From positions 4,282 through 68,281 of IMG/VR virus record IMGVR_UViG_3300025108_000031: a stretch of DNA of 64,000 nt. One strand, 5' to 3'. Shown here one piece after another: positions 1-64,000 of this stretch. The stretch comes from a virus. Positions within the stretch are counted from its first letter, which is position 1. Each line of letters begins with the position of its first letter. The notes beneath the pieces are model-generated. The model saw only the letters and a list, made by a program, of their open reading frames with translations, was not told the DNA's origin and did no database searches. Position numbers and translations under genes: made by a program.

Positions 1-3000
1 TTAACGGCGCTATTGAAGTAGGTACTGATAGCACAACCGCTTATTCTTTACCCTCTGCCGACGGTACAGCAAACCAAATACTAAAAACAGACGGAAGAGG
101 TGCCGTTTCTTTTACTGATAATTACATGGACCTTGATGGCTCACAGGTGGTTTCAGGTCAAAAGCTTTTCTCTTCTAAGCCTTTATTTACTTCTGGGATT
201 CAGGTAAACGCTGGCGGAATAGACGTAACTGGATCTTCACAGCTTGGCTCTGCTACTTTTTCAGGAACCTTAAACGCTCAGCAATTAACATTTATTAATA
301 ACGGAACATCTATAATCGCCCCAACAACATCTGGGCCTTTACTTCCAGATGACCTTGAAATTAGGTCTAACGGCAACATACTTGTAAAGCTAGACACAGA
401 CAACAACGAGTCTGATCAGAAGTTTACTGTCGTTGACTACAATGATGCTGAGCGGTTTAGCGTACAAGAAGACGGCGCTGTAAGAATATCTGACGCTTAC
501 AACCTCCCCTCTTCTGACGGAACGGCTGGTCAATTCTTAAAGACGGACGGGTCTGGAAACATATCATTTGCTGCGGCTTCTTCCCTTGCTTTAGGTACAA
601 CATCTACCACCGCACTTGCTGGAGACACAACTACCATTAGCACAACTCAAGCTTCTGAGATTGCCGCCAACACACTTAAGGTTGGGATCACTACTCAACA
701 GGCGGCAAACATAGTAGCTAATAATGCGAAGGTCGGGATCACTACTCAACAGGCTTCAGATATAGTAGCTAATAACGCCAAGACAGATACTAATATCTCT
801 AATGCAGATTTAACATTAGATGACAATAGGACTGTGGACATGAGTAACAATGATTTTATCATTAATCCTAATGGCGGGCAATTTGAAATCAATGATTCGA
901 GCGGTTTACCAGACGCTGCTGAAATTCAAGTTAGTCAGGGAAATGTAGATATCGCTGGAACTCAAGTCTCTATTAACGGTATAGATTATCCAGCGGTTGA
1001 CGGATCTGCTGGTCAGTTCCTTAAGACAGATGGTAGCGGTAACTTATCTTTTAGTGATGTAGCTCAATCCATAGATGGTTTAACAGATGTAGACACCACT
1101 ACTACAACCCCATCAGACGGCCAGGCATTGGTGTGGAATGACACGAATAGCGAGTGGGAGCCAGGGAGTGTGGGCATTGATGGATTGGTTACTTCATTTG
1201 ATGGTGACGATATAAGGGCTTGGAGGCCTCGATTGGGTGAATTTGGGGTGGATGCATCAGCAGCTGATGACGGCAGCGTAAACCTAGCTTTAGGCGAAGG
1301 GCACCCAAGAGATCTTTACTTTAAGCCAGACGGAACTAAGTGCTATATAGTTGGTAACGGAGTTGATGACATCCACGAGGTTCCTCTTGCTACGGCTTGG
1401 GATCTTCAGAGTGCTGTAGTGGCTAATATTGTTGATGTTGACCTCGCTGGTTCGTCGTCTATTGGAGGTGGCGGACATGAAGGACAACTGTATGGCATTC
1501 ACATTGCTGATGACGCAAGCGACTCATCAACCTATGGGAAGAAATTCTTTATTATTGGTAGTCAGCGCGATGAAATTCAAGAGTACACAGCTACCGCCGC
1601 TTGGGACGCCTCGACTATATCAACAGCAGCAACTAATAGGCTGTATGTTGGTTCGCAAGATGGGAATCCCTCCGCCCTGAGATTTACTCCAGATGGTCAG
1701 ACTATTTACGTTTTAGACGGAGATAACGACGCAACCCCAAGGTGTAGGGTATGGGACTTAACTACCGCTTGGGATTTGAGTACGGCTACTTATAATTCAT
1801 CTAAAGACATAACATTTTCTACCGTCGATAGAAACGCAAGAGGTCTAGACTTTAATTCTGATGGGTCTGTGGTTTACATCACCACGACATCAAGTAACGT
1901 ACATCAGTATAGCCTTTCGACTGCGTATGACATCACCACGCTTTCTTATGTTAGGTCTATTTATACGGGTACACTTAGAGCTTTTATTCACCAACCCGCA
2001 AACAATCACGTCGACGAACTATATAAGACCTTAGAGGGTATTTATTTCGTTAAAAGCGAAACAGATCAATACGTTTTTCTTTTATACAACAACGGCGACG
2101 AGATAATCACGTTAGATAGAACTGGATTGATTCAGTCAAGTGACACTGTTTTTGATGGTTTGGTGACGGCTAATTCCCTTAATGTAAGTGGAACAAGTAT
2201 CATAGGAAGTGTAAAATTCGTCGGAGGAGTTGTGATGGGGGCGCCATATATCCAAGCCGCTATGAACTGGAATGGGTTTAACTCTGGGCCAATAAAAGGT
2301 GCAACTAGCAGCCATGATGCTTTAACCTGCGGCTCCTATGTAAAATCTATAGGGTTTACGGATAGCATCCAACAAAACCCAGACAGTCACGATTTAAACA
2401 ATACCGTGACTGGAACTTGGCTTCACAGGCCAGTCGATCCTCAATCTGCAGCTAACAACATCATGATTCCAGCCAGTTCTGGAACTATCAGACTAGACAC
2501 AGAAATTTACTACCTTAACAGGTTCAACTCTGAATCTGCCAGTAAAGTAACGGGGGCTACTGAGGATATAGAATACTACTATACAGCAAGAGCGGACGGG
2601 CAGGGATTACATAAAAAGCTTTTGGGATCGTTACCAGCTCCTGGTCAGACCCTGACTAGAACCAGTTACTATTCTGATAAAGCGTTTGCCGATCCAGACA
2701 CAGCGTCTGATTGGACTCAAGGGACTGTGTATTCGTCCACAGCTTTAGATTCTGCTATATCGCAGTCTAATGATGCCATTCTTAATGTTCAATCAACTGG
2801 CACGCCTCCCCTTTCAACTAAGATCGTTGTCGCTGGATATCTCGGCGCTTCAGGTCTTGTTGTAGGCGATTCAAACGGGTTTGGCGGAACCTCTGTTGCC
2901 TATAGTCTAAGACTTTTAAACAACTTTTACGGAGGTGCTGCCATTCGTGTGGTTAACGACAGCGATGTTGAGGCTGATATAGGCTTTAACTCTAGCCTTG

Positions 3001-3689
3001 AGTTAGACACTACAGCTCTTTTGAACCACTGCGGAAGTGGCGATGGATACCTTGTAAAGTGGTACGATCAGGCTAAGGGCGGTTCTACTGGCGATGGCAA
3101 TGACGCCACCTGGGAAAGCAGTACGTCGTACTCAAGCAGGAAGCCGCAGATTGTTTCTTCTGGTTCTGTTATCACAGATAATGGAAAGCCCTGCATCGAA
3201 ACTATTGACGCAGGAATGGTTATGGATGAGCAGTTTAGTGCCTCTAATGAGTACGACTTGTTCTTCGTTGCTCAAAAAACTCTAAATAATAATAATCACG
3301 GTATGATTTGGGGCACTCAAACTGGGAATGATTGCAGGGTGTGGCTGGTTGACTACAGGCTGTATTTAGAGGTTAACAACGGAGAGAATAATAAGGGCAA
3401 CTACGGTGACGGTGGGGCTAACACGAGTTTTTATGAAATGGGTCAGCTTATCCTTAACGTAAGGAGAGATGGGTCTGATGTAAACACAGCTCAAAGGAAT
3501 GACGTGGTTGGTGATCACAACTACACGCGAAACGGCGCCATGAAGACTGACAGAATCCTTAACGCCTGGAACAACAAGCAGTACTCTTTTGCTGGTAATG
3601 TACAGGAGATCATCATGCTTGACGGTGATAAGTCTTCTGAGCGTTCTGCTATCCAATCTAATCTCAACACATATTACAGCGTTTACTAA
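1..3689 (+). CDS. Tail fibre / receptor-binding protein, 5'-truncated
   Basis: Frame is open from base 3 (NGAIEVGTD...), so the ATG at 126 is internal. Repeated LPxxDGxAGQFLKTDGSGNLSF fibre motifs, beta-propeller-like TAWDLSTA repeats and a C-terminal lectin-like domain (AYSLRLL...WYDQ). Confidence 0.8.
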   Translation, partial: NGAIEVGTDSTTAYSLPSADGTANQILKTDGRGAVSFTDNYMDLDGSQVVSGQKLFSSKPLFTSGIQVNAGGIDVTGSSQLGSATFSGTLNAQQLTFINNGTSIIAPTTSGPLLPDDLEIRSNGNILVKLDTDNNESDQKFTVVDYNDAERFSVQEDGAVRISDAYNLPSSDGTAGQFLKTDGSGNISFAAASSLALGTTSTTALAGDTTTISTTQASEIAANTLKVGITTQQAANIVANNAKVGITTQQASDIVANNAKTDTNISNADLTLDDNRTVDMSNNDFIINPNGGQFEINDSSGLPDAAEIQVSQGNVDIAGTQVSINGIDYPAVDGSAGQFLKTDGSGNLSFSDVAQSIDGLTDVDTTTTTPSDGQALVWNDTNSEWEPGSVGIDGLVTSFDGDDIRAWRPRLGEFGVDASAADDGSVNLALGEGHPRDLYFKPDGTKCYIVGNGVDDIHEVPLATAWDLQSAVVANIVDVDLAGSSSIGGGGHEGQLYGIHIADDASDSSTYGKKFFIIGSQRDEIQEYTATAAWDASTISTAATNRLYVGSQDGNPSALRFTPDGQTIYVLDGDNDATPRCRVWDLTTAWDLSTATYNSSKDITFSTVDRNARGLDFNSDGSVVYITTTSSNVHQYSLSTAYDITTLSYVRSIYTGTLRAFIHQPANNHVDELYKTLEGIYFVKSETDQYVFLLYNNGDEIITLDRTGLIQSSDTVFDGLVTANSLNVSGTSIIGSVKFVGGVVMGAPYIQAAMNWNGFNSGPIKGATSSHDALTCGSYVKSIGFTDSIQQNPDSHDLNNTVTGTWLHRPVDPQSAANNIMIPASSGTIRLDTEIYYLNRFNSESASKVTGATEDIEYYYTARADGQGLHKKLLGSLPAPGQTLTRTSYYSDKAFADPDTASDWTQGTVYSSTALDSAISQSNDAILNVQSTGTPPLSTKIVVAGYLGASGLVVGDSNGFGGTSVAYSLRLLNNFYGGAAIRVVNDSDVEADIGFNSSLELDTTALLNHCGSGDGYLVKWYDQAKGGSTGDGNDATWESSTSYSSRKPQIVSSGSVITDNGKPCIETIDAGMVMDEQFSASNEYDLFFVAQKTLNNNNHGMIWGTQTGNDCRVWLVDYRLYLEVNNGENNKGNYGDGGANTSFYEMGQLILNVRRDGSDVNTAQRNDVVGDHNYTRNGAMKTDRILNAWNNKQYSFAGNVQEIIMLDGDKSSERSAIQSNLNTYYSVY
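678..783 (+). repeat. Tandem 51-bp coding repeat (KVGITTQQAxxIVANNA x2)
   Basis: Direct repeat aaggt(t/c)gggatcactactcaacaggc...atagtagctaataa. Confidence 0.85.
1086..1389 (+). repeat. Near-identical copy of 63697-64000, shared between two fibre genes
   Basis: 304 bp aligned by eye with about 8 mismatches; upstream contexts differ. Confidence 0.95.
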
Positions 3690-6600
3690 TGGCTATAAAT
3701 TTTGACAGCGACACCAATAAGGTGAATATTACCGTTCCAGCACCTACTACTGTAACTGTAACGGAGAAAGGAATAAAAGGAGATGCAGCTACGGTAACGG
3801 CTGGTACAGTAACTACTGTTGCTGAGGGTCAACCAGCAGTTGTGGTAAACTCAGGCACAACTAAGGATGCTGTATTTGATTTCTCTATCCCTACAGGACC
3901 TAAAGGGGCAACTGGAGATACAGGGGCTCAGGGCATCCAAGGAGATATCGGACCTGATGGTCCTCAAGGCATTCAAGGTCCGCAAGGCGAACAAGGAGAT
4001 ACAGGTCCTATAGGTGCTACAGGATCTCAAGGGTCTACTGGTGCTACAGGGGCTCAAGGACTTCAGGGGGAACCTGGAACCAATGGATCAGACGGGGCTG
4101 ATGGAGTTGGCATCCCTTCGGGGGGTACAACGGGTCAGTCTCTTGTGAAGGTTGATGGAACAGACTATAACACTCAGTGGAGTGAAATAGACACATCTCA
4201 GTGGACAACCGCAACGAACGACATATACTACAACACAGGTAACGTAGGTATCGGTACGGCTACACCTTCTGAGGTTTTGCACGTAAACGGAAATGTAAAA
4301 GTTGCAGGAAAGATAGCAACTCCAAACGCTATTGCGATAGGTTCGGGACATGTCGGAAACGTAGGCGGATCTTATTCTATACACATAGGTCATGATGCTG
4401 GTAAAAACGATTCAGGAGCGTATAATGTCCTTATGGGGTTTCAGGCTGGCGCCTTTCATAGCAAATCAGAGCGTATATCAATAGGGTATAGGGCAAAAGC
4501 AGGAAACTATTCCGTAGCTCTTGGCAGTGATTCGTCTAACGGAAGCAGTACCGACTACTCTGTTTTAGTTGGTAACAAAACCGCTCAATATACTACAGGA
4601 GCCAAAAACGTAGCGGTCGGCTATGAGGCCGCAAAGGGCGTTTCAGGTACCTCAACCTTCGCCAGCACAGTAGCCGTCGGCTACCAAGCCTTAACTGCGC
4701 TGACTACTGGGGCTGGAAATACAGCTGTTGGGTATCAGGCGGGGGACGCTTTAACTACACAAGGTCAAAACACGCTCGTTGGATATCAAAGCACTGCCAC
4801 CGCAAACCAAGGCACAGCGATTGGATATGATACATCGGTAGCCTTATCTGGTATCGCTATCGGACGGGGCGCAGAGACAACAGGTTCAAACGCTGTTGCA
4901 ATTGGTGTTGTTGCGCGAGCTGGTTATGAAGCAGTGGCAGTTGGTCACGGTGCAAATGGAAATGGGGCGCTGAGAAACGTCGCTTTAGGTTACTATGCGG
5001 CTGGGGCTACATCAGGCACTTACAACCACGCTATTGGGTATCGCACAATTCGATATACAAGCGGTAATAACAATTCAGCGGTAGGAGCATTTGCCCTTGA
5101 GGGTACCTCAGGCTCCTCTACCTTCTCCAATACAGTAGCTGTCGGATATCAAGCCTTAACTTCGCTGACTACTGGGGCTGGCAATACAGCTGTTGGGTAT
5201 TTATCTGGATCTTCTTTAACTACTGGAGGTTACAATGTGCTCATAGGTCAATCCGCTGGAGACAGCATAACTAATGGGACAAACAATGTTGCGCTTGGCG
5301 TTAATGCGCTTGGAACGGGTAACCACGGGAATAGCATAGCCATTGGTCGTGATGCAATTGGTAGCGCTGCGTCTTCTAATAGCATCGGCATTGGAACAAG
5401 CGCTGGTAGATATTCAACGGGGGGAACTAATACTTTAATTGGGGTTAATTCTGGAATGGGCGTTTATGGATCGTCAGTCTTTAATAGCGCAGTAGCAGTT
5501 GGTAACCTAACATTAGCATCATTAACTACAGGATTTGCTAATGTAGCGATTGGGTATCAAGCTGGGACTGCTTTGACTACAGGAAATCATAACACAGCGA
5601 TTGGGCATCAAGCAGGTATATCCTTAACAACCTCATCCAAAAATACAGTTATTGGCTTCGAAGCGGGTAGCTCTCATTCAAGTCACTCAACCTCCGTAAC
5701 AGCAATAGGTTATCAAGCAGGAAAATCAACAACATCAGGTGGGGTTTTTATAGGTAGTCAAGCAGGTATAAATGTTAATAACTCAGGAAATGTTTTAATT
5801 GGTGATGGTTCTGGAAGTAGTATTACTAGTGGTAATGGTAATGTAGGAATTGGGAGTAGTGCATTAAAAAGTGCTTCAATTCAAAATGTTGGGGTGGGTT
5901 CTGAAACAGGAAGGTATGGGGCTGGGAGTAACTCAGTTTTAATAGGTTACCAAGCTGGAAGAGGAAGCTCAGGAAACCCAGTAAGCCAGACTACTCTGTT
6001 AGGATATAAGGCAAATTATTTAGGTAATGGTAGTAATGACGTTATGGTTGGGAGAAATGCTGGTGTTTCACTAACATCTTCTAATGGGAATATTTTAATA
6101 GGGGATAATGTAGCATCAACAGAGACATCTTTAAATAACAAACTCTATATAGAAAACAGCAATTCAGTTACTCCGCTTATCTACGGGGAGTTCGATAATG
6201 ACATCGTAAGAATAAATGGCACGCTACAAGTAGGTGATCCAGCAGGGACAGGGTACGCCTTACCTGCGGCTACAGGAACTACAGGTCAGATACTTTCTGT
6301 AAACGCTAGCGGAGACCTTGCTTTTGCAGCGGCAGGAGGAGGAGGATCCAACACCAACTTAGCCAATACCAACCTTACACAGAGCGGCAATAGAAATTTT
6401 GACCACGATGGCAGCACGCTAACGTTTGACTTGAACGATGGCGGCATATTTAAGGTTACAGACAATAGCGACCCTGGTTTCGGGGTTAACCTTGAATGCC
6501 ACAGCGGAACCACGTTTATTCACGACTTACAATATCCTACATCTGACGGTACTTCGGGTCAAGCGCTAACGACCAATGGATCAGGAGTTCTGTCATTCAC

Positions 6601-6988
6601 TACGGTAAGCGGTGGGGGCGGGTCTGGAGGCATTGGAACTGCCGATCAAACTCTTGATGCTGATAGAACTATAGACACCAACGGATACAACCTTGATATT
6701 GAGCTTGATCCTACGGGTACGGCTGACACCTTCACTATCCACGACGGAACACATGATCTCTTCCAGGTAGATACTAGCACGAGCGGTACGCTGTTTGGTG
6801 TTAATGATGTTTCTGGTCTCCCTATGTTCCAGAGCAACTCTGACGGAACTATGGCTTTGCCTCAGATCCTCACAGCTGCACCAACAGGAACTGCAACTGA
6901 GGGTACTATGCAGTTAGGTATCGTGTCTGGTACGTGTTACCTTTACGTGTACATCAACGGTGGATGGAAGAGCACCACTTTAACTTAA
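3689..6988 (+). CDS. Tail fibre with collagen-like segment and YadA-head-like beta-roll repeats
   Basis: Gly-X-Y run (GPKGATGDTGAQGIQG...), many NxAVGYQA repeats, GNVGIGT motif. Confidence 0.8.
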   Translation: MAINFDSDTNKVNITVPAPTTVTVTEKGIKGDAATVTAGTVTTVAEGQPAVVVNSGTTKDAVFDFSIPTGPKGATGDTGAQGIQGDIGPDGPQGIQGPQGEQGDTGPIGATGSQGSTGATGAQGLQGEPGTNGSDGADGVGIPSGGTTGQSLVKVDGTDYNTQWSEIDTSQWTTATNDIYYNTGNVGIGTATPSEVLHVNGNVKVAGKIATPNAIAIGSGHVGNVGGSYSIHIGHDAGKNDSGAYNVLMGFQAGAFHSKSERISIGYRAKAGNYSVALGSDSSNGSSTDYSVLVGNKTAQYTTGAKNVAVGYEAAKGVSGTSTFASTVAVGYQALTALTTGAGNTAVGYQAGDALTTQGQNTLVGYQSTATANQGTAIGYDTSVALSGIAIGRGAETTGSNAVAIGVVARAGYEAVAVGHGANGNGALRNVALGYYAAGATSGTYNHAIGYRTIRYTSGNNNSAVGAFALEGTSGSSTFSNTVAVGYQALTSLTTGAGNTAVGYLSGSSLTTGGYNVLIGQSAGDSITNGTNNVALGVNALGTGNHGNSIAIGRDAIGSAASSNSIGIGTSAGRYSTGGTNTLIGVNSGMGVYGSSVFNSAVAVGNLTLASLTTGFANVAIGYQAGTALTTGNHNTAIGHQAGISLTTSSKNTVIGFEAGSSHSSHSTSVTAIGYQAGKSTTSGGVFIGSQAGINVNNSGNVLIGDGSGSSITSGNGNVGIGSSALKSASIQNVGVGSETGRYGAGSNSVLIGYQAGRGSSGNPVSQTTLLGYKANYLGNGSNDVMVGRNAGVSLTSSNGNILIGDNVASTETSLNNKLYIENSNSVTPLIYGEFDNDIVRINGTLQVGDPAGTGYALPAATGTTGQILSVNASGDLAFAAAGGGGSNTNLANTNLTQSGNRNFDHDGSTLTFDLNDGGIFKVTDNSDPGFGVNLECHSGTTFIHDLQYPTSDGTSGQALTTNGSGVLSFTTVSGGGGSGGIGTADQTLDADRTIDTNGYNLDIELDPTGTADTFTIHDGTHDLFQVDTSTSGTLFGVNDVSGLPMFQSNSDGTMALPQILTAAPTGTATEGTMQLGIVSGTCYLYVYINGGWKSTTLT

Positions 6989-6992
6989 TATC

Positions 6993-7250
6993 ATGCATTT
7001 CGATAACAGACACTACGTAGTCTTTGACCTCTCAGAGGTAGACACGATCGACTTCTCAGAAGTCATGGAGACATCAGCAGATACGCTGAGAAAGAACTTA
7101 GCAGGGACTCAGAGCTTTGTGAAGTATGAAAGTGACATGCCCGCTTCGGTAACAGCTTTGACGACGCGCAGTCAGGAGTACACTCATGAAGATATTCTTA
7201 CGCTGCTGGCTGGGACTGATTGGACTGACCCTAACGCAGACATCATCTAA
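6993..7250 (+). CDS. Small fibre-associated hypothetical protein
   Basis: 85 aa ORF tightly packed between the fibre and lectin genes. Confidence 0.65.
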   Translation: MHFDNRHYVVFDLSEVDTIDFSEVMETSADTLRKNLAGTQSFVKYESDMPASVTALTTRSQEYTHEDILTLLAGTDWTDPNADII

Positions 7251-7919
7251 ATGGGTGGGTTTGCAAATAACGCACCTATCGTAACCGATGGGTTGGTGTT
7301 CTACGTTGATGCGGGGAATGATAACTCGTATCCTGGGAGCGGGACTACGTGGACTGATTTAGCAGGTAGTAATAATGGAACATTAACAAATGGACCCACA
7401 TTTGATTCTGGGAATGGTGGAAGTATTGTATTTGATGGGAGTGATGATTCTGTACCTATAGATGTTAGTAATATATTCCCCACAGGTAATCAATCCCATA
7501 ACTTATCTATTAACTGTTGGGTTAAATTACCAAATACCACACAAAACGTAATATTTTTTGGCTCTAGATATGGAGATAGGGTTTATTTAATGATGAAGTC
7601 TGGAAAATGGACTATAGGATGGGGAGGAGGAAATCAACTAGGTGTTATTGATGCTACTACAAACTGGACAAATGTATGTGCCTCTATTGCTAATGGAGTT
7701 GCAACACTTTATGTTGATGGAGTAAGCGACGCTACAAAAACAGACACTTCATTATCAATTCCCTCAATTCTTCCTATTGGTGCTTATTATTATAATGGAG
7801 TATGGAACCCTGGTCAATCTTACCCAAATTCAATATCTAATGTGAGTTTTTATAACCGCACCCTCTCTGCCTCTGAAATCACCCAAAACTACAATGCTTT
7901 AAAAAACCGTTTCGTATGA
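7251..7919 (+). CDS. LamG/concanavalin A-like lectin protein, paralog 1
   Basis: IVTDGLVFYVDA..SYPGSGTTWTDL N-terminus; YNRxLSxxEIxQNYNA C-terminus. Confidence 0.8.
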   Translation: MGGFANNAPIVTDGLVFYVDAGNDNSYPGSGTTWTDLAGSNNGTLTNGPTFDSGNGGSIVFDGSDDSVPIDVSNIFPTGNQSHNLSINCWVKLPNTTQNVIFFGSRYGDRVYLMMKSGKWTIGWGGGNQLGVIDATTNWTNVCASIANGVATLYVDGVSDATKTDTSLSIPSILPIGAYYYNGVWNPGQSYPNSISNVSFYNRTLSASEITQNYNALKNRFV

Positions 7920-8578
7920 GCGTGAAGAGTAACATAGGGGTAGTAACCGATGGACTTGTATTTGCGGTAGATGCTGCTAATTATGAGTCGTATCCTGGCA
8001 GTGGTACTACTTGGACCGATTTAGCAGGTAATAATAATGGTACCTTAAAAAATGGACCTACATTTGATTCGGGAAATGGTGGCAGTATTGTATTTGATGG
8101 GACGAATGACAGAGTTAATCTATCTACATCTACCAGCCTCCCAGGAGATTTTACAGCACTCGCTATTACCAAAATTCCTTCATTAACTCCTAGTTCAAAT
8201 TGGGCTATGTTTTTTGGGGCTGCCGATACTGATAACTTTATAGCTGTTACAAATGATTTTGCTACTTTAAGAGTCCAAAGCAATAATAGCACGAATAGTG
8301 ATTTAAATTCTATATCATATCCTTCTAATGAAATAGTTATGTTACAAGTTACTCAAGAAGGGAATAGTAATTATTGGTGGATTAATAACACATATTTAGG
8401 CACTTCATCCAATGGTAGTTATGATGGTATGGAAATTACGCGTTTAGTTTCTTACGCAGATGGGAATAACTTAGGAATGTGGGCTGGTAATTATTATTAT
8501 GCCTCTTTATATAATAGAGCACTCACCTCATCAGAAATCCTCCAAAACTACAACGCCCTAAAAAACAGATTCGTATGA
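7916..8578 (+). CDS. LamG/concanavalin A-like lectin protein, paralog 2
   Basis: Same terminal motifs; ATGA overlap with the previous gene. Confidence 0.8.
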   Translation: MSVKSNIGVVTDGLVFAVDAANYESYPGSGTTWTDLAGNNNGTLKNGPTFDSGNGGSIVFDGTNDRVNLSTSTSLPGDFTALAITKIPSLTPSSNWAMFFGAADTDNFIAVTNDFATLRVQSNNSTNSDLNSISYPSNEIVMLQVTQEGNSNYWWINNTYLGTSSNGSYDGMEITRLVSYADGNNLGMWAGNYYYASLYNRALTSSEILQNYNALKNRFV

Positions 8579-9261
8579 GTTACAGTTTCGGTAAAAGTAT
8601 AGTGACGGATGGGTTGGTGTTCTACGTGGATGCAGCTAATGGTAATAGCTATTCAGGGTCAGGAACCACATGGTCCGACTTAGTGGGTAACACTGATGGT
8701 ACTCTAAAAAACACACCTACGTTCGATTCTGGCGATGGGGGTAGTTTTTACTTTAATGGGTCTAATGAATATACGGATATAAAATCCCTTGTCATACCTG
8801 CTAACATTACAGTTTCTGCATGGATTAACCCAAGTGCAACCACTTCGGCTGGCCAAATATTAACAAGCGATGACTCGGCAGTATCTATTAGAAACTGGCA
8901 GTTTTTGATGGAGGCAGATAACAAAATAAGGGCCATTGGTTTCCATACATCTGGAAACCAAAATCTTCAGTTTGTAACTACAGATACTATCCCAGATGAT
9001 ACTTGGACGATGGTTTCTTTTACATCGGATGGAACCAATATAAAGATCCAATTCAATGGGGTTGAAAAAGCCACAGGTAGCTTCCCCTATAGCTTACTAG
9101 GTAATGGGTCTACTGGTGATGCACTTATAGGCGCTAGAAAGAGCTCTAGTTTAGCTGCTTTTTTTAATGGTAAAATAGCGGTCGTACAGGTATATGACAG
9201 GGCTCTTTCCTCTACAGAGATACTTCAAAACTACAACGCACTAAAGAATCGATTTATTTAA
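8575..9261 (+). CDS. LamG/concanavalin A-like lectin protein, paralog 3
   Basis: Same terminal motifs; TVSAWINP LamG signature. Confidence 0.8.
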   Translation: MSYSFGKSIVTDGLVFYVDAANGNSYSGSGTTWSDLVGNTDGTLKNTPTFDSGDGGSFYFNGSNEYTDIKSLVIPANITVSAWINPSATTSAGQILTSDDSAVSIRNWQFLMEADNKIRAIGFHTSGNQNLQFVTTDTIPDDTWTMVSFTSDGTNIKIQFNGVEKATGSFPYSLLGNGSTGDALIGARKSSSLAAFFNGKIAVVQVYDRALSSTEILQNYNALKNRFI

Positions 9262-9262
9262 T

Positions 9263-9270
9263 TATATTTG
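9263..9270 (+). promoter_or_regulatory. Bacteroidota -7 promoter element TATATTTG
   Basis: Matches TAnnTTTG, intergenic, upstream of the ATG at 9289. Confidence 0.7.
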
Positions 9271-9288
9271 CACTTATAAAACAACATT

Positions 9289-9561
9289 ATGGCATTTACA
9301 TTTCAATCGAAATCCTGGTCTATCGCAGGTGAGAAAGAGTTCGAGAATCACTTTACTATTCTAAACCCAACCCTATCTGTTATGCAGGTAAGCGTTCATG
9401 AAGAGAACGTATACATTAGCATGAAAGCAGTAGAGAACGGGGGCGTATTCGAACACAACCTTAATGTTCAGTACAATAACTCTGCTGGAGAAACAGATTT
9501 AGACGTGATCGTAGATTCAGCTGTATCTCAGGCATTTCCTGAAGCTACACTGAACAGCTGA
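9289..9561 (+). CDS. Hypothetical protein
   Basis: 90 aa ORF between a promoter and a terminator. Confidence 0.7.
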   Translation: MAFTFQSKSWSIAGEKEFENHFTILNPTLSVMQVSVHEENVYISMKAVENGGVFEHNLNVQYNNSAGETDLDVIVDSAVSQAFPEATLNS

Positions 9562-9584
9562 TAATCAGAAGCTTACAATACAAT

Positions 9585-9610
9585 GAAGGCCCCTAGTGGG
9601 TCTTTTTTGT
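9585..9610 (+). terminator. Intrinsic terminator
   Basis: aaggccc-ctagt-gggtctt hairpin followed by a T run. Confidence 0.7.
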
Positions 9611-9616
9611 TTTTAT

Positions 9617-9624
9617 TATATTTG
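9617..9624 (+). promoter_or_regulatory. -7 element TATATTTG, probably leaderless
   Basis: ATG 5 nt downstream at 9629. Confidence 0.7.
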
Positions 9625-9628
9625 CGGT

Positions 9629-9922
9629 ATGCGCTGTTGCAAAAAATACAAAAAGGGAGGCAATGTAAGCCTCAAGATGGGCAAGCATAAGTCTCGTTCT
9701 GGCGGACTTACTGCCGCTGGTGTAAAGAAGTATAACGCAGAAACAGGTAGCAACCTGAAGACTGCCGTTACTACACCCCCATCTAAGCTCAAGAAAGGAA
9801 GTAAGGCAGCGAAAAGAAGAAAGTCTTTTTGTGCTAGGATGTCTGGCGTGAAAGGACCTATGAAGAAGCCTAATGGTAAACCAACCAGGAAGGCTCTTGC
9901 GTTACGGAAGTGGAACTGTTGA
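9629..9922 (+). CDS. Small basic phage protein (KRRKSFCARM family, DUF6321-like)
   Basis: Start moved to the ATG at 9629; GGLTxxG and RRKSFCARM...LRKWNC motifs. Confidence 0.7.
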   Translation: MRCCKKYKKGGNVSLKMGKHKSRSGGLTAAGVKKYNAETGSNLKTAVTTPPSKLKKGSKAAKRRKSFCARMSGVKGPMKKPNGKPTRKALALRKWNC

Positions 9923-9935
9923 TTAAGAAGTTGAG

Positions 9936-10145
9936 ATGCCAGAAAATATTTCTCATTTTGAATTCCTGCTCGTTGCAGGATCTTTAGTAGGTGGTTGGGT
10001 GAAGTTTCACTCTGACTATAGTAAGCTGTCGGCAAGGGTTTCCGCACTAGAAGCGGATAGCGGTGAGTTCCGAGAAGATGTAAAACAGCTTCTAAAAGAC
10101 ATCCAGGAGATCAAGCTCTTGCTTGCAAAGAATCAAATGCAATGA
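9936..10145 (+). CDS. Small membrane/coiled-coil protein
   Basis: N-terminal hydrophobic stretch followed by a heptad pattern. Confidence 0.6.
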   Translation: MPENISHFEFLLVAGSLVGGWVKFHSDYSKLSARVSALEADSGEFREDVKQLLKDIQEIKLLLAKNQMQ

Positions 10146-10330
10146 ATGCAGTCAAGTACAACAAAGGAGGTAAGTTAAAGGTAAGCTCAGCTACTAAGTC
10201 TGTTCCTGCTCCTGATGGTTTTCACTGGATGCTAGATCGAGGTAGGTATTTTCTAATGAAGGGGGATTACAAACCTCATCCTGGGGCCGTAAAGGAAGCT
10301 AAATTTAAATTAGCAAGCCATGAGAGTTAA
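10142..10330 (+). CDS. Small basic hypothetical protein
   Basis: Coupled ORF with a KYNKGG motif. Confidence 0.6.
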   Translation: MNAVKYNKGGKLKVSSATKSVPAPDGFHWMLDRGRYFLMKGDYKPHPGAVKEAKFKLASHES

Positions 10331-10508
10331 GAAGGGATGCGGTTGCGGTTGTGAAAGTTACAAGAAGGGCGGTACCGTCAAGGATGCCTGTTATAGAAAG
10401 GTAAAATCTAGATACAAAGTTTGGCCGTCCGCTTACGCTTCTGGGGCTTTAGCTAAGTGTAGAAAGGTGGGATCTAATAACTGGGGTAATGGCGGTAAGA
10501 AAAACTAA
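10320..10508 (+). CDS. Small basic phage protein (WPSAYASG family)
   Basis: DACYxKVKxRYKVWPSAYASGAL motif recalled from marine phages. Confidence 0.65.
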   Translation: MRVKKGCGCGCESYKKGGTVKDACYRKVKSRYKVWPSAYASGALAKCRKVGSNNWGNGGKKN

Positions 10509-10737
10509 GGCTGGATTAAACCTTAAGCGCTGGTTTAAAGAAGACTGGCAAACGGAGTCTGGTGAAAAAGATACTGGAGGAAAACGAAAGACCTTCAGAC
10601 CAACAAAAAAAATATCTTCTAATACTCCAACTACGTGGAGTGAGTTAAGCCCCTCTGAGAGAAGAGCCGCCAGAAGGAAGAAAAGAAAAGAGGGTAGAGT
10701 TGATAGATTTAAAGTGAAGAAGAAGCCTAAAAATTAA
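10489..10737 (+). CDS. Small basic phage protein (LKRWFKExW, DUF5872-like)
   Basis: LKRWFKEDW and RPTKKIS..TP motifs. Confidence 0.6.
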   Translation: MAVRKTKAGLNLKRWFKEDWQTESGEKDTGGKRKTFRPTKKISSNTPTTWSELSPSERRAARRKKRKEGRVDRFKVKKKPKN

Positions 10738-10741
10738 TTGT

Positions 10742-10749
10742 TATATTTG
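10742..10749 (+). promoter_or_regulatory. -7 element TATATTTG for the head operon
   Basis: Intergenic TAnnTTTG before the ATG at 10770. Confidence 0.7.
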
Positions 10750-10769
10750 CATTTATATAAACAACAATA

Positions 10770-11171
10770 ATGGCTACAACAACCGCAACAATTACACTCT
10801 CTAGCGCTGACCTCACGGGCGATGCTTTGTCCCTAAATACTACAGCTACTTTAACTAAGGCTGGGGTAACTACTGGACTAGATCAAACCACTGGGGTAGC
10901 TCGGAAGTTTTACGCTAGTGCATCGACTGCCGCAAAGTTGATCGATGCTGCTGACTATACAGACTCTAAAGCTCACAAGGTTTACATTAAGAATACCTCA
11001 ACCACTGCTGCTGAATTCATTACCATTGAGTTGGGTGCATCTAACTTAAACTTGGGTAGTCTTTATGCTGGCGATTGGGCTTTCTTCCCATGGGATGGAT
11101 CAAACGATATTGATATTGATACCAGCTCTGTCAACATGACTGTTGAGTACATGGTAATCTTTGAAGCATAA
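10770..11171 (+). CDS. Putative capsid accessory/decoration protein
   Basis: Beta-rich, next to scaffold and capsid genes, paralogous to the next ORF. Confidence 0.55.
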   Translation: MATTTATITLSSADLTGDALSLNTTATLTKAGVTTGLDQTTGVARKFYASASTAAKLIDAADYTDSKAHKVYIKNTSTTAAEFITIELGASNLNLGSLYAGDWAFFPWDGSNDIDIDTSSVNMTVEYMVIFEA

Positions 11172-11575
11172 TGGCAACTATTAGAGTCTCTTTAGGCTTA
11201 AGTAGTGCTGATGTAATGAGCAGCGCTTTGAATCTTTCTACTTCAATCAACCTTGAGGCTGATGCGGGTAGTATGATTAGAGCTAAGGTGGCGCAAACTT
11301 CCGTTAACGCTAGTGCTCTTGTTGTCTATAAAGCAGATGACAAGCTCACATCAGCGTATATGTATGTTCAGAACCTTGATTCTGAGCAAGAAAACTTTAT
11401 CTATATCTACCAAGATTCAGATAACGATGATCTCGTAGCTAAGATTGGAGGAGGTGAATTTGCTTTTATCCCTGTTGCGGTGGATAAAACGTTCAAGTGC
11501 TACGCCACGAAAGTTGATACTATGGTCGAGTATGGGGTATTCGGATTGGATAGCTCAGCTGTGACTTTGGCATAA
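11171..11575 (+). CDS. Putative capsid accessory protein, paralog
   Basis: Shares MAT..LSSAD..L and G(D/E)xAFxP motifs with the previous ORF. Confidence 0.55.
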   Translation: MATIRVSLGLSSADVMSSALNLSTSINLEADAGSMIRAKVAQTSVNASALVVYKADDKLTSAYMYVQNLDSEQENFIYIYQDSDNDDLVAKIGGGEFAFIPVAVDKTFKCYATKVDTMVEYGVFGLDSSAVTLA

Positions 11576-11593
11576 AAACATAATTTAATTTTA

Positions 11594-12700
11594 ATGGAAA
11601 ACGAATTTGAAGGAATCGGTAAGATTGAAACCTTTGACTCACCAGAAGCTGTAATGGCTTCTATGGAGCCTGAGGCTACCGAGCAACCTGTAGAGCAGGC
11701 TGCGCAAGAACAGACTATTCAAGAAACGGTTACACAACCTGCTGTTGAGGAGCCTGTACAAGAGAATACAGAACAACCAGTTGAGGCTGAACAGCAAGAG
11801 ATCGCTGAGCCATCAACTACATCAGAGCCTTCACCACAGGAAGTCGAGTCTGCAGTAATGGATTTCTTAAGCCAAAAGCTTGGGAGAGAAGTCAGTAGCA
11901 TTGACGAACTTATGGAGGCTCAACAATCTGAGGCACCAGCCTTGGATGAAAGAATCAGCGCTATCGCTAAGTTCGTTGAAGAAACGGGCAGAGCGCCAGA
12001 AGATTGGTTCAGGTATCAGTCGTTGAATCCTGAAGGTATGGATGACATGACAGCCATTCAAATTGAAATGGCTAATAACTACCCGAACCTTTCTTATGAA
12101 GAGTTGGGACTTTTAATTGGGAGTAAGTACAAGAATAATCCAGATGTCCATACGGATGACGAGGTTAGGCTTGCGCAACTCCAAATGAAGATAGATGGCG
12201 ATAAGGCCAGATCTGAAATCAATAGGATGAGAGACAGCTACTCTGCTCCTAAGGATGAAGAATCAGCCCCACAGCAGGAGTCTATAATCACAGACGATTG
12301 GATTAATCAAATGTCATCAGAGGTTGATGCACTCACAGGTCTAGAGTTTGACCTAGGAGAAGACAAGACCTTTGAGTTTGGACTGGATGATCAATACAAA
12401 AGTCAACTCAAGTCAAAGAATGCTCGTCTCGATGAGTACTTCGATGATTATATTAATCAGGATGGTTCCTGGGATTACGATAAGCTGTCCTCTCACAGAG
12501 CGGTAGTAGATAACGTTGACAAAATTGTTAAAGCTGCGTACACACGCGGACTTGGTGATGGTCAAAAGAATCTGTTAAATACAGCAGCTAACGTAACTAC
12601 AGAAACCCCTAAACAAAACACAAACACATCTCAAGGCAACACGCTCTCTGATCAACTAAAACAAGCATACGGTCAGCAGAACGGCTTTGGGTTCGTTTAA
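11594..12700 (+). CDS. Putative capsid scaffolding protein
   Basis: Acidic E/Q/P-rich N-terminus, helical core, directly upstream of the capsid gene. Confidence 0.65.
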   Translation: MENEFEGIGKIETFDSPEAVMASMEPEATEQPVEQAAQEQTIQETVTQPAVEEPVQENTEQPVEAEQQEIAEPSTTSEPSPQEVESAVMDFLSQKLGREVSSIDELMEAQQSEAPALDERISAIAKFVEETGRAPEDWFRYQSLNPEGMDDMTAIQIEMANNYPNLSYEELGLLIGSKYKNNPDVHTDDEVRLAQLQMKIDGDKARSEINRMRDSYSAPKDEESAPQQESIITDDWINQMSSEVDALTGLEFDLGEDKTFEFGLDDQYKSQLKSKNARLDEYFDDYINQDGSWDYDKLSSHRAVVDNVDKIVKAAYTRGLGDGQKNLLNTAANVTTETPKQNTNTSQGNTLSDQLKQAYGQQNGFGFV

Positions 12701-12719
12701 ACTTTTAAAATAAGAAAAT

Positions 12720-14069
12720 ATGGCTGCTACAGGACAAGCTTTAGGGAATGGAAGTAATAAAGTTCCAGGACTAAAACAAACACCAGACAACTACGTTGCT
12801 CTAGGTGAATTGCTGGAATATAACAAACCAGACAATATGGATCTCTACGTTAAGACGTTTGGAGATCAAGGCATTACAGGATTCTTGGAATTGACTGGTG
12901 CAAAGAAGAACGCTGGAACTTCTGATCAAATCCAGTACTGGGAGGAGGGTCGTTTGCACAAAGCCTTCACTGCTACAGTTGGGACGACAGCGACTGCTTA
13001 CGGCGCTTTAGACATGACTGTTGCCTCTGGAGCAGGAGCAAGAGCTAATGATGTACTCTTGAGTCAAGAGACTGGCGATGTACTCTTGGTGGAGGAAAGC
13101 CTCGGAGCTACAACTATGTCCGTTCGCTCACTGGCAGGTGTTACTTTGCTGCAGGCTACTGGTGGCACTGATCATTTTTCTGTGATAGGTAACATTGCTG
13201 CGCAGGGCGCTTCTCAGCCAGATGATTTCTACCAAACAGAGATCAACAAGAGAACTCAGGACTTCATCATTGCAAGAGAGACATTCCATGTGAATGGATC
13301 ACAGGCATCTAACGTAGGTTGGATCAATACTGGTAATGGTGATTACAGATGGTACTTGAAGGGTGAGAATGATACTCGTAAGAGATTCATGGATCAGCGT
13401 GAGATGCTCATGCTCTTTGGTGAGCGTCAAGCAGGAACTGCTACAGGAAATGACGGTATCGTAGGTACTGAGGGTTACTTCTCTGCTTTGAGTGACAGAG
13501 GTATCGTTTCAGCGGGCTTTGGCGTCTCTGCAACACTTGCAGAGATTGATGATATCATCCTTGAGCTTGACGCGCAGGGGGCTCCTTCTGAGTACGCTAT
13601 GTACTTGAATAGAGCTGCTTCTTTAAATATTGATGATATCTTAGCTGCTGGTGTTGGAGACACCATCACTGGTGGTTTGGCATCTCAATTCGGTGCATTC
13701 AATAACTCTCAGGATATGGCTGTGAACCTTGGCTTTAAGTCATTCACTCGTGGCGGTTATACCTTCCACAAGCATGACTGGAAGCTATTGAATGATCCTA
13801 CCCTGGCTGGTTCTCTCAATAACGCTGCAGGTGGTGGTTTCTACAAAGGAGCTATGGTTCCAATGACGCAAGTTGCTGATGCAAGAACAGGCGAAAGAGC
13901 CCCATCATTGCAGATGTACTACAAGCAAGATCGTGAAATGAACCACTGGGTCGAAGGTGGTGATGTACTCGGATTCAAAACGAATAACCAAGACGTCGCT
14001 AAGTTCCACTACAGATCAGAGTGTGCGTTGGTGACTCGCGGTGCTAACCAGCACGTATTGCTCACGTAA
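12720..14069 (+). CDS. Major capsid protein
   Basis: 449 aa; WxExGRLH, GTEGxF and LGFxxFxRGGYxFHKxDWKxLND motifs typical of Bacteroidota phage capsids; strong terminator follows. Confidence 0.8.
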   Translation: MAATGQALGNGSNKVPGLKQTPDNYVALGELLEYNKPDNMDLYVKTFGDQGITGFLELTGAKKNAGTSDQIQYWEEGRLHKAFTATVGTTATAYGALDMTVASGAGARANDVLLSQETGDVLLVEESLGATTMSVRSLAGVTLLQATGGTDHFSVIGNIAAQGASQPDDFYQTEINKRTQDFIIARETFHVNGSQASNVGWINTGNGDYRWYLKGENDTRKRFMDQREMLMLFGERQAGTATGNDGIVGTEGYFSALSDRGIVSAGFGVSATLAEIDDIILELDAQGAPSEYAMYLNRAASLNIDDILAAGVGDTITGGLASQFGAFNNSQDMAVNLGFKSFTRGGYTFHKHDWKLLNDPTLAGSLNNAAGGGFYKGAMVPMTQVADARTGERAPSLQMYYKQDREMNHWVEGGDVLGFKTNNQDVAKFHYRSECALVTRGANQHVLLT

Positions 14070-14085
14070 TAAATTAGAAGGTAAT

Positions 14086-14114
14086 GGGCGGGGGCTTCGG
14101 CCCCTGCCTCTTTA
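14086..14114 (+). terminator. Intrinsic terminator
   Basis: gggcgggggc-ttcg-gcccctgcct followed by a T run. Confidence 0.85.
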
Positions 14115-14136
14115 CTATAACGTAAAAACATAAACC

Positions 14137-14574
14137 ATGCCCAGAATAGCACCAAGAATCCAAAATTTCTCCTCCTTTTTCTTAGGTGGCGATCCATACT
14201 CTTACGCAAGCGTCGGAGCTAATGACTCAATTACTCTTCCATTAAAAACTAGCTTTTTTCTTATTTCTAATGAAGAACAGTCATCTATTGGAGCTCCAAA
14301 TGATCCAAACTTCGTCGCTGAAGTTAACGGAAACCTAAAGGTTAACATTCCAAATGCTAAAACCTTAGGCACGGAGATTATACTTTATTTGCAAGGTGCT
14401 GATGGAGACAATCAAATTCTGGTGAGCTTTACAGGATTAGATGCTAATTCAGATGAATTCTCATTGACAACTAGTACATCAAGAGATTTTCCTGTCGTAT
14501 TAAATCTTGTATGGATGGGAACTGCATGGGTTCTTAGAAACGGAGGTTCGATTGTTAGTGCAACCGTTTCCTGA
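14137..14574 (+). CDS. Hypothetical, probably structural, protein
   Basis: 145 aa ORF within the structural module. Confidence 0.6.
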   Translation: MPRIAPRIQNFSSFFLGGDPYSYASVGANDSITLPLKTSFFLISNEEQSSIGAPNDPNFVAEVNGNLKVNIPNAKTLGTEIILYLQGADGDNQILVSFTGLDANSDEFSLTTSTSRDFPVVLNLVWMGTAWVLRNGGSIVSATVS

Positions 14575-14604
14575 TTTTATTTATTTTTTTAATTTTATTT
14601 AATT

Positions 14605-15399
14605 ATGGCACAATTACAACAAGCCAAAAAGCGTGGGCGTCCCGCCAAATCAAAGTCTATCTTAATCGAGGGTATGAAGCCCCCCGTCCCAACAGGAAAG
14701 TCCATTAAGAGGTGGATTGCCCCTAAGGGTGGTAATGTTCTTATGTTGAATCAAAGCGATACAACAGTATTTGACGAAGAGTCTAATCGGGTAAGAGCAA
14801 TAAGGTACTGCGCATCGGAGAACTCAGTATTCAAGGATGAGCAATCAGAATTTGCTACTAAATCGCCAATCGTATTCAGGGATAAGAATCTATTCGTAAA
14901 GCCCGAACAGCCTAACCTTCAGAGGTTCCTTGAGTTAAGCCCTCATAATATGGCTAACGGAGGCTCTAAGTTTTACATGGAGGACAACTCAGGTAAGATC
15001 GAAAAAACGGTAGATGATGAGTTCTTGGTTCATGATGCTGTTACATTGCTCAGGTCTAAGGATCTAGATGAGCTAATGGCCGTAGCTATATCATTCTCTA
15101 TTGATACTGATCGTCCAGCCAGTGAGATTAAGCACGACCTTTTGCTAAAGGCTAAAGCTTCACCACAGACTTTTATCGATTCATTCGATAATCCAGTAGT
15201 CACTATGAAGGCTAAGCTTAGACAGGCTGAAAAGATGCAAATCATAAAGCTATCCGAGGATGCCATCAGATGGTATGATACAAATAAAGTAATCATAGTA
15301 GTACCTATAGGTAAAGATCCGATGGATATATTTGTCAGGTACTGTTTAACAGAGGCAGCTTCGCCAGTCCTAGCGCAAATCGAAAAAGAAATCGCATAA
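14605..15399 (+). CDS. Conserved hypothetical protein downstream of the capsid gene
   Basis: 264 aa ORF with RxIRY..NExSxF motif and its own terminator. Confidence 0.65.
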   Translation: MAQLQQAKKRGRPAKSKSILIEGMKPPVPTGKSIKRWIAPKGGNVLMLNQSDTTVFDEESNRVRAIRYCASENSVFKDEQSEFATKSPIVFRDKNLFVKPEQPNLQRFLELSPHNMANGGSKFYMEDNSGKIEKTVDDEFLVHDAVTLLRSKDLDELMAVAISFSIDTDRPASEIKHDLLLKAKASPQTFIDSFDNPVVTMKAKLRQAEKMQIIKLSEDAIRWYDTNKVIIVVPIGKDPMDIFVRYCLTEAASPVLAQIEKEIA

Positions 15400-15401
15400 A
15401 G

Positions 15402-15428
15402 AAAGGCCACCTTCGGGTGGCTTTTTTG
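15402..15428 (+). terminator. Intrinsic terminator
   Basis: aaggccacc-ttcg-ggtggc hairpin followed by a T run. Confidence 0.85.
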
Positions 15429-15433
15429 TTTTG

Positions 15434-15441
15434 TATATTTG
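15434..15441 (+). promoter_or_regulatory. -7 element TATATTTG, probably leaderless
   Basis: ATG at 15445. Confidence 0.7.
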
Positions 15442-15444
15442 CGT

Positions 15445-17391
15445 ATGGCTCAAAAGTTTTTCTTATTCAAGCGCGAAGAACCTGCTCTGCGTGGAGGTGC
15501 AGTATTTTCTGATAACGGAAAGGGTATTAGCGTTATATCCCTACCAGCAAATAATCTAGCTTATATGGCTGCGGACAGAGGTGCTTTAATAATGTACTTC
15601 AATAACTCCGCCCCCTTTGAAGAGAACAGCCTAACGCTTGCTGGAGAGTCATTTGAGAAGACTAGCATTACAGTTACTTGTGAGGTAGGTAAAGAAACCG
15701 ACCTTATGGAGAATATCATTAGCTTCATAAATAAGAATACAGTAACTGACGTCATGAAGTTTGACGCTATAGGAGGTGAGAACACATTCAGGACTATAAC
15801 CCCATCACCTAACATTGACACAAGGGTAAGGGCTCGTCCAGTAGAGCGTGGATTGGTAGGGACTGAGGCTATCGTTAGTGGCCTTGATGCTAACGCAATA
15901 GTTAATGGCATTGATTTTTTAAAGGTTGAAAACAAACCCTTCGTTGATTACGGAGGTGAAAACATAACAGCTAAAGATGGTCACGTTATAACTACACTTG
16001 TTAACTCAGGTGTCGGTGGAAACGACTACGATCTAGTTAATGATGGCCCTATATGTAGAAACCCAGATACTGCTTGTAATTCTAAAACTATATCCTTTGA
16101 TAAGAATGGTGAGCTAAAAACTAATGTATCTTTTTCTGGAACAGTTGTAGCGGCTACTTTACCTTCATCGCTTTCTAACTCACAAGTAGCTGATTATAAG
16201 AGGTTTAAGACTGATCACGTCATAACATCTGCTATTAGCGTCACCAGTGGAAGCTTGGTTTCTTTTACTGGCAACAGCTCGAAATCAGGTACGGTAGTGA
16301 TAACTAGGGGTGGTGTTGATGTAACCCCTTCGTCTAATCCCCTCATACCTACTTTTGATGACATTGAATCTGATGGAGCTACTATAACCCAATGCAGGGT
16401 AAACAACACTGGAAATAATTTATTTATTGGTGACGTTGTAAGTTTCGATCTTCAAAATCACACCAGTATAAACATCTCTTTTACAGTTGCTTCTGATGAT
16501 ATAGTCGATAGTATTCAAGCTATTTTAAGGGATTCAGTCAGCCTTAATCAAAGTGCCCAAGACGATTTAGGATTAGTGATACCTAAGTTCACTGTATCCA
16601 CTAATGGGTCTGGTAATCTCACTAGTTTTAAGACATTCACTAGGTCATCTAATTTGTTGGCGGGTGATGTCATTTACGTTTCCGTTCACGACCCAAATAA
16701 CCCAGCAACGGCTCATGGGCTTATCATATACACAGTATCTCAGGATGATATAGCTACTGAGTTTAGTAGATCTGTAATGCAGATAGTCGAAAGAATCGGA
16801 AGCAATATACCACAGGACCCTACATTCCCTTATACAGATTACGTAACCTACATGACCCTGGTGATACCTCCAGGCACTTTAATGAAGCCGCTACACGCTA
16901 GTAAGTATAACGGTGTTCCGCTTGCATCCCCTACATTTGTTTCAAACATGGGGCCATTCCCATATGACTCTTTGGGTAATGAGTTTGAGGTTAATCATGG
17001 CGTTTTTTCTGATATTTCATCTAGCCATCCACAATCAAGCTCCTTTGAAGCTTTATTTAGTAGCTTCCCATTTGTTCAGAACACTCAGCAAGAAATAACT
17101 AGCGAGGAGAATCTGTATACTTTTGTCGTTAGAAGGACAATCAACAGAGATTTGTTTATATACTCTAAGGATGGCGAGTTAGTTGCTTCAAGAAAATCTA
17201 GTATTGACGAAGAAGACACTCAGCTTGATGTTAGATATTTAGGTATGGTTCTTCCGTTCAATACGAACGAAGGTTTAATTAGAATAGCCAGGTTTGGTGT
17301 GGTAGGAAAAGACTTAGGTGATCTCACCTGCAGGAACTTAGCCACTCAGCTTTACAATAGATACAAGCATAAAGCAGCAAATTTGGCCTGA
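15445..17391 (+). CDS. Putative virion structural protein
   Basis: About 648 aa, S/T/V-rich, within the structural module. Confidence 0.6.
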   Translation: MAQKFFLFKREEPALRGGAVFSDNGKGISVISLPANNLAYMAADRGALIMYFNNSAPFEENSLTLAGESFEKTSITVTCEVGKETDLMENIISFINKNTVTDVMKFDAIGGENTFRTITPSPNIDTRVRARPVERGLVGTEAIVSGLDANAIVNGIDFLKVENKPFVDYGGENITAKDGHVITTLVNSGVGGNDYDLVNDGPICRNPDTACNSKTISFDKNGELKTNVSFSGTVVAATLPSSLSNSQVADYKRFKTDHVITSAISVTSGSLVSFTGNSSKSGTVVITRGGVDVTPSSNPLIPTFDDIESDGATITQCRVNNTGNNLFIGDVVSFDLQNHTSINISFTVASDDIVDSIQAILRDSVSLNQSAQDDLGLVIPKFTVSTNGSGNLTSFKTFTRSSNLLAGDVIYVSVHDPNNPATAHGLIIYTVSQDDIATEFSRSVMQIVERIGSNIPQDPTFPYTDYVTYMTLVIPPGTLMKPLHASKYNGVPLASPTFVSNMGPFPYDSLGNEFEVNHGVFSDISSSHPQSSSFEALFSSFPFVQNTQQEITSEENLYTFVVRRTINRDLFIYSKDGELVASRKSSIDEEDTQLDVRYLGMVLPFNTNEGLIRIARFGVVGKDLGDLTCRNLATQLYNRYKHKAANLA

Positions 17392-17403
17392 TTTTGTTTT
17401 TCG

Positions 17404-17411
17404 TATATTTG
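17404..17411 (+). promoter_or_regulatory. -7 element TATATTTG, probably leaderless
   Basis: ATG at 17416. Confidence 0.7.
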
Positions 17412-17415
17412 CCTC

Positions 17416-18204
17416 ATGGTCAGCGTGTATCAAGTATATCAGTCCTTAAAGGATTTAGCCAATAAAGAGCAAAAGGGTTTTATAACACCCCAAGTATTTA
17501 ACAACTTCTCTGCTTTAGCTCAGTTGAACATCTATAATGAAATGTTCTCAGAGCTGTCTAGCGCTAAGCGACTGGCTCGTCAGAATTTCGATCCTGGAAG
17601 AGATAAGTCAATTAGAAAGCAGCGTCTTGAGGATTTATCTTTCTATATCAAAAGAACGGAAATTAGTGCTGCTGAAAATGATAATGAAGCGTTCGGGACT
17701 AGCGGTACATTAGTTGTTATACCTAAGCCAGATGATATGTCTAAATTGATTAGCATCATGGCGGATAGCAATGTCAGCTCTGAATCAGGAGAAGGAGAAG
17801 ATTTTGTACAATGTCAGTTGGTTTATGAACCTGAGAAAATTAATTACTTGCTATCAAGCAATCTATCGAAGCCTACTGTAAATTTTCCAGTAGCTCTTGT
17901 AGGCAGAAGTCAAATAGAGGTGTTTCCTGATAATCTTGATTACGTGGAAATTACTTACTACTCGAAGCCAGGGTCAATAACAAATAATGAAACAGTAAGT
18001 ACTTTACCTCCTGTTTATGCTTTCAACTCTATTGAGTTTGGAGGGAACGAACAAGACTTTTTTGATTCTACCAACTCAAGGGATTTTCACTTGCCACCTC
18101 ACTACCTCACTGAAGTAGTAATGGAAATGGCAAAGCTTATAGGTATCAGGCTCAGAGATCCTAACATAACAGCATTTGCAACACAAGAAGAAGCATCTGA
18201 ATAA
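17416..18204 (+). CDS. Head-tail adaptor / tail ring protein
   Basis: VYQ..LANKEQKGFITPQxFN motif and gene position. Confidence 0.6.
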   Translation: MVSVYQVYQSLKDLANKEQKGFITPQVFNNFSALAQLNIYNEMFSELSSAKRLARQNFDPGRDKSIRKQRLEDLSFYIKRTEISAAENDNEAFGTSGTLVVIPKPDDMSKLISIMADSNVSSESGEGEDFVQCQLVYEPEKINYLLSSNLSKPTVNFPVALVGRSQIEVFPDNLDYVEITYYSKPGSITNNETVSTLPPVYAFNSIEFGGNEQDFFDSTNSRDFHLPPHYLTEVVMEMAKLIGIRLRDPNITAFATQEEASE

Positions 18205-18977
18205 TGAGTCAAAATAAAGTAAAACTTTCGGAGGTAATTAGTGACTTCATAGTAACGCTGGATAGCGATGATTATGCTAGCAATGCTTCTGATATAGCTA
18301 TAAAAAACTTTGCCTTAAGGGGAATTAGAGAAATTGGATTTGATTTAGGTAAGAAAATTAGATCATTAAAGCTGTCTGTTAATGCTGAGAACAGCACTGT
18401 TACTCTACCAGCGGATTTTGTTGATATGGTAAAGATTGGCGTTGTGGGGTCTGACGGGGTTGTCAGGGTTTTCGGTGAGAATAAACACATCAACTACTCT
18501 CAGGTCATAACAGACAGCACCAGAACAGATTCTAAATCATCTACCACAGGGAATGATGGTGATAGTGGTAGTGAGTATCCTTACGTATTTGAGAATTACT
18601 TGTATCAAGGCGGACTAGGTAGGCTGTATGGTGTGGGGGGAGGCAACTTGGCTGGAGGGTATCGTATAAACCTAGATCAGAACAGAATTGAGATAGACAC
18701 TAATAGTGGTCAGTCTCAAGTTGTTATGGAGTATATAGCTGATGAAGCTAGATCTGATGATCCTGAAGTTCATGTGTACGCAGAAGAAGCCCTGAGGTCT
18801 TATATGTATTACAGGATAGTTGAACGAAAATCTACTGTACCAGCTGCTGAAAAGTCTAGAGCTCGTCAGGAATATTATAACGAAAGAAGGAAGGCAAACG
18901 CCAGGATGAGCAACTTCACGAAGGAAGAAGCTCTAAAGACTATCCGTAAGAACTTTAAGCAGGCACCTAAGTACTAA
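18204..18977 (+). CDS. Tail ring / tubular protein
   Basis: TLPxDFVD and YAEEALRSY..Y motifs; precedes the stabilisation protein. Confidence 0.6.
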   Translation: MSQNKVKLSEVISDFIVTLDSDDYASNASDIAIKNFALRGIREIGFDLGKKIRSLKLSVNAENSTVTLPADFVDMVKIGVVGSDGVVRVFGENKHINYSQVITDSTRTDSKSSTTGNDGDSGSEYPYVFENYLYQGGLGRLYGVGGGNLAGGYRINLDQNRIEIDTNSGQSQVVMEYIADEARSDDPEVHVYAEEALRSYMYYRIVERKSTVPAAEKSRARQEYYNERRKANARMSNFTKEEALKTIRKNFKQAPKY

Positions 18978-21900
18978 TGCCGATAGATAAGATTATACCC
19001 AGGAAGCTTAACACAGATATTGATGGTAAGCTAATTGATAAGTCGTCTATGATTGACGCTTTAAACCTTTACTCAAGCTCAGACGAAGGGGGAAACATAG
19101 GTGTGCTAAAGAATATAAAGGGCAACACAGAGATTAATCAGTCCACACCTTTTGGCGCTGAATCTCGTGTTCTCGGAAGTGTAATAGATCAGAAAACAAA
19201 TATCTGTTACTTCTTTGTGTCATCTAGTACAGGTAGCGATCATGGTATATGGGCATACGACCCAGAGGATAAACTTTCAGGACAGAGGGATCAGCCCTAT
19301 GTGAGGTTGATATACAAGAGTAAGCAGTTTAACTTTCCATCTAATGGTTTTGTGAAGGGTGATGTTGTTCACATAAACAAGCAGACATTTCCTGACACCC
19401 ATGGAGATGAGTTTGACAAAGATGCTGTTATATTCTTCACGGATAATAAGAATGAGCCAAGAAAGATAAATGCTTACCGAGCTTATGAAGCTCAAGAAAA
19501 TATCTACGGCAACTCCTATGCAGAGGCTGACTTTATAACGGCATGCCCTAAGGTTCCTCTTGACCCTATATCTTTTTCCTTCACTAAGGATAATAATAGA
19601 AAGGTTAGTAATTTTAAAGGTACTTCTGGATTTCAGTTTGCTTACCAGCATATATATATAGATGGATTTGAATCTGCTGTATCGGTATATTCTGATGTTG
19701 CATTTCCCCCCTCAGTAATACAGCAAGGTGCGCTAACTTATGGTAGCCACGATAGTTACAACCTTTGTAATCTTATCATACCTAAGCCAGGTCCAGAGAT
19801 AGAATTCATCAAGATATTAGCTAGAGAGGGAGAAGGCTCTTCTTTTTTGGAAATTGAGGAGATAAAACGCTCTGATTTGTTTGGGGTTAACGATCAGTAT
19901 GTAGGGGTTTACCCATTTTACAATGATAAGCTGGCAAGAGCTTTTCCTGAATCAGACATAGACAAACAGTTCGACTCTGTACCTAGGAAAGCGAAGGCTC
20001 AGACCGTTGCAGAGAATAGGTTGATGTATGGGAATTACTTTGACGGATTTGATTCCGTTAATGTAGAGTGTCAGGGTCAAGTTATATACAGACAAAGACC
20101 TCTGGATGGTGTAGACTTTACGGTTAGTTCTAATAGCTTTATCGGAGTTCATGAAGAACAGCTTAATGGATCTTCAGGCGCAAAGCGTAAGTCTGTTGGT
20201 TTCACGATAGATACTTCATCGCTTCCAGACTCAGTACCTCCTGGTGCTGGCATATCGATAAATATCAATATGACTCCCGACAGGAATTGGCACATATACA
20301 ACTCTGATAATTCCTACCATCAATCTGCTTTGATTGGGGAATATGATCAGTCCCTTTCGTCAAGCTACAATTACAATGAATTCAATAATAACTCCGCTAA
20401 CTACAGCGAGCAAAGCGCTAATGACTCAGGGGCCTCTTATTTACGCGGGGTTAATAACGCAGAAAAAGTACTTCTTTTCTCTGGAGAGAATGAGGGAATA
20501 GTTGATGAAAATAGCTCTGGTCTTAGGTGGAAGAAAAAGTACAACGCTTCCTCAGGCCAGTCAGCAAACGAAACTTTATTCGCTAGAATCGGTACAAGTG
20601 CTGCTAATCCGATAATACTTAGGGGGGGATCGCTGGTCTTTAATGTAGGGTTTACTCTCTCCCAGGGGGTATCTTCTGGTTTTGACGGAATCACAGCCAC
20701 AACCATAAAAGAAATAATTACAGGTCTTGAGTATTCGGAGCTCACGTACAAGGATTTTATATTAGAGGAGTCCATAGTACAGGACACAACATCTACTCTA
20801 AACCATAATCTACCGATATCAAATCATACAATTATACCTCAAGCCTACATAGGTCAGACAAATACTGCGCCTGATTTATCTCGCATGATAATGGCTGTGT
20901 TACAGGGTGGGGCTGGTTTCGATGTAGATAAAGCTCCTATTGGCTACGTCATATTTAAAGAAGCTACAGCTAAGTTTGGAATTTCATCATTTGATGATTC
21001 CGATACAAACATTGAGAGCTCAACTAAGAAGGGATTCAGGCTTTCTCTATTGAGTTTGACTGACGTAAAGCCAATGAGCTGCTATAAGAACCTACTAAGG
21101 AGTAGTAGCGCAGTTCAGGGTGTTCCTGCAGGTTCAATCCCTTTCTTAAATACTTGGGGGGTAATAGATCCTTCAGTGGAGTTTATGAATGAAGATGGGA
21201 CCGTCATCGATTTTAATTTAGACGATCATATGTCTTATTATGGTGGTGATTTTACGGCTGCCACTTTAAACATAGATGAATCGACATCAGACTCTAATTT
21301 TTTATTGGCTCCTGGAGCTGGGTACAAAAATATCATAGGCTATTTAACTGAAAATGGTCCAACAAAAATTGACATCCTTACTGAGGGTGATGAAAACTCA
21401 GGGGGTGTTGCTTGCATATTTGATGGTAAGGGAGGTCCAGGGGGCGGTCCTTCAAGGGATAGTGTAAGTGGAAACTCATATGATGATTACAGATTAGATC
21501 AACAAGGATCAATACCTTTTTGCACTCCATTTGTTAAAGATATAAACACCTTAAAATCAACTATACACGCCATATCTTCGTGGGGCTCTCTCAATCAAGG
21601 CGACTGGAATACTCAGATTTCACATTCTGTTTCACCTATGTTTAGCGGAAGAATAGGACTTACCTCTTACAGCAGCTTTCCGTTAGGATCAATACCTGGG
21701 GGCAACGATTTCCGACCTACGGTTTTACCCTTGCTTCAAAACGCACGTCCTATAAACGTTTACGAAATTGATGATAACACTGTAGGTTCAATATCCTACC
21801 CAGTTCCTTTTGAACACGATGATCTTCCAGGGGCTTTAAGTCCATTTAGCGTTAACTTTTCTCTCCTTCAGTTTCTTGCTCCATCCTTTCTGAATGTTTC

Positions 21901-24379
21901 TGGAAGTTATTCTGGAGATGTATTTAGAAGTTTTAAATCGAACGCAAATCACGACTTCGGAATCGTTTATTACGACGAGAGAGGAAGGCATGGATTCGTT
22001 AATTATTTGACTAACGTCTTTGTCCCTGGTTTATCTTCTCAGGACAGGCCAGAAGGATCTCAAGGAGGCCCATCATCGATTGCCCTATCTATACAGCACG
22101 AACCGCCTAGTTGGGCTCATTACTTCAAGATAGTTTATGGGGGTAACTCCACCATAGACAATTTCATACAGTACTCCGTACCCAATGCTTATGTAAGAAG
22201 ATTCTCTGAAGAAGTAGAATCCACAGAGAGAAACAACTTGTATGTTTCTTTGAACTACTTGCAGGGAAATGAAATATCCTACACTAGTTCATTCGGGGCT
22301 AAGAATGTTGCTGGGGGGTTGAATATGTACAGTTACAAAGAAGGGGATAAGCTAAGAGTAATATCTTACGGGCAGGAAGACTCAAGGATATACGCATCTT
22401 CATTGTATGAGTTTGACGTAATAGGTTTAGTTGACCTAGCTGTACCACAAGAAGGAGAGGAGTATAGTGTGATACTTGAAGACCAAGAGGAGGATTCTTC
22501 GACGATATCATCAAGAACTCAAGGTCAATTCCTTGTACTAAGGGACAACCCAGAAGCTACGGGATTATCTTATCAGTCCGTTAGCTCAGGATCAAGCAGT
22601 TGGTCTGAGAACTGCATAGTGGAGATTTACTCCCCCTCTAAAAATATGGAGGAGGAAGAGAAGTTTTACTACGAGATGGGGAACACATATCGGATTGCTA
22701 CATTTGATGGTAACCTCGTTCACTCCCCCTCTACTATTGTTTTAAATAAAGGTGATATATGGTTCAGGAAGGTTGCCGTTAATTTAAAGAATGTTGAAGG
22801 CTCAGAGTTTGTTGACTTAATAACTTCTGATAACACTAGCAACCTTGGAGCTGCGTCTAATTTTGAAAGCATATTTTTAGAGTCTAACACAGCGACTGAC
22901 ATTAACAGGGGTGACTTCAAAGGTTTTGGGAGGCCTAATGTAATAGGTAAGAGCGCAAAGGAATCCAGAAGAGAGGCTTCAGTAACTTATTCTGACAAGA
23001 GTAATCCTGAGTCTTCAAGACCTAGGTTTACCTCATTCAATATTAACTCCATCAATTACAATGACTATGATTACAACCAGGGTGAAATAAACTATATGTC
23101 TACATCTTCTGGTTACCTGACTTTGATGCAGGACTCTAGGATCTCTTTAATACCTTTATCTAAGAATGTAATATCAGACGCCTCTGGGGGTAGTAATATC
23201 ATATCATCTAATATTGTTTTAGGTGAGGCAATAGCTCAGGCAGGATTTAAGGGTTGTGACTCAGCTGAGTCTGTTGTTGTGAATGACGACACCATATACT
23301 ATGCTAACAAGAGGCATGGTAATGTTTACACTTACAATCGATCTCAAGGACTCAGAAATATATCTGATGGAGCGGTAGAGTCGGCTATATCGTCTGAGAT
23401 TAAAAGAATATCATCTGACTCAGGAGCTCTTAAGATGATAGGGGGTTATGATCCACTTAAGGATGAGTACCTATTAACTATTATTCGTCTGAATGAAGTC
23501 CCCACAACCGACTTTGAGATTGTTAGTCAGCCATCTCCAGGCGCTGATATTGCAATCACGGGGCCTATAGTGGATCCTGAACTTGAGGATGCGTTAAACG
23601 TAACTGGATTTCAGGTCTTTGTAGATACAGACGGTGATGGCGTTATAGGTCTTAACGAGTTTCTACAGCAAGGAGACATAGCAACTGACATACCAATACT
23701 TAACCCTGGTCAAGTTGCCGTTACAGCTAGCTTTGATGGACTTGAAGACCTGGCGGGTCAGATAAACACGACCGATCAGAATGAAATAAATCAAGCCTTA
23801 TTCAATATAGGTCAAAACATAAATCTTCTTGTTGATGACACTTCTTTACCTCTAACTCCAGATGATATATTAGAGGGTGTAGTCTCTGAGTATATAGGGT
23901 CTCAAGGTATTGATATAACAAGCCCAGCTGGTGTCACTGCATTTATTGATGCGGCTGGTTTATCAGAGGCAAATCTGTCTACTGGCGATGAGGGTGACGG
24001 AACTGGAGAAGCTGGGTTCAATATACTGTCAAACTATGATCTAGCAGCTCAATTAACTCAGAACGGTCTCGATGGATGGACGGTTCCCTCTTCAATGGAT
24101 GGTGTTAATAACCAGTTCACTGCCAGCGAATACAGAAGTCTTTTGGGAGCGATTGGACCTTCAGCAAGTCTTGTCAGTGACTTAAACCGTGACGGGATTG
24201 TAGGTACATCTGACCTTCTAATGCTTTTGACTGCATTTGGATTCCCTATAAGCACCAACCTTGTACAGGCATTAGAGGAAGCGGATGCGGCTAACATACC
24301 TCCATTCGATGGAGGTGACGTTCAGTCAACTGATGAAGGGGACAATACAGACGAAGACGAAACAAACGGAGCATTATAA
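18977..24379 (+). CDS. Tail stabilisation/nozzle protein (crAss muzzle / P22 gp10-like) with C-terminal dockerin-like motif
   Basis: FFTDNxNEPRKIN, NRLMYGNY, SFKSNANHDFGIVYYDERGR and GGYDPxxDEY motifs. Confidence 0.7.
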   Translation: MPIDKIIPRKLNTDIDGKLIDKSSMIDALNLYSSSDEGGNIGVLKNIKGNTEINQSTPFGAESRVLGSVIDQKTNICYFFVSSSTGSDHGIWAYDPEDKLSGQRDQPYVRLIYKSKQFNFPSNGFVKGDVVHINKQTFPDTHGDEFDKDAVIFFTDNKNEPRKINAYRAYEAQENIYGNSYAEADFITACPKVPLDPISFSFTKDNNRKVSNFKGTSGFQFAYQHIYIDGFESAVSVYSDVAFPPSVIQQGALTYGSHDSYNLCNLIIPKPGPEIEFIKILAREGEGSSFLEIEEIKRSDLFGVNDQYVGVYPFYNDKLARAFPESDIDKQFDSVPRKAKAQTVAENRLMYGNYFDGFDSVNVECQGQVIYRQRPLDGVDFTVSSNSFIGVHEEQLNGSSGAKRKSVGFTIDTSSLPDSVPPGAGISININMTPDRNWHIYNSDNSYHQSALIGEYDQSLSSSYNYNEFNNNSANYSEQSANDSGASYLRGVNNAEKVLLFSGENEGIVDENSSGLRWKKKYNASSGQSANETLFARIGTSAANPIILRGGSLVFNVGFTLSQGVSSGFDGITATTIKEIITGLEYSELTYKDFILEESIVQDTTSTLNHNLPISNHTIIPQAYIGQTNTAPDLSRMIMAVLQGGAGFDVDKAPIGYVIFKEATAKFGISSFDDSDTNIESSTKKGFRLSLLSLTDVKPMSCYKNLLRSSSAVQGVPAGSIPFLNTWGVIDPSVEFMNEDGTVIDFNLDDHMSYYGGDFTAATLNIDESTSDSNFLLAPGAGYKNIIGYLTENGPTKIDILTEGDENSGGVACIFDGKGGPGGGPSRDSVSGNSYDDYRLDQQGSIPFCTPFVKDINTLKSTIHAISSWGSLNQGDWNTQISHSVSPMFSGRIGLTSYSSFPLGSIPGGNDFRPTVLPLLQNARPINVYEIDDNTVGSISYPVPFEHDDLPGALSPFSVNFSLLQFLAPSFLNVSGSYSGDVFRSFKSNANHDFGIVYYDERGRHGFVNYLTNVFVPGLSSQDRPEGSQGGPSSIALSIQHEPPSWAHYFKIVYGGNSTIDNFIQYSVPNAYVRRFSEEVESTERNNLYVSLNYLQGNEISYTSSFGAKNVAGGLNMYSYKEGDKLRVISYGQEDSRIYASSLYEFDVIGLVDLAVPQEGEEYSVILEDQEEDSSTISSRTQGQFLVLRDNPEATGLSYQSVSSGSSSWSENCIVEIYSPSKNMEEEEKFYYEMGNTYRIATFDGNLVHSPSTIVLNKGDIWFRKVAVNLKNVEGSEFVDLITSDNTSNLGAASNFESIFLESNTATDINRGDFKGFGRPNVIGKSAKESRREASVTYSDKSNPESSRPRFTSFNINSINYNDYDYNQGEINYMSTSSGYLTLMQDSRISLIPLSKNVISDASGGSNIISSNIVLGEAIAQAGFKGCDSAESVVVNDDTIYYANKRHGNVYTYNRSQGLRNISDGAVESAISSEIKRISSDSGALKMIGGYDPLKDEYLLTIIRLNEVPTTDFEIVSQPSPGADIAITGPIVDPELEDALNVTGFQVFVDTDGDGVIGLNEFLQQGDIATDIPILNPGQVAVTASFDGLEDLAGQINTTDQNEINQALFNIGQNINLLVDDTSLPLTPDDILEGVVSEYIGSQGIDITSPAGVTAFIDAAGLSEANLSTGDEGDGTGEAGFNILSNYDLAAQLTQNGLDGWTVPSSMDGVNNQFTASEYRSLLGAIGPSASLVSDLNRDGIVGTSDLLMLLTAFGFPISTNLVQALEEADAANIPPFDGGDVQSTDEGDNTDEDETNGAL

Positions 24380-25401
24380 TGACTATAGCCTATTCAAATA
24401 AGTTTAAGTCCTGGACATCCAAGTACAGCTTTGAGCCTACTTGTTACGCAAGTATAGGTGAAGAGATGATATCATTTAATGATGATGGAGAGTCATGGGT
24501 TCATGACACAAACGAAACCATGTGCGATTTTTATGGGTCTGCTAGTGGGTCATACCTGGAGATATCATCCAATCAGGACCCATCTGCAATCAAGATGTTT
24601 AAGTCTGTTTCTATTGAAACGAATGGGGAGGGGTGGTCAGGAGAGGTCTTTACAAATGATGAGTACGAAGGAAACGAGAAACAAGAGGGTGAGATAAAGA
24701 GTTCCTTCTTTAAAAACAAAGAGGGCTTTAAGTACGCTGAGATGCCTAGGTCTAAGATCAACTCATCTGTTTTTATTCCTGCAGGAAAGTTAGGGGAATT
24801 TTCAGGTTTGGTGGCTGCAGGAACTGATTACGGGCCTTTGTTTGCTGATTTAACAACTCAGTTTGATAGTAATTATTTTATTCCAGGAGATATTGATGTA
24901 ATCGCTTCCATCGCATCAGGGGATGCTGTTTCGGAGATTGAGTTTAACTTACCTGGCTCTTTTATGCCAGATTTCATTCAACCAAACACTAACGTGTCAT
25001 ATATTGACGAAGATGGTAACACAGAAACACTTGATAAAATTAAGTTCGTAAGGGCAAGTAAGGACGAACTGACTCTTTCCTGTAGGATTACCCCTTCTGG
25101 AGAATCCGACGATAACAGTTTTGACTTTTTTGATATAGAAGGAGTAATTATCTCTTTAGATTTAGTCAATTATTTAGGTGATAACCTATATGGAATCGAA
25201 GTTGAAGGTGGTGAAGTCACTCTCACCTCTAATAAAGATTTGCTTAGTGTTCAGAATTCAGAGATTAACGGTGATCAGATGAGAGGTCCATACGCTAGAC
25301 TAAGACTCACCACAGAAACCAATAAACCCTTTGAGTTACACGCAATTAATGTAGATTATCAATTCTCTAAGCTGGATAGTCGTTTAAATCAAAATTCTTA
25401 A
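24379..25401 (+). CDS. Tail protein resembling the C-terminal part of the stabilisation protein
   Basis: TIAYS....WTSxYSFxP, KxFKSxSIE and NGDQMRGPY motifs; TAATG coupling. Confidence 0.6.
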   Translation: MTIAYSNKFKSWTSKYSFEPTCYASIGEEMISFNDDGESWVHDTNETMCDFYGSASGSYLEISSNQDPSAIKMFKSVSIETNGEGWSGEVFTNDEYEGNEKQEGEIKSSFFKNKEGFKYAEMPRSKINSSVFIPAGKLGEFSGLVAAGTDYGPLFADLTTQFDSNYFIPGDIDVIASIASGDAVSEIEFNLPGSFMPDFIQPNTNVSYIDEDGNTETLDKIKFVRASKDELTLSCRITPSGESDDNSFDFFDIEGVIISLDLVNYLGDNLYGIEVEGGEVTLTSNKDLLSVQNSEINGDQMRGPYARLRLTTETNKPFELHAINVDYQFSKLDSRLNQNS

Positions 25402-25406
25402 ATTTG
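25399..25406 (+). promoter_or_regulatory. -7 element TAAATTTG
   Basis: TAnnTTTG 6 nt before the ATG at 25412. Confidence 0.55.
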
Positions 25407-25411
25407 CAGAT

Positions 25412-26320
25412 ATGCCATACGCAGGACAAATAGCAGGAACAATAGCAGCCTTAGGTGCTGGATTCTTAGATAACAGACAAAGAAACAAAATGCTGGCTTC
25501 TCAGAGAGAAGATTTAGCTGGTGCGGAAGTAGACTATGATAAGTCCATGGCTGCCCTTGCTAAGCAGCAGTATGGCACTACTCAGAAGCAGAGAGACATA
25601 GCTCAGATAATGCAGAGGCCTACAGACCTTAGCCCACTTCAGGCAAAACAAGCACAGCTTTTGGATGTAGCTGGACAGTCTGGTGACAGGGCTTTGATGG
25701 CAATGGTTCCACAAGCTGATGTTACTGGACAGATACTTGCAGCACAAAGGCAAGATGTGCAGAACGAGCTTGCTGGTAAGAGCTACTTAGCTGGAGCTGA
25801 GAAACAGGCTATTGATCAGAATATAGGGTTACGAAGACAGGAGGGAATGATGGCTCAACAGCTTGCTGGTCAAAACCTTATGAGTGCTGGTCAAAACCTT
25901 GCAGAAACAGAAGCTTCCAATCCTTTTGCCGACGCATTAGGTAACGTAGCTAGTATATGGGCGTCAGCACCAACACCAACACCAACTGGTAAAAACGGAG
26001 GTGTCATTGATCGTATACTTGCCGAGGGGGGTAAGCCTATAGTTCAAAAGCTAGAGGGCCCTGAGGATCACGACAAAAAGAAGTACGCTATCATGGAGGA
26101 CGGGGCTGTACTTGATGAAGATAACGGAGAGAAGGTAGCTGAAGCTACTGGGCAAGAGTATATCTTGAACTCGGATCAAGCAGGCACTATACATAGTGAG
26201 TATGATATGATAGCTCAGAAGATTAAGAATGGCGAAGAGGTAAGTCAGGACGAGTGGATGAAATTCTACGGTGCTGTTGATGAGGTGTTTAGCCAACCAC
26301 AATTTAACGAAACAGCCTAA
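25412..26320 (+). CDS. Putative internal virion/ejection protein
   Basis: A/G/Q-rich helical protein with hydrophobic N-terminus, located after the tail genes. Confidence 0.55.
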   Translation: MPYAGQIAGTIAALGAGFLDNRQRNKMLASQREDLAGAEVDYDKSMAALAKQQYGTTQKQRDIAQIMQRPTDLSPLQAKQAQLLDVAGQSGDRALMAMVPQADVTGQILAAQRQDVQNELAGKSYLAGAEKQAIDQNIGLRRQEGMMAQQLAGQNLMSAGQNLAETEASNPFADALGNVASIWASAPTPTPTGKNGGVIDRILAEGGKPIVQKLEGPEDHDKKKYAIMEDGAVLDEDNGEKVAEATGQEYILNSDQAGTIHSEYDMIAQKIKNGEEVSQDEWMKFYGAVDEVFSQPQFNETA

Positions 26321-28239
26321 TGGCAAAGTTTATAGCTAGGAATCCAACAAAGCAAAGCTACAGTGATGCTATAGCTAAGGCGATACCTATTTTTGCTCAA
26401 TCTCAGCAGATGAAGGTTCAGCAAGCAGCTCAGGATGCAAGACTTCAAGAGCAGATGAACTTTCAGCGAGAGCAAAGGGAGGCTGATCGCGCTCAACGCC
26501 TTGGTATTGAATATGCAAAGCAGTCTGCAGCTCAGCAAAAAGCACAACGAAAAATCCAAGACGATAGGAATAAAGCTATATACAAGTCTTCTGGTGATGC
26601 CGATAACTGGACTGAGTCACAGCGTAAGGCATTCGATGTGTACGCTAATTACGTTTCTGAAAACAATTTAGGTGATAATCAATCAGATTTTCAGTCTTCT
26701 CTGAGTGAGTTAACTACTCTTGCAGATTTATTTAACAATACCAATGAATCTCTAGAGGGCAAGGAAGAAGAGTTTACGGGGTACACCGTTGAGCCTGATT
26801 CCTATAGGAGTGACACTATGTATTTTGGTGCTGGAGAGGAACAACTCAATGCTTACAATTCCATTCGAGCTAAGAGTGGTTTTGATGTTGAAACCTTTGA
26901 TATAGAGGATGGAAAGCCTGTCGCTGATTGGTTAGACGCTAATGGTGATCCTCTATACGTGAATGGTCAGAAGGCAAGAGGTTCAATATATGAATCCCCA
27001 TTCTACTCTGCAGAAAATATTCAAGGGCTTTACAGTATTGAGGCTAACATAAGGGAGAGATCTGACATGCCTGGATCTTCTTATTTGCAGGAAATATCTC
27101 CACTGGTTGAGATGATTGAGTCTGATGATACGCTTACCGTTGATGAAAGAAAGGAAAAGCTTAAAGCTATGCTAAGTAATTCTTTTGGCGATTTAACCAC
27201 GCTGGACGCAAAAGGAAAGAACGCATACTCCACGGCTCTAAAGCAGTACGCTAACAGAAACTACCCTAACAACCCAGGCAAGGAGCTTTCAGATGAGGAC
27301 AAATTAAGTGCTGTGGATTCTTACATAGACGGTATTGTCGGAATGTATCAACCAGAGACAAGCATGATCGAGACGGGTGTACAGGTTCTTGACTACTGGC
27401 AAAAAAGAATTCTACCAGTATGGAATAAGATTAACAGCAATCCTGACTTGACCAAGGATGAAAAGGACGAAAGGCTGTCTATTGCTCTTAATTCATTTAC
27501 ATCAGAAAGCAGTGTAGGGGAAACAGACTTAGATAAGGCGTTTAAAACAACCGCCAGAAAGAGATGGGAGGATGACAACCCTGGGAACCCTGATTACAAT
27601 TTTGATGAGTCAATGGGGGCTCTTAGAGAATCTTTACTTCAAGAGATACCTCCTTTTAGCGAGAAGAAAGCAGAGAAGACTTCAACTGGTAGGGCTCCTA
27701 CGCAGACTCAAATTGCTAAAAACCAAAGAAAACAAGAGGCGTTTAATCAAGTAAGGGAGGTTGAGCCCTGGTCAATGCCTACTGAATTTGACCTAATGGA
27801 CAACCCAACCTATGGTCAGATTAACTTTGACCCTAACGTTGATAATAGCGCTACTATCGCTATAACTGATTTTAACGAGCCGCTTCAGCTCTCTAGCTAC
27901 TTGTCTGATGAATACTCTACTGGAAAAGAGATTAATAAATTCGAAAAGAATGAAGCGGGAGAAACGGTTGCAGTGAAGGTTCCAGGTCCTAGGTTAAATG
28001 TAGAGGCGAAACCTCAAGCCATGACGCTTCTCGATACAGATCAAGGAATTGTAGTCGAGTTAAAGAACTGGACTGGGATAAAGAACGTGTCTGGTGGTCG
28101 AGATATACCACCCATTTACATAGACCCCAAAATCAATAAAGATCTTTATAAAGCTATAGACGCTGAGATACAAAGAACAAGAGGGGTTTCATTTATTGAG
28201 CTTCAGAGAGAATTTGTTAAATCAATAGGAGGGCTATAA
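26320..28239 (+). CDS. Putative internal virion/ejection protein
   Basis: 639 aa with a Q-rich coiled-coil N-terminus. Confidence 0.55.
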   Translation: MAKFIARNPTKQSYSDAIAKAIPIFAQSQQMKVQQAAQDARLQEQMNFQREQREADRAQRLGIEYAKQSAAQQKAQRKIQDDRNKAIYKSSGDADNWTESQRKAFDVYANYVSENNLGDNQSDFQSSLSELTTLADLFNNTNESLEGKEEEFTGYTVEPDSYRSDTMYFGAGEEQLNAYNSIRAKSGFDVETFDIEDGKPVADWLDANGDPLYVNGQKARGSIYESPFYSAENIQGLYSIEANIRERSDMPGSSYLQEISPLVEMIESDDTLTVDERKEKLKAMLSNSFGDLTTLDAKGKNAYSTALKQYANRNYPNNPGKELSDEDKLSAVDSYIDGIVGMYQPETSMIETGVQVLDYWQKRILPVWNKINSNPDLTKDEKDERLSIALNSFTSESSVGETDLDKAFKTTARKRWEDDNPGNPDYNFDESMGALRESLLQEIPPFSEKKAEKTSTGRAPTQTQIAKNQRKQEAFNQVREVEPWSMPTEFDLMDNPTYGQINFDPNVDNSATIAITDFNEPLQLSSYLSDEYSTGKEINKFEKNEAGETVAVKVPGPRLNVEAKPQAMTLLDTDQGIVVELKNWTGIKNVSGGRDIPPIYIDPKINKDLYKAIDAEIQRTRGVSFIELQREFVKSIGGL

Positions 28240-31200
28240 TGAACGATAAGTTTCAACAGGTATATGACTATTTGAATTCAGTTGGATCACTTGCTGAGGG
28301 CAGTACCGCTGAGTCATTTAACGAAAAGTACACTAGCGGGTCTGGAAACATAAACAGACTATACTCACAAGTAGCTTCAGATCCTGACTTCCCTATTGAG
28401 TTTTCTTCAATAGAGCAGTTCCAGACTGATGTTTTTGGAGGCTTAAAAAAAAAGCAGAAACCGAACAGTCTCCTTTGGGGCCTCCTTCGGAAGAGGCTTT
28501 CATGGAGTCTACCTCAAGTACGCCTCAGGATCAACCGTCAGAGAGTGGAGATTCGGATTGGCAAACAGTAGATAGCGGAGTTTTTGGAGTAAAGCAACAG
28601 AAAGGAGACTCCACTAGGTATCAAAGGACTAGATTTACTGCAAGTGGGAAGGGGTTCATGGTTCCTGTGAACTACTATGATTACGGAGAAAATTTTCTTA
28701 AGGGTGATTTCGGAAGCGCCGTCAATAACGTACCTATAATTGGTCAATTCGTTGACAATATGGCTAGAGCTTCTGCATCTGGCTATGCAGCTACAGACAG
28801 TTACAAGAACACTAGATGGGCTTTTAACAATCCATCGGAGGAGTCTGTAGAGGCGTACACTCAAAGTATTAATAAATACGAGAGTGATTTAAATGAGTAC
28901 GGAAAGAGCGAAGAGATGAAAGCTCTTGAGTCCGATATGGCTAAGTATAAGGAAGAGGACGGAGACTGGTTTGGATCCTTTAAAGCTTTGGCGTTAAACC
29001 CACAGGCTGTAATGGAATACATGGTAAACTCTATGGCCGCTATGCCAGAGGCAGGAGTAATAAAAGAAGGGGCAGAGGTTGTGGCTACAGCTGCAGCAGC
29101 TGGCCTTGGAGTGGGCCTTGCTGGAGGGGTTGCTGCCCCAATTACTGTTCCCATTGCTGTGGGGGGTGCTATCGCTAGGTCTATTCCCTTTGCTATGGCA
29201 CGCATGGGAAGAGAGATTGAGGTTATAAACTCTCAAACAGAATTCTTAAAAGAGGAGCTTGAAAAGGCTGGCCTAGAGTTCAATCCAGATGATATACTAA
29301 CTGTATTGACTGATGAGGATAAATACAAGTCGATTAGAAACAGGTCGATAGCCAGGGGTGACGCCATATCTTATGTGGATGCTTTCTTCGGGTCTGTTCT
29401 ATCTGGTGTATTTAGATCTCTAAAGGTTGCAGATAAGATAAGTGATGTAGGGGTGGTTACTGGACAGGCTGCTGCTGATGTAGTTTCTGGAATGGGTGGT
29501 GAGTCTTTGGCTCGGCTTTCTGCCGATCAGGAGATGAGCGCACAAGAAATACTCACGGAGGGATTATCAAGCGGTCCAACTACAGCAACCAATTTAGCCA
29601 CCACTTATATAGGTGTGAAGGCTGAGAAGGCAAGAACCCCAAAGACGCTACCCCCTGGTACTGGGTACTATCTTAATAATGAGCGTGTAGATAAAGAAGA
29701 CTTCTCTGACTTCATAGAGACGGCTACCCCCGAACAGATTCAGGCTGTGCCGCTTTCCGTAAAGAATGACCCAGATATGTCTCAAAGGGTTGAAGAAGTT
29801 ATGGAGCGAAATGCTGTGGAAGCTAACATCGACCCAGATATAACGGGAGAGACAAGAGAACAGCTTATAGAGCTGGAGACTAGACTTATGAGGTTGGATG
29901 GAAAGACAGGTAGATCATCTGAAAGGGCTAGACAACAATATCAAGAAGAGATTGATGCTCTTGTAGAAGGGTACAAGCCAGAAGAAGCAAAGCCAATTGA
30001 TGTTGATGAGTCTTCTCCAGTTTCAGAGGACGCTCAAGTAAGTCAATCAGAGTTAGATGCGCAGCCAATCTCTGAGCAAGACCTGGCTAATCAAGAGAAG
30101 GAAAGAAGAGAGAAGCAAAGAGAATTAAGGCAGAGAGCTAGAGAGGAAGATATATACAGGGGTGAGAAAAGAACCGTGAAAGGCTTTGTGGCTGATGTAC
30201 TCACAGGCAGGACTGGCCTACAGCGTAAGTGGCTTAGTGCTCGTAAGTTCATGCCTCGATCTATGTACAAAGCATATGAGAAAAGAGAGGCTAGGATGGC
30301 GTCTCAGTACAACAACCTAACGAAGACTATAAATAGATTTGAGGAGATGGAAAAATCCATCCCTGAAGCTAACAGGGAGTCGTTTAATTCAGACTTCAAT
30401 ACGTATTTGTCTGGTGGCGAAAGGGGTAGCTTATCAAATGAAGCTGTTACGATGGCTGATGAGATGAGAGCAGAGATAGATAACCTAAGTATGGACTTAA
30501 TCAATTCTGGAGTTGTGAAAGCTTCTAGCGTTGATGCTGTTATATCAAACTTGGGGAGCTACATGAATACAGCTTACAGAAATTTCGAAGGGAAGGAGTG
30601 GAGAACTCAACTGAAGACAGAGGAGGGTCAAGCTATCGTTAATAAAGCTCACAATTTCATTAAGCAATCTAGACCAGACTTAGTCAAGTTAGCTAGAGAG
30701 ACTCACAAAGATCCAGAAGCAAATCCTCAAGGCCTTTCAGAACCTGACTTTCTTGATTACTTAGTAGAAGGAGAAATAAACGCATACTTAAGTGACGAAG
30801 ACAGAGCTTACATAAAAGGTTCGGGTCTTGGCACAGAGAAGGAGGGTATACTAAAACAAAAGAAAGAGCTACCAGTCGAGATACGAGCATTGCTTGGTGA
30901 ATATTCTGATCCTATTCAGAATTATGTAAAGACAATTCACAAGATGACAGCCTTGTCAGAGGCTAGAAAGTTTAACAACACGGTTTCTGAGTCGGGAAAA
31001 GGTGTTTATCTGTTTGACTCACCAAGAGGTGAATTTAGTGAGCAGGTCACTTTAGGTGAAAACACTTTTTACACAACGAAAGAGATAGCTAACGAAGTGT
31101 ATCCAGAAAAAAACACAAGAAGTAAAGCGACTGAGCTAGCGCTTAAATTTGTTGGAGGGGTTAAGTGGGCTAAAACAATAGGATCTATTGGTACTCACGG

Positions 31201-32740
31201 AAAGAACGTGGTAGGTAACTTCGGTTTTATGATTGCTAATGGTCACGCTCACCCATGGAATTTAAAGGGTACAGCTAAAGATGCTTCTAAAGCTTTCGAT
31301 TTGGTGTACAACGATATGAAAGCTCTCTCTAATAAAGAGAAACAAGCTAAACTAAACTACTACATCGAATTAGGTATTGTAAAGCAAAGTGTAGGTATAG
31401 GTGAATTAAGCTACCTGTTTAACGAAGATAAATTCCAAGACGCTGCATCGGCTAGGCTGGATAGTAGCACCAAGAAAAAAATAAAAGGAGCAAAGAAAGG
31501 ATTAGAGAATGCATATCAAGCAGAGGATGACTTCTTTAAGATCATGGCTTTTGAGAGCGAGCAGCGCAGGTACTCTAATGCTAAGTTTGGTGTTGACCCA
31601 TCTCAATTGACAGATCAGCAGCGCACTGAGTTGGACTCGGAAGTTTCGGAGATTGTCAAGAATACATTCCCAACTTACAGTAGAACACCAGAAATAATAA
31701 ACAGAATTAAAGGAATGCCAGTCATGGGGAACTTTGTTTCTTTCCAGGCTGAATCATACAGAACAAGCTGGAATATACTAGCTCTGGCTAACAAAGAGAT
31801 GAAGTCAGATAACCCCTCTGTCAGAGCTATAGGCAGGTCAAGGCTAGCGGGTGTCAGTGAGTACCAGGGAATAAAGACAGCTTTGGTTGGAGGTTCTACG
31901 TTAGCTATAGGCATGGGGGCTCAAGGTGTTATGGGTGCTTTGGCATCTTCAGAGGAGGAGAAGCAAAGAGATGCAGACATCAGAAAGTTTGTTCCATTCT
32001 GGTCTGAAGAGTCTAAGCTATACATGTCCACGTTCTCAGGAGACGGTAAGTTTTCCTATGTAGATTTTTCGGCCTCGGATCCATTCGGAGGTATAGATAA
32101 GGTCGTCGGAGCTGTCTCAAGGGGGGAGACTATAACTGAAGGATTTGGTAATGCTATGGTGGAATTTATAGCGCCATTTACTGGCATGGACATAGCAACT
32201 AGAAGGGCACTTAATCTGTCTGAAAACAGGGATGACTACGGCAAGAAGATATATTTTGATGATGATACCGAAACAGAAAAGATGGAGAAGGCCACACTAT
32301 ACATGATGAGTGTATTCGAGCCAGGTACGGTAACTTCAATGAAAAAGATATACGGATCGGACACCCCTGCTAATGAGTTGGTTGGTCAATTCACTGGCTA
32401 CAAAGAAGTAGATGTAGAGGTTGAGAAATCCTTGTCATACAAACTGCGAGATCATGCAGAAAGCATAAAAGAAGATGCTGGTGTAAGGTATTCAGATTTA
32501 GAGAAAGGCTCTCCGCTGTTCAAGCTTGAATCCTGGGAGAAAGCAAATGATATGCTTCGAAGAAGAGAGCAGCTAATATTTGATGATGTCCAGTCGGCCA
32601 TCAGGCTTGGCGTCCCTGTAGACAACATAGTAGAAACAATGAAGGAAAGAATGGGGATAAGCGAGGACAGAATATTCAGTATCATGAGTGGTCCTGATAG
32701 TTTCATTCCACTGAAAGAACAAAACCCTAAGTATGAGTGA
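28239..32740 (+). CDS. Large internal virion protein, about 1500 aa, joined by a -1 shift at the A9 run (28445-28453)
   Basis: 110 aa ORF (28239-28571) overlaps a 1421 aa ORF in the -1 frame; TTA AAA AAA AAG site; -1 frame is open from the site. Confidence 0.7.
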
Positions 32741-33161
32741 TAAAATAAAAGATACAAAGCTTGGAGAGTGGCTGAGATCTAAAGCTCCAGGCATTTTAAG
32801 CGTAGTAGGGGACCTTCTACCAGATAAAGGGGGGCTTGGTATAGTAAAGAACCTTTTGGACAAGGAGGATGGCGTAGATCCAGCGGAGGCTGCTGCAGTC
32901 GTTCAGGCTGAGGTTGAGTTTCAGAACAATGTTTCTAGACGATGGGAGGCTGACATGGCTAGTGATGTTAAGATTGCTAAGATCATTCGCCCAGCAACAA
33001 TGATCGTACTTATGATATTCTTCATGGTTATGATGCTGTGGGACGGTCTGTCTGAAGAATTTTCGCCCAGAGAGAATTACATATCTTTGTTAGAGATACT
33101 TATGCTGACTGTTTTCGGGGCATACTTTGCGGGTAGAACAATAGAAAAAACTAGGAAATGA
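32733..33161 (+). CDS. Putative holin (3TM-holin-like)
   Basis: RWEADM..D..IRP motif, two hydrophobic helices, AYFAGRTIEK. Confidence 0.7.
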   Translation: MSDKIKDTKLGEWLRSKAPGILSVVGDLLPDKGGLGIVKNLLDKEDGVDPAEAAAVVQAEVEFQNNVSRRWEADMASDVKIAKIIRPATMIVLMIFFMVMMLWDGLSEEFSPRENYISLLEILMLTVFGAYFAGRTIEKTRK

Positions 33162-34864
33162 GAGTTAAAAGGTACGATAAAGGTGGTGATGTAGGTCAGC
33201 TACTTAAAGCACTTGAATCACAGAGTTCAAGATCCCCTATGGGTAAACTTCCTGTATCTTCTGGTTTGAGTGGACTTCAGGCTAACATGCCAGTCATGAA
33301 TCAGTTATCCGCCGCCTCATCTACATCCACGCCACCTGAAATAAACCCCTACTTCAAAGAGTCCATTGAGAGCGCAGCTTTCGATAGGATGATAATGGAA
33401 AAGAACGAAGAGCTTAAGCAAATAAAGAAGCTAGGATTTGACCCCATGGCTAGTGGTTCCGCTGAGTCTGTATCCCCTATGAAGTTCGTGTCTCCAGTAG
33501 GTGATGTTGAGGATATGTACGAGGGAGTAAAGATGGCTTACGAGGGCGTTAAAGAGGGCAAGGCAGGTAAAGCCGCATTAGGTAGTGGATTAGCCCTTGG
33601 TGCAGCCGCTCTGGCCTTTGTACCTGGCAATGCGGGAATGATAAGGAGCTACGCTCAAAGCGTGAATAACCCTATGCTAGATAGGATCGTAAAAGGCTTA
33701 AGTGAAGAGGGGGCAAATGCAGAGGAGGTTATAAGAAATGTGTCTAGAGACTTCACTCAAGCAGAAAGACAGGCCACTAGAGATGACGCAAGACAATTGG
33801 TGGACATGTCTTTTGATGAATTCTCTGGTCTTGATTTAAGCAATTCAGAAAGGCTGTTGTTAGAGGAGATCGGTGAGGTTTCGTCTACTGGATCTTCTTC
33901 TGGTGTAATAAAAAAAGCTGAGAGTCGAGTTACTCCAGAAATCCCAGAAAGAGTGGGTGACTTTGAGTTTGAGGTAAATCCAGATGGTGCCTCGATGAAC
34001 GTATTGGCCGAGAGCGGTTTAAACACCGACTATATGGAGCTTGACATCACCCCCTTAAAGGGAGCACAAGGTGTCCCAGAAAACATTCAGAAAAAGTATG
34101 GGGACAGATACGTAGCTAAGATTGATGTAGACATGAGTTCTACCATGAAAAAAGCTAGTGAAGAGTCTAAAATATACGAAAGAGCCAAAGCAAAGAGGGA
34201 TAAAAACCTTAATCTGACTTCAGAAGAGCAAGTTGTTTTAGAAACCTTTAAGCCACTTAAGGCTCAGAAAGATCAATACAAGATTATGAACAGTATGTTT
34301 GATCAAGTACAGTCTGGTGACTTAGTAAACCCTGGTCAGTCTGGAGGGTTGAGTACAGATTCATACCCTATGTTCATTAATCAGTTAAGGAAGGGGAAAA
34401 AACACCTAGATAATCCAGGTAAAATAAAGAAGCAAGGGACTAAGCTACTTAATGAAGAGGGTGCAATACAGTTCGGAACCCTTAACACAATGGGTGAATT
34501 TAGTAACGGATTCAGAATACCTGATAGAGAGTGGAAACAGGTTGTCGGACCTAGAGAGATTCTCAAAGACGGTAGAGTAGAAAAAACACCAGGAATGCTT
34601 ACAGGCGAAGGAACTTCGGACTGGAGAGGGTTGGGATTTGAGTCTCAATCAGAAGCCAATGAGTACCTGGAAATTATAAAAGAAAAATACATAGACCCTT
34701 ATCTAGAGGCTCAGGGATTACCTTCAAGCAAAATGATTGGAACCCAATCCGAGGGTGGAAGAAGATTGGAATTTCCATACCCTGTAGTAGAGAAGCTATT
34801 GAACGGAGGTAGGATAAGGTCTGTCAAGAAGAGGAAAAAAGGAATGCAGGTCAAGAAGCGATGA
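33158..34864 (+). CDS. Hypothetical protein, possibly virion cargo
   Basis: 568 aa; MRVKRYDKGG N-terminus, Ala/Gly hydrophobic segment, basic C-terminus. Confidence 0.6.
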   Translation: MRVKRYDKGGDVGQLLKALESQSSRSPMGKLPVSSGLSGLQANMPVMNQLSAASSTSTPPEINPYFKESIESAAFDRMIMEKNEELKQIKKLGFDPMASGSAESVSPMKFVSPVGDVEDMYEGVKMAYEGVKEGKAGKAALGSGLALGAAALAFVPGNAGMIRSYAQSVNNPMLDRIVKGLSEEGANAEEVIRNVSRDFTQAERQATRDDARQLVDMSFDEFSGLDLSNSERLLLEEIGEVSSTGSSSGVIKKAESRVTPEIPERVGDFEFEVNPDGASMNVLAESGLNTDYMELDITPLKGAQGVPENIQKKYGDRYVAKIDVDMSSTMKKASEESKIYERAKAKRDKNLNLTSEEQVVLETFKPLKAQKDQYKIMNSMFDQVQSGDLVNPGQSGGLSTDSYPMFINQLRKGKKHLDNPGKIKKQGTKLLNEEGAIQFGTLNTMGEFSNGFRIPDREWKQVVGPREILKDGRVEKTPGMLTGEGTSDWRGLGFESQSEANEYLEIIKEKYIDPYLEAQGLPSSKMIGTQSEGGRRLEFPYPVVEKLLNGGRIRSVKKRKKGMQVKKR

Positions 34865-36003
34865 GGTTATTGATTCTCATGCTATGCCTGCTCTCACAGT
34901 ACGTGACTGTAGGACAGGACTCTTGCGCTGTATTCGGTGGTGGAACTACTCAACCCAGGATGATGGGGTACGTACCAGAGCCCATGCAGTGGGAGGAGAT
35001 CGACTACGTATACCACATATACTACACCGACAGCTTTCCAGATAGCTACATACCTGAGGACATCATCATGGATGCGCACGAGCATCTGAATGAGGAGTTT
35101 GATGAGGCTATGATTAACTTCGATCTTGTATCGATTATGTATCATGACTTCGATGAGTTCTGGGGTGCCCCTGTGATCCTAGAACAAAACAACATATGCG
35201 TACCGTACAGCCAGAGCGGGTTCCAATGGATGGATGCCTACGTAGAAGATTTAGTATGGGATAGAGAGGAGTACATGAACGTACACATATTCCCTAAGTT
35301 TTGTAACGGGATACTGGGGTTTGCCTGGACATCTTATACCTCTATAACCGAGATGGACGGTGTTTGGGTTAGGTCTGATATGTTTGGCAATTACGGTCCT
35401 CAGCTTTCTGATCCTACCAGGAGTCAAAACAAAACTCTAATCCATGAAGTAGGACACTACGTTGGATTGCAGCACGTGTTTAGGAACGTAGAATTCTGTG
35501 GTGAAGACCTAGGCCCATGCGATGAGTCTGGTGACTACGTATGCGACACACCAGCCACTAAGGTTAGTTTTACTTGTGAAAATCCTATATGTCCTCCAGC
35601 CTTGTATGGCTACGAGCCAAACAATCACATGGACTACTACCCAGATTCATGTAGGACTAACTTTACTCCTGGTCAGATTGAGCGCATCCACTACATACTA
35701 CCCATCTCTCGTCCAGGAATCACTGATCAAGAAGCGTACTGCCTAGGCGACCTAAACGGAGACCACGTAATAGGTATGGTTGACTTGATGCTTATGTTGT
35801 CTAACTGGGAAAATCCAGGCTACGTAGCTGGAGATCTAAACGGTAACGGATACTTCAATGTAATTGACTTTCAGATACTACTAGCTCAATGGGGCACAAT
35901 ATGTTACGGTGCCGAACTTGATCCTTTTTATAGGGAGGAAGAGCTCAATATGTCAGTAATAAATAGAATACTTCCAAACTCTGTAAGAAGAGAGGGATTT
36001 TAG
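34861..36003 (+). CDS. Secreted M43 (pappalysin/ulilysin-like) zinc metalloprotease with dockerin-like C-terminus
   Basis: Signal-peptide-like N-terminus, HEVGHYVGLQH, DxVxDTP, NHMDY Met-turn, FTPGQ, two GDLNGxxxxxxxD repeats. Confidence 0.85.
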   Translation: MRLLILMLCLLSQYVTVGQDSCAVFGGGTTQPRMMGYVPEPMQWEEIDYVYHIYYTDSFPDSYIPEDIIMDAHEHLNEEFDEAMINFDLVSIMYHDFDEFWGAPVILEQNNICVPYSQSGFQWMDAYVEDLVWDREEYMNVHIFPKFCNGILGFAWTSYTSITEMDGVWVRSDMFGNYGPQLSDPTRSQNKTLIHEVGHYVGLQHVFRNVEFCGEDLGPCDESGDYVCDTPATKVSFTCENPICPPALYGYEPNNHMDYYPDSCRTNFTPGQIERIHYILPISRPGITDQEAYCLGDLNGDHVIGMVDLMLMLSNWENPGYVAGDLNGNGYFNVIDFQILLAQWGTICYGAELDPFYREEELNMSVINRILPNSVRREGF

Positions 36004-36447
36004 ATCGTTCAGGTCTATGATTGTTATCACGTCCTCTCTGTCCTTTCGGGTGTATTTCTTCTTGTAGGCATCCTTTCTGTTGGTTACCTGCTCATCCTCT
36101 ACGTTTTCCTCGCAATACAGCCTTAAATCTTCACGATCTACAATGCTGAATCCACCCTCCTCTGGCATATCAAAAGCAATTATAGCAGCCCCTCCGTACA
36201 TCCATCCAGGGTTGCCAGAAACGTTCTTGAACTCACACCATATTTGATCAGGTAGATTGTTACCCTTCACATCTACACCCCATTTGCCATCGTGCATCTC
36301 CATCCAGTAGTCGATATGCCAATACATATCATCCTTCCTGCTAGATTTCGAAACCTCAAAACCTAGATGCTTGGCCGCTCTTTCAAAGCGTACCTCTGCG
36401 ACTCTTCCTGTCGAAAAGGAATAACGCCTCCTGCTCTGACTTGTCAT
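35953..36447 (-). CDS. Putative PD-(D/E)XK-type nuclease
   Basis: E..F, HIDY and VDVKG..W.E motifs. Confidence 0.5.
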   Translation of the reverse strand: MTSQSRRRYSFSTGRVAEVRFERAAKHLGFEVSKSSRKDDMYWHIDYWMEMHDGKWGVDVKGNNLPDQIWCEFKNVSGNPGWMYGGAAIIAFDMPEEGGFSIVDREDLRLYCEENVEDEQVTNRKDAYKKKYTRKDREDVITIIDLNDLKSLSSYRVWKYSIYY

Positions 36448-36679
36448 CTAGATTTGCTTCAAAATATTCATAAGCAGAATCTTTCACAAGATCGAGCTCT
36501 TCACTGATAATTAAGCGTATAGCTGAACACATGTTCGCTACATTGCCTGGGTCTGTACGCGGGTTTCCATCCTGATCGAACAAATCCTCGTAGAATTCTG
36601 TTATCAGATTATGGGTCCTCACGGTGGCTATCATGTATCTAGCCCCTAGATCCTTTTTTGTTAACTCCTTTTTTACCAT
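36383..36679 (-). CDS. Hypothetical protein
   Basis: 98 aa ORF in the operon. Confidence 0.6.
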   Translation of the reverse strand: MVKKELTKKDLGARYMIATVRTHNLITEFYEDLFDQDGNPRTDPGNVANMCSAIRLIISEELDLVKDSAYEYFEANLDDKSEQEALFLFDRKSRRGTL

Positions 36680-37127
36680 ATCCTAGTTCTTTTATTTTGA
36701 CTATAGCTTGCTCAATCTGGTGTTTGTTTTTGCAGATGAACAATGCTGGGACTGGTTCTCCTGAGTCTATCAAGTGTTTAAGGAACAGTTTCCATCTCAT
36801 CGGGAAGTCATGATGTGATGGAGTGTACCCTTTGGTCTCTATTATCCAACCTTCGTTTGGTCCTACGAAGTCTGGAGTATATTTAATGGGAAGTACTGTC
36901 GCACCACTTCGGTCTGACAGGTCCTTCTTCTTGGTAGTCATCTTAAGATAAGTACCTGGATACCTGAATTTATCTACAAGAACGTACTCATGTGTCTCGT
37001 AGGTAAAAACTAATCCAGAGTCGGATAAAAGATCAGCACATGTCTTCTCTAATCCGCTCTTATACTTACCTAAGTTTCTTTTCTTGGCTGATTTACGCTT
37101 AGGAGTCCCCCTTGTCTGTCGCTTCAC
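36639..37127 (-). CDS. T7 endonuclease I-like Holliday junction resolvase
   Basis: YKSGLE, YE, YTPDF and IIETKG motifs. Confidence 0.8.
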   Translation of the reverse strand: MKRQTRGTPKRKSAKKRNLGKYKSGLEKTCADLLSDSGLVFTYETHEYVLVDKFRYPGTYLKMTTKKKDLSDRSGATVLPIKYTPDFVGPNEGWIIETKGYTPSHHDFPMRWKLFLKHLIDSGEPVPALFICKNKHQIEQAIVKIKELGYGKKGVNKKGSRG

Positions 37128-37143
37128 ACAGACAATATAAACC

Positions 37144-38961
37144 TTATTCGTTTAAAAACGAACTATTTATAGGAAATACAAATGCATCTTGCTTGCCTCC
37201 ATCCAAATCAATTGACTCAAATAACAATTTTTGTGATTTAAATGACCTAAATCCTGTCCTGGAGGTGTTCATTTCGAATCGAAAAGGTTCTTCAAGTGGT
37301 GTGGGCTCACCGCCTGTCTCTACGTCACGCACCTTACGTACATGAAACTCTGTAATCTTACGCTCAGATGGTGTTGGGTGCTGCACCTTCCTGTGTATAG
37401 TCATGAACGAGTCAGCTCGGTTCACAAACTTGCCCCCACCCTCGGTGTCCTCAGCGTATGGAGCTACAGGTAACCCGTCCTCACCCTTGATCCGCTGTGA
37501 AGCAGTAACAGCATGCATGTTTAACCACACCGCGATGTTATTTGCCGTGGAGAATGTAAGGAATTCAGAGGCCGCCTCGTAGTGATACTCGTGTACACCG
37601 ATACCTGACTTATTCATATCTAGCTTTAGGCTGTTGTAAGGGTCTATAAATACAGCATCAACCTCCTGCTGCTTCATCACCTTCTCAAGAAATACAATAA
37701 TATCTGAGTAGCTGTACACCTGCTTATTACTTATCACGGTAAAGTACTTACCTACCCATTCGTAAGCTTTCTTTCTCTCCATATAATTCATGGATGTGAT
37801 TGGCTTATTTAAGGCAAATTGAATGAGCGACATCTTAAGGGATGCAGTGCGATTCTCTGAAGAGTACACCACCCACTTCCATTCGTGTCTCACGGTAGCA
37901 TTGACCATGAGATATAGAGCCATCGTAGTCTTACCTACATTACTATGACCATTGATGATAGTGAACTCTCTTTTGTACCTGAAGTACTGGTCGAGATCCT
38001 TGTCACCCGTGTCTAAACCCACAGGTATGCGACCATTTGCGTAGTCATCAATCCACCTAAAGTCCTCATCATCTGAAGATATGAAAGACATGTCTCCGTC
38101 ATTGACGAGCATCTCACGCTGAGCTTTCTTCTCGTCATCAATTAAGGTTTTAATTGGATCAAGCTTCCCCTTCTCTAATGCTTCCCGTATAGTTCTAATG
38201 GCTTGTTGCTCATCATCTACATCACGCTTCATGATCTCACGAGTCAACACCCTGACAACCTCATCCTCCTCCATGCGTTCTGCAGCTACAAACCCACCGC
38301 ATAGCCTAGCAGCACGAAGCAGGGTAGTATGTTTCTCCCCGTCATCACACTGACGTATCATCCGAGCAGCTAGATTTAACTTTAAGTAATCTGTGTAACT
38401 GCCTGATTTTGAGACTGCTACCTGTGATTCACTCTTCTCAGTAGCGAACGCACCGAACGGAACAGACTCGTCCTTAATTACTATGTTAGGATCGTGTGAT
38501 TCAAAGCAAGCTCTGGATTCATTGATGCCTGATTCATCTACCTCCAGGTCATACTGTTTGTTGAAGTAAGTGCGTAATGCTCTAAAATGGTCTCGATGTC
38601 TTTCTGGGTTGGTTACCTTAACCAGCGCCTTAAGTCCGTCACCGCTTGGTGAAACCCAACAGCTAAAGACATAAGGATCCGTGGCAAGTAACGATTTGGA
38701 TGCTTTGACATCAATGTGGTCGAAGTCAAGCACAATGTATTGGCTATGGCGCTCAATCGCATGATCATACCTGCCTGCAAACTCACCACTGAATAGTATA
38801 ACTGGGAGCGTCTTTTTAAATTCCTTTTGCCCACTTCTTATTGCATCAATCGTTGTTGCAGACTTCCCTTCCTGGATACGTCTCAGCGCCTCCGATATCT
38901 CTATGTAGTGGGAGTCCTCCTTTGACTTCTTGTATAGATTTTGAAATATCGTTACTTTCAT
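37144..38961 (-). CDS. Primase-helicase (VirE-N/BT4734-like primase domain plus DnaB-like SF4 helicase)
   Basis: KKxLP, LDFDH and SPSGDGLK in the N-terminal domain; Walker A GHSNVGKT, FIDPYN, KVR. Confidence 0.8.
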   Translation of the reverse strand: MKVTIFQNLYKKSKEDSHYIEISEALRRIQEGKSATTIDAIRSGQKEFKKTLPVILFSGEFAGRYDHAIERHSQYIVLDFDHIDVKASKSLLATDPYVFSCWVSPSGDGLKALVKVTNPERHRDHFRALRTYFNKQYDLEVDESGINESRACFESHDPNIVIKDESVPFGAFATEKSESQVAVSKSGSYTDYLKLNLAARMIRQCDDGEKHTTLLRAARLCGGFVAAERMEEDEVVRVLTREIMKRDVDDEQQAIRTIREALEKGKLDPIKTLIDDEKKAQREMLVNDGDMSFISSDDEDFRWIDDYANGRIPVGLDTGDKDLDQYFRYKREFTIINGHSNVGKTTMALYLMVNATVRHEWKWVVYSSENRTASLKMSLIQFALNKPITSMNYMERKKAYEWVGKYFTVISNKQVYSYSDIIVFLEKVMKQQEVDAVFIDPYNSLKLDMNKSGIGVHEYHYEAASEFLTFSTANNIAVWLNMHAVTASQRIKGEDGLPVAPYAEDTEGGGKFVNRADSFMTIHRKVQHPTPSERKITEFHVRKVRDVETGGEPTPLEEPFRFEMNTSRTGFRSFKSQKLLFESIDLDGGKQDAFVFPINSSFLNE

Positions 38962-39166
38962 CTGAGTATTTGTATTCGAGTAGTAGATTTAAATAGTGAA
39001 TAGCCTTTAGGATATCCTCCTTGCCGTTCTTGAACTCGTGTCGGCATACGTATTTAATTACATTTCCCTCTATGAAGGGTATGTCGTTGGCGGCTATGAA
39101 ATCAGTGGGCTGAATATTCATGCTCTTGTAGTGCTTACCGCCTACTTGTTTGTCGCTATGTTTCAT
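38846..39166 (-). CDS. DUF3310 / T7 gp1.7-like protein
   Basis: QVGGxHY, GNVIKYxxRxxxKNGxEDxxKAxHYL; start at the ATG at 39166. Confidence 0.8.
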   Translation of the reverse strand: MKHSDKQVGGKHYKSMNIQPTDFIAANDIPFIEGNVIKYVCRHEFKNGKEDILKAIHYLNLLLEYKYSDESNDISKSIQEVKGGLPLHRDIGGAETYPGREVCNND

Positions 39167-39404
39167 TTGGTAGTGATGTTGTTCCAACTTGTTTTATCGA
39201 AGTTATGGAATCAATCACAATGGTCTTATTCTTGGCTTTAGCAGTAAACAATTCTCTCTCAAGCCTTGACATTGTCTTACCATCCTTCTTCATGATATCC
39301 GTTGGGTTATCATACTTGCTTACGATCCACACGTTTCTATACTGTGGTCGCTTCTTGTTAATCGTAATGACCTTAGCAGTCATAGAGTATATCGGTTGTC
39401 CCAT
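39156..39404 (-). CDS. Hypothetical protein
   Basis: ORF from the ATG at 39404. Confidence 0.55.
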   Translation of the reverse strand: MGQPIYSMTAKVITINKKRPQYRNVWIVSKYDNPTDIMKKDGKTMSRLERELFTAKAKNKTIVIDSITSIKQVGTTSLPNET

Positions 39405-39414
39405 GATGTTAGAG

Positions 39415-39447
39415 GAAAGAAAGGGGCAGAGCTTTCGCCCCACCCCC
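39415..39447 (-). terminator. Intrinsic terminator after the SSB-like gene
   Basis: ggggtggggc-gaaa-gctctgcccc followed by tttctttcc on the - strand. Confidence 0.75.
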
Positions 39448-39469
39448 TAATTCCGTAAAAACCAAATCC

Positions 39470-39775
39470 TTAGAAAGGAATGTCCGAAGACTCCTTCGTT
39501 TTAGCTGTTTCGTTCCGACGTTCTTGCGCGGCTTCACTGTTAGGATCCCACACACTTAAGCAAGGTTTACCTGCCTTAGACATGAACAGTTTAAATCGAA
39601 CGTTGCCGCCCTTTCCATCTGCATCTCGCTTCGTCGTGTAAAGATCGATTGCATCTTTAAGCTCGTTGTCCTTGAGGCGAAAGCCCCAACCCATCAACTC
39701 ACCTTTGTCATTGTAAGTAGGCTCATCTGCCCAACCTACTAGTACACTCTCGTACTTCTTTGTTTGATCACTCAT
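39470..39775 (-). CDS. Putative single-stranded DNA-binding protein
   Basis: C-terminal SSDIPF tail; located in the replication cluster. Confidence 0.6.
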   Translation of the reverse strand: MSDQTKKYESVLVGWADEPTYNDKGELMGWGFRLKDNELKDAIDLYTTKRDADGKGGNVRFKLFMSKAGKPCLSVWDPNSEAAQERRNETAKTKESSDIPF

Positions 39776-39851
39776 TGTTTAGAGAATTATAAAAATTAGA
39801 ATAAATAAAAATGCTGTTTTGATACCGTCAATAATCTCGCTTGTTTCTTTG

Positions 39852-40634
39852 TCATACTTCATAATTGAGGTAGTCTTTCTGTGGGTTATAGTCCTGATCA
39901 AGAAAGTCAGTGATACGTTTAACCGCATCATGAAACTTCATCTCTCCAGTGAATAAAGTCTGTTCAGTACATTTTACCAGAGCTGGAAGATAAGGATAAG
40001 TTTTCTCTTGCACAACCCAGTAGAAGTCTTTTAGGTTAAAAACCTGTGTATATATGTAGGCTTGGATGTCATATGAGAAGTCCCTTACGGCATACCTGAA
40101 CTTCTCAGAGCTCCTGGCTGATTTGCTGTCACTGATGAAACCGTCACCCAGGCAATCAAGGAACCCCTTCACTTGAACTCCGTGAAGCATGGTATTGAAC
40201 TCTACTTGATACTCACCCTTTAAATGAGATTCAAGTAAACCACAAGTAGCCAACCTGTCGATCATGTCATTAGCCATCTTCCAATCTTCGTGAGAGACAA
40301 TGGACTTGCCTTCTTCTGAAGCCTCATCTTTAATCTCCTTCAGCTTCGCCTTGTATTCAGCAGTTAGCGTTGGTCTCTTTGAGGCTTTAGCCTTGTCTGA
40401 TAGCGTGTTTATAACAGCCGAAGGAGACATGACCGTGTACTTGTCGAAAGCTTTCTCTCGTTCGAACAATAGCATATCGTACATGGTTCCGAAGTCGAGT
40501 GCGTCTGATTTGTACTTGACCTCTCCCTTCATGTAGCGATCGAACTGAGCCATATCTCCTAACGCCTGCTTCATTGACGAGTACGACAAGTGAGGCTTTC
40601 CGTACCTCTCCATTAATTTTTCTGGTATATTCAT
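39852..40634 (-). CDS. RecE/ExoVIII-like PD-(D/E)XK exonuclease (DUF3799-like)
   Basis: LSYSS, FGT, KGFLD...DSKS and YxIQAYIY motifs. Confidence 0.75.
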   Translation of the reverse strand: MNIPEKLMERYGKPHLSYSSMKQALGDMAQFDRYMKGEVKYKSDALDFGTMYDMLLFEREKAFDKYTVMSPSAVINTLSDKAKASKRPTLTAEYKAKLKEIKDEASEEGKSIVSHEDWKMANDMIDRLATCGLLESHLKGEYQVEFNTMLHGVQVKGFLDCLGDGFISDSKSARSSEKFRYAVRDFSYDIQAYIYTQVFNLKDFYWVVQEKTYPYLPALVKCTEQTLFTGEMKFHDAVKRITDFLDQDYNPQKDYLNYEV

Positions 40635-40939
40635 TGGTCTTCGTATAGTGGTGTTCCGTCCTCAAGCATGTATTCATATGTTTCAATCTCAGCCCAGTGA
40701 GTGGGTTTGCCGCCAGTACACCAGAACCTCTTACCCCTGCTGTTGATATGGTACTCAGCAATGTCTATATCACCAAGAAAATCTTTGTGCTTGATGTAAT
40801 ACAAACCAGTGCAGCTAGGTTCCTCTTCATCATTGACTACCCAGTTCTTCTTGAACTTAGATGACAGGCACTGACTTCTGAAGGATGAGAAAGTAGCTAT
40901 GTTTGTTAGTCTCCTGTCTTGTACAGGGTACTTGTTCAT
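40631..40939 (-). CDS. Hypothetical protein
   Basis: 102 aa coupled ORF with a PTHWAE motif. Confidence 0.55.
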   Translation of the reverse strand: MNKYPVQDRRLTNIATFSSFRSQCLSSKFKKNWVVNDEEEPSCTGLYYIKHKDFLGDIDIAEYHINSRGKRFWCTGGKPTHWAEIETYEYMLEDGTPLYEDQ

Positions 40940-41502
40940 CGCACAAACTTTTTAAGTCCCTCCACTTGCTTGGCTGTCAATGACTTTTCGTACTTAGCCA
41001 TGATGTTATCGAATGCTTTTTTCTTGTCTGACTGTGACTTGATGTAAGAAACAGCCTTATCCATGATGTTTTCAGGGGGGTCGGTGTCAAACTTCTCTTG
41101 TACTTTCTTGATCATCTTGTCAGCCTTGGTTGGTGCAGGAGCATCCTGCTTGGCGATAGCATCAGACACTTCGTTAGCCGAAGCAATTGATGTATCAATA
41201 CCAATGCCTAGCATAGCCAATGCACGACCGATAGCTGATGTCTCACAGTTCTCTACGTAGCTAGTCTTGTTGATGTTGCTACTGCCTTGCACCTCGTGTG
41301 CATGACCTACAGAAATGATTCGATTCTCATCGTCTACGATTGACGCCTTGCATACGCACTGGGCTTCGTCTAGCACAGTAAACTCTGTGATGAGGCTCCA
41401 GTTCTTGTACTGCTCCTCCTGTCGGAAGAACTTGATTCGCTCGTTGACTTCAACGTACTGCTTGCCACGGATGTTCGTGGTCTTGAATTTGTAATTGCTC
41501 AT
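40936..41502 (-). CDS. Putative single-strand annealing protein (Sak/Rad52-like)
   Basis: GKxYVxVxER, GHAxE and ENCETSAIGRAL motifs; near the exonuclease gene. Confidence 0.6.
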   Translation of the reverse strand: MSNYKFKTTNIRGKQYVEVNERIKFFRQEEQYKNWSLITEFTVLDEAQCVCKASIVDDENRIISVGHAHEVQGSSNINKTSYVENCETSAIGRALAMLGIGIDTSIASANEVSDAIAKQDAPAPTKADKMIKKVQEKFDTDPPENIMDKAVSYIKSQSDKKKAFDNIMAKYEKSLTAKQVEGLKKFVR

Positions 41503-41508
41503 AATATA

Positions 41509-41880
41509 TTATTTAATTGTTTCTTCTAAGTCTCTCTTTAGTGTATTCAGTCTTTTGATTTGGGCGGTTACATATTTCAATTTAGATTGAACTACTTTGT
41601 TTTTCATTGTGTTATTACATAGCCTAGAAGCTGATATGTAGTTGTCCCTGTATCCAGACCAATACTTCATGTTGGCATCGTGTTTTGCTGTGTGGTATAC
41701 CACAGTACTATGATCAGCTCCGAAAACCCTACCAATAGATGTAGTCGTCAAGCTGAAATGCCTCATGGCTGACATCATAGCAGCCCTTGCTTTCACTTGC
41801 TCAGCTCGCCTTGTACTATCTGAGTTTAACCCTATTACATGGTAGTACTCCTCCATTATTGATTCCATCTCACTAATCAT
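41509..41880 (-). CDS. DnaA domain IV-like helix-turn-helix protein
   Basis: VKAR..M...SLTxxxIGxxFGxDHSTVxY signature. Confidence 0.7.
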   Translation of the reverse strand: MISEMESIMEEYYHVIGLNSDSTRRAEQVKARAAMMSAMRHFSLTTTSIGRVFGADHSTVVYHTAKHDANMKYWSGYRDNYISASRLCNNTMKNKVVQSKLKYVTAQIKRLNTLKRDLEETIK

Positions 41881-41901
41881 GGTCGTTTGTTTTTTAAAGA
41901 A

Positions 41902-41993
41902 AAAGAAGACTTTGTTTCTCAACGCTCCCAAAGTTGCGCTGTCTCCAGCACACGGCGTGTCGCAGGATCTCCCTGCGCACCATTCGTCTTCTT
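41902..41993 (-). ncRNA. Intergenic structured RNA element (multi-branch)
   Basis: Outer helix AAGAAGAC/GUCUUCUU enclosing GCGCAGG/CCUGCG and GUGCUG-GAGA-CAGCGC hairpins, followed by a U tract. Confidence 0.55.
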
Positions 41994-41998
41994 ACCTG

Positions 41999-42325
41999 TC
42001 AGCGTTCTGACAAGGATTCTTCTTTTAATTCGTGATAAATTTTAGCGTAGTGGTACATGGATTCGGCAATCCCTAGGGTACCCTCGGCAAATGTACGCTG
42101 TTGATCCTCACTTGTCAAGGGCTCGCACATATAATCTTCCAAAACGTCCCTACCAATCAATACAAATTGTTCGATGTGTTCGAATATAGGCTTGTCTAAC
42201 CATACGTCGATATCATCGAAGATAATATCATCCATAGCGTACATGGAGGCTAGCTCTTCTGCTTTGCTGTTGTGAAGGGCTAGTTTACGTATCATCTTAA
42301 TTGCTTTCTCGTTTGTCATAATCAT
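41999..42325 (-). CDS. Hypothetical protein
   Basis: 108 aa ORF. Confidence 0.6.
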   Translation of the reverse strand: MIMTNEKAIKMIRKLALHNSKAEELASMYAMDDIIFDDIDVWLDKPIFEHIEQFVLIGRDVLEDYMCEPLTSEDQQRTFAEGTLGIAESMYHYAKIYHELKEESLSER

Positions 42326-42681
42326 TTAATCTTTACAAAAATTTCTTCGGGTGACTTAGGGAAGAACTTAAGTAGTGCAGGGCAAAGCCATATCGGACCT
42401 TCTCCTTTCACGTTCTTCTCTGGAAAGTCTACAATGTAGTACGTTCCGTCATGCCCGTCATAACCATCATTGGTTAGCTTGACATCCCAGTTCGGTAGTG
42501 GTGTCTGACCGAAATAAAAGGAACAGCTTTCCTTGGACTCGTCTTTATCTCTTCCGCTCATAGCATCAAGCAGTATGTCTGCGCCCTCTACGAATGGTTC
42601 TTTGTCTAACTCCCTTGACTCGTCGTCGAATACCCATGCTCCGTTGTAGATGTATGAGTGAATAAAGTTTACGTTGTTCAT
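42322..42681 (-). CDS. Conserved phage protein (DUF6717-like)
   Basis: WVFDD...EPFVxGAD...WLCPALxxxF motif. Confidence 0.65.
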   Translation of the reverse strand: MNNVNFIHSYIYNGAWVFDDESRELDKEPFVEGADILLDAMSGRDKDESKESCSFYFGQTPLPNWDVKLTNDGYDGHDGTYYIVDFPEKNVKGEGPIWLCPALLKFFPKSPEEIFVKIK

Positions 42682-42694
42682 GTTTTTTGTTTTT

Positions 42695-42895
42695 TTAAAT
42701 TCCAAGATTCTGTCCGTCCCTAAATATGCTGTTCATTTCCCTCAAGTATTGATTTAGTGCAAGCTTACTTCTATCGTTTGCTACACCACCCAACTTCCTG
42801 TGAACGCTCATGAATCGCTTCATCAGCTTCTCCGCATCAGCTCTCATCAGCATCTTGCTGTGCATTTCAGGGAATTCTTTTTCTAGTGTTGTCAT
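42695..42895 (-). CDS. Hypothetical protein
   Basis: 66 aa ORF. Confidence 0.55.
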   Translation of the reverse strand: MTTLEKEFPEMHSKMLMRADAEKLMKRFMSVHRKLGGVANDRSKLALNQYLREMNSIFRDGQNLGI

Positions 42896-43737
42896 TTGTT
42901 TAATATGTATTTAAACCGTTTATCTTTTTCAATCCTTCCATGACACCTCCTGCTCATCTGATGTCTGGTCATTCCGTTATCTCTTGCAGCCTGGACACAT
43001 GTCTCCCATGTTTTCCCTGTCTTCACGTTGATAACACCCCTAGACATCGGGTTTTCACCTCCCAATCGAGGTTTAACTACACGCTTTCCAGAAATATATT
43101 GCGCTTTAACTATCTCCCTCATTTTCTCTTTATGCTCATCTGTTCTTTTATATTTAATTGCCTTCTCAAAATTTCGATCTGCGATATCGCTTCTCTTTTT
43201 TAAATAGGAAACTGGGTCTATTCCGCGCTTGATTAGGTATTCGTATTTGCTTTTCAGCATCAACCCCCATTTGTATCCACAACCCCCGCGCCCCGTTCTT
43301 AAAACCTTTCCTACGTGGGACTTATCGACTTCAAAATGCTCAGCCACTTCTCTATAACCGTAAAACTTTATTTGACCTGTATGGATATCAACTATTGGTT
43401 TTGATGTTGGTTCGTCTTTTCCTTTTGGCATAGGAATACCCATCCCGCCATCCCCACCAAATGTTTTGTTCACAAGGATACCAGTCCCTAAGTCTCTTCT
43501 TCCGTAATACTTTATCAGCCTAATTTCCTCTCTATACGCCTCAAGCAAAGAAAGATTCACTTTATATATCTGTACTTTTCTTCCGAACTCCTTGTATACT
43601 TCTTTCCATTCTTTAGAACGTTTCCATGTATCTGATGGTCTATTATACTTAGAAGTTTCTTTCTGAATCTTTGCGATTCCGACATAAAAAACTTCATTGT
43701 TTGTTTTTCTTCTATGTATGTAAACCTTAAACTTCAT
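42892..43737 (-). mobile_element. Free-standing GIY-YIG-like homing endonuclease with NUMOD-type DNA-binding repeats
   Basis: VYIH..FYVG..R..E..LI..GxLxNxTxGGDG; EHKEKM and AAR HTH repeats; more AT-rich than its neighbours. Confidence 0.7.
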
Positions 43738-43773
43738 TTGTTTCCGTTTTTAAAGAACCATCCAAATCTGTTG

Positions 43774-44208
43774 TTAAACCAAGTCGGAAGATCCACACTC
43801 ATAAGCCTCACCAACCACCCATAGAGTTCTGTCATTTGTGAAAAGTATTTCGTATTCGTTACCGCTAACGATGTTATTGTATCCATCAGTCCAGTTAGGA
43901 CTTTGACGCGGGTTGAACTTGATACGGTAGTCTTGTTCGTTTGGCTTGATTCGATTGACCTCCAGTATTTGGACAGCCTCGCACTCTATCCATGCACACA
44001 CAGTCTTGTTCGCACCGTCGTGAATCTTCTGAGCAGCTGTCTGGTGTACACTTAGTTTACATCCTAGCATAGATAGCTGGTTTTCCTGTGGGTCTACGTA
44101 GTTTACTATTTCTTTAGTACCAGTGCCGTCGCCTGTATTTAGCTTGGACTTGATTTGCCAGTGCATGAAATGCTTACCTCGTCCGAGGTGGAATCTAACT
44201 TTGTACAT
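43774..44208 (-). CDS. Hypothetical phage protein
   Basis: YKVRFHLGRG..HWQ, KTVCAW and FNPR motifs; leader motif before the ATG. Confidence 0.65.
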   Translation of the reverse strand: MYKVRFHLGRGKHFMHWQIKSKLNTGDGTGTKEIVNYVDPQENQLSMLGCKLSVHQTAAQKIHDGANKTVCAWIECEAVQILEVNRIKPNEQDYRIKFNPRQSPNWTDGYNNIVSGNEYEILFTNDRTLWVVGEAYECGSSDLV

Positions 44209-44317
44209 GAGATTTTTGATTTATAGTTTCTGTTTACTTGATTGAACGTGTACTCCGCCCACTCATTGAAATCTTGTGATGGGTTTACATGAACGCTTGA
44301 TCTAACGCATATATGTT

Positions 44318-44527
44318 TCATAGGTTGTGTATAAGGTTGTGCATCACATCCTTAGTCTCTTGAGCCTCTCGCCTGTCCTTTTCCCTTCTAAGTATTGGAA
44401 GTAATTTGTTTGCTGTTTCCCACTTGGCTTCATCATCACATCCATCCTTTAGTATGGAATGACATCGCCTCACGTAATGGTCAATCATCCTGTTCGATAA
44501 GTCTGATAGTTTAACTTTCATTGTCAT
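44318..44527 (-). CDS. Hypothetical early protein
   Basis: 69 aa coupled ORF. Confidence 0.55.
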   Translation of the reverse strand: MTMKVKLSDLSNRMIDHYVRRCHSILKDGCDDEAKWETANKLLPILRREKDRREAQETKDVMHNLIHNL

Positions 44528-44783
44528 TCAGTTTAAGCTCGCCCTCGTCGAGCATGTAGTCAATTGTTATTACGATGGATTCGTGTATTGCATTCATCAC
44601 CATCTCGTTGTCTTGAAAGGATGCCTTCAGTATTCGCTCAAGGTCTTCCCTGCTTGATGCGTATTTACCTCGTTCAAAAAGAATTCGTGTTATGTCCTCT
44701 ACACCCCACTGTACTTCAGTGCCAGTGTATATTCCGTCTTTGTTTATATCAGTCATTGTTTCCATTCCCTTTATCGTTTCCAA
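44511..44783 (-). CDS. Hypothetical early protein (start uncertain)
   Basis: ORF track. Confidence 0.5.
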   Translation of the reverse strand: METIKGMETMTDINKDGIYTGTEVQWGVEDITRILFERGKYASSREDLERILKASFQDNEMVMNAIHESIVITIDYMLDEGELKLNDNES

Positions 44784-44943
44784 TTACCTCTGAGTTGTCC
44801 CAGTCTCGAACAACCTCAATGGGTACGTGGTAGTAGTCCCCTGTCACGGGATCTCGCCACGTCTCTATCTCACCTGCATATGTTTCCTCTTTGTATTCGA
44901 GGCGGTCAATGATTTCTGGTTTCATGTGGTATTTCTTATTCAT
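44749..44943 (-). CDS. Hypothetical early protein
   Basis: 64 aa coupled ORF. Confidence 0.55.
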   Translation of the reverse strand: MNKKYHMKPEIIDRLEYKEETYAGEIETWRDPVTGDYYHVPIEVVRDWDNSEVIGNDKGNGNND

Positions 44944-45089
44944 TTGGTAGTGTGGCTGACTAGTAGAACGATATCATCTTCTACTTCCTGTTCATTCTCT
45001 TCTAGGCAATCGCCACATATATCGCAGAAGTTGTGTTCTTCCTCAGTCATTTGCTTATCGCAAAACTCGCAGTTATATTCCTCGTTCAT
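44940..45089 (-). CDS. 49 aa acidic zinc-finger-like protein (not in the ORF track)
   Basis: MNEEYNCEFCDKQMTEEEHNFCDICGDCLEE...; ATGA-type overlaps on both sides. Confidence 0.65.
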   Translation of the reverse strand: MNEEYNCEFCDKQMTEEEHNFCDICGDCLEENEQEVEDDIVLLVSHTTK

Positions 45090-45607
45090 AGTGTGTCTGA
45101 TTTAGGGATTCGAAAGAAGTGGATGCACACATCGGTTGTATCAAGCATGGCTTCACCTCGGTAAAAGATATCACCAACAAAGTCAGCCCACTCGTCCATC
45201 GGCATCGACTCAGTAGTTCCATGAATGGCATCGGTAGCTTCCTTGATGCACCCTATGTCTGTGGGTAGGTACTCACCATCGTACATGGCTTCGCAGTCTA
45301 GCTGATTCCACATCAGCCATTCTCGTGTACTGCCGTTAGCAGAATCAGGTTTGTCTGTATCCCATAGAGGGTTGACCTCAACTATTTTGAGTATCTCTTG
45401 TTCACACTCTTCTTCATTCATTGTGATGATGTCCTGTGTGCCGTCTGTATGGGTGATTACCTCTTCGTGCTCACCCTTCATCAGGAGAGCAAGGATTTTA
45501 GCCTTGTGTTCCTTGGCTTGTTCAAGTGTCTTGAAGAACTGAACTGTGGTATCGGAGTAGCCATCGGCTATTCCACATACTCCATGTATGGATGCATATA
45601 ATTTCAT
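45086..45607 (-). CDS. Acidic hypothetical early protein
   Basis: Start at the ATG at 45607, after a promoter and leader motif. Confidence 0.65.
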   Translation of the reverse strand: MKLYASIHGVCGIADGYSDTTVQFFKTLEQAKEHKAKILALLMKGEHEEVITHTDGTQDIITMNEEECEQEILKIVEVNPLWDTDKPDSANGSTREWLMWNQLDCEAMYDGEYLPTDIGCIKEATDAIHGTTESMPMDEWADFVGDIFYRGEAMLDTTDVCIHFFRIPKSDTL

Positions 45608-45643
45608 GTGATTGAGATTTTGAAGTTGGCAACATTGCCGATA

Positions 45644-45675
45644 CAAAGATACGATATTAAAACACCGATGTCAAA
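45644..45675 (-). promoter_or_regulatory. Early promoter TTGAC-N18-TATCTTTG
   Basis: Bacteroidota -33/-7 architecture with the same spacing as the other copies. Confidence 0.8.
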
Positions 45676-45676
45676 T

Positions 45677-45901
45677 TTAATCTGTAACTAACTGAAAATC
45701 AATGTATTTGAATAGCAGCTCGCTTGCTTCTTTTAATTCCTTTCGCAGTTCAGGTGAGTCATTCTCCATGAGCACGGGACAGGTGGACTGAAACTTTAGC
45801 TTGTGTGCTTGGTTGTAAATTTCATCCGTTGAGTGTGCATCTAAGTGATCGAGTATCGCCTGAGGCAATTCATGACCGATGTGTTGTTCGAAGTTTGTCA
45901 T
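45677..45901 (-). CDS. Hypothetical early protein
   Basis: MTNFEQHIG... start at 45901. Confidence 0.55.
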   Translation of the reverse strand: MTNFEQHIGHELPQAILDHLDAHSTDEIYNQAHKLKFQSTCPVLMENDSPELRKELKEASELLFKYIDFQLVTD

Positions 45902-46062
45902 AGTCGTGGTAAAAAGTGTTCGTCGTCTCGTAGCATACCGAACACATCGTGTACGATATCCTGTGCATTGATGAGATTGTTTTCTTGCGCCATCGTTTGG
46001 ATGCGCTCTGCCCAATCAGCTACGGCAGTGAAGGTTTGTTCAGTCATTTTCAGTTGTATCAT
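45898..46062 (-). CDS. 54 aa hypothetical early protein (not in the ORF track)
   Basis: MIQLKMTEQTFTAVADWAERIQ...; fills the gap with overlaps. Confidence 0.55.
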   Translation of the reverse strand: MIQLKMTEQTFTAVADWAERIQTMAQENNLINAQDIVHDVFGMLRDDEHFLPRL

Positions 46063-46375
46063 TGTCTTGGTTTTCTATTCGTCCAATAAACTCGTCGTGG
46101 ATTGTGAAGATGGCGTCCTTGATTTTACCCTTGCCACCCTTGAGTCCGAAGTACTTCTTCACGTCACTTATCTTCCAGTGTCGGTTAGGCTTCATGTCAT
46201 AATCTGCATACAGCCTGATGTCGCGCTTGGTGAGCATGAGATTGTATAGGCATCTCGGTACGTCATTGTTGTTTATGTTCAACATTTTTCGATTTTCGTC
46301 ATGCAACTCCACCCAGAATGGGGCGTTTGCATCTACATTCTTCATGAAGGCTAAGGCTTGCTTGGTTGTCATCAT
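46040..46375 (-). CDS. Hypothetical early protein
   Basis: 111 aa; MKPNRHWKISDVKKYFGLKG. Confidence 0.6.
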   Translation of the reverse strand: MMTTKQALAFMKNVDANAPFWVELHDENRKMLNINNNDVPRCLYNLMLTKRDIRLYADYDMKPNRHWKISDVKKYFGLKGGKGKIKDAIFTIHDEFIGRIENQDNDTTEND

Positions 46376-46542
46376 TGTCCTTTAATTTTTAGGTTAAAAA
46401 TTGTGCCGTCAAAGGCGTTCTCTAGTCGTGTCTTGTTACCGCCATCAGCCTTCATCCATGCTTCGATGAGTGCTGCTTCGAAGCCACCTGCATAGGGCAG
46501 CCTGGCATTGAGCCTGTCGTATTGTTCTTGTGGTCTGTTCAT
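46372..46542 (-). CDS. 56 aa hypothetical early protein (not in the ORF track)
   Basis: MNRPQEQYD...GGFEAALIEAWMKADGGNKTRLENAF; leader motif directly upstream. Confidence 0.65.
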   Translation of the reverse strand: MNRPQEQYDRLNARLPYAGGFEAALIEAWMKADGGNKTRLENAFDGTIFNLKIKGQ

Positions 46543-46560
46543 GTGTTTGAAATTTTGAAT

Positions 46561-46727
46561 TAGTAGCGATAGCGGGAGTCGAACCCACTCTGAACCGTGT
46601 CCGCCCCTCTGCCGAGGTTATCGAAGGCTGTCTTTTGAACGTTTCAGGATAGGTTAAACCCACCAAGACCTTCGAAGCGAATCGTTGCCGATGCCATTCC
46701 CTGTGTTCATGCAGGGTCATCATCGCT
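46561..46727 (-). ncRNA. tRNA-mimic structured RNA (acceptor stem and T-arm with a large inserted domain)
   Basis: 5' AGCGAUG pairs with 3' UAUCGCU followed by A-CUA; T-arm GUGGG-UUCGACU-CCCGC; internal GNRA hairpins. Confidence 0.7.
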
Positions 46728-46730
46728 ATG

Positions 46731-46930
46731 TTTCGGGGAGGGTGTACATCTCAACCTGCACACCCCCACCTACCTTGATTCGTTGTACCCACAAGGTATC
46801 GGGCAACCCTACTTGTAAGTTTGACTACACCTCAGTAAGGTGTTTGGTGTAGCCGAGTGTGTAATGAGCCGTAGACACGCCATATAGCCTACGTTTGCAG
46901 TGGTTGGTTTCGCCTAACTCACACTCATTG
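46731..46930 (-). ncRNA. Structured non-coding RNA region with a possible pseudoknot
   Basis: No ORF; consecutive stems; loop CCUUACU can pair with downstream AGUAGGG. Confidence 0.55.
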
Positions 46931-46937
46931 GGAATCT

Positions 46938-47312
46938 TTATGACAGGAAGTCAGTGACGTTGAGCTGTGCATCCTCGATGCGCAACTCTTGCATTTCGTT
47001 TGCATGGTTTAGCTTCTTAGTAAACCACAGCTTGAACTCCATCATATCCTCACCATGACAACCCCATGAGCCATTCTTGATGATGCTTCTGCGGTGTCCG
47101 TTTTGATCGTACAGGACGAGGAATGCATAGATGTATGGAGCGTTCCTTGCTCCGCCCTCTTCGAGTCGATACTCGATAGCTATCTTTCGATTTCCACCAT
47201 CTATGAAGGTGTTCGTTAGTATGGACTTGTGGTTGTCGGGGTTGGTTCCGATTACTTCCAGTCTGTCCCATGCACCCAGCAAGTGGGTTAGTTTGTTGTG
47301 TGTGCTTTTCAT
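46938..47312 (-). CDS. Hypothetical early protein
   Basis: Start at the ATG at 47312, after a promoter and leader motif. Confidence 0.65.
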   Translation of the reverse strand: MKSTHNKLTHLLGAWDRLEVIGTNPDNHKSILTNTFIDGGNRKIAIEYRLEEGGARNAPYIYAFLVLYDQNGHRRSIIKNGSWGCHGEDMMEFKLWFTKKLNHANEMQELRIEDAQLNVTDFLS

Positions 47313-47347
47313 GTAATTGAGATTTTGATTAGTGCCGATTGGCTTTG

Positions 47348-47378
47348 CAAAGATACAACATTTAAACCCTGTTGTCAA
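47348..47378 (-). promoter_or_regulatory. Early promoter TTGAC-N18-TATCTTTG
   Basis: Consensus match with conserved spacing. Confidence 0.8.
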
Positions 47379-47411
47379 GTTTTTTTTTCTAAGTCTCTGA
47401 CTTACAATGTT

Positions 47412-47594
47412 TTAGAAGGGTAATTCCTCTGCCGTTAGTAGGAACTCGTATCGCGCTTTGTCCAGGTAAGCATAGGCATCTACATCCCTGCCTTGCGCCC
47501 ACACTGCCAGACCTGTCTTTGCGTAGTGTACGCATCGCTCGCTCTTGATGGCTTCACCCTTGCGAATCATAATTTCAAATGTGCTTCGTGTCAT
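47412..47594 (-). CDS. Hypothetical early protein
   Basis: 60 aa ORF. Confidence 0.5.
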   Translation of the reverse strand: MTRSTFEIMIRKGEAIKSERCVHYAKTGLAVWAQGRDVDAYAYLDKARYEFLLTAEELPF

Positions 47595-47850
47595 GATATA
47601 CTAAAATTGATTCGATTTGAGGACTCACTTCATTGAGAAACCATGTAGCCACGCGGCTTTCAGCTTCATCCAGGTCTTCGAGGTATCCGAGTTGGTCAAC
47701 CTCTCCATCATCGCCCACTTCAGGATCAAAATAAGCTGACTCGTAAACAGCCTCATCAAAGGCATCACGCAACTCGTCATCGCTTACAGGCTTGCCTGCC
47801 TCCTTGTATGAGCATAGCATATAGAACTTCTTTTCTTTGTGATTATTCAT
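47575..47850 (-). CDS. Acidic hypothetical early protein
   Basis: 91 aa ORF. Confidence 0.6.
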   Translation of the reverse strand: MNNHKEKKFYMLCSYKEAGKPVSDDELRDAFDEAVYESAYFDPEVGDDGEVDQLGYLEDLDEAESRVATWFLNEVSPQIESILVYHDTKHI

Positions 47851-47960
47851 AATTTCTCGTCTTGGTATCTGTCATGCTGTTCGTCCGCTTGGTCGTAGTA
47901 ATCGCGCTCCTCGCATTCGTCATCTGACGGGTAGTCGTACCCTTCTCTCCATGTACTCAT
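47847..47960 (-). CDS. 37 aa highly acidic peptide (not in the ORF track)
   Basis: MSTWREGYDYPSDDECEERDYYDQADEQHDRYQDEKL; ATGA overlaps at both ends. Confidence 0.6.
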   Translation of the reverse strand: MSTWREGYDYPSDDECEERDYYDQADEQHDRYQDEKL

Positions 47961-48271
47961 TTGATTGAAGTTTCGAAGTTTGGGACTCCCAAGGTGTATC
48001 CTCGTCGAGTGTCATGTAGCATGAGCATGGGCTGCATTTCTACAGGTTCATTGATGCCCCATATATCCTTGTCATCTGTGATGACTCCTTGCTCCTTCAG
48101 GTAGACATATGCTTGCCCTACGATATCGCCTATAGCATAGTCGTATGAGAGCCACTTGGTGACGTTGTTACGTTCGTCCTTGATTCTAACCCTAGCACCT
48201 TTGGTGTTGGTTGGACTGAAAAACTCGATGTGCAAGGCACGGAGTCGGGGTATGTGATTTGTAAGATTCAT
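47957..48271 (-). CDS. Hypothetical early protein
   Basis: PTNTKGARVRI motif; start at the ATG at 48271 downstream of a hammerhead. Confidence 0.65.
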   Translation of the reverse strand: MNLTNHIPRLRALHIEFFSPTNTKGARVRIKDERNNVTKWLSYDYAIGDIVGQAYVYLKEQGVITDDKDIWGINEPVEMQPMLMLHDTRRGYTLGVPNFETSIK

Positions 48272-48290
48272 GTGTTTGAGATTTTGATTT

Positions 48291-48340
48291 GACACAGACG
48301 CTTCGCAGCGTTTCGACCACTCAGGTCTCGTCAGTGTGCC
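48291..48340 (-). ncRNA. Type I hammerhead ribozyme, copy 2
   Basis: GGCACA-CUGACGA-GACC(ugagu)GGUC-GAA-ACGCU(gcga)AGCGU-C^UGUGUC: full core and three stems. Confidence 0.93.
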
Positions 48341-48507
48341 TGACTATTGAGTCTGTGGATTTCATCGAGGAGCCACCACCTCTGCTCGTCAGTGAACGCC
48401 CCGTACGTCTGAAGCTGACGCTGCTCGAAGTACTTTGCTTTTTCCATGTTCTGCTTGAACATGTGGTAGGCAATCTTGGGTAAGTACCCGTTTTCGTATT
48501 TGCTCAT
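48331..48507 (-). CDS. 58 aa early protein flanked by hammerheads
   Basis: MSKYENGYLPKIAYH...NSQAH; leader motif before the ATG. Confidence 0.7.
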   Translation of the reverse strand: MSKYENGYLPKIAYHMFKQNMEKAKYFEQRQLQTYGAFTDEQRWWLLDEIHRLNSQAH

Positions 48508-48525
48508 GTGATTGAGATTTTGATT

Positions 48526-48575
48526 GATACAGACGCTTCTCAGCGTTTCGTCCATGCAGGACTCATCAGTGTACC
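48526..48575 (-). ncRNA. Type I hammerhead ribozyme, copy 1
   Basis: GGUACA-CUGAUGA-GUCC(ugcau)GGAC-GAA-ACGCU(gaga)AGCGU-C^UGUAUC. Confidence 0.93.
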
Positions 48576-48796
48576 TTGGGTGCTTCGTCCCACTCGTCCT
48601 TGGGTATGTCATGCCAGTCTGTCCAGTACATCATTTCATCTTCGAACGCTTCGTCCAGTGTAGCGTAGTCGTAATTCTGACAGATGCGGAGTGCATCCTT
48701 TTCATACTTTACGTAGTAGAATCCAAGACCTTCGAAGTACCAACCCTCGAACATAGGTTCGTTGGTGATTGTGCAGTAGCGGGGTGCTTTTTCCAT
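48566..48796 (-). CDS. Hypothetical early protein
   Basis: MEKAPRYCTITNEPMFEGW...YWTDW; follows a promoter and leader motif. Confidence 0.65.
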   Translation of the reverse strand: MEKAPRYCTITNEPMFEGWYFEGLGFYYVKYEKDALRICQNYDYATLDEAFEDEMMYWTDWHDIPKDEWDEAPKVH

Positions 48797-48833
48797 GTGT
48801 GAGATAATTGAGATTTTGATTTGGAAGACGATG

Positions 48834-48865
48834 CAAATATACAACATTCAAACACCGAAGTCAAA
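48834..48865 (-). promoter_or_regulatory. Early promoter TTGAC-N18-TATATTTG
   Basis: Consensus match with conserved spacing. Confidence 0.8.
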
Positions 48866-48898
48866 TTTATTTTCATTTCCTCAGTGTTTACAGGGGTT

Positions 48899-49498
48899 TC
48901 AGAGCCATCGGTTTCGTATGGTGACCCATATGATAGCCTGCAACTCGTAAGGCTTGTACCCCATGCTCCGTGCTAGCTTGCAGAAGTGCACGCTCAGTCG
49001 GTCGTATTGCAGGGGTGTTACGCTCGTCTGTACTTCCTTGGGTGTCTGCGATGTGGTCACGAAGGCACGAAGCATCCACTTGTCAATCGTAACAACAGAC
49101 TCATCCATCATACCCACATTGAGGGCGAAAGCGTGAGTTTTTCTAGCCTTGCGGAGCATTTCGATATCTCCGCTCAAGATCGCCCACGCCCTGCGTTTGT
49201 TGCTAGTGTATGTGCATACCTTGACAGACTCCATGGATTCACCATTCACGAAGGCTTGGATGAGATTGAATGCATCAATCTTGTTACGCTCCCACTTGTT
49301 GTTAGGTGAGAGTGCGCTGATGACTGCAGCCGCCACGACCTTGGATATGTTGAACGTTACCGATAGGTACTCAGCAAACTCCATGGCTGAAGCATACCAT
49401 GCTTTACCCTCTCGGATTTCGTCCTCCGTCGCACGCCCCGTCCACGATTTAACGTGAGCGGTGACGCGCTTCAGTGGGTATGTGCTTAAGCTATTCAT
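48899..49498 (-). CDS. Conserved phage protein (ALSP..W, KTxAF, VTIDxW, QAxxW family; possibly HhH-glycosylase-like fold)
   Basis: Motif pattern recalled from phage proteins; function uncertain. Confidence 0.55.
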   Translation of the reverse strand: MNSLSTYPLKRVTAHVKSWTGRATEDEIREGKAWYASAMEFAEYLSVTFNISKVVAAAVISALSPNNKWERNKIDAFNLIQAFVNGESMESVKVCTYTSNKRRAWAILSGDIEMLRKARKTHAFALNVGMMDESVVTIDKWMLRAFVTTSQTPKEVQTSVTPLQYDRLSVHFCKLARSMGYKPYELQAIIWVTIRNRWL

Positions 49499-49640
49499 AT
49501 TCCTTAAGGTATTCTTGAAATTCAGCGATTAACTCATTGGCACTTTTATTGTCGTTCAGGTACTCATGCCTGTCACCAGTCCAATGTGCGGCGCGGCGCA
49601 GTAATTCCACGCCTTCAAGGGGGTTATCTTGATTTTTCAT
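49491..49640 (-). CDS. 49 aa hypothetical protein (not in the ORF track)
   Basis: MKNQDNPLEGVELLRRAAHW...; coupled on both sides. Confidence 0.55.
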   Translation of the reverse strand: MKNQDNPLEGVELLRRAAHWTGDRHEYLNDNKSANELIAEFQEYLKEYE

Positions 49641-50329
49641 GCTTCGAAGTTCATTGTGAGCTGCTCAGCTTCTAGAAGCGTAGCTTCTAATTCAGCGTTG
49701 GCGGCTTGGATTTTAGAACGTCGGACGCCTTCCTCAGGTGTCTCACCAGGCAGGAGCTTGAGTGCTAGCTGCTCACGCTTGGCTGCCTTACGCTCCACCA
49801 CAGGCACTTCCATTCGAGGCTCGAAGGGTTGAGCCTCTTTGCCAGTGAGAGCGTGAACAACCTTCGTTTTCTTGACCTTACCAACCTTGTTGGCAGTCGC
49901 AGTCCGTGCTTGTGCTTGCTCAAGCCCATCCTCGCTTGAACGCTTGGGTCGCTTGACAGCCTTCGTTGACTTTGCAGGCTTGGAAGCCTTTACAGGCTTT
50001 TTCTTACGCTTAGGCTGGATTGACATCTGGTAATCCAAACTGAAATTGTAAGGCTTCGTAGGCTCAGGGTCTGGGACGTCATGGGAAAGGATGAGAGCAA
50101 CAAGTTGCTTTTTAGTCATCTTCATGAGTCGCTGCTCGTCGGTCATCGCAGGCTTGGATGCCTTGGTTGCCTTGGGTGCCTCTGTGGGCTTCGCCTTCCG
50201 CTTGGGCTTGGGTGTCTGAGCCGCTCGCTCTGCAGCGTATCGAGCCTTGTTAGCTGCCTTTCGCTCAGCTTTAGTGAACTTGCGCCCCGTCTCAGGGCAG
50301 TGGGTTGGGGTGTATGTCTGCTTTGACAT
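49637..50329 (-). CDS. Lys/Ala/Pro-rich basic protein, first early gene
   Basis: Histone-H1-like KASKPAK low-complexity tracts. Confidence 0.65.
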   Translation of the reverse strand: MSKQTYTPTHCPETGRKFTKAERKAANKARYAAERAAQTPKPKRKAKPTEAPKATKASKPAMTDEQRLMKMTKKQLVALILSHDVPDPEPTKPYNFSLDYQMSIQPKRKKKPVKASKPAKSTKAVKRPKRSSEDGLEQAQARTATANKVGKVKKTKVVHALTGKEAQPFEPRMEVPVVERKAAKREQLALKLLPGETPEEGVRRSKIQAANAELEATLLEAEQLTMNFEA

Positions 50330-50373
50330 GTGATATGGGATTTAGATGAACCAACTTCGGTGTCGATTCGGGG

Positions 50374-50404
50374 CAAAGATATATCATTCAAGGACCTTTG
50401 TCAA
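50374..50404 (-). promoter_or_regulatory. Early promoter TTGAC-N18-TATCTTTG
   Basis: Consensus match with conserved spacing. Confidence 0.8.
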
Positions 50405-50479
50405 GCACTATTTTCGAAATCCTAGCAAATACAGGGGTTTCAGAGGCAAATTTTTTGGTTTTGGCTCAGACATGGGGCT

Positions 50480-50542
50480 GCATCACGACGCATAATGACG
50501 CATCATTAGGGGTCATGTGTGGGTCATATGTGGGTCATGTGT
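50480..50542. repeat. Short tandem repeats (3x about 10 bp GCATcAtGAC-like, then 3x 11 bp GGGTCATRTGT)
   Basis: Seen directly in the divergent non-coding region. Confidence 0.8.
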
Positions 50543-50904
50543 GGCGGTGCGTATTTCATGGATGTGTACCTACGTGAGTATCGGTTCGATTTTTGTGTTT
50601 TTAATTAGGGGGTGATTGTTCGTGTTTCCTCACTGACTAACGTAGTTAGAAATGCTAATACAAAGCTGTATTGCTAACAACAAAAGCTGAAAACGTAGGC
50701 GAAAACTGCACGGGGTATACCCCACGGGGTTTACGCAGGTCGTTTCTGATGTGTGTACGCTACGTGTGTATATATATATAATCCCCGAGATCTGTGTTAC
50801 GCACCTTTTTTTCAGGCATGCTTCACCGAGGCTATTTCATCGAAACACACTTAAAATGCTGTTTATCAATGCCTTGCTGGGTTCAATTAAACTGCTTTAT
50901 AGGC

Positions 50905-50935
50905 TTGACTTTGTAAGAAAAAAGTTGTAACTTAG
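50905..50935 (+). promoter_or_regulatory. Rightward promoter TTGAC-N18-TAACTTAG
   Basis: Same 18-nt spacing; one mismatch to TAnnTTTG. Confidence 0.55.
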
Positions 50936-51090
50936 CCAAACCTTGTTAGCGATAAACCTTCGAAGCTGTTTTATACCTACGAAGCTGTCTTTAGGATTAC
51001 TTATGTAAGTAATAAATCAGTAGCTCCGAAGCGTCATTCAAACTAATGAAGTTGTGAAGGCACAAAAACTGTATTAATTATATTTGCAGT

Positions 51091-51147
51091 ATGAGAGTCA
51101 AGAAGAGCGGACGGAGAGAGAAGTCCCGACTCAAGAAAAAGAAATAA
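51091..51147 (+). CDS. 18 aa basic micropeptide MRVKKSGRREKSRLKKKK
   Basis: Own TATATTTG (51079-51086) 5 nt before the ATG; MRVKK start shared with other ORFs. Confidence 0.5.
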   Translation: MRVKKSGRREKSRLKKKK

Positions 51148-51161
51148 CTTATATTTGCGTC

Positions 51162-51737
51162 ATGAGATCATTAAGACGAAATGGGGACCCTATAAAGGAA
51201 TCATCAGCGGACCCCAGAAGAGCCCCCGAAACAGCTTATGGCGGTAGCTCAATTAATCCTGGATCTAATAAGATGATCATGGATCTCATCGCTAGAACTA
51301 AAGCTGGTGAGTTTGATGGACAGCTCCCAAGCGGGAAGGTTGACACAGCTGATCCTTTGTTTGATTTACTTAGCCTGGGTTCTGGTCAGCTTGGCGTAAG
51401 AGCTATAAAGAGAGGTGTTGGTGAGGCAGGTGAGGCTGTTGCAAAGCAAGCAGCTAAAGGTGTTAAGCCATTTACTAGAATGAAGGGTGACCTCGATCTT
51501 AATAGAAGAGAGTTAGATGCTTTGCTTGTTAAGTACGAAGATGCGTATGATGATTTATCAGACTTTAAGAGTTGGTTTTCTTCTAACAACAAGGGTGTGG
51601 CTGCAAATTCAGATAACTTTTTGTTAAATAGAAGAGAACAATCACTAAGAGAAGCAGAAGATCAGATGTCCAAGTATGGTCTTACCATAGAGTCCCTCAA
51701 AAAAAGACTATCTGAATTAACAAAGGAATCTTATTAA
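51162..51737 (+). CDS. Hypothetical protein with coiled-coil C-terminus
   Basis: Start moved to the ATG at 51162, after TATATTTG at 51150-51157. Confidence 0.6.
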   Translation: MRSLRRNGDPIKESSADPRRAPETAYGGSSINPGSNKMIMDLIARTKAGEFDGQLPSGKVDTADPLFDLLSLGSGQLGVRAIKRGVGEAGEAVAKQAAKGVKPFTRMKGDLDLNRRELDALLVKYEDAYDDLSDFKSWFSSNNKGVAANSDNFLLNRREQSLREAEDQMSKYGLTIESLKKRLSELTKESY

Positions 51738-51739
51738 TT

Positions 51740-52210
51740 ATGGCAACTCTAAAGGTTACAATCAAAGAAGAACTAGTCCTGAACGGTAAGGATATAGGGA
51801 ACAGCAATTACATCGCTATACCAGGGGTTAATAATTCAGAGCACAGGGTTGTTACCCTGCCTCAGGATGCCGAGAAGAGCTTACTTCTATTGGACTCTGC
51901 TGTCGCGGCTGGTACTATAATTACTAGCTCATTGAAGTTTCTCAGGTTTACTAACCTAGACCTATCTAATAATATACAGATTAGGTTCGTTACAGACACC
52001 GATGGGGATCAATACTCTGTTCTAGTAGAGCCAGGCGAGAGCTATATACTCGGTAATGATTCTATGTTCGCTGAGTCAACCACATCAACAGAAAACCCCA
52101 CATTAGAGAATGCGTCTAGCATCAGCTCAGGTATGTTAAACATAGAGGCTATATATGCTATGGGTGTTGGATCTGATTGTGAACTAGAAATGTTCTTAGC
52201 TACATCGTAA
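51740..52210 (+). CDS. Putative structural protein
   Basis: MATLKVTIKEELVLNG and LRFTNLD motifs; beta-rich. Confidence 0.55.
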   Translation: MATLKVTIKEELVLNGKDIGNSNYIAIPGVNNSEHRVVTLPQDAEKSLLLLDSAVAAGTIITSSLKFLRFTNLDLSNNIQIRFVTDTDGDQYSVLVEPGESYILGNDSMFAESTTSTENPTLENASSISSGMLNIEAIYAMGVGSDCELEMFLATS

Positions 52211-52518
52211 TGAATATCAAAAAAAAATACAGCAAAGGAGGTCTGTACTCACTACTAGCTGATGGAGGAAAGCCAGACTATCTAGATCTTGATAAGGACG
52301 GTGACAAGAAAGAGCTCATGAGGGATGCATCTAAAAACATGGCTCAGGGAGGTAAAGTATATAAGTATGGGGGTGTTAATAGTGATCCGAAATCAGATAA
52401 GATTAAGCTATTAAAACAACAGCTTTCAGCCGCTAAGACAAGTAGGTATGCTACTGAAGAAGATAGATTAAAGGATATCGCTATGATAGAGCGTAAGATC
52501 CGAGATCTTGGGAAGTAA
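52210..52518 (+). CDS. Small basic protein with EF-hand-like DLDKDGD motif and xxGG repeats
   Basis: PDYLDLDKDGDKKE; YSKGG, AQGG, KYGG. Confidence 0.6.
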   Translation: MNIKKKYSKGGLYSLLADGGKPDYLDLDKDGDKKELMRDASKNMAQGGKVYKYGGVNSDPKSDKIKLLKQQLSAAKTSRYATEEDRLKDIAMIERKIRDLGK

Positions 52519-52583
52519 AAACTACTTCAATCCGAGGCTTAAGCGGATCAACCCTGCGTATATTGCAGAGAAGAATAAATTCA

Positions 52584-53045
52584 ATGAGGTTAAGCAAAAA
52601 TCTAACGCTAAAAGAAGTGGTGAATTCAAACACCGCGACGCGAAGGGGGATAGACAACACCCCAGATCAATGGGCGATACATAACCTACAGGCTGTAGCT
52701 GATAATATATTTCAGCCAATTAGAGATCACTTCGGTGTACCCATTGGGATTACCTCTGGATTCAGATGTAAAGAGTTAAACAAAGCCATCGGGGGGAGTA
52801 AGTACTCTCAGCATATGATCGGGGAGGCGATTGATATAGATGCCGATATTCACGGTAAGATATCTAACTCAGATATATTCGACTATATAAAGTGCAACCT
52901 GGAATGGGATCAACTCATATGGGAATTTGGGGATGACGAAAACCCTAACTGGGTTCATGTCTCATACAAAGAATCAGGAGGTAATAGGTGTCAAGTAAAG
53001 AGGGCATTCAGGGACACAAGAGGGGTCTACTACAGTAATATCTGA
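52584..53045 (+). CDS. Peptidase M15A endolysin
   Basis: SGFR..LN..IGG...SQH..GEAxD and WVHVS zinc motifs. Confidence 0.85.
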   Translation: MRLSKNLTLKEVVNSNTATRRGIDNTPDQWAIHNLQAVADNIFQPIRDHFGVPIGITSGFRCKELNKAIGGSKYSQHMIGEAIDIDADIHGKISNSDIFDYIKCNLEWDQLIWEFGDDENPNWVHVSYKESGGNRCQVKRAFRDTRGVYYSNI

Positions 53046-53099
53046 TCAAACAGATAGTATTGTTTTTCGTATATTTGCCAACCCTAAAAACTAACAAAT

Positions 53100-53237
53100 A
53101 TGCGAGAGAAAGAAGAAGACTTCAATGTGGATTTCCTAGACACGGAGAGAGTTAAAGCGACCGAAGAGAAGGTCAAGAGCGGTAAGATTACCTGCAACAT
53201 ACACGCACCAGAGGGTTGTGAGAATTGCAGTGGTTAA
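53100..53237 (+). CDS. 45 aa peptide ending CNIHAPEGCENCSG (not in the ORF track)
   Basis: Promoter TATATTTG at 53070-53077, A-rich leader, clean ORF. Confidence 0.7.
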   Translation: MREKEEDFNVDFLDTERVKATEEKVKSGKITCNIHAPEGCENCSG

Positions 53238-53653
53238 AAGCTGTTGTAGAACCTCTGAACTGCCATCCTGCCTTTCTGGGATAGCGCATACCTAACTCGA
53301 TAGTTATACTTAGTCTCATCCCTGAATAGGTGGTCATCAGCTACCTGTGACGGGGTGAGCTTATCGAAGTGTTTGTATATGTAGTCGCTCGACATAAGTG
53401 GATATATAATCCTGTCCGCAAGTCCCCCCCAAGAGTATCCGTACTCCTCTGCTGCCCAACTTATAGTGAAGAACTCCAGATCATAAACGAACAGCATAAA
53501 GTAAAACTGAGCTTTCGTAAAGCCATCGTTCTTCTCCATAAAATTCTTGACTACATTTCTTAAGTTCTTTAGGTGGTTTTTACCTAAATACTTTTCTGGT
53601 AGTTTAGAGTGCTCTCTAAACAGTCTTGATTTCTTTACTGTGGATTTAGGCAT
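53234..53653 (-). CDS. Putative winged-helix DNA-binding protein
   Basis: MarR-like YxLSxKG wing motif; lone antisense gene in the late region. Confidence 0.55.
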   Translation of the reverse strand: MPKSTVKKSRLFREHSKLPEKYLGKNHLKNLRNVVKNFMEKNDGFTKAQFYFMLFVYDLEFFTISWAAEEYGYSWGGLADRIIYPLMSSDYIYKHFDKLTPSQVADDHLFRDETKYNYRVRYALSQKGRMAVQRFYNSF

Positions 53654-53694
53654 CTGAATTGTGTCGTATATTTGATTCAAACAAATTTACAACC

Positions 53695-53997
53695 ATGAGC
53701 TCTAACGAAACTCTTTTCTTCGCCGAGATGTACTCCTTAGTAAAAAAGATGGAGGATACCATACGTGAATTCAAGATGGAAGATAGAACCCTGGCATCAG
53801 TTGTAGTCGGTGTTATTGACCTGGACGCTATAGAGATTGGTGACGAATCTGCAGAGATGAAAACCATGTACAGCTTCAACCTAGAAAGCAGGGAGGAGCT
53901 GGAGACTATTAAGAACATAATGGACTCTACCTATAAAGAAGATGACCAAGACTCTTTGGATGACCTACTGGGTGACCTGGGAATATCATTAAATTAA
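53695..53997 (+). CDS. Acidic hypothetical protein
   Basis: ATG at 53695 after TATATTTG at 53667-53674. Confidence 0.6.
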   Translation: MSSNETLFFAEMYSLVKKMEDTIREFKMEDRTLASVVVGVIDLDAIEIGDESAEMKTMYSFNLESREELETIKNIMDSTYKEDDQDSLDDLLGDLGISLN

Positions 53998-53999
53998 CT

Positions 54000-54236
54000 A
54001 TGGAAGGACTTATTAGAAAGATCGTTATAGGGGAGGACCCTAAGAACGGTATGGCATACTATGTAGGTATGCGAGCAGGCTTAGGAAATGTTAGCTCTAT
54101 CATACTAGACGAAAGACATCTGCACGATTACTCAAGTACAAGATACTTGGTTTATATCAAGACAGAAAATGACGTACTTTTGTGGAAAGCAGTGGATAGT
54201 ATGCCCTGCATAGTTGAGTACGATTTAAATTTTTAA
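54000..54236 (+). CDS. Conserved hypothetical protein
   Basis: IRKIxIGxDxKxxMxYxVG...WK..MP..VEYD. Confidence 0.65.
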   Translation: MEGLIRKIVIGEDPKNGMAYYVGMRAGLGNVSSIILDERHLHDYSSTRYLVYIKTENDVLLWKAVDSMPCIVEYDLNF

Positions 54237-54824
54237 TTGATGCGAACATTTGATTTGTTTGTGGTTGAGCTCGAAAAGACGCTCGACGACACAATCACGA
54301 CCGATAGTGGTCTAGAACTTTATGTAGATACCAGATTCAATGAATTCGAAAGAAGAATTACAGAAGGCCCCGTTGTGGCTACGCCTTTTAAACACGATAC
54401 AGGAGTCAAAGTGGGTGATACTCTTTACTTCCACCATCTCGTTGTTGTTAATGATGGTCAGCCTCTTACTGGTGAGGATAATCACTACCTTGTACGTTTC
54501 GATCCTGATAACGTCGTTAACAATCAAGCTATCGCTTACAAGTCTAAAGAGACTAATGAGATACATCCGCTGGCGGGGTGGGCACTTCTCAAGGGAGTGG
54601 AAGAAGAAGAAGAGCCAGAGTCAACTATTATCGAAGTTATTAAACTCAAGGATAAGCCTGTCACGAAAGGCGCAGTCGCATTTAAAGCGCCTTGGGTGGA
54701 TGAACTAGGATTAGAGGTGGGTGATGTGGTAGGTTTTAAAAAGAACCTTGACTACCGCATAAAAATAGATGGGGAGGAGTACTACAGAACTCCAGCAGAT
54801 CGCTTACTTTACAAGGAAATTTAA
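54237..54824 (+). CDS. GroES-like co-chaperonin (tandem domains)
   Basis: Two GxVxxxx..VKVGDxxxF / LEVGDVVGF repeats; T.SGL mobile-loop-like motif. Confidence 0.65.
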   Translation: MMRTFDLFVVELEKTLDDTITTDSGLELYVDTRFNEFERRITEGPVVATPFKHDTGVKVGDTLYFHHLVVVNDGQPLTGEDNHYLVRFDPDNVVNNQAIAYKSKETNEIHPLAGWALLKGVEEEEEPESTIIEVIKLKDKPVTKGAVAFKAPWVDELGLEVGDVVGFKKNLDYRIKIDGEEYYRTPADRLLYKEI

Positions 54825-54829
54825 TTGAT

Positions 54830-55099
54830 ATGTTTGAAATGGATAAAGACCACCTCTGGCATTTGCTAGAAGAGGAGGAGTGCTTGCTTGCTGATGGATT
54901 TGACGATGCTGTTATAGGTATTAGCCATCAAGCTCACGATGTTTCACGAGCCGTTTATGATATAGGTAAGATCATTGCCGTCCTTTGCGAGGATGATGAG
55001 ATGACCGATGAGGATGCTATGGAACATTTTGAGTACAATATAGCTGGGGCGTATGTAGGCCCTAAGACCCCGATATTCGTATTTGGCTATGGCAAGTAA
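54830..55099 (+). CDS. Conserved marine phage hypothetical protein
   Basis: ADGFDDAxIG...AxExFEYNxxGAYVGxxTPIF. Confidence 0.65.
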   Translation: MFEMDKDHLWHLLEEEECLLADGFDDAVIGISHQAHDVSRAVYDIGKIIAVLCEDDEMTDEDAMEHFEYNIAGAYVGPKTPIFVFGYGK

Positions 55100-55376
55100 G
55101 TTCACCACTGTAAGTGCAGCTAAGAGGCTCATGCAGAGTATGGAGGAGGCTATAAACAATATGATTGAGGAGATAAAGAAGCCAGTTGATCCAGAGGCGG
55201 GAGGGTCTGCGCGTAAGGCCGAGCTCCAATCCATAAAGCAAACTGCTATCGACTGTAAAGAGCTTTTGGTGGAGCGCCAGAGGCTAGAACAAATGGTTAA
55301 AGAACTAAACAACAATGGGGAAATCGAACAAGCCAAAGACTACTCAGGAGGATTCGCAGAAAGATTCTCAAAATGA
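55083..55376 (+). CDS. Putative terminase small subunit
   Basis: Small helical protein ending GGFAERFSK, upstream of the large subunit. Confidence 0.55.
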   Translation: MAMASKFTTVSAAKRLMQSMEEAINNMIEEIKKPVDPEAGGSARKAELQSIKQTAIDCKELLVERQRLEQMVKELNNNGEIEQAKDYSGGFAERFSK

Positions 55377-55457
55377 AGCCAGCGGACTTATCTATTGGGA
55401 TGACTATAACTTTGATAATCAGAACAATACGGCATGTGACTTAAAGGTAAACTTTAA

Positions 55458-55531
55458 GCTCTCTTAGCTCAGTTGGTTAGAGCGTCCGACTCATAATCGG
55501 CAGGTCCCAGGTTCAAGTCCTGGAGGGAGCA
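55458..55531 (+). tRNA. tRNA with CAT anticodon (probably Ile2, otherwise elongator Met)
   Basis: Cloverleaf GCTCTCT/AGGGAGC, anticodon loop CT-CAT-AA, T-loop TTCAAGT; no encoded CCA. Confidence 0.9.
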
Positions 55532-55534
55532 CTC

Positions 55535-55608
55535 GCACCAGTAGCTCAGTTGGATAGAGCATCTGCCTTCTAAGCAGACGGTCACAGGTTCGAGCCCTGT
55601 CTGGTGTA
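55535..55608 (+). tRNA. tRNA-Arg(TCT)
   Basis: Cloverleaf GCACCAG/CTGGTGT, anticodon arm TCTGC-CTTCTAA-GCAGA. Confidence 0.92.
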
Positions 55609-55622
55609 CTAATTTAATTGAA

Positions 55623-56738
55623 ATGAAAAAACCAACAGTCTGTCTTAGTATGATCGTTAAGGACGAAGAGAAGGATATCGAGAGATGTCTGAAGAGCGTC
55701 TATAAGTATATCGACTACTGGGTCATCATAGATACAGGTTCTACGGATAAAACCGTCAAGAAGATTAAATCTCTGATGAAGAACAGATTCAAAGTTCCTG
55801 GAGAGATACACGAGCGCCCATGGGTGGACTTCTCTCACAATAGGAATGAGTCTCTAGAGATCGCAGAGACCAAGGGGGATTACGTTATGTTTATGGATGC
55901 GGATGATATATTCATTCCAGAGAAGTCTTTCTCAATGAATTTCTTAAGTGATAAGTATCAAGCATACCACTCTTACTTTAAGATACATTCAAGTAAGTTC
56001 AAAAGATGCCTTATAGTTGATTCCTCTATGGGTTGGAGGTATAAAGGGGTCATGCATGAACATATTGTCATTCCCAAGAATTCTAATCAGGCGATAATTC
56101 CAAATCTATTTATTGAGGCCAATGCCTCCCCCCTTAAACGCTTCCCTACAGAGAAGGAGAAGTACTTAAATGATGCTAAGATTATAGAGGAGGATTTATT
56201 GAAAGACCCTGAAAATACTAGAAGCTGGTTTTATCTAGCTCAGTGTTATGGGGATGCTGGTGAGCCTGAGAAATCCATGGAGGCTTACGTGAAAAGATCA
56301 TCAATGGGAGGATTCAGGGAGGAAGTATATCTTTCCCTATATAGGATAGCTTTGAATATGATTGAGTTGAACAAACCAAAGATCGAGGTTATTGAAGCCT
56401 TATCTAAGGCTTGGGAGTATATGCCTTACAGGAAAGAGGCTCCATCTGCTCTCATGAGCGCACTGATCAAGGATGGGAGGAACTTCTTGGCTTTTACTTA
56501 TGGGGACATGACAGTAAAGTCCATCCAGGTATTCGGAGAGAGTAAGGAGCTATTTGAGATGGAGCAAGCCACCAATGATATGTTTCCGAGGTATTACGGT
56601 CTTGCAGCTGAGAAGTGCGGATTCTATCCCATCGCTGTGGCCTCATATAAGATCCTGCTTAAGAATAATCCAGATACGATAAAGTCAAAGGAGCTTCAAA
56701 AGAAAATTAAAGAATTAGAAGAGAAATGTTCAGTGTAG
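55623..56738 (+). CDS. GT2 glycosyltransferase with TPR-like C-terminus
   Basis: CLSMIVKDE, DTGSTD, DAD, HE, R.WFYLAQ. Confidence 0.85.
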   Translation: MKKPTVCLSMIVKDEEKDIERCLKSVYKYIDYWVIIDTGSTDKTVKKIKSLMKNRFKVPGEIHERPWVDFSHNRNESLEIAETKGDYVMFMDADDIFIPEKSFSMNFLSDKYQAYHSYFKIHSSKFKRCLIVDSSMGWRYKGVMHEHIVIPKNSNQAIIPNLFIEANASPLKRFPTEKEKYLNDAKIIEEDLLKDPENTRSWFYLAQCYGDAGEPEKSMEAYVKRSSMGGFREEVYLSLYRIALNMIELNKPKIEVIEALSKAWEYMPYRKEAPSALMSALIKDGRNFLAFTYGDMTVKSIQVFGESKELFEMEQATNDMFPRYYGLAAEKCGFYPIAVASYKILLKNNPDTIKSKELQKKIKELEEKCSV

Positions 56739-57340
56739 TAATACCCACTATGTGGAGATCAATGAGGCTCCTTGGAATGTTACATAGGCTTTATAATAGC
56801 AATTATGTGGATGAGATCATTATTATAGATAACGACAAGGATTCAAGGTTTTCTTTCGATAATAAAAAGATAAAGCTGTTAGAACAGGACGAAAACATAT
56901 TCGTAAATCCAGCTTGGAACCTGGGCGTCAATGAATGCAAGAATGAAAACATATGCATATTAAACGATGACGTCACATTTGATGTTGACGAGGTATTTAG
57001 TACGGCAACACGGTTTCTGTCGGACCACCCATCATCATGCTTGGGTGTTCACCCAGTGAGTTATCAGGGCTATAATGATAGCATTAAGGTTGCGGAAGGT
57101 AGCAATATAGGCCATGGGTGGGGGTGCTGCATATTCTTAAGGAAAGAAAACTGGGTGGATATCCCAGAGGATCTAAAAACTTGGTTTGGAGATAACTGGA
57201 TTGTGGACAATCACGAGAGCTCTTTCTCTGCTGTATTTAGTATTTCTACGGAAATGTCTACTACGAACAACTCTATATCGAACATCAAGGAAGTACAGGA
57301 AAATGACATAAAAATATGGACAGAATTAATTTTAACTTAG
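56726..57340 (+). CDS. GT2-family glycosyltransferase
   Basis: SVVIPT, IIIIDN, NPAWNLG, ILNDD. Confidence 0.8.
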   Translation: MFSVVIPTMWRSMRLLGMLHRLYNSNYVDEIIIIDNDKDSRFSFDNKKIKLLEQDENIFVNPAWNLGVNECKNENICILNDDVTFDVDEVFSTATRFLSDHPSSCLGVHPVSYQGYNDSIKVAEGSNIGHGWGCCIFLRKENWVDIPEDLKTWFGDNWIVDNHESSFSAVFSISTEMSTTNNSISNIKEVQENDIKIWTELILT

Positions 57341-57975
57341 GGGAATACGATTTTGTAAGCTTAGTAAAGAAGAGATTCAAAGTAGATGACTTGTCTTTGA
57401 TATCGGATCAGTTTAATCTTTTTAAAAGAAACAACGATCAGTCTACTAGTTACCACAAGGAGTTTTACTCTTTAGCTAGGGAATTTTCTTTTCAGGATTT
57501 ATACAGAAGGTTTATATCTGAGGTTATCTACCCATTATATGATGAGCCCATCGTGTATCAATCTATACCTACTTTTAGGGTTTGCCTTAAAAACAATATA
57601 GCTGTAGGCGAGTTCCATAAAGACAAGCACTACAGAGATGTTGATTGGGCTGTTAAAGTAAAGGAGGATAATTATTTTTTGCCTTTGACCGAGGCTTTTG
57701 ACACCAATACTATATGGGTTGAATCAGAGGAAGATAAAGGTGATTTTTCTCCAATGGTTTGCTCTCCTGGGCAATTCTATAAGTGGGACGGTTGCAACTT
57801 AAATCACGGAAATAAGCTAAACCAAACAGGCAAGTGTAGGGTGAGTTTTGATTTTAGAGTTTGCAGAAAATCAAATTTTATACCTCTAGACAAGAACACG
57901 ATAAATACATCGATGAAGTTCGACATAGGCGGTTACTACAATGAGTTTTTTTATGAGCAAAATGAATTTAATTGA
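57316..57975 (+). CDS. StrG-like Fe(II)/2-oxoglutarate-type oxygenase
   Basis: QxxPTFR, HKD, LPLT, HGN..N.TG..RVSFDFR. Confidence 0.7.
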   Translation: MDRINFNLGEYDFVSLVKKRFKVDDLSLISDQFNLFKRNNDQSTSYHKEFYSLAREFSFQDLYRRFISEVIYPLYDEPIVYQSIPTFRVCLKNNIAVGEFHKDKHYRDVDWAVKVKEDNYFLPLTEAFDTNTIWVESEEDKGDFSPMVCSPGQFYKWDGCNLNHGNKLNQTGKCRVSFDFRVCRKSNFIPLDKNTINTSMKFDIGGYYNEFFYEQNEFN

Positions 57976-60076
57976 CGTAGAAGGATATGAAACTAAAGGG
58001 ATTAAGATCGACCCTAGCGGTACAGAGGGAGAGCATGTCGAACTCCACGGGATACTCGTTGTACTACCAAAGAAACCGAAGCGATCTGAAATCCTCTTCC
58101 ATGACAAAGCAAAGGAGTTGCAGATGTGGGAGCGCATTCCTATGCCCCAAGAATTGCAAAGGATACGCAGCATGGATGAGTGGCTCGAAAAGCCTGCCGA
58201 GTTTCGGAAAAAGTTTCGTTCTTACATCGAACAAGAGTTTCAGCGTAGGCGTGACGGTGTATGGTTTTACAATAATGGGGAGCCTACGTATATTACAGGG
58301 AGACATTATATGTTTCTACAATGGTCTAAAATTGATATCGGATACCCATCATACCTTAATTTCCAAAGAGAAATCTTTACTCACATGGCTGCTTGTGAAG
58401 CTGATCCTCGTTGTTTCGGTCAGCTTTATACTAAGTGCCGTCGCTCTGGCTACACTAATATATGCTCTGCTGTACTCGTTGATGAAGCTACGCAAGTTAA
58501 AGAGAAGCTTCTTGGCATACAGTCGAAGACTGGTAAGGACTCTCAGGAAAACATATTCATGAAGAAGGTGGTTGCGATATTTCGTAGCTACCCATTCTTC
58601 TTTAAGCCTATTCAGGACGGTACCACAAACCCTCGTATGGAGCTGGCATTTCGCGAGCCATCTAAGCGCATCACAAAGAACAATAAGACCTCTCAGCGTG
58701 GGGATGCATTGAACTCAGTTATAAACTGGAAGAACACCACTAACAACGCATATGACGGTGAGAAGCTTCACATGCTGTACCTAGATGAGGCTGGCAAGTG
58801 GGAGAAGCCTACCGACATCAGGGAGGCATGGAGAATTGAAAGAACCTGTTTGATTGTAGGTAAGAAGGTCATAGGTAAGGCGCTTGTAGGTAGTACGGTT
58901 AACCCAATGAGTAAAGGAGGGGATGAGTACAAGGGTCTCTGGGCTGATTCTGACACCTCAGAAAGAAACAACAATGGAAGGACTAGGTCTGGACTATACA
59001 GAATATTTATACCAGCTTATGAGGCTTTAGAAGGCTTCTTTGATGTTTACGGAAATGCTATCATAGAGGATCCCTCTCAAGGCATACACATACATGGTAT
59101 AGATGGTGATATCGTAGATCAAGGCAGTAAGACGTACCTGAAGAATGAACGCAAGTCCTTCAAGGATGATCCCTCTGAGCTTAATGAGATAATCAGGCAG
59201 TTTCCTTTCACGGAGGACGAAGCCTTTAGAGACAGTATCGAGGGTAGTCTATTTAACATAGGTAAGATCTATCAACAAATAGAAAGTAACGACGACCTAT
59301 ACCCTAACCCAGTGATACAGGGTAACTTTATATGGAGGAAAAAGGACGAGGAGGTGGCTTTCTCTCCAGACCCTAATGGTAGGTTTAGAGTTGCCTGGAT
59401 TCCACCAGATCATCTGAAGAATAAAAGGTCTGACAATAGGGGTAAGCCTATCCCACCGAACGCTCACATAGGCTGTGGTGGCGTTGACTCTTACGATTTA
59501 GACGCCACGGTTGATGGGAGGGGATCAAAAGGTGCTCTTCATATGTACAATAAGTTTAGCATGGATGCACCCCCTAACATGTTCGTGGCTGAGTATGCAT
59601 CACGTCCAGATCTTGCCAGTATATTCTACGAGGATGTCTTAATGTGTGCTTTCTTTTATGGGTACCCTTTACTTATAGAGAACAATAAGTACGGCATTGC
59701 AAGGTACTTTGAATCAAGAGGTTACGATGGTTACCTTATGGATAGACCCGATCATTTAAAAACAGGTAACTCGTCAGTAAGTGTAAGAACAAAAGGCATA
59801 CCATCTAACTCGCAGGATGTCATACAGTCTCATGCTCACGCTATAGAAAGCTACATTCACGATCATGTTGGTGTAAACATAGAGACTGGTGAAATCGGAA
59901 AGATGTATTTTAACCGAACCTTAGAAGACTGGATAGGATATAAGATAGACAAGCGAACTAAGTTTGACTTAACTATCAGTTCTGGGTTGGCCCTACTCGC
60001 TGCTCAAAAAGTAAAGAAAGAGAAACCTAAATCTAACTTCTCTGACAAGCGCTTTTTCAGGAGATATAAGGTCTAA
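57941..60076 (+). CDS. terL: Terminase large subunit (start uncertain)
   Basis: KCRRSG Walker A-like, YLDEAGKW Walker B, GSTxN, GxDSYD nuclease, ENNK, FDxxISSG. Confidence 0.85.
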   Translation: MSFFMSKMNLIDVEGYETKGIKIDPSGTEGEHVELHGILVVLPKKPKRSEILFHDKAKELQMWERIPMPQELQRIRSMDEWLEKPAEFRKKFRSYIEQEFQRRRDGVWFYNNGEPTYITGRHYMFLQWSKIDIGYPSYLNFQREIFTHMAACEADPRCFGQLYTKCRRSGYTNICSAVLVDEATQVKEKLLGIQSKTGKDSQENIFMKKVVAIFRSYPFFFKPIQDGTTNPRMELAFREPSKRITKNNKTSQRGDALNSVINWKNTTNNAYDGEKLHMLYLDEAGKWEKPTDIREAWRIERTCLIVGKKVIGKALVGSTVNPMSKGGDEYKGLWADSDTSERNNNGRTRSGLYRIFIPAYEALEGFFDVYGNAIIEDPSQGIHIHGIDGDIVDQGSKTYLKNERKSFKDDPSELNEIIRQFPFTEDEAFRDSIEGSLFNIGKIYQQIESNDDLYPNPVIQGNFIWRKKDEEVAFSPDPNGRFRVAWIPPDHLKNKRSDNRGKPIPPNAHIGCGGVDSYDLDATVDGRGSKGALHMYNKFSMDAPPNMFVAEYASRPDLASIFYEDVLMCAFFYGYPLLIENNKYGIARYFESRGYDGYLMDRPDHLKTGNSSVSVRTKGIPSNSQDVIQSHAHAIESYIHDHVGVNIETGEIGKMYFNRTLEDWIGYKIDKRTKFDLTISSGLALLAAQKVKKEKPKSNFSDKRFFRRYKV

Positions 60077-60087
60077 TACGGATTTAT

Positions 60088-60095
60088 TATATTTG
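60088..60095 (+). promoter_or_regulatory. -7 element TATATTTG upstream of the portal gene
   Basis: Intergenic consensus match. Confidence 0.65.
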
Positions 60096-60123
60096 CAAAA
60101 TACGCATACATTGCAATAGAAAC

Positions 60124-62586
60124 ATGAATAATCAATACAGCAAGAAGAAGGGAACTTCTTTTCCAGATCCGTTGGCGGAAACTTCGAAGAAGGAAAGCAA
60201 TGAATATGGTTTGCAGTATGCTAAGGCGATAGAATCTCAATGGGGGAAAAGCGACGAAGCAAACTCCATACATGGGAAACGAACGGCAACTTTTGAGAGA
60301 AGCAGGGATTACGCTAATGGCGTACAAGACACAAACATATACAAAAAGCTTCTTAGGTCGTTAGATCCAAATGACGGTGATGGTGGTCTACTTAACTTAG
60401 ATTATACCCCAGTACCTATATTGCCTAAGTTCGTTCGAGTAGTAGTCAACAAGATACTTTCAAAAAATCCATACCCTAACTTAGAGGCCGTTGATCCGCT
60501 TTCTTCGTCTGAAAAGAACAGAAATAAGAAGAGGATTGAGATGCAAGTAGCTGCTAAAAAGCAGCTCATGGAGCTTAAGAAGAAGACTGGTTTGGTTATG
60601 GACATCGACCCAGAGAATCTCCCAGATTCAGAGGAGGAGACAGAGATATTTTTAGGCACTAACGTAAAGACTGATGCGGAGGTGGCTGCTCAGATAGCTA
60701 CTAACATGACGCTATCCTGGAATGATTTTAATGACAGCATATTCAGGAGGTGCGTTAACGACCTTGTTGCTTTAGGAATGGCTATCACTAAGAGAAGCAA
60801 TGACCCTAATGAAGGTATTAAGACTGAGTATGTTGATCCCGTAAACTTCATACATAGCTACACTGAGGACCCTAACTTTAACGACTTGATTTATGCGGGT
60901 CACATAAAGAGGATATCCATACAGGAGCTAAAGAGAATTTCTGCTGGAGAGTTTGAGGAGAGTGAATTCAAGGACATAGCTACTAACGTAAGAAATAAGA
61001 ATGGCAATAATGCCGCTTACTTAAACTCATCTAGCTACAACAATAAGCTTCAACGAAATGAGTACGGGTACGATGAGTACATGGTTGACGTACTTGATTT
61101 TGAGTTTGTCTCAGTGGATTGCATATACTTCGAGGAAAAAGAGAACAGGTTTGGTAACACCAATATGTTCATGAAGGGATTTGAATACACACCTAAGGAG
61201 GGGAGTGTGTACGAGAGAAACCCTCACAAAATGGAGGTGTCCACTATCTATGGGGGTAGTTTTGTTTTAGGTTGTAATAAGATATTTAATTACGGAAGAA
61301 CCAAAAACACACCTAAGAATCTCCAGGACATATCGAAGTCTAGGATGTCTTACTCTGTTGTCTCAACCAATATTCGGAATATGATGCCGAAGTCGATGGT
61401 AGACAGCTGCACTGGTTTTGCAGATATGCTACAGTTGACTCACTTGAAGATTCAGCAGGCGATTGCCAAGGCTAAGCCAGATGGACTTATTATCGATATA
61501 GAGGGGTTGGAGAATGTACAGCTAGGCAAGGGTGGTGAACTTGAACCACTAGATCTGCATGATATCTACGAACAGACTGGTGTGTTTTACTATAGGAGTA
61601 AGAATCCAGAGGGTGGATTCCAGAACCCTCCAGTAAGAGAGATAGGAAATACTATCAGAAACATAAACGAGTTAATCGGTCTTTACAATCACTACTTACG
61701 TATGATTCGTGATGCGACTGGAGTGAATGAAATGATGGACTCTTCCACTCCGAAGGGTGATACATTAGTTGGTGTTCAGCAGAATGCAATCGCTGCAGGC
61801 AACAATGCGATATATGATATTACAAACGCCTCCATGGTTCTTTACAAGAAGGTCTGCGAGGATGTAGTAAAGTGTCTTCAGATACTGCCTCCAGATTCTG
61901 TAATATTCAATGCTTACAGTAATGCTGTCGGCCAAGAGAACATGTCGGTGATATCATCTTTTAGTGACTTACCTATGTACAACTTTGGTGTGCAGGTGGT
62001 TAAAGAGATGGAGGACAAGGATAAATCTTACCTAGAGCAGAACATTCAGATCTCTCTTCAGCAGAAAGAGATTGATATAGAGGATGCAATTGCTATTAGA
62101 AATATGAAGGATGTGAATCAAGCTGAGAGGCTTCTTGTGGTTCGTAGGAAGAAGCGTATTGCTATTAATCAGCAGATGGCTATGCAGAACTCACAACAGC
62201 AGGCTCAGATTCAGCAGCAATCAGCTATGGCTACTTCACAAGCAAGACAACAAGAGATGCAAATGCAAGCTCAAATTGACTCCCAGAAGATGCAGCTCGA
62301 ATCTCAGTTAGAGGCTCAGCTAGAGCAAGTGAAGCATGAGTTCAGGAAAGAGATTGAAATGATTAAAGCTCAGGCCTTGCTTGGTGTTCGATCTGATGAT
62401 CAGGAATTCAAAGAGAAGCTTGAGGTCCTAAAAGAAGACAGAAAGGATAAGCGAGTTAAAAAGCAATCTGCAGAGCAAAGCAAGTTAATCTCTCAGAGGG
62501 ACGGAAAGCGAGGAGAGATACAAGAACCAATCGCTCCTATGATGCCAATGACTCCACAGCAACCACCTCAACAACCACTCATTTAA
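60124..62586 (+). CDS. Portal protein
   Basis: 820 aa after terL; LDYTPVPILPKF, IRDATGVNE motifs and Q-rich coiled-coil barrel. Confidence 0.8.
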   Translation: MNNQYSKKKGTSFPDPLAETSKKESNEYGLQYAKAIESQWGKSDEANSIHGKRTATFERSRDYANGVQDTNIYKKLLRSLDPNDGDGGLLNLDYTPVPILPKFVRVVVNKILSKNPYPNLEAVDPLSSSEKNRNKKRIEMQVAAKKQLMELKKKTGLVMDIDPENLPDSEEETEIFLGTNVKTDAEVAAQIATNMTLSWNDFNDSIFRRCVNDLVALGMAITKRSNDPNEGIKTEYVDPVNFIHSYTEDPNFNDLIYAGHIKRISIQELKRISAGEFEESEFKDIATNVRNKNGNNAAYLNSSSYNNKLQRNEYGYDEYMVDVLDFEFVSVDCIYFEEKENRFGNTNMFMKGFEYTPKEGSVYERNPHKMEVSTIYGGSFVLGCNKIFNYGRTKNTPKNLQDISKSRMSYSVVSTNIRNMMPKSMVDSCTGFADMLQLTHLKIQQAIAKAKPDGLIIDIEGLENVQLGKGGELEPLDLHDIYEQTGVFYYRSKNPEGGFQNPPVREIGNTIRNINELIGLYNHYLRMIRDATGVNEMMDSSTPKGDTLVGVQQNAIAAGNNAIYDITNASMVLYKKVCEDVVKCLQILPPDSVIFNAYSNAVGQENMSVISSFSDLPMYNFGVQVVKEMEDKDKSYLEQNIQISLQQKEIDIEDAIAIRNMKDVNQAERLLVVRRKKRIAINQQMAMQNSQQQAQIQQQSAMATSQARQQEMQMQAQIDSQKMQLESQLEAQLEQVKHEFRKEIEMIKAQALLGVRSDDQEFKEKLEVLKEDRKDKRVKKQSAEQSKLISQRDGKRGEIQEPIAPMMPMTPQQPPQQPLI

Positions 62587-62587
62587 T

Positions 62588-63058
62588 ATGGCTAAGAAAG
62601 CAAATTTAGACGTTTCAGAGAAGTTAGATATTTCCTGCAAGAGAGGTGACTCTTTTGAGTTGTTTATAAACCTCAAAGACAGCGAAGGGCTTGACCTTCC
62701 TTTATTGTCTGGTGGTTATGAATTTATTATTCAAGTAAAAACACCTAACGCTAGAAGTAGTGGTCCTTCATTGAGCCAACAAAAACGAACCATGATTGCA
62801 GCCTCTGCTTTAAAGGAGTCTGAAACCAAAGGTGTGTCTGAAACAAAAGAGGCTAAATCTCCAATCTTTATTTTTGAAGAGATGGATGATATAGGTAATG
62901 TCGTTTTAAAATCTACCGCTGAGTCTACATCAAGGCTTCCTGTGGGTAGGTTTGTTTATGACCTACAGTACAAGGTTGATGTTAATGGATTCTCTAAAGT
63001 AACAACCATACTAAGGGGGAATTTTACAGTTAAAGAAGATATCTCAACGGCTGTATAA
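62588..63058 (+). CDS. Tail-fibre attachment/baseplate-upper-like protein
   Basis: RGDSF...G.xVYDLQ...LxGxFxVxEDI pattern preceding a fibre gene. Confidence 0.55.
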   Translation: MAKKANLDVSEKLDISCKRGDSFELFINLKDSEGLDLPLLSGGYEFIIQVKTPNARSSGPSLSQQKRTMIAASALKESETKGVSETKEAKSPIFIFEEMDDIGNVVLKSTAESTSRLPVGRFVYDLQYKVDVNGFSKVTTILRGNFTVKEDISTAV

Positions 63059-64000
63059 TGGCAAAAATTACTGTTAACCTAGAGAGAAAAGGACCTCAAG
63101 GGGATAAAGGAGATACTGGAGTTGGCGTTCTATCAACCGTAGATAACGGTAATGGTACGTTCACTATAAATTACACCGATGGTACATCATTTGTAACTTC
63201 TGATCTTACAGGGCAACAAGGTGCGGACTCTGTCGTCCCTGGTCCTCAGGGACCACAAGGTCCTCAAGGTGAGCAAGGAGTTGCTGGGCCTCAAGGTCCT
63301 AGAGGTCAAGTTGGATCTACGGGTTCTCAGGGGGTTCAAGGACTTAAGGGTGATAAGGGAGATAAAGGAGACACTGGCGCCGATTCTACTGTTCAAGGTC
63401 CTCAAGGGGTTACTGGTCCTCAGGGACCACAAGGTCCTCAGGGGGCCGACTCCACTGTTGCTGGACCAACAGGTCCTCAGGGACCTCAAGGAGCTACTGG
63501 ACCTCAAGGTCCGCAAGGTGCAGACTCTACTGTTGCTGGTCCTACTGGCCCTCAGGGTGATATTGGTCCGCAAGGACCGCAAGGACCGCAAGGTCAAGCT
63601 GGACCCTTAGGTATTGGTATTCAAGGTCCTCGTGGTATTACAGGGCCTCAGGGTCCTTCAGGAGATGTGGGCAATTCTGGCATCACAGATTTATCCGACG
63701 TAGACACCACTACCACAGCCCCAGCAGACGGCCAGGCATTGGTGTGGAATGACACGAATAGCGAGTGGGAGCCAGGGAGTGTGGGCATTGATGGATTGGT
63801 TACTTCATTTGATGGTGACGATATAAGGTCTTGGAGGCCTCGATTGGGTGAATTTGGGGTGGATACATCAGCAGCTGATGACGGCAGCGTAAACCTAGCT
63901 TTAGGCGAAGGACACCCAAGAGATCTTTACTTTAAGCCAGACGGAACTAAGTGCTATATAGTTGGTAGCGGAGTTGATGACATCCACGAGGTTCCTCTTG
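63058..64000 (+). CDS. Collagen-like tail fibre, 3'-truncated (not in the ORF track)
   Basis: ATG at 63058, MAKITVNLERKGPQGDKGD..., long GPQ repeats, open to the window end. Confidence 0.85.
   Translation, partial: MAKITVNLERKGPQGDKGDTGVGVLSTVDNGNGTFTINYTDGTSFVTSDLTGQQGADSVVPGPQGPQGPQGEQGVAGPQGPRGQVGSTGSQGVQGLKGDKGDKGDTGADSTVQGPQGVTGPQGPQGPQGADSTVAGPTGPQGPQGATGPQGPQGADSTVAGPTGPQGDIGPQGPQGPQGQAGPLGIGIQGPRGITGPQGPSGDVGNSGITDLSDVDTTTTAPADGQALVWNDTNSEWEPGSVGIDGLVTSFDGDDIRSWRPRLGEFGVDTSAADDGSVNLALGEGHPRDLYFKPDGTKCYIVGSGVDDIHEVPL

What the first reader, a model, noticed from the sequence alone, without database searches (positions are those of the whole stretch)
46561..46727. tRNA-mimic ncRNA with acceptor stem and T-arm but a large domain replacing the D and anticodon arms
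Seen (- strand): a 7-bp acceptor AGCGAUG/UAUCGCU, discriminator A then CUA (the same ACTA ending as the phage tRNA-Arg), and a canonical 5-bp T-arm with a UUCGACU loop. About 130 nt lie between, with hairpins CCCUG/CAGGG, AUCG-GCAA-CGAU, UCGAAGG/CCUUCGA and CCUC-GGCA-GAGG. It is not a normal tRNA, and it lacks the GGGGC...CCA alanine identity and the length of tmRNA. It ends immediately before the leader motif of the next gene. Inference: either an RNase P/RNase Z processing signal that cuts the early transcript as the hammerheads do, or a stable RNA acting as a decoy for tRNA-targeting defences or Ro60/Y-RNA-type binders.
Basis: partly seen in the sequence, partly recalled or inferred. Interest (0 to 1): 0.8.

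Follow-up and report, generated by a model that had tools for sequence, protein, structure and literature searches.

The report
tRNA-like RNA module in phage operon
A marine flavobacterial phage carries, between two early genes, a conserved 165-base RNA with the ends of a tRNA but a large folded domain in place of the anticodon half, most likely a mark where host tRNA-trimming enzymes cut the phage message.

Summary
On the minus strand, 46727-46563 has a 7-bp acceptor stem, a 5-bp T-stem with a tRNA-type T-loop, discriminator A and about 130 nt between them. It is not a tRNA, tmRNA or YrlA by ARAGORN and Rfam. It is real: 31 instances (18 distinct sequences) occur in viral and marine metagenome contigs. 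All keep the same boundaries, ACAU|AGCG...GCUAC|, whatever lies on either side. Fifty proposed pairs are 99.9% kept. There are two compensatory pairs, one in a newly seen pseudoknot. Relatives carry the same tRNA-like ends around unrelated interiors of 41-129 nt, and their acceptor stems covary.

The element lies inside a promoter-to-promoter unit and ends 21 nt before the next start codon. Elsewhere in the same operon that leader follows a promoter or a hammerhead ribozyme, and in a relative it follows a real tRNA-Leu.

Best reading (0.55): a t-element-like RNase P/RNase Z processing module that severs the message and releases a discrete structured RNA. The interior is more conserved than neighbouring third-codon positions, so a function of the released RNA itself (0.25) remains open. 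Cleavage is inferred, not shown. I rate it a new variant of a known kind.

The parts
46728..46731 (-). Conserved 4-nt lead-in ACAU just 5' of the acceptor stem, proposed as the RNase P leader with U at -1
   Evidence: 30 of 31 type I-a instances have acat and 1 has atat, whatever module lies upstream. BLAST homology to relatives starts at intergenic positions 210-212, which is 46731-46729.
46721..46727 (-). Acceptor stem, 5' strand AGCGAUG
   Evidence: Pairs with 46565-46571 in 18 of 18 distinct sequences. Positions 3 and 7 change on one side and stay paired.
46698..46716 (-). Hairpin P2 (CCCUG-CAUGAACA-CAGGG) in the D-arm position. Its loop bases 46709-46705 (UGAAC) form the 5' half of a pseudoknot.
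   Evidence: Pseudoknot pair column 23:88 is C-G in 10 sequences and U-A in 8.
46681..46692 (-). Hairpin P3, AUCG-GCAA-CGAU
   Evidence: Invariant in 18 of 18 sequences.
46601..46680 (-). Large domain in place of the anticodon arm. It holds closing helix P4 (46680-46676 with 46605-46601), P5 (46675-46668 with 46628-46621), hairpin P6 (46664-46648), the pseudoknot 3' half GUUCA(A) (46640-46635) and hairpin P7 (46617-46606).
   Evidence: Alignment fold and pair counts. P6 carries compensatory pair 70:74 (C-G in 10, U-A in 8) and two pairs that change on one side only.
46572..46588 (-). T-arm GUGGG-UUCGACU-CCCGC
   Evidence: Rfam tmRNA model positions 347-363, 12.7 bits. Loop positions U54 U55 C56 A58 are invariant and position 57 is always a purine in 18 of 18 sequences.
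46565..46571 (-). Acceptor stem, 3' strand UAUCGCU
46563..46564 (-). Discriminator A (46564) and conserved C (46563). This is the proposed RNase Z site and the end of homology with all relatives.
   Evidence: All 31 instances end GCTAC and then diverge into at least five different downstream sequences.
46543..46562 (-). Leader of the next gene (UAAUUCAAAAUUUCAAACAC), holding the recurrent leader motif. With C 46563 it makes a 21-nt leader if the cut falls after the discriminator.
   Evidence: The motif occurs 6 times on the minus strand between 45600 and 48900.
46372..46542 (-). Downstream 56-aa ORF, function unknown
   Evidence: No Pfam or PHROGs family.
46938..47312 (-). Upstream 124-aa ORF, function unknown. 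The likely ATG is at 47312, after the leader motif.
   Evidence: No Pfam or PHROGs family.
46732..46937 (-). Two further non-coding modules between the upstream stop codon and the element: A (46937-46858) and B (46857-46732). Each is present or absent as a block in relatives.
   Evidence: BLAST of the 398-nt intergenic region and sequences. No Rfam match at E up to 10.
47350..47378 (-). Promoter-like site TTGACA-17-TATCTT heading the unit that contains the element
   Evidence: The next such site on this strand is 45674-45646. No minus-strand terminator-like site lies in 45400-47500.

Best explanation
The element is a tRNA-like processing module, the phage counterpart of the 't-elements' of plant mitochondria. 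It is transcribed inside a polycistronic early message that starts at the promoter near 47378. The acceptor stem stacked on the T-arm offers host RNase P and a 3' tRNA endonuclease (RNase Z or an equivalent) the same 12-bp 'top half' and T-loop that they recognise on pre-tRNAs.

RNase P would cut between U 46728 and A 46727. The 3' enzyme would cut after discriminator A 46564, or one base later. This would do three things. It would sever the message of the upstream 124-aa gene, with its structured A and B tail. It would free the downstream message with a short, unstructured 21-nt leader. And it would release a discrete RNA of about 164-165 nt.

Shown here: the structure, its conservation, its fixed boundaries, its position inside a transcription unit, and its positional equivalence with promoters, hammerheads and a real tRNA. 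Inferred: both cleavages, the enzymes involved, and the fate of the released RNA.
For: (1) A tRNA top half under selection. The acceptor is paired in 18 of 18 sequences, with changes that keep pairing. T-loop positions 54, 55, 56 and 58 are invariant and position 57 is always a purine.

(2) Across other element types in relatives the acceptor covaries: AGCGAGU/GCUUGCU, GGCUUAC/GUAAGUC, AGCGGCU/AGCCGCU and AGCGGUU/AACCGCU. In those loci 15 of 19 coding-strand T-arms have a perfect 7-bp partner against 2.5 expected. On the opposite strand the figure is 0 of 4.

(3) Boundaries are fixed at ACAU|A...GCUA C| in 31 of 31 instances (one has AUAU). The upstream flank is module B in 23, module A in 5 and a stop codon in 3. 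The downstream flank is the leader in 7, module D in 19, module E in 2 and something else in 3.

(4) The interior is dispensable for whatever the types share. Interiors of 41, 52, 72, 81, 129 and 161-163 nt sit in the same frame.

(5) Position. The six leader motifs are preceded by promoters three times, by full-core type I hammerheads twice (RF00163 at 22.2 and 21.3 bits, below the gathering score of 34) and by this element once. The resulting leaders would be 24-25 nt for the hammerheads and 21 nt for the element. In L019 a real tRNA-Leu is followed by the same CUAAUUUUCAAAAUCUC leader. In the window tRNA-Arg is followed by ACUAAU and then a gene.

(6) No promoter-like or terminator-like site lies between 47350 and 45674 on this strand.

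(7) The phage's own tRNA genes do not encode CCA. By established tRNA biology, host 3' trimming and CCA addition must therefore act on phage transcripts.

(8) The element matches the GGTTCRANYCC motif used to define t-elements, which RNase P and RNase Z cut to make mRNA ends (PMC1920247, abstract and passages read).
Against: No RNA end is shown. The only RNA data are assembled contigs, which cannot show ends. A 199-nt RNA-library contig does stop exactly at 46563, but that is also the point where variants diverge, so an assembly break is expected there in any case.

In 24 of 31 instances the element is not next to the leader. Another structured module follows it instead. Making the leader's 5' end therefore cannot be its only role.

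The 125-nt interior is more conserved than a spacer needs to be: 87-95% identity against 79-86% at third-codon positions of the adjacent gene in 7 of 7 comparisons. It also has a covarying pseudoknot. This points to a function of the RNA body.

Covariation inside this type is thin. Of 50 pairs, 2 are compensatory and 42 never vary, and the sequences fall into essentially two clades.

The single-sequence fold is not better than shuffles (z = -1.38).

No D-loop GG partner for the T-loop is evident, so a true tRNA elbow is not demonstrated.
Confidence: 0.55

Rival explanations
1. The point of the locus is the released RNA. On this reading the tRNA-like ends are a natural 'tRNA scaffold' that gets a structured 125-nt cargo excised, end-protected (perhaps CCA-tailed) and accumulated. 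The cargo then acts in trans during early infection, for example by binding a host or phage protein or by soaking up a factor that recognises tRNA acceptor ends. Processing of the flanking messages would be a by-product.
For: The interior is more conserved than third-codon positions next door in 7 of 7 comparisons. A 37-column stretch is invariant in 18 of 18 sequences, loops included. There is a covarying pseudoknot between the P2 loop and the large domain. Near-identical acceptor and T-arm frames carry unrelated interiors, types I-a and I-b, like exchangeable cargo. Most copies are not adjacent to a leader (24 of 31). The laboratory tRNA scaffold has the same design: acceptor, T and D arms are kept and the anticodon arm is replaced by an insert, which then survives in bacteria (PMC3753655, passages read).
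Against: No partner is known. Neighbouring proteins have no family. No antisense target of 13 nt or more lies in the window, and the one 12-nt antisense match is about what chance gives. A 41-nt form with almost no interior persists in L027. There is no evidence of accumulation, since contig depth cannot rank RNA levels. High identity could partly reflect recent exchange of modules between co-occurring phages.
Confidence: 0.25
2. The element is a decayed or rearranged tRNA gene, or a recombination module. On this reading the conserved ends are kept because they act as homology patches for exchanging cassettes between related phages, and there is no RNA-level function.
For: Module boundaries coincide with the element's ends, and flanks are mosaic. 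Many contigs break at or inside the element (L002, L005, L009, L014), as expected for a repeat shared by co-occurring genomes. Bacterial tRNA-Met(CAU) and tRNA-Glu genes share the GGTTCGANTCC....ATCGCTA ending (107 of the 121 matches in 120 loci lie in a called tRNA).
Against: DNA-level homology patches need no base pairing. Yet the 5' and 3' strands covary across types, and all changes inside this type keep pairing. The T-loop keeps exactly the tRNA-invariant positions. The element always lies on the transcribed strand of the early operon (0 of 4 opposite-strand T-arms have a partner). ARAGORN finds no tRNA even when introns are allowed.
Confidence: 0.1
3. The element is a chargeable tRNA or tmRNA mimic. 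On this reading it is CCA-tailed and aminoacylated, and it acts in translation or ribosome rescue.
For: It has a full 7-bp acceptor stem, a discriminator and a tRNA-type T-arm. The only Rfam hits are to the T-arm of tmRNA models.
Against: The match covers 17 nt at 12.7 bits, against a gathering score of 47. ARAGORN finds no tmRNA. The third acceptor pair is C-G, or U-G in L006, not the G3:U70 of alanine identity. The only ORF through the element (46445-46723) is broken by 1-nt indels in relatives. No anticodon arm is present.
Confidence: 0.04
4. The element is a phage attachment site that carries part of a host tRNA gene.
For: Phage attachment sites often contain the 3' part of a tRNA gene (established knowledge).
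Against: No tyrosine integrase (PF00589) and no serine recombinase (PF00239) is found in the 68,281-base record, which is rated 100% complete. Both searches found the family in 14 and 12 of 14 control genomes. An attachment site does not need the 5' acceptor strand, which is present here and covaries.
Confidence: 0.02

Closest known systems
t-elements of plant mitochondria (Forner et al. 2007, PMC1920247; abstract and passages read)
   Same: Both are non-canonical tRNA-like folds that keep the acceptor stem and a T-arm with GGTTCRANYCC. Both sit at the ends of protein-coding messages in polycistronic transcripts. In mitochondria they are cut by RNase P and RNase Z, and the released element can persist and gain C/A tails.
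   Different: This one is in a phage of Flavobacteriia, not an organelle. At 165 nt it is about twice as long, with a conserved pseudoknotted domain. No transcript ends are mapped here. It belongs to a set of interchangeable modules that share the same acceptor and T-arm frame.
Hammerhead ribozymes flanking genes in phage and prophage operons (Perreault et al. 2011, PMC3088659; passages read)
   Same: The proposed job is the same: cutting long phage transcripts into gene-length messages. Two hammerheads do this in the same operon of this window, directly before the same leader motif.
   Different: Hammerheads cut themselves and leave a 5'-OH. This element has no ribozyme core and would depend on host tRNA enzymes, leaving a 5'-phosphate.
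Laboratory 'tRNA scaffold' for recombinant RNA (Ponchon et al. 2013, PMC3753655; passages read)
   Same: The acceptor stem and T-arm are kept and the anticodon arm is replaced by an arbitrary structured insert. The design relies on cellular tRNA processing for precise ends and stability.
   Different: The scaffold is man-made and keeps a true D-arm. Here the hairpin in the D position pairs with the insert rather than, as far as can be seen, with the T-loop.
YrlA, the bacterial and phage Y RNA (Chen et al. 2014, PMC4201824; abstract and passages read)
   Same: It is a non-coding RNA with a tRNA-like domain including a T-arm. The Mycobacterium smegmatis form, which has a 7-bp acceptor-like stem, is cut by RNase P and gains CCA. 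It also occurs in phages.
   Different: YrlA is encoded next to Ro60, and its 5' and 3' ends form the Ro-binding stem in the anticodon position. Here there is no Ro60 gene, the ends form the acceptor stem, and no Rfam family other than a T-arm match scored.
tmRNA tRNA-like domain (Rfam RF00023)
   Same: Both have an acceptor stem plus T-arm without an anticodon arm, and a large pseudoknotted body between them.
   Different: Only the 17-nt T-arm matches, at 12.7 bits against 47. There is no G3:U70 and no conserved tag frame, and the RNA is less than half the usual tmRNA length.
mascRNA of MALAT1, and the tRNA-like RNAs ahead of the microRNA hairpins of murine gammaherpesvirus 68 (recalled; for mascRNA only search listings were seen)
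   Same: These are tRNA-like folds inside a longer transcript that RNase P and/or RNase Z use to make the ends of the neighbouring RNA while releasing a small tRNA-like RNA.
   Different: They are eukaryotic nuclear systems. Those elements are close to tRNA size and have an anticodon-arm equivalent.

Membership tests
Canonical tRNA (Rfam RF00005; ARAGORN) | Cloverleaf with a D-arm and an anticodon arm, detectable by tRNA finders | tested here: not met
   ARAGORN finds only tRNA-Met and tRNA-Arg in the window. Rfam at gathering threshold gives the same two. No tRNA match appears at E up to 10 on 46400-46900. ARAGORN with introns allowed finds nothing in 7 of 7 element types.
Canonical tRNA (Rfam RF00005; ARAGORN) | 7-bp acceptor stem, 5-bp T-stem and 7-nt T-loop UUCRANY | tested here: met
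   The T-loop positions are conserved in 18 of 18 sequences.
tmRNA (RF00023) | Full-length match to the family model or an ARAGORN tmRNA call | tested here: not met
   Only model positions 347-363 match, at 12.7 bits against a gathering score of 47. ARAGORN finds none.
tmRNA (RF00023) | G3:U70 alanine identity pair (recalled as the defining identity element) | tested here: not met
   The third acceptor pair is C-G in 17 of 18 sequences and U-G in 1.
tmRNA (RF00023) | Conserved internal tag reading frame | tested here: not met
   The one ORF through the element (46445-46723) is shifted by 1-nt gaps at alignment columns 27, 79, 87 and 92 in relatives.
YrlA / bacterial Y RNA | Encoded next to a Ro60 (TROVE) gene | tested here: not met
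   PF05731 has no match in the 68,281-base record. The control search found it in Deinococcus and Bacteroides.
YrlA / bacterial Y RNA | 5' and 3' ends form the Ro-binding stem, and the tRNA-like domain is internal (PMC4201824) | tested here: not met
   Here the 5' and 3' ends form the acceptor stem. No Rfam family other than the tmRNA T-arm scored at E up to 10.
t-elements (a functional class, not a sequence family) | T-arm motif GGTTCRANYCC within a non-canonical tRNA-like fold that has an acceptor stem (PMC1920247) | tested here: met
   GGTTCGACTCC lies at 46585-46575, and the acceptor stem is kept in 18 of 18 sequences.
t-elements (a functional class, not a sequence family) | The ends of the element coincide with mapped mRNA termini, and RNase P and RNase Z cut there | not testable with these tools
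   Only assembled contigs of RNA libraries were available, and these cannot show RNA ends.
Phage attachment site carrying a tRNA gene fragment | An integrase is encoded by the phage | tested here: not met
   PF00589 and PF00239 have no match in the record, which is rated 100% complete.

The most novel reading that the evidence does not exclude
Marine flavobacterial phages use a natural 'tRNA scaffold'. One shared acceptor and T-arm frame carries interchangeable structured cargo RNAs: type I-a of 165 nt with a pseudoknot, type I-b of 129 nt, and others. Host tRNA-maturation enzymes cut these out of the early message and stabilise them. The released RNAs would then act in trans early in infection, for instance as sponges for a host factor or defence protein that recognises tRNA acceptor ends. 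On this reading, message punctuation is only the secondary effect.
Probability: 0.25. Interest if true: 0.8.

Novelty: new variant of a known kind. Interest (0 to 1): 0.6.

Why it matters
If the reading holds, DNA phages of Bacteroidota divide their early multi-gene messages with three interchangeable devices in front of one leader sequence: promoters, self-cutting hammerheads, and tRNA look-alikes that borrow the host's RNase P and RNase Z. That extends the 'tRNA punctuation' and t-element principle from organelles to phages. It also gives a testable case of how messages get short, unstructured leaders in bacteria that do not use Shine-Dalgarno sequences.

The 165-nt RNA is also a new conserved, pseudoknotted RNA family with no Rfam entry. 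It sits in a scaffold that resembles an engineering trick invented independently in the laboratory. Four literature searches found no paper that describes such elements in phages. Papers outside the held library could not be checked.

Tried and rejected
- blastn of the 701-nt region against 50,697 phage records found no match.
- Rfam at permissive thresholds on the element, on modules A and B, and on seven related loci gave nothing but T-arm matches and one chance lncRNA hit.
- ARAGORN at lowered thresholds gave calls that ignore the element's boundaries, so I discarded them.
- Earlier notes of this scan hold nothing on this genome or this sequence.
- RNA-library runs: all four laid runs are assembled contigs. 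The element is covered in all four (X19-X22, three studies). But DNA carry-over cannot be excluded and ends cannot be read. The contig stop at 46563 coincides with the point where variants branch. I do not count this as evidence of transcription or of cleavage.
- Search for a trans target in the window found no antisense match of 13 nt or more, and one 12-mer at about the chance expectation.
- A scan of 185,579 species genomes for the T-arm plus acceptor ending found ordinary tRNA-Met, tRNA-Glu, tRNA-Leu and tRNA-Arg genes and 13 unrelated or truncated matches. It found no cellular homologue of the element.
- Pfam and PHROGs on the neighbouring small proteins gave no informative family.
- No CCA-adding enzyme gene (PF01743) is in the phage.
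- Alignment of type I-a with the other types shows no homology between interiors.
- Coding was rejected because indels break the frame.

Full report
WHAT IS THERE

The window is bases 4282-68281 of a 68,281-base viral record rated 100% complete. A structural protein has its only matches, at about 32% identity, in phages of Flavobacterium, Cellulophaga and Maribacter plus one unclassified Caudoviricetes record, 85 records in all. Early promoters have the TTG...TAnnTTTG look of Bacteroidota. I recall the name and form of that promoter type; it comes from no call.

The element lies on the minus strand in a 395-nt gap. Upstream is a 124-aa ORF (46938-47312). Downstream is a 56-aa ORF (46372-46542). 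Neither has a known family.

- acceptor AGCGAUG/UAUCGCU
- T-arm GUGGG-UUCGACU-CCCGC
- discriminator A followed by CUA
- four internal hairpins
- the leader motif of the next gene directly behind it

NOT A KNOWN RNA

ARAGORN and Rfam at gathering thresholds find only tRNA-Met and tRNA-Arg in the window. A permissive Rfam scan gives a 17-nt T-arm match to the tmRNA model at 12.7 bits, against a gathering score of 47, and nothing else of note. ARAGORN with introns allowed finds nothing.

The one ORF that runs through the element is broken by single-base indels in relatives.

IS IT MORE THAN CHANCE?

Taken alone, no. A strict scan for a T-arm plus a 7-bp acceptor gives 3 hits in the window (two tRNAs and this element). 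Shuffled windows give 0.8 hits on average. The fold energy has z = -1.38.

Comparison settles it. Searches with the two flanking proteins gave 12 and 19 viral loci. An 18-base word gave 50 metagenome loci, and 25 of them hold the element. Together with the window that makes 31 full-length instances and 18 distinct sequences.

All 31 start ...ACAU|AGCG (one has AUAU) and end ...GCUAC|. The flanks differ:
- Upstream: module B in 23, module A in 5, the stop codon of the preceding gene in 3.
- Downstream: the leader of a gene in 7, a structured module D in 19, a module E in 2, other sequence in 3.

The element is therefore a self-contained unit whose limits are exactly the ends of the tRNA-like fold.

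STRUCTURE

On the 18 distinct sequences (alignment A2) I counted 50 pairs in 9 helices: the acceptor, P2, P3, P4, P5, P6, P7, the T-arm and a pseudoknot.
- 99.9% of 898 cells pair, against 38-51% when the 3' partners are slid by 1-3 columns.
- 42 pairs never vary.
- 5 vary on one side and stay paired.
- 1 (column 12:30) departs in a single unpaired cell.
- 2 are compensatory.

One compensatory pair is in hairpin P6 (70:74, C-G in 10 and U-A in 8). The other is in a pseudoknot that I noticed between the loop of P2 (UGAAC) and GUUCA inside the large domain (23:88, C-G in 10 and U-A in 8).

The two pairs split the sequences differently, because L047 and L067 are recombinant. So they are not one inherited event. 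Even so the sequences form essentially two clades, and the covariation is modest.

The T-loop keeps U54, U55, C56 and A58 invariant and position 57 a purine in 18 of 18. That is the tRNA pattern.

The element is 87-95% identical to seven relatives. Third-codon positions of the adjacent gene are 79-86% identical in the same pairs. A 37-column block is invariant, loops included.

A FAMILY OF FRAMES WITH DIFFERENT INTERIORS

Related loci carry the same kind of acceptor plus T-arm around unrelated interiors:
- 129 nt (L019, L022, L028)
- 41 nt (L027, which looks like a deletion form)
- 72 nt (L029, acceptor AGCGAGU/GCUUGCU)
- 81 nt (L032, GGCUUAC/GUAAGUC)
- a second group of 81 nt and 52 nt (AGCGGCU/AGCCGCU and AGCGGUU/AACCGCU)

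Each folds with the acceptor and T-arm in its minimum-energy structure.

I then started from T-arms alone, to avoid selecting for pairing. On the coding strand, 15 of 19 distinct T-arms have a perfect 7-bp partner 35-260 nt upstream, against 2.5 expected from shuffled 3' strands. On the other strand the count is 0 of 4. The four coding-strand T-arms without a partner are a real tRNA-Leu and three elements with a shorter or mismatched stem.

CONTEXT AND MECHANISM

On this strand, promoter-like sites lie at 47378-47350 and 45674-45646. Nothing promoter-like or terminator-like lies between them. The element is therefore inside a multi-gene transcript.

A leader motif (UCAAAAUCUCAAU.ACAUG and variants) precedes six genes between 45600 and 48900. 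It is preceded:
- three times by a promoter
- twice by a type I hammerhead with a complete catalytic core (RF00163, whole model matched, 22.2 and 21.3 bits, below the gathering score of 34)
- once by this element

By my count, the hammerheads would leave leaders of 24 and 25 nt. A cut after the discriminator here would leave 21 nt. In L019 a real tRNA-Leu stands directly before the same leader. In the window tRNA-Arg ends ACUAAU and is followed by a gene 13 bases later.

This positional equivalence is the main argument that the tRNA-like ends are used as cutting sites: RNase P at U 46728 | A 46727, and a 3' tRNA endonuclease after A 46564. The conserved ACAU lead-in, with U at -1, agrees with what I recall of bacterial RNase P leader preferences. 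That is recalled, not tested.

The closest described systems are:
- the t-elements of plant mitochondria, defined by the same GGTTCRANYCC arm and shown to make mRNA ends through RNase P and RNase Z (PMC1920247)
- hammerheads flanking phage genes (PMC3088659)

WHAT ARGUES FOR MORE THAN A CUTTING MARK

In 24 of 31 copies another structured module, not the leader, follows the element. The interior is long, conserved beyond its stems, and pseudoknotted.

The design matches the laboratory tRNA scaffold: acceptor and T-arm kept, and the anticodon arm replaced by an insert (PMC3753655). That scaffold is used to have RNAs processed and stabilised in bacteria.

I found no partner and no target.

WHAT I COULD NOT SHOW

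No RNA ends. The only RNA-library data are assembled contigs. The element is covered in 4 of 4 runs laid, from three studies, and one 199-nt contig stops exactly at 46563. But that is also where variants branch, and DNA carry-over is possible.

REJECTED READINGS
- Attachment site: no integrase or resolvase.
- Y RNA: no Ro60 gene, and reversed topology.
- tmRNA: no identity pair and no tag frame.

EARLIER NOTES OF THIS SCAN

Notes on other genomes reach a similar t-element reading for shorter phage minihelices. I treated them as leads. The claims I rely on were tested here.

VERDICT

The feature is real. It is a new RNA family with no Rfam entry. Most likely it is a phage version of a tRNA-like processing element, with an unusually large and conserved body whose own role is open.

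Noticed in passing
window 48527-48574 (-) and 48291-48340 (-): Two type I hammerhead ribozymes with complete cores (CUGAUGAG/CUGACGAG ... CGAAAC ... GUC|) sit directly before the leader motif of the next gene. They match RF00163 over the whole model at 22.2 and 21.3 bits, below the gathering score of 34, so the default Rfam scan missed them.
   Followed up: partly
window 46858-46937 (-), module A: This is an 80-nt non-coding block after the stop codon of the 124-aa gene. It is 100% identical over 82-83 nt in L005, L007 and L009, although the gene itself differs. By eye, the hairpin GUAGGC...GUCUAC changes to GUAAGC...GCUUAC in L029 with pairing kept. No Rfam match.
   Followed up: partly
window 46732-46857 (-), module B: This 126-nt block is present or absent as a unit in relatives. 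By eye, hairpin CUACACC/GGUGUAG becomes CUACAUC/GAUGUAG in L012, a compensatory change. It ends in a G+C-rich hairpin (GGGGGUGU...ACACCCUCCCC) with no U tract. No Rfam match.
   Followed up: partly
L011:4772-4870 (+) and 13 further loci, module D: This block of about 98 nt follows the element in 19 of 31 copies. By eye it forms an H-type pseudoknot. Helices CUGACC/GGUCAG and CAGGUA/UACCUG interleave, and both change in a compensatory way in L012/L013 (CCCACC/GGUGGG and CUGGUA/UACCAG). No Rfam match in the loci scanned.
   Followed up: partly
L010:4568-4640, L015:4790-4866, L019:3121-3150 (+), module E: A further shared non-coding block begins (A)UUGG(A/G)CGGUGUUACAAAUCACC. It follows tRNA-like elements of several types or follows module D.
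   Followed up: no
L006:4568-4665 (+): A second tRNA-like element with a good T-arm (GUGGG-UUCGAUU-CCCAU) but only a 4-5-bp acceptor follows the first one directly, so the two are in tandem.
   Followed up: no
L002, L005, L009, L014, L050, L071, L075 (contig ends): Many assembled contigs end inside or at the edges of these intergenic modules. This fits modules shared by co-occurring phage variants breaking the assembly graph. It does not fit physical genome ends.
   Followed up: partly
window 48737-48723 (-): The 15-nt word CUUCGAAGGUCUUGG from the element's P5 region recurs in the same sense inside the ORF 48566-48799. By rough arithmetic the chance expectation is about 0.02. Its meaning is unknown.
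   Followed up: no
window 55458-55609 (+): tRNA-Met(CAU) and tRNA-Arg(UCU) are 2 nt apart and neither encodes CCA. tRNA-Arg is followed after 13 nt by the ATG of a 371-aa ORF (55623-56738), the same tRNA-then-gene layout on the other strand.
   Followed up: partly
window 45600-48900 (-): Six copies of a leader motif (UCAAAAUCUCAAU.ACAUG) occur, and the promoters have a Bacteroidota-type -7 box (TAnnTTTG). Read in frame, the motif gives the spurious peptide NQNLNHM at the front of several long ORF calls, so ORF callers are likely to place starts too early.
   Followed up: partly

What the first reader, a model, noticed from the sequence alone, without database searches (positions are those of the whole stretch)
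48291..48575. Two hammerhead ribozymes whose catalytic CUGA is the stop codon of the upstream gene
Seen: on the - strand, 48526-48575 and 48291-48340 both fold as type I hammerheads with the complete CUGANGA/GAAA/GUC core. The copies covary in stem I (U-A vs C-G) and stem II (GUCC/GGAC vs GACC/GGUC), and both keep a GNRA loop (GAGA vs GCGA), which indicates selection on structure. In both, the UGA of the core is the in-frame stop of the preceding gene (...PKVH* at 48566-48568; ...SQAH* at 48331-48333), and the 5' strand of stem I is coding. Established: hammerheads leave a 2',3'-cyclic phosphate and a 5'-OH. Inference: a terminating ribosome would cover the core, so cleavage of the early transcript could be coupled to translation of the upstream gene. 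The downstream mRNA would gain a 5'-OH end and a defined short leader.
Basis: partly seen in the sequence, partly recalled or inferred. Interest (0 to 1): 0.92.

Follow-up and report, generated by a model that had tools for sequence, protein, structure and literature searches.

The report
Phage hammerheads sharing upstream stop codons
Two self-cutting hammerhead RNAs sit between small early genes of a marine phage and use part of their catalytic core as the upstream gene's stop codon; this looks like tight packing of an RNA-cutting cassette, not a proven translation-controlled switch.

Summary
On the - strand, 48575-48526 and 48340-48291 are complete type I hammerheads. The core, three helices, stop codons 48568-48566 and 48333-48331, and predicted cuts 48532^48531 and 48297^48296 all check.

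Both score below Rfam's threshold (22.2 and 21.3 against 34 bits). However, 0 of 15 other phage type I hammerheads passed it either. In 11 distinct relatives, 165 of 165 pair cells are paired, and all three helices show compensatory changes.

The shared stop is not special to this phage. Of 116 phage type I hammerheads surveyed, 20 use the core UGA as the stop and 48 have the stop 1-12 nt before it. Within this hammerhead lineage the stop also lies at -6, -9 or -33. So the overlap follows the upstream gene, not the ribozyme.

Each hammerhead is followed 24-25 nt later by an AUG, behind the same leader that follows the phage's promoters. Relatives swap promoter, hammerhead and a tRNA-like module in front of the same genes.

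Best reading: these are cassette-borne processing sites that give each gene a standard leader. Translation coupling is untested. This scan has noted the same theme on other DNA.

The parts
48526..48575 (-). Hammerhead 1 (type I, 50 nt): stem I GGUACA/UGUAUC, core CUGAUGA, stem II GUCC/GGAC, GAA, stem III A-CGCU/AGCG-U with GAGA loop, C17 at 48532
   Evidence: RF00163 22.2 bits, model positions 1-45 of 45; 78 bits with family model R1
48291..48340 (-). Hammerhead 2 (type I, 50 nt): stem I GGCACA/UGUGUC, core CUGACGA, stem II GACC/GGUC, stem III with GCGA loop, C17 at 48297
   Evidence: RF00163 21.3 bits; 80 bits
48566..48568 (-). UGA of the hammerhead 1 core, which is also the stop of gene A. 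It is followed in frame by a second UGA because N7 is U.
48331..48333 (-). UGA of the hammerhead 2 core, which is also the stop of gene B
48531..48532 (-). Predicted cleavage site of hammerhead 1 (3' of C17; cut 48532^48531). Predicted only.
   Evidence: position in the alignment to the hammerhead consensus
48296..48297 (-). Predicted cleavage site of hammerhead 2 (cut 48297^48296). Predicted only.
48566..48796 (-). Gene A, 76 aa (MEKAPRY...PKVH*). No Pfam or PHROG family. Its last two codons (GUA CAC) are the 5' strand of stem I.
48331..48507 (-). Gene B, 58 aa (MSKYENGY...SQAH*). No Pfam or PHROG family. Flanked by the two hammerheads.
47957..48271 (-). Gene C, 104 aa, downstream of hammerhead 2. 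Only a weak match to phrog_3199 (E 3e-4).
48508..48531 (-). 24-nt leader that hammerhead 1 cleavage would leave on gene B. It holds the motif AAUCAAAAUCUCAA (48525-48512).
48272..48296 (-). 25-nt leader that hammerhead 2 cleavage would leave on gene C. It holds the motif AAUCAAAAUCUCAA (48289-48276).
48834..48865 (-). Promoter-like site TTGACT-N17-TATATTTG ahead of gene A and its copy of the leader motif (48821-48808). No other promoter-like site of 10/12 on the - strand lies between here and 47594, and no terminator-like site on the - strand lies in 45000-50500.

Best explanation
What they are. Both elements are genuine type I hammerhead self-cleaving ribozymes. They sit at the first two gene junctions of a small-gene (probably early) operon of a complete 68-kb marine phage. 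The promoters (TTGAC-N17-TAnnTTTG) and the leaders without a Shine-Dalgarno sequence suggest a Bacteroidota host. That promoter consensus is recalled, so the host is inferred.

What they do. The operon is transcribed as one RNA from the promoter at 48865-48834. Each ribozyme would cut 35 nt after the stop of the upstream gene and 24-25 nt before the next AUG.
- The upstream fragment keeps its stop codon and ends in the two ribozyme hairpins with a 2',3'-cyclic phosphate.
- The downstream fragment starts with a 5'-OH, 6-7 nt ahead of the phage's standard leader AAUCAAAAUCUCAA-N4-AUG. A primary transcript from this phage's promoters has the same leader.
- The ribozyme therefore acts as an insulator and processing site belonging to a mobile 'gene + hammerhead' cassette.

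Why the stop is shared. The shared UGA comes from packing the cassette flush against, or into, the end of the preceding ORF. The core UGA ends any ORF that enters the ribozyme in that frame.

Shown: motif, covariation, positions, leader identity, and module swaps between relatives. Inferred: cleavage in vivo, the chemistry of the ends, and the benefit to the phage.
For: Ribozyme identity.
- The core is complete, and N7 is the only core position that varies freely.
- 165 of 165 pair cells are paired in 11 distinct family sequences. 5 pairs changed on both sides, at least one in each helix, and 0 of 500 shuffles reached the covariation score.
- Two of these sequences (L133, L135) were fetched by protein homology, not by the ribozyme pattern, and they carry the stem III compensation U-A to C-G.

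One transcription unit.
- Promoter-like sites of 10/12 on the - strand lie at 50404, 48864, 47594, 47378 and 45674, so none lies between 48864 and 47594.
- There is no terminator-like site on the - strand in 45000-50500.

Standard leader.
- The 14-nt motif occurs 7 times with up to 2 mismatches against 1.07 expected; 0 of 100 shuffles reached 7. Six copies are on the - strand.
- By my reading, each of the six lies 4-12 nt before an ATG. Three follow promoter-like sites, two follow the hammerheads, and one follows a tRNA-like module.

Interchangeability in relatives.
- In L131, gene B follows the promoter directly. Gene A and hammerhead 1 are absent, and the junction lies within the leader repeat.
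- In L133, the 124-aa gene follows hammerhead 2, whereas in the window it follows the promoter at 47378.
- In L145, gene A is followed by the tRNA-like module instead of hammerhead 1.

Overlap as packing.
- Of 116 unique phage type I hammerheads with an upstream open frame of at least 60 codons, the stop lies at -12..-1 in 48, at the core UGA in 20, beyond it in 15 and further upstream in 33.
- A start codon follows the cut at a median of 25 nt, found in 104 of 124.

In print.
- Tandem prophage hammerheads cleave about 2-kb polycistronic RNAs in vitro, and a halovirus transcript 5' end maps within 3 nt of a hammerhead cut (passages of PMC3088659).
- Processing of polycistronic transcripts is a suggested role that still needs work (passage of PMC6765202).
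Against: - No cleavage data. The only RNA runs that hold the region are assembled contigs of relatives, which cannot show RNA ends.
- Both copies score below Rfam's gathering score.
- Stem I is only 6 bp with open ends, and I tested no tertiary stem I-loop II contact. Activity at cellular Mg2+ is therefore not assured (general knowledge of minimal hammerheads, recalled).
- Folding energies are not exceptional (z -2.03 and -0.88).
- In a 120-nt context the minimum-energy fold of hammerhead 2 is an alternative that pairs GUCAG with the core CUGAC.
- The uncleaved fold does not sequester the leader, so the gain from cutting is not obvious.
- One family member (L011) has CCGA instead of CUGA.
- The survey is biased.
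Confidence: 0.62

Rival explanations
1. Translation-gated ribozyme. The stop codon lies in the core and the 5' strand of stem I is coding. A ribosome finishing gene A or B therefore unfolds the ribozyme, so cutting is tuned by how heavily the upstream gene is translated.
For: - Geometry: a ribosome with UGA in its A site covers stem I's 5' strand, the core and the 5' strand of stem II (established footprint sizes; my inference).
- Open frames that reach the core end at the UGA more often than one in three: 20 of 35, binomial p 0.003. Without the window's family it is 15 of 29, p 0.03.
- Hammerhead 2 can form an alternative hairpin, GUCAG-GCACA-CUGAC, that holds the stop codon.
- Earlier notes of this scan report similar locking hairpins in other phages (not tested here).
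Against: - The overlap is not a property of the ribozyme lineage. The stop is at 0 in 8, at -6 in 1, at -9 in 1 and at -33 in 2 of the 12 aligned family members.
- 33 of 116 surveyed hammerheads have the stop more than 12 nt upstream.
- The alternative hairpin is absent from hammerhead 1. UCAG just upstream of stem I occurs in only 6 of 122, and 4 of those are the window's own family.
- N7 = U, which would give a tandem UGA-UGA stop, is not significantly enriched among core-stop cases: 15 of 20 against 50 of 96, p 0.08.
- The excess of ends at the UGA is also what selection against encoding protein across the core would give.
Confidence: 0.15
2. Passenger elements. The hammerheads travel with mobile small-gene cassettes and are kept by descent. 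They may help cassette spread or have little effect on expression, and cleavage has no role for the flanking genes.
For: - Cassettes are reshuffled between relatives. Gene A with hammerhead 1 is present or absent between two copies of the leader repeat.
- The same ribozyme lineage lies behind unrelated genes.
- One copy has a mutated core (L011).
Against: - Catalytic positions are invariant in 11 of the 12 aligned sequences, while helices change by compensation. This indicates selection on the active fold.
- The position relative to the next start codon is regular: median 25 nt, interquartile range 21-32.
Confidence: 0.1
3. Structural element without cutting. The two hairpins serve as a 3' stabiliser of the upstream message or as a protein-binding site, and the hammerhead likeness is vestigial.
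For: - Scores are below Rfam's threshold.
- The design is minimal, with no tertiary contact tested.
- Stable GNRA-capped stem III.
Against: A stabilising hairpin needs neither CUGANGA, nor GAAA, nor a stem I that pairs across the junction. All of these are kept, with N7 the only free core position.
Confidence: 0.06
4. Excision and circularisation. The two cuts release a 235-nt RNA (48531-48297) carrying leader, gene B and the body of hammerhead 2, with 5'-OH and cyclic-phosphate ends. An RtcB-type ligase or the ribozyme itself could join these into a circular mRNA.
For: - Two same-strand hammerheads flank one small gene.
- The end chemistry fits RtcB substrates (established knowledge, recalled).
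Against: - Each stem I covaries with its own 3' strand (U-A in hammerhead 1, C-G in hammerhead 2, also in L007). The hybrid stem of a circle would carry a C-A mismatch.
- The spacing between the two hammerheads is 235 nt in L132 and L142 but 320 nt in L135 and L144.
- Other relatives have only one of the two hammerheads (L131, L133, L143).
Confidence: 0.04

Closest known systems
Clustered hammerhead ribozymes flanking genes in prophages (Perreault et al. 2011, PMC3088659; passages seen)
   Same: - Several same-strand hammerheads between small phage genes.
- Tandem arrangements shown to cut about 2-kb polycistronic RNAs in vitro.
- One triple arrangement flanks single genes.
   Different: - Here the hammerheads are type I copies in an uncultured marine phage.
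- The main text of that paper has no occurrence of 'stop codon' or 'overlap'.
- The shared UGA, the common leader, and the swaps with a promoter or a tRNA-like module are not described in the passages I saw. Its supplements could not be read.
Hammerhead variant of haloviruses HF1/HF2 (discussed in PMC3088659, passage seen)
   Same: A phage hammerhead ahead of early genes. The mapped 5' end of the major transcript lies within 3 nt of the ribozyme cut, so the ribozyme defines the mRNA 5' end.
   Different: That case is an archaeal virus with one ribozyme ahead of the first ORF. No upstream ORF shares its stop codon.
RiboJ-type synthetic ribozyme insulators (recalled, no call)
   Same: A hammerhead placed ahead of a ribosome-binding region cuts off the variable upstream RNA, so that the gene always has the same short 5' leader.
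   Different: RiboJ is engineered, derives from a satellite RNA ribozyme with an added hairpin, and is not fused to a stop codon.
Self-cleaving ribozymes in 5' regions of RNA viruses used for translation initiation (PMC13725137; passages seen)
   Same: Type I hammerheads with a long helix III sit ahead of ORFs, which links ribozymes with translation of the downstream gene.
   Different: Those are eukaryotic RNA viruses, where the ribozyme fold itself is proposed to recruit translation. [quoted passage not shown]
tRNA punctuation and tRNA-like processing signals
   Same: A structured RNA between genes marks where a long transcript is cut. In this phage group a tRNA-like module occupies the same slot as a hammerhead (L145 against the window).
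   Different: The cut there would be made by host RNase P or RNase Z, not by the RNA itself. This was not tested here.

Membership tests
Hammerhead ribozyme, type I (Rfam RF00163) | Conserved catalytic core C3-U4-G5-A6-N7-G8-A9, G12-A13-A14, the A15.1-U16.1 pair, and H17 at the cleavage site | tested here: met
   Both copies have every position: CUGAUGA or CUGACGA, GAA, A-U and C17. In 12 family sequences only N7 varies freely. One copy has U4C (L011) and one has A17, which is allowed (L135).
Hammerhead ribozyme, type I (Rfam RF00163) | Three helices around the core, with stems II and III closed by loops and stem I open, supported by covariation | tested here: met
   165 of 165 pair cells are paired. 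5 of 15 pairs changed on both sides, at least one in each helix. Slid controls pair in 23-43% of cells.
Hammerhead ribozyme, type I (Rfam RF00163) | Score at or above Rfam's gathering score (34 bits) | tested here: not met
   22.2 and 21.3 bits, and neither is listed at gathering. The threshold also misses this subclass in general: 0 of 15 pattern-defined phage type I hammerheads in 15 loci passed any hammerhead family.
Hammerhead ribozyme, type I (Rfam RF00163) | Mg2+-dependent self-cleavage 3' of position 17 | not testable with these tools
   Only assembled contigs of RNA runs were on hand, and these cannot show RNA ends.
Hammerhead ribozyme, type I (Rfam RF00163) | Tertiary contact between stem I and loop II, which gives activity at cellular Mg2+ | not tested
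   I looked by eye only and found no consistent complement of loop II in the flanks. No call was made.
RAGATH-1 hammerhead (Rfam RF03152) | Score at or above the gathering score (56.3 bits), including the extra 5' hairpin | tested here: not met
   25.9 bits (hammerhead 2, with a poor upstream hairpin) and 16.3 bits (hammerhead 1, partial).
Clustered phage/prophage hammerheads (Perreault et al. 2011) | Two or more same-strand hammerheads flanking genes within one phage transcription unit | tested here: met
   Two copies lie 235 nt apart and flank gene B. One promoter-like site lies upstream, and there is no - strand terminator-like site. The record is a complete virus.
   The stop is at 0 in 8, at -6 in 1, at -9 in 1 and at -33 in 2 of 12 family members. 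It is conserved only together with the homologous upstream gene.

The most novel reading that the evidence does not exclude
This phage group gives every small early gene the same 5'-proximal leader by three interchangeable devices: a promoter start, a hammerhead cut, or a tRNA-like module cut by host tRNA-processing enzymes. These devices also act as the joints at which gene cassettes are exchanged. On top of this, placing the upstream stop inside the ribozyme makes each cut depend on ribosome traffic over the preceding gene, so neighbouring cassettes balance each other's expression.
Probability: 0.15. Interest if true: 0.75.

Novelty: new member of a known kind. Interest (0 to 1): 0.42.

Why it matters
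The biological role of the many hammerheads in phage genomes is still described as unresolved (passages of PMC6765202 and PMC13725137).

This locus offers a clear comparative hint. The ribozyme cut would recreate the 5' leader that promoters give to other genes of the same phage, and relatives exchange promoter, ribozyme and tRNA-like module ahead of the same genes. That makes the idea of a 'natural insulator for mobile gene cassettes' directly testable.

The stop-codon sharing is a common consequence of packing, seen in 20 of 116 surveyed cases. It should not be read as evidence of regulation. It does matter for annotation: Rfam thresholds missed all 17 phage type I copies examined here, and the last codons of such genes are dictated by stem I.

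Tried and rejected
RNA evidence. One search found 24 runs. The DNA holders are marine metagenomes. I laid the three runs on record as RNA and one run guessed to be RNA. All are assembled contigs, mostly of relatives. Contigs end at 48566, 46563 and 46862, but these places are borders of repeated or strain-variable modules, where assembly graphs branch. X21 and X22 also belong to one study. I therefore draw nothing from contig ends about RNA ends or cleavage. The higher contig depth over 46563-46862 may be a sum over strains.

Alternative 'locking' hairpin. It is present in hammerhead 2 and its close relatives only. There was no general enrichment: 6 of 122, with 4 from the window's own family.

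Tandem-stop idea (N7 = U where the core UGA is the stop). 15 of 20 against 50 of 96, p 0.08. Not significant.

Protein function. Genes A and B have no Pfam or PHROG match. Gene C has a weak match to phrog_3199. The 199-aa gene upstream is DUF7178.

Phage records. A megablast of 46000-51000 against GenBank phage records found nothing.

The RNA at 46450-47050. No Rfam match at E up to 10, and no ARAGORN call.

Literature. Five full-text searches for hammerhead plus stop codon, overlap, phage or polycistronic and one for RAGATH found no paper describing a phage hammerhead that shares its core UGA with a stop codon. This covers only the held open-access library. Jimenez et al. 2011, Seehafer et al. 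2011 and Weinberg et al. 2015 (all recalled) were not seen. Supplements of PMC3088659, which list gene contexts, could not be read.

Tertiary contacts of loop II. Looked for by eye only, with no consistent partner found and no call made.

Full report
**What is there**

The window is bases 4282-68281 of a 68,281-nt IMG/VR virus record rated 100% complete. Runs holding the stretch are marine metagenomes.

On the - strand, 48575-48526 and 48340-48291 each read as a 50-nt type I hammerhead. The parts are a 6-bp open stem I, core CUGAUGA or CUGACGA, a 4-bp stem II with a 5-nt loop, GAA, a stem III made of the A-U pair plus 4 bp closed by GAGA or GCGA, and then C17.

**Is it more than chance?**

- The core pattern occurs twice against 0.04 expected, and 0 of 100 shuffles had two matches.
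- Rfam's type I model aligns both copies end to end, but at 22.2 and 21.3 bits, below its gathering score of 34. They are not reported at gathering.
- That threshold is not informative for this subclass. In 15 other loci, each holding a pattern-defined phage type I hammerhead, none passed any hammerhead family.
- Thermodynamics alone is weak. The hammerhead is the minimum-energy fold of each 50-mer, but z is only -2.03 and -0.88.
- The strong evidence is comparative. I aligned 12 family members, 11 of them distinct. Two of these were found through the neighbouring protein and not through the ribozyme. All 165 pair cells are standard pairs, and five pairs changed on both sides, at least one in each helix. 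Slid controls pair in 23-43% of cells.
- All catalytic positions are invariant except N7.
- A model built from the family finds only these two copies in the window, at 80 and 78 bits; the next hit scores 9 bits. RF00163 finds only these two in the whole record.

**Gene context**

The upstream ORFs look like real genes. Gene A (76 aa) and gene B (58 aa) have homologues in related viral contigs, and differences fall mostly on the third codon position. They have no Pfam or PHROG family.

Promoter-like sites TTGAC(A/T)-N17-TAT(A/C)TT of 10/12 lie on the - strand at 50404, 48864, 47378 and 45674, with a weaker-looking one inside coding sequence at 47594. There is no - strand terminator-like site in 45000-50500. 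Genes A, B and C are therefore most simply read as one transcript from the 48864 promoter.

The later junctions of that operon have abutting or overlapping stops and starts and carry no ribozyme.

**The leader**

The motif AAUCAAAAUCUCAA occurs seven times with up to 2 mismatches against 1.07 expected, and six copies are on the - strand. Reading:
- Each - strand copy ends 4-12 nt before an ATG.
- Three follow promoter-like sites (48808, 47317, 45612).
- Two follow the hammerheads (48512, 48276).
- One follows a tRNA-like module (46547).

A hammerhead cut would leave 24 and 25 nt before the AUG, with 6-7 nt ahead of the motif.

**Relatives swap the upstream device**

- In L131, the promoter of the window's gene A stands directly ahead of gene B. 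Gene A plus hammerhead 1 are missing, and the junction lies within the leader repeat.
- In L133, hammerhead 2 is followed by the homologue of the window's 124-aa gene. In the window that gene follows the 47378 promoter.
- In L145, gene A is followed by the roughly 165-nt tRNA-like module instead of hammerhead 1.
- In L143 and L134, other sequence follows the ribozyme.

The units behave as cassettes, and promoter, ribozyme and tRNA-like module are interchangeable ahead of the same leader and genes.

**Is the stop/core overlap special?**

Within the family, the stop is the core UGA in 8 of 12 aligned members, and all 8 lie behind homologues of gene A or gene B. The same ribozyme lineage has the stop elsewhere in the other four:
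- a TAA inside stem I at -6 (L004);
- a TAA abutting stem I at -9 (L135, behind a longer gene B homologue);
- a stop 33 nt upstream, with a hairpin between (L005, L011).

More distant gene B homologues (L136-L141) have no ribozyme.

For a wider view I collected phage type I hammerheads with a degenerate pattern. With the loci and the window this gave 124 unique copies.
- 6 were too close to a locus end and 2 had no qualifying open frame, leaving 116 evaluated.
- For each I took the last open frame of at least 60 codons ending between -400 and +80 of the core U.
- The stop lies at -12..-1 in 48, exactly at the core UGA in 20, beyond it in 15 and further upstream in 33.
- Without the window's family, 15 of 109 are at the core.
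- Among frames that reach the core, 20 of 35 end at the UGA against one third expected (p 0.003). Without the family it is 15 of 29 (p 0.03).

These figures rest on open-frame length, not on gene calls, and on related sequences, so they are approximate.

The picture is that phage type I hammerheads usually sit flush against or just inside the end of the preceding gene. They rarely let a protein be encoded across the core. The next start follows at a median of 25 nt. Sharing the UGA is one common outcome of that packing.

**Translation coupling**

A ribosome at the UGA must hold stem I's 5' strand, the core and part of stem II in its channel. This follows from established footprint size and is my inference. 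Folding and termination therefore exclude each other at any instant.

That holds equally for the many copies with stops at -12 to -4, and not at all for the 33 of 116 with distant stops. Two further signs of a selected link were weak:
- An alternative hairpin that pairs GUCAG with CUGAC exists in hammerhead 2 but not in hammerhead 1, and is not enriched in the survey.
- A tandem UGA-UGA is not significantly commoner where the core is the stop.

The coupling idea is therefore possible but unsupported.

**Comparison with what is known**

- Clusters of hammerheads flanking genes in prophages, and their cleavage of polycistronic RNA in vitro, were described in 2011. The same paper notes a halovirus transcript whose 5' end maps within 3 nt of a hammerhead cut (passages).
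- A 2019 review says processing of polycistronic transcripts has been suggested and needs work (passage).
- None of the texts I could search mentions a phage hammerhead sharing its UGA with a stop codon. I could not read supplements or several subscription papers.
- This scan has noted the same theme repeatedly on other DNA: stops built into type II hammerheads, mini-tRNAs swapping with hammerheads, and locking hairpins.

**Verdict**

These are new members of a known kind, clustered phage hammerheads. The stop sharing is real and common, and is best explained by packing of a mobile 'gene + ribozyme' cassette.

The more interesting point in this locus is that ribozyme cuts, promoter starts and a tRNA-like module all precede the same leader and replace one another in relatives. 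This supports a leader-standardising, insulating role. Cleavage and its effect on expression remain untested.

Noticed in passing
window 46563-46728 (- strand); also L145:1735-1912, L146, L147, L148, L150: A tRNA-like module of about 165 nt. It has a 7-bp acceptor-like stem, a T arm with a UUCGACU loop, a D-like hairpin and a large branched centre. Five distinct copies have different flanks, and two lie in one contig (L148 and L150). It has no Rfam or ARAGORN match. It is followed by the standard leader in the window and in L147, and it replaces hammerhead 1 behind gene A in L145. The consensus fold has 48 pairs, only 2 of them with compensatory change.
   Followed up: partly
window 45612-45625, 46547-46560, 47317-47330, 48276-48289, 48512-48525, 48808-48821 (- strand): A repeated leader motif AATCAAAATCTCAA lies just ahead of six start codons and has no Shine-Dalgarno sequence. 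In L131 the absence of gene A plus hammerhead 1 maps between two copies of this repeat, so the leader may also serve as the recombination joint for cassette gain and loss.
   Followed up: partly
window 46729-46937 (- strand): An ORF-poor stretch of about 200 nt lies between the 124-aa gene and the tRNA-like module. L147 and L149 lack roughly 46731-46860 of it and join '...ggctcattaca' directly to the module. Two RNA-library contig sets show a matching 168-nt skip nearby (46862 to 47031).
   Followed up: no
window 48836-48864, 47350-47378, 45646-45674, 50376-50404 (- strand): Four near-identical promoter-like sites TTGAC(A/T)-N17-TAT(A/C)TTTG combine a -35-like TTGACA with the TAnnTTTG box that I recall as the Bacteroidota -7 element. 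This suggests a Bacteroidota host. The stricter pattern TTTG-N17-21-TAnnTTTG is not enriched in the whole window (3 matches against 1.37 expected).
   Followed up: partly
L011:3067-3116: A family member with CCGA in place of CUGA in the core (U4C) but otherwise intact helices. It could be an inactive or weakened copy.
   Followed up: no
window 48341-48345 with 48330-48334 (- strand): GUCAG just upstream of hammerhead 2 can pair with the core CUGAC, with stem I's 5' strand as the loop. It is part of the minimum-energy fold of the 120-nt context. It is kept in L003, L012 and L133, shortened in L007, and absent in L135 and in hammerhead 1.
   Followed up: partly
L013-L027 (15 loci): None of 15 pattern-defined phage type I hammerheads reaches Rfam's gathering score for any hammerhead family. 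Routine Rfam annotation therefore misses this long-stem-III phage subclass.
   Followed up: partly
L017:9755-9792 (- strand) beside tRNA 9806-9878: A type I hammerhead lies directly next to an array of seven tRNA genes in a 113-kb viral contig. This is another case of ribozyme and tRNA-type elements side by side.
   Followed up: no
L146:315-400 (- strand): Downstream of the tRNA-like module in L146 lies a second T-arm-like hairpin (CGAGGTTCGAGTCCTCG). This hints at arrays of tRNA-like modules.
   Followed up: no

Follow-up and report, generated by a model that had tools for sequence, protein, structure and literature searches.

The DNA analyzed here, which we call the window, is a 64,000-nucleotide stretch (positions 4,282 to 68,281) of the IMG/VR virus record IMGVR_UViG_3300025108_000031. 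Matches to PHROGs families (terminase, portal, and primase/helicase) point to an early/replication module of a tailed phage, and the ORFs around the ribozyme pair described below all lie on the minus strand. A 76-aa ORF (from MEKAPRY to KVH; 48566 to 48796) ends inside the upstream ribozyme, HH-B (48526 to 48575). It is followed by a 58-aa ORF taken from the ORF list (beginning MSKYENGYLPKIAYH and ending in QAH; 48331 to 48507), by the second ribozyme, HH-A (48291 to 48340), and by a 104-aa ORF (47957 to 48271) with its own leader at 48269 to 48289, downstream of an mRNA start predicted at 48296 after the HH-A cut. A sigma-70-like promoter match (TTGACT-17-TATATT, 48836 to 48864, minus strand) agrees with the consensus at 10 of 12 positions, and this promoter-like site, a consensus match only, is likely the start of a transcript that carries both ribozymes.

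The 58-aa ORF encodes a conserved small protein whose homologues formed 14 clusters, none of them named, with Y26, F27, R30, Q31, Y35, G36, and E49 invariant in the family alignment. No Pfam or PHROG family matched the 58-aa or the 76-aa ORF, and the 104-aa ORF gave a weak match to phrog_3199 (E 0.0003). The AF2 model of the 58-aa protein is a confident predicted three-helix bundle (pLDDT 90.6), for which a Foldseek search of the PDB returned nothing at an E value of ≤0.001 (best E 5.2). A blastn search with 46000 to 51000 found no match in the phage collection.

Sequence and structure of the hammerhead pair

Both ribozymes were recognized by reading of the sequence, a structure scan, Rfam searches, a covariance model built here (R1), and covariation. 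Read on the minus strand, HH-B (48575 to 48526) is GGUACA-CUGAUGA-GUCCUGCAUGGAC-GAA-ACGCUGAGAAGCGU-C-UGUAUC, and HH-A (48340 to 48291) is GGCACA-CUGACGA-GACCUGAGUGGUC-GAA-ACGCUGCGAAGCGU-C-UGUGUC. The cut is predicted directly after the single C, which is C17 at 48532 in HH-B (cut between 48532 and 48531) and at 48297 in HH-A (cut between 48297 and 48296). The structure scan gave each copy a 6-bp stem I (GGUACA/UGUAUC in HH-B and GGCACA/UGUGUC in HH-A), a 4-bp stem II, and a 5-bp stem III in type I topology, with loops closing stems II and III and with stem I open. The invariant core (C3 U4 G5 A6 N7 G8 A9 ... G12 A13 A14) is complete in both copies, and position H17 at the cleavage site is not G: the triplet is GUC in HH-B and HH-A alike, and the HH-A of a related phage, G001, has GUA. 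The core also contains the stop codon of the preceding gene: the UGA that ends the 76-aa ORF is the UGA within the HH-B core, and the UGA that ends the 58-aa ORF is that within the HH-A core CUGACGA.

The original prediction held that the two cleavage sites are 235 nt apart and bracket one leader and the complete 58-aa ORF, which was confirmed by the minus-strand reading and the structure scan. The predicted RNA between the cuts (48297 to 48531, minus strand, with cleavage positions from the structure scan) would, by hammerhead chemistry, begin at 48531 with a 5'-OH and finish at 48297 with a 2',3'-cyclic phosphate. The HH-B cut would create a 24-nt 5' UTR (48508 to 48531), in which the leader motif AATCAAAATCTCAATCACATG lies (48505 to 48525, minus strand). 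Five minus-strand matches to this motif were found at three or fewer mismatches, against 0 expected, and no Shine-Dalgarno sequence was obvious by eye in the leaders.

The shared core and stem III pattern occurred twice in the window against 0.01 expected, a structure-aware pattern run over the complete 68,281-bp phage record matched HH-A and HH-B only, and R1 matched only these two in the window, at 72.3 bits for HH-B, itself a training sequence, and 72.2 bits for HH-A; hammerheads outside the training set scored 67.7 and 54.1 bits (locus L040). Scores against Rfam were below threshold, with 22.2 bits (E 0.042) for HH-B against RF00163, where the cut-off is 34, and neither ribozyme was matched in gathering mode. 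RF00163 draws largely on type I hammerheads of eukaryotes, so the low scores weaken membership in an Rfam family and not the assignment of the fold. The best Rfam alignment for HH-A was to the RAGATH-1 hammerhead (RF03152) and covered the core, stem I, and stem III; we rejected membership in that family, given 25.9 bits against a cut-off of 56.3 and a weak match to the family's upstream hairpin. When HH-A was folded alone in ViennaRNA, the minimum-energy structure preferred a competing hairpin (GUCAG/CUGAC) over stem I. A tertiary contact between stem I and loop II is needed for fast hammerhead cleavage at cellular Mg2+, and inspection of the flanking sequence by eye revealed no evident covarying partner for loop II.

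Covariation and recurrence in related phages

The alignment comprised 22 distinct hammerheads, drawn from the window and from 17 related loci. Stem positions paired in 98.8% of cases and both sides had changed in 11 of the 15 pairs, in a set fetched with a pattern that fixed stem III and part of stem II and left stem I and the N-N pair of stem II free. None of 500 shuffles matched the observed covariation, and slid controls paired at 22 to 36%. Stem I, free in the fetching pattern, formed six of six pairs in all 32 hammerheads scanned. The core columns were invariant in 22 of 22 sequences, as was the A15.1-U16.1 pair (A-U throughout), and the pairs next to the core were intact. Judged by sequence, HH-A and HH-B are genuine type I hammerhead motifs.

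The arrangement of genes around the ribozymes recurred as well. In 26 of the 32 hammerheads, an open frame of 40 codons or more ended between -14 and +1 nt from the C of CUGA; an ATG-started ORF began 20 to 27 nt past the cut, again in 26 of 32; and the order of stop codon, ribozyme, leader, and ATG was found again in 26/32 related hammerheads. Both ribozymes also flank the 58-aa ORF in L010 (93% identical, 235 nt) and G001 (about 79% identical, 320 nt); in G001, stems II and III of HH-A have changed in a compensatory manner. The analysis shows the motifs and where they lie, how their stems covary, and that the layout recurs.

Homologues of the 58-aa ORF were confirmed at 181 metagenome loci, of which 80 were listed, all on contigs of at least 1 kb. 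A downstream hammerhead accompanied the gene family in 23 of these 80, with a varying upstream partner. The ORF stood without any hammerhead in 57 of the 80 listed, so the 58-aa gene does not need one. Among 120 further phage loci listed, we counted at least 72 distinct hammerhead-to-hammerhead units (77 before identical units were counted once), at least 13 of them of 350 nt or less; the scan found no hammerhead in 8 of these 120 loci.

RNA sequencing data

A word search of sequencing runs returned 24 runs, all labeled as marine or seawater metagenomes except for one labeled as an organism. Six of the 24, one of which may be the source, contained at least half of the sampled words; four were recorded as RNA and a fifth was a guess, each with 5 to 7% of the sampled words. 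The RNA data examined were assembled Logan contigs of four runs (X20, X22, X23, and X24) at a likeness from 88%, and such contigs hide RNA ends. Zero joints were listed in the four runs, and the depth was 0 over 48371 to 48504, leaving the ORF uncovered. The upstream gene was covered by relatives' RNA contigs at 48552 to 48858 (X20), 48566 to 48908 (X23), and 48730 to 48916 (X24). Those of X20 and X23 end 20 to 34 nt short of the HH-B cut, and no loose ends were listed. We give these stops no weight: contig ends are not RNA ends, the core repeat can break assemblies, the same contigs also cross the promoter-like site, and only RNA runs were compared. Several high-depth contigs matched 48286 to 48335 only and continued into unrelated sequence, being the hammerheads of other phages. 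Contigs from the RNA libraries spanned the cleavage sites of such other hammerheads, which indicates uncut RNA or contaminating DNA in those libraries. The junction proposed in the original prediction as the mark of a circle (AAGCGTC joined to TGTATCAATC) is the genomic HH-B sequence and therefore cannot separate a circle from an unprocessed precursor. On the 5' side of such a joint, the two ribozymes differ at the position of 48306 (C in HH-A, A in HH-B); in L010-like strains, their stem III sequences are identical.

Discussion

We consider it probable that the two type I hammerheads cut a polycistronic early phage RNA into linear single-gene messages. We infer that the operon is transcribed and that the ribozymes cut themselves in vivo, and likewise what becomes of the RNA ends and how the phage benefits; these steps may fit together as follows. 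Constitutive type I hammerheads would punctuate the early leftward operon of this 68-kb tailed marine phage, in which one transcript, probably begun at 48864 to 48836, would carry the 76-aa ORF, HH-B, the 58-aa ORF, HH-A, and the 104-aa ORF. Each ribozyme would fold between two cistrons, the CUGA core and the 5' strand of stem I overlapping the UGA and the last codons of the upstream gene, and would cut 24 to 25 nt ahead of the next ATG, leaving linear messages of one gene each. The upstream pieces would end in the ribozyme body (the stem II and III hairpins and a 2',3'-cyclic phosphate), which may protect the 3' end, and the downstream pieces would begin with a 5'-OH and a short A-rich leader like those on promoter-proximal genes. 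Through these cuts and separate ends, the stability and translation of adjacent early genes could be uncoupled. A ribosome terminating at the core UGA should block folding, and cleavage may therefore depend on translation of the upstream gene. The release of a monocistronic 235-nt RNA, as the original prediction had it, is reasonable given the agreement with the hammerhead consensus, the stem covariation, and the recurrent layout.

The ribozymes could instead be mainly passengers or boundary markers of mobile cassettes, each made of a leader, a small ORF, and a hammerhead, that related phages exchange by recombining at the leader and ribozyme repeats, in which case any consequence for the RNA would be secondary. 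The breakpoints in two relatives speak for such exchange: L028 lacks exactly window positions 48806 to 48526 (the 76-aa ORF and HH-B), with the break in the shared leader, and L017 has about 48504 to 47331 replaced, between two leader motifs. The fivefold presence of the leader on the minus strand and the varying upstream partner of the 58-aa ORF and its downstream hammerhead (23/80 loci listed) agree with it. However, passive boundary DNA would keep neither compensatory changes in all three stems nor a fixed spacing of 20 to 27 nt to the next ATG, and we regard it as unlikely that boundary marking is the main role. The cassette idea is compatible with a processing function and does not replace it.

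The original prediction went beyond a monocistronic message and suggested that it might be circular; the mismatch between the monomer ends, the ordinary fold, and the lack of such ligases in the phage leave this part without support. Under this proposal, the 235-nt RNA would be closed into an exonuclease-resistant circular mRNA for the 58-aa protein by a host RtcB-type ligase or by reverse hammerhead ligation, which we consider very unlikely. RtcB acts on 5'-OH and 2',3'-cyclic phosphate ends, the type predicted for the 235-nt RNA, and is common in bacteria (the PF01139 control matched 10 of 14 genomes), but no RtcB, Rnl2-type, or LigT-type ligase was found in the phage; PF09511 (T4 Rnl1) had no match in the phage, and its control likewise matched nowhere. 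The monomer ends GGCACA and UGUAUC do pair at five of six positions, with the one mismatch that had been predicted. That central C.A mismatch of the chimeric stem I, however, is shared by the window, G001, and all six tight metagenome units, down to 69% protein identity, and the own stem I of each ribozyme is perfect where the chimeric stem stays mismatched. ViennaRNA put the probability that the chimeric stem pairs in the monomer at about 1e-4, and the circular minimum free energy (-59.0 kcal/mol) was no better than the linear one (-63.3 kcal/mol). The monomer fold is ordinary (z-score of -1.29, with 21 of 200 shuffles folding at least as well), so there is no rod-like fold to stop a re-formed hammerhead from cutting again.

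The available text of a study of RNA viruses proposes that totivirus tandem ribozymes 186 to 399 nt apart make circRNAs and cites retrozymes as producers (PMC13725137). Its criteria for coding circRNAs are a length divisible by three and a stop-free ORF, whereas 235 equals 3 x 78 + 1 and the ORF here has a UGA stop, unlike the coding circRNAs predicted there. The portion available of a preprint describes a 286-nt circular RNA with a type II hammerhead in one polarity, for which marine metagenomes contain 13 matching CRISPR spacers (10.1101/2022.07.19.500677). In the available text of Perreault et al., circular products of other clustered hammerheads were sought and none was reported (PMC3088659), and our full-text literature searches found no demonstrated circular RNA from DNA-phage hammerheads. 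Among the units listed, stem I was perfectly cross-compatible in 9 of the 13 of 350 nt or less versus 19 of the 59 longer ones (Fisher p 0.025 at a post hoc cut), and for non-identical stem pairs the counts were 4/8 short versus 8/48 long. Without a cut-off, length and compatibility showed no trend among the units listed (Spearman rho -0.07, p 0.59). Because the cut-off was post hoc, the loci are related, and the trend disappeared without the cut-off, we rejected cross-compatibility as a signature of circularization and the counts as evidence either way.

The two-ribozyme layout is also not a property of the gene, given that the 80 loci listed comprise 6 tight, 12 downstream-only, and 5 two-gene arrangements and 57 with none; L028 lacks HH-B, and L017 lacks HH-A. 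In a permuted or repeated unit-length assembly, the hammerhead that belongs to the gene would be followed by another, and none of these 80 loci had this arrangement. Circle formation thus has no support, and nothing here shows closure of the piece. Short units bracketed by hammerheads are common among phage contigs (13 of the 72 units listed); that they, the 235-nt one included, become small circular mRNAs through the host RtcB is likewise most improbable. If true, it would give exonuclease-resistant early phage messages and a DNA-encoded source for some of the "viroid-like" circles of marine metatranscriptomes; a circle here would be the first ribozyme-made, phage-encoded circular mRNA and a substantial finding, and nothing points there.

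It is extremely unlikely that the motifs are decayed or chance look-alikes that have lost the ability to cut, as the Rfam scores below gathering thresholds and the competing hairpin predicted for HH-A might suggest, since all invariant core positions are present with the pairs next to them intact, covariation is strong, only two sites are present in 68 kb (the shared pattern has an expectation of 0.01), and the sites are kept in relatives at 79 to 93% identity with compensatory changes.

Comparison with known systems

Retrozyme-type units are repeated noncoding retroelements with identical ribozyme copies, and they yield stable, highly paired circles that are copied by reverse transcriptases. 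The unit described here is single copy and protein coding, with two differing ribozymes, a mismatched chimeric stem, and an ordinary fold. What it shares with retrozymes and with metazoan type I hammerhead circRNAs, as far as the available text of those reports goes, is the presence of two hammerheads a few hundred nucleotides apart on one strand and a monomer with ligatable ends (PMC4918200, PMC7229834, PMC7761336). In the RNA viruses of Lopez-Galiano et al. 2026, according to the available sections, an ORF is closely preceded by a type I hammerhead whose helix III is long, and its cut creates the 5' end for translation of that ORF; the totivirus tandem pairs form units similar in size to 235 nt. 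These systems differ from the locus in belonging to eukaryotic RNA viruses with cap-independent translation (PMC13725137). HHphage of haloviruses HF1/HF2 likewise has a hammerhead a few nucleotides upstream of an early-gene start codon, and a transcript 5' end was mapped within three nt of the cut site. It differs, according to the accessible text, in that its core is a variant one, its carrier is an archaeal virus, and it occurs singly, not as a pair that flanks a gene (PMC3088659).

Close parallels are the clusters of Perreault et al. 2011, which, in the text available, are co-oriented hammerheads in intergenic gaps of phage operons that bracket one gene (PMC3088659). Two co-oriented copies 235 nt apart around one ORF in a co-directional operon place our locus among these clustered phage hammerheads. 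That work, as available, describes hammerheads flanking single genes in prophages, with ~2-kb transcripts cut in vitro by the clustered ribozymes; it proposed processing into single-gene mRNAs and raised circular products, which went undetected. The available part of a later review repeats the idea of polycistronic processing and states that the purpose of these ribozymes needs more work (PMC6765202). The tandems tested in 2011, in the text at hand, came from Clostridium scindens, Azorhizobium caulinodans, and Agrobacterium tumefaciens, and those described here come from an uncultured marine phage. The locus also differs from those tandems in that both copies are type I and the upstream stop codon lies inside the core. 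For those tandems, activity in vitro was reported, and for that of A. tumefaciens also activity in vivo, whereas cleavage by the present pair is predicted.

The layout has thus been known in phages since 2011, and this locus adds an instance and not a principle, with linear mRNA processing as its most likely role. Because the UGA of the core doubles as the stop codon of the upstream gene, ribozyme folding must compete with translation, and the predicted cut leaves the same short leader that is found on promoter-proximal genes. Close relatives carry both, one, or neither of the ribozymes around the same gene and form a natural set of deletion variants, and the locus is a convenient test case for this layout.

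Two type I hammerheads bracket a 58-aa gene in the early block

The source virus record comprises 68,281 bp, of which the window covers bases 4282-68281, and is rated complete by CheckV; PHROG matches to a terminase large subunit, a portal, virion proteins, a primase/helicase, and an exonuclease show it to be, on predicted gene content, a tailed dsDNA phage. The structural genes lie on the plus strand, where two adjacent tRNA genes are also found (55458-55531 and 55535-55608; 69.2 and 70.4 bits), and an early/replication block runs leftward over ~36-50.4 kb. The hammerhead pair sits at the promoter-proximal end of this block amid small ORFs without known families; the only neighbor with a family is the 199-aa gene directly upstream of the ribozyme operon (48899-49498, minus strand; DUF7178 / phrog_3842, E values 8e-36 and 4e-43). 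The first hammerhead, HH-B (type I; 48575-48526, minus strand), reads GGUACA / CUGAUGA / GUCC-UGCAU-GGAC / GAA / ACGCU-GAGA-AGCGU / C, followed after the cut by UGUAUC; the second, HH-A (type I; 48340-48291, minus strand), reads GGCACA / CUGACGA / GACC-UGAGU-GGUC / GAA / ACGCU-GCGA-AGCGU / C, then UGUGUC. The structural scan predicts cuts after 48532 (HH-B) and after 48297 (HH-A), so the predicted piece between them is 48531-48297 (235 nt, minus strand), carrying one leader, AATCAAAATCTCAATCACATG, and the 58-aa ORF (48331-48507). The original prediction had claimed this spacing and content, and its coordinates were reproduced exactly.

In the window, the pattern of core and stem III common to both copies occurs at two sites, compared to 0.01 expected, and a structure-aware pattern finds only these two in the whole phage record. 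The curated Rfam models detect both copies, each below threshold, with matches of 22.2 bits for RF00163 (threshold, 34) and 25.9 bits for RF03152 (threshold, 56.3). A pattern scan of IMG/VR with the core and stem III fixed and stem I free returned 25 loci; across these and the window, the structural scan identified 32 hammerheads, and stem I has 6 bp in all of them. When 22 distinct hammerheads were aligned, standard pairs filled 98.8% of cells, both sides had changed at 11 of 15 pairs, and none of 500 shuffles matched the observed pairing and covariation values; the few unpaired cells belong to two rows (L026_2 and L026_3) with a misaligned stem III. Pairing fell to 22-36% in a partner-sliding control, and GC, AU, UA, CG, and GU pairs all occur across the six positions of stem I. 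A covariance model built from this alignment scored the hammerheads of L040, a locus outside the training set, at 67.7 and 54.1 bits and found no site in the window besides HH-A and HH-B. We conclude that HH-A and HH-B, as predicted, are both genuine hammerheads, and we infer that each cleaves itself.

Ribozyme position suggests processing into single-gene messages

In 26 of the 32 copies, the end of an open frame with 40 or more codons lies -14 to +1 nt from the CUGA C, and among the 32 related hammerheads (window and loci L004-L028), 26 have the stop of the upstream ORF within stem I or the CUGA core. Both upstream ORFs in the window end in ...CAC UGA; the stop is therefore the UGA of the catalytic core. 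Given that the stop codon lies within the ribozyme, translation termination and ribozyme folding should compete, and its location in the core points to a delay of folding by terminating ribosomes. ViennaRNA also predicts a hairpin, GUCAG-GCACA-CUGAC (48341-48322, minus strand), that sequesters the stem I strand and CUGA core of HH-A. The UCAG ahead of stem I recurs in loci L005, L009, L010, and L028 and is absent from G001, a complete relative; its recurrence may merely reflect the conserved ...SQAH C terminus.

In 26 of the 32 hammerheads, an ATG-started ORF follows 20-27 nt past the cut, with distances of 24 and 25 nt for the window pair. The leader AATCAAAATCTCAAWCACATG occurs five times directly before minus-strand ATGs (window 45605-48525) and lacks an obvious Shine-Dalgarno sequence; four promoter-like sites nearly identical to one another, TTGACA/T-17-TATCTT/TATATT (50404, 48864, 47378, and 45674, minus strand), lie ahead of some of the copies. 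Because the ATG lies 20-27 nt past the cut, processed 5' ends carry the leader that follows the promoter-like sites, and primary and ribozyme-made 5' ends would share it. The most likely mechanism in cells, which we regard as probable, is that HH-B and HH-A cut the early transcript into linear single-gene messages. The ribozyme hairpins would cap the 3' end of each upstream piece, each downstream piece would begin with a 5'-OH and the common leader, and cutting would uncouple the stability and translation of neighboring early genes. The analysis itself shows the motifs, where they lie, how they covary, and that they recur; what happens to the RNA in cells is inferred.

The gene and its ribozymes vary among relatives

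The predicted 58-aa protein is a real, conserved family of 14 unnamed clusters with the motif NGYLPKIAYH...YF..RQ..YG. AlphaFold2 models the protein as a three-helix bundle (pLDDT, 90.6), and comparison of the model with the PDB gave no significant structural match. Locus L010 (93% identity) carries both ribozymes at a spacing of 235 nt. In the 78-kb G001 record, about 79% identical here, both surround an 86-aa version of the ORF in a unit (the DNA between neighboring cuts) of 320 nt; in its HH-A, stems II (GGCU/AGCC) and III show compensatory changes and the cut site is GUA. Locus L028 lacks exactly the 76-aa upstream ORF and HH-B (window 48806-48526), with the breakpoint inside the shared leader, and L017 lacks the 58-aa ORF, HH-A, and downstream genes (window ~48504-47331 replaced), with two leaders as the limits. 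In these two cases, related phages differ by whole cassettes, their breakpoints lying in the repeated leader motif.

Among the best 80 of 181 confirmed metagenome loci encoding the 58-aa protein, the covariance model and structural scan agreed on 34 hammerheads. One lay directly downstream of the gene at 23 of these 80 loci; six of the 23 had another 25-26 nt upstream of the ATG, in tight units of 235, 235, 259, 236, 235, and 236 nt, five had the upstream ribozyme one gene farther off (units of 569-575 nt), and 12 had no upstream hammerhead within the available flank (157 nt for L184). The other 57 of the 80 had no hammerhead, and these counts do not represent independent lineages, since some metagenome loci are the same contigs as viral ones (e.g., L165 and L028). 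The hammerhead pair is not a fixed module. A mainly cassette-boundary role for it, compatible with processing, seems unlikely. The leader resembles a recombination boundary for small early genes.

A broader IMG/VR scan for type I hammerheads returned at least 120 loci. Among the 120 listed, 8 had no hammerhead by structural scan, and 45 locus-strands carried two or more, giving 77 adjacent pairs (72 distinct) with units of 183-7018 nt. Units of at most 350 nt made up 13 of the 72, mostly with one small ORF each, and four to six ribozymes follow in succession on some contigs. Given these recurrent short units in the listed loci, a single small gene between ribozymes is routine in phage contigs. 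At L064, L073, L134, and L144, four to six co-oriented type I hammerheads lie within a few kb, many bracketing single small ORFs.

Proposed circularization of the 235-nt piece

The original prediction proposed that the released piece could be closed into a circular mRNA by RtcB or reverse hammerhead ligation; we consider this very improbable, and what indirect evidence there is tends to speak against closure. The chimeric hammerhead (HH-A GGCACA against HH-B UGUAUC) does have the single mismatch claimed for it, a central C.A. That mismatch is kept in the window, in G001, and in all six tight units, down to 69% protein identity, whereas the HH-A/HH-B difference at this position is compensated within each ribozyme; thus, the cis stems show selection but the trans stem does not. 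In ViennaRNA, the chimeric stem has a probability of ~1e-4 in the monomer, and closing the molecule does not improve the MFE (circular, -59.0 kcal/mol; linear, -63.3 kcal/mol). The monomer fold is ordinary (z, -1.29), so nothing would stop a re-formed hammerhead from recutting. Also against a circle, the 235-nt length is not divisible by three, the ORF ends in a stop, and among the best 80 of 181 loci the gene is accompanied by two ribozymes, one, or none. No RtcB, Rnl2-type, or LigT-type ligase was found in the phage; host RtcB is a possible ligase.

Perfect stem I cross-compatibility occurred in 9 of 13 short units compared to 19 of 59 longer ones among those listed (P = 0.025, post hoc cut); relatedness and the small number of stem I types with a UAA stop confound this trend. 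Without the cutoff, it was gone (rho = -0.07, P = 0.59). The junction string originally proposed is identical to genomic HH-B, so a junction read is diagnostic only if it extends 10 nt or more upstream. Each of four RNA runs contains 5-7% of the sampled words; their contigs show no joints, and the ORF is uncovered there. Contigs from the marine RNA libraries of runs X22 and X23 (summed depth, ≤63) match only the ribozyme core (window 48286-48335) and run on into other phages' leaders and genes, bridging the cut site. These RNA libraries, which may also contain DNA, thus include phage sequences that bear hammerheads. We also consider it very improbable that the two motifs are inactive look-alikes; the subthreshold Rfam scores speak for this reading and the covariation against it.

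Relation to known systems

A full-text literature search returned no DNA phage for which a hammerhead-made circular RNA has been demonstrated. Two cases in a preprint (10.1101/2022.07.19.500677), a pistol-bearing "circle" described as actually a dsDNA phage segment and a 286-nt circle with a one-polarity hammerhead matched by marine CRISPR spacers, are hints only. Self-cleavage just upstream of an ORF is described as enabling translation in some RNA viruses (PMC13725137, 2026); the coding circles predicted in that report are rod-like, have a length divisible by three, and carry an ORF that lacks a stop, whereas the 235-nt unit has neither such a length nor such an ORF. Perreault et al. (2011, PMC3088659) described how, in prophages, multiple hammerheads often lie on either side of a single gene or a short block of genes, and reported that ~2-kb transcripts of three tandem arrangements were cleaved in vitro. 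Polycistronic processing is suggested again in a 2019 review (PMC6765202), which says that defining the purpose needs more work. The present locus is a neat test case, for which deletion variants exist in nature, and offers no new principle; the hammerhead-bracketed gene layout is already known in prophages, and this pair is another instance of it.
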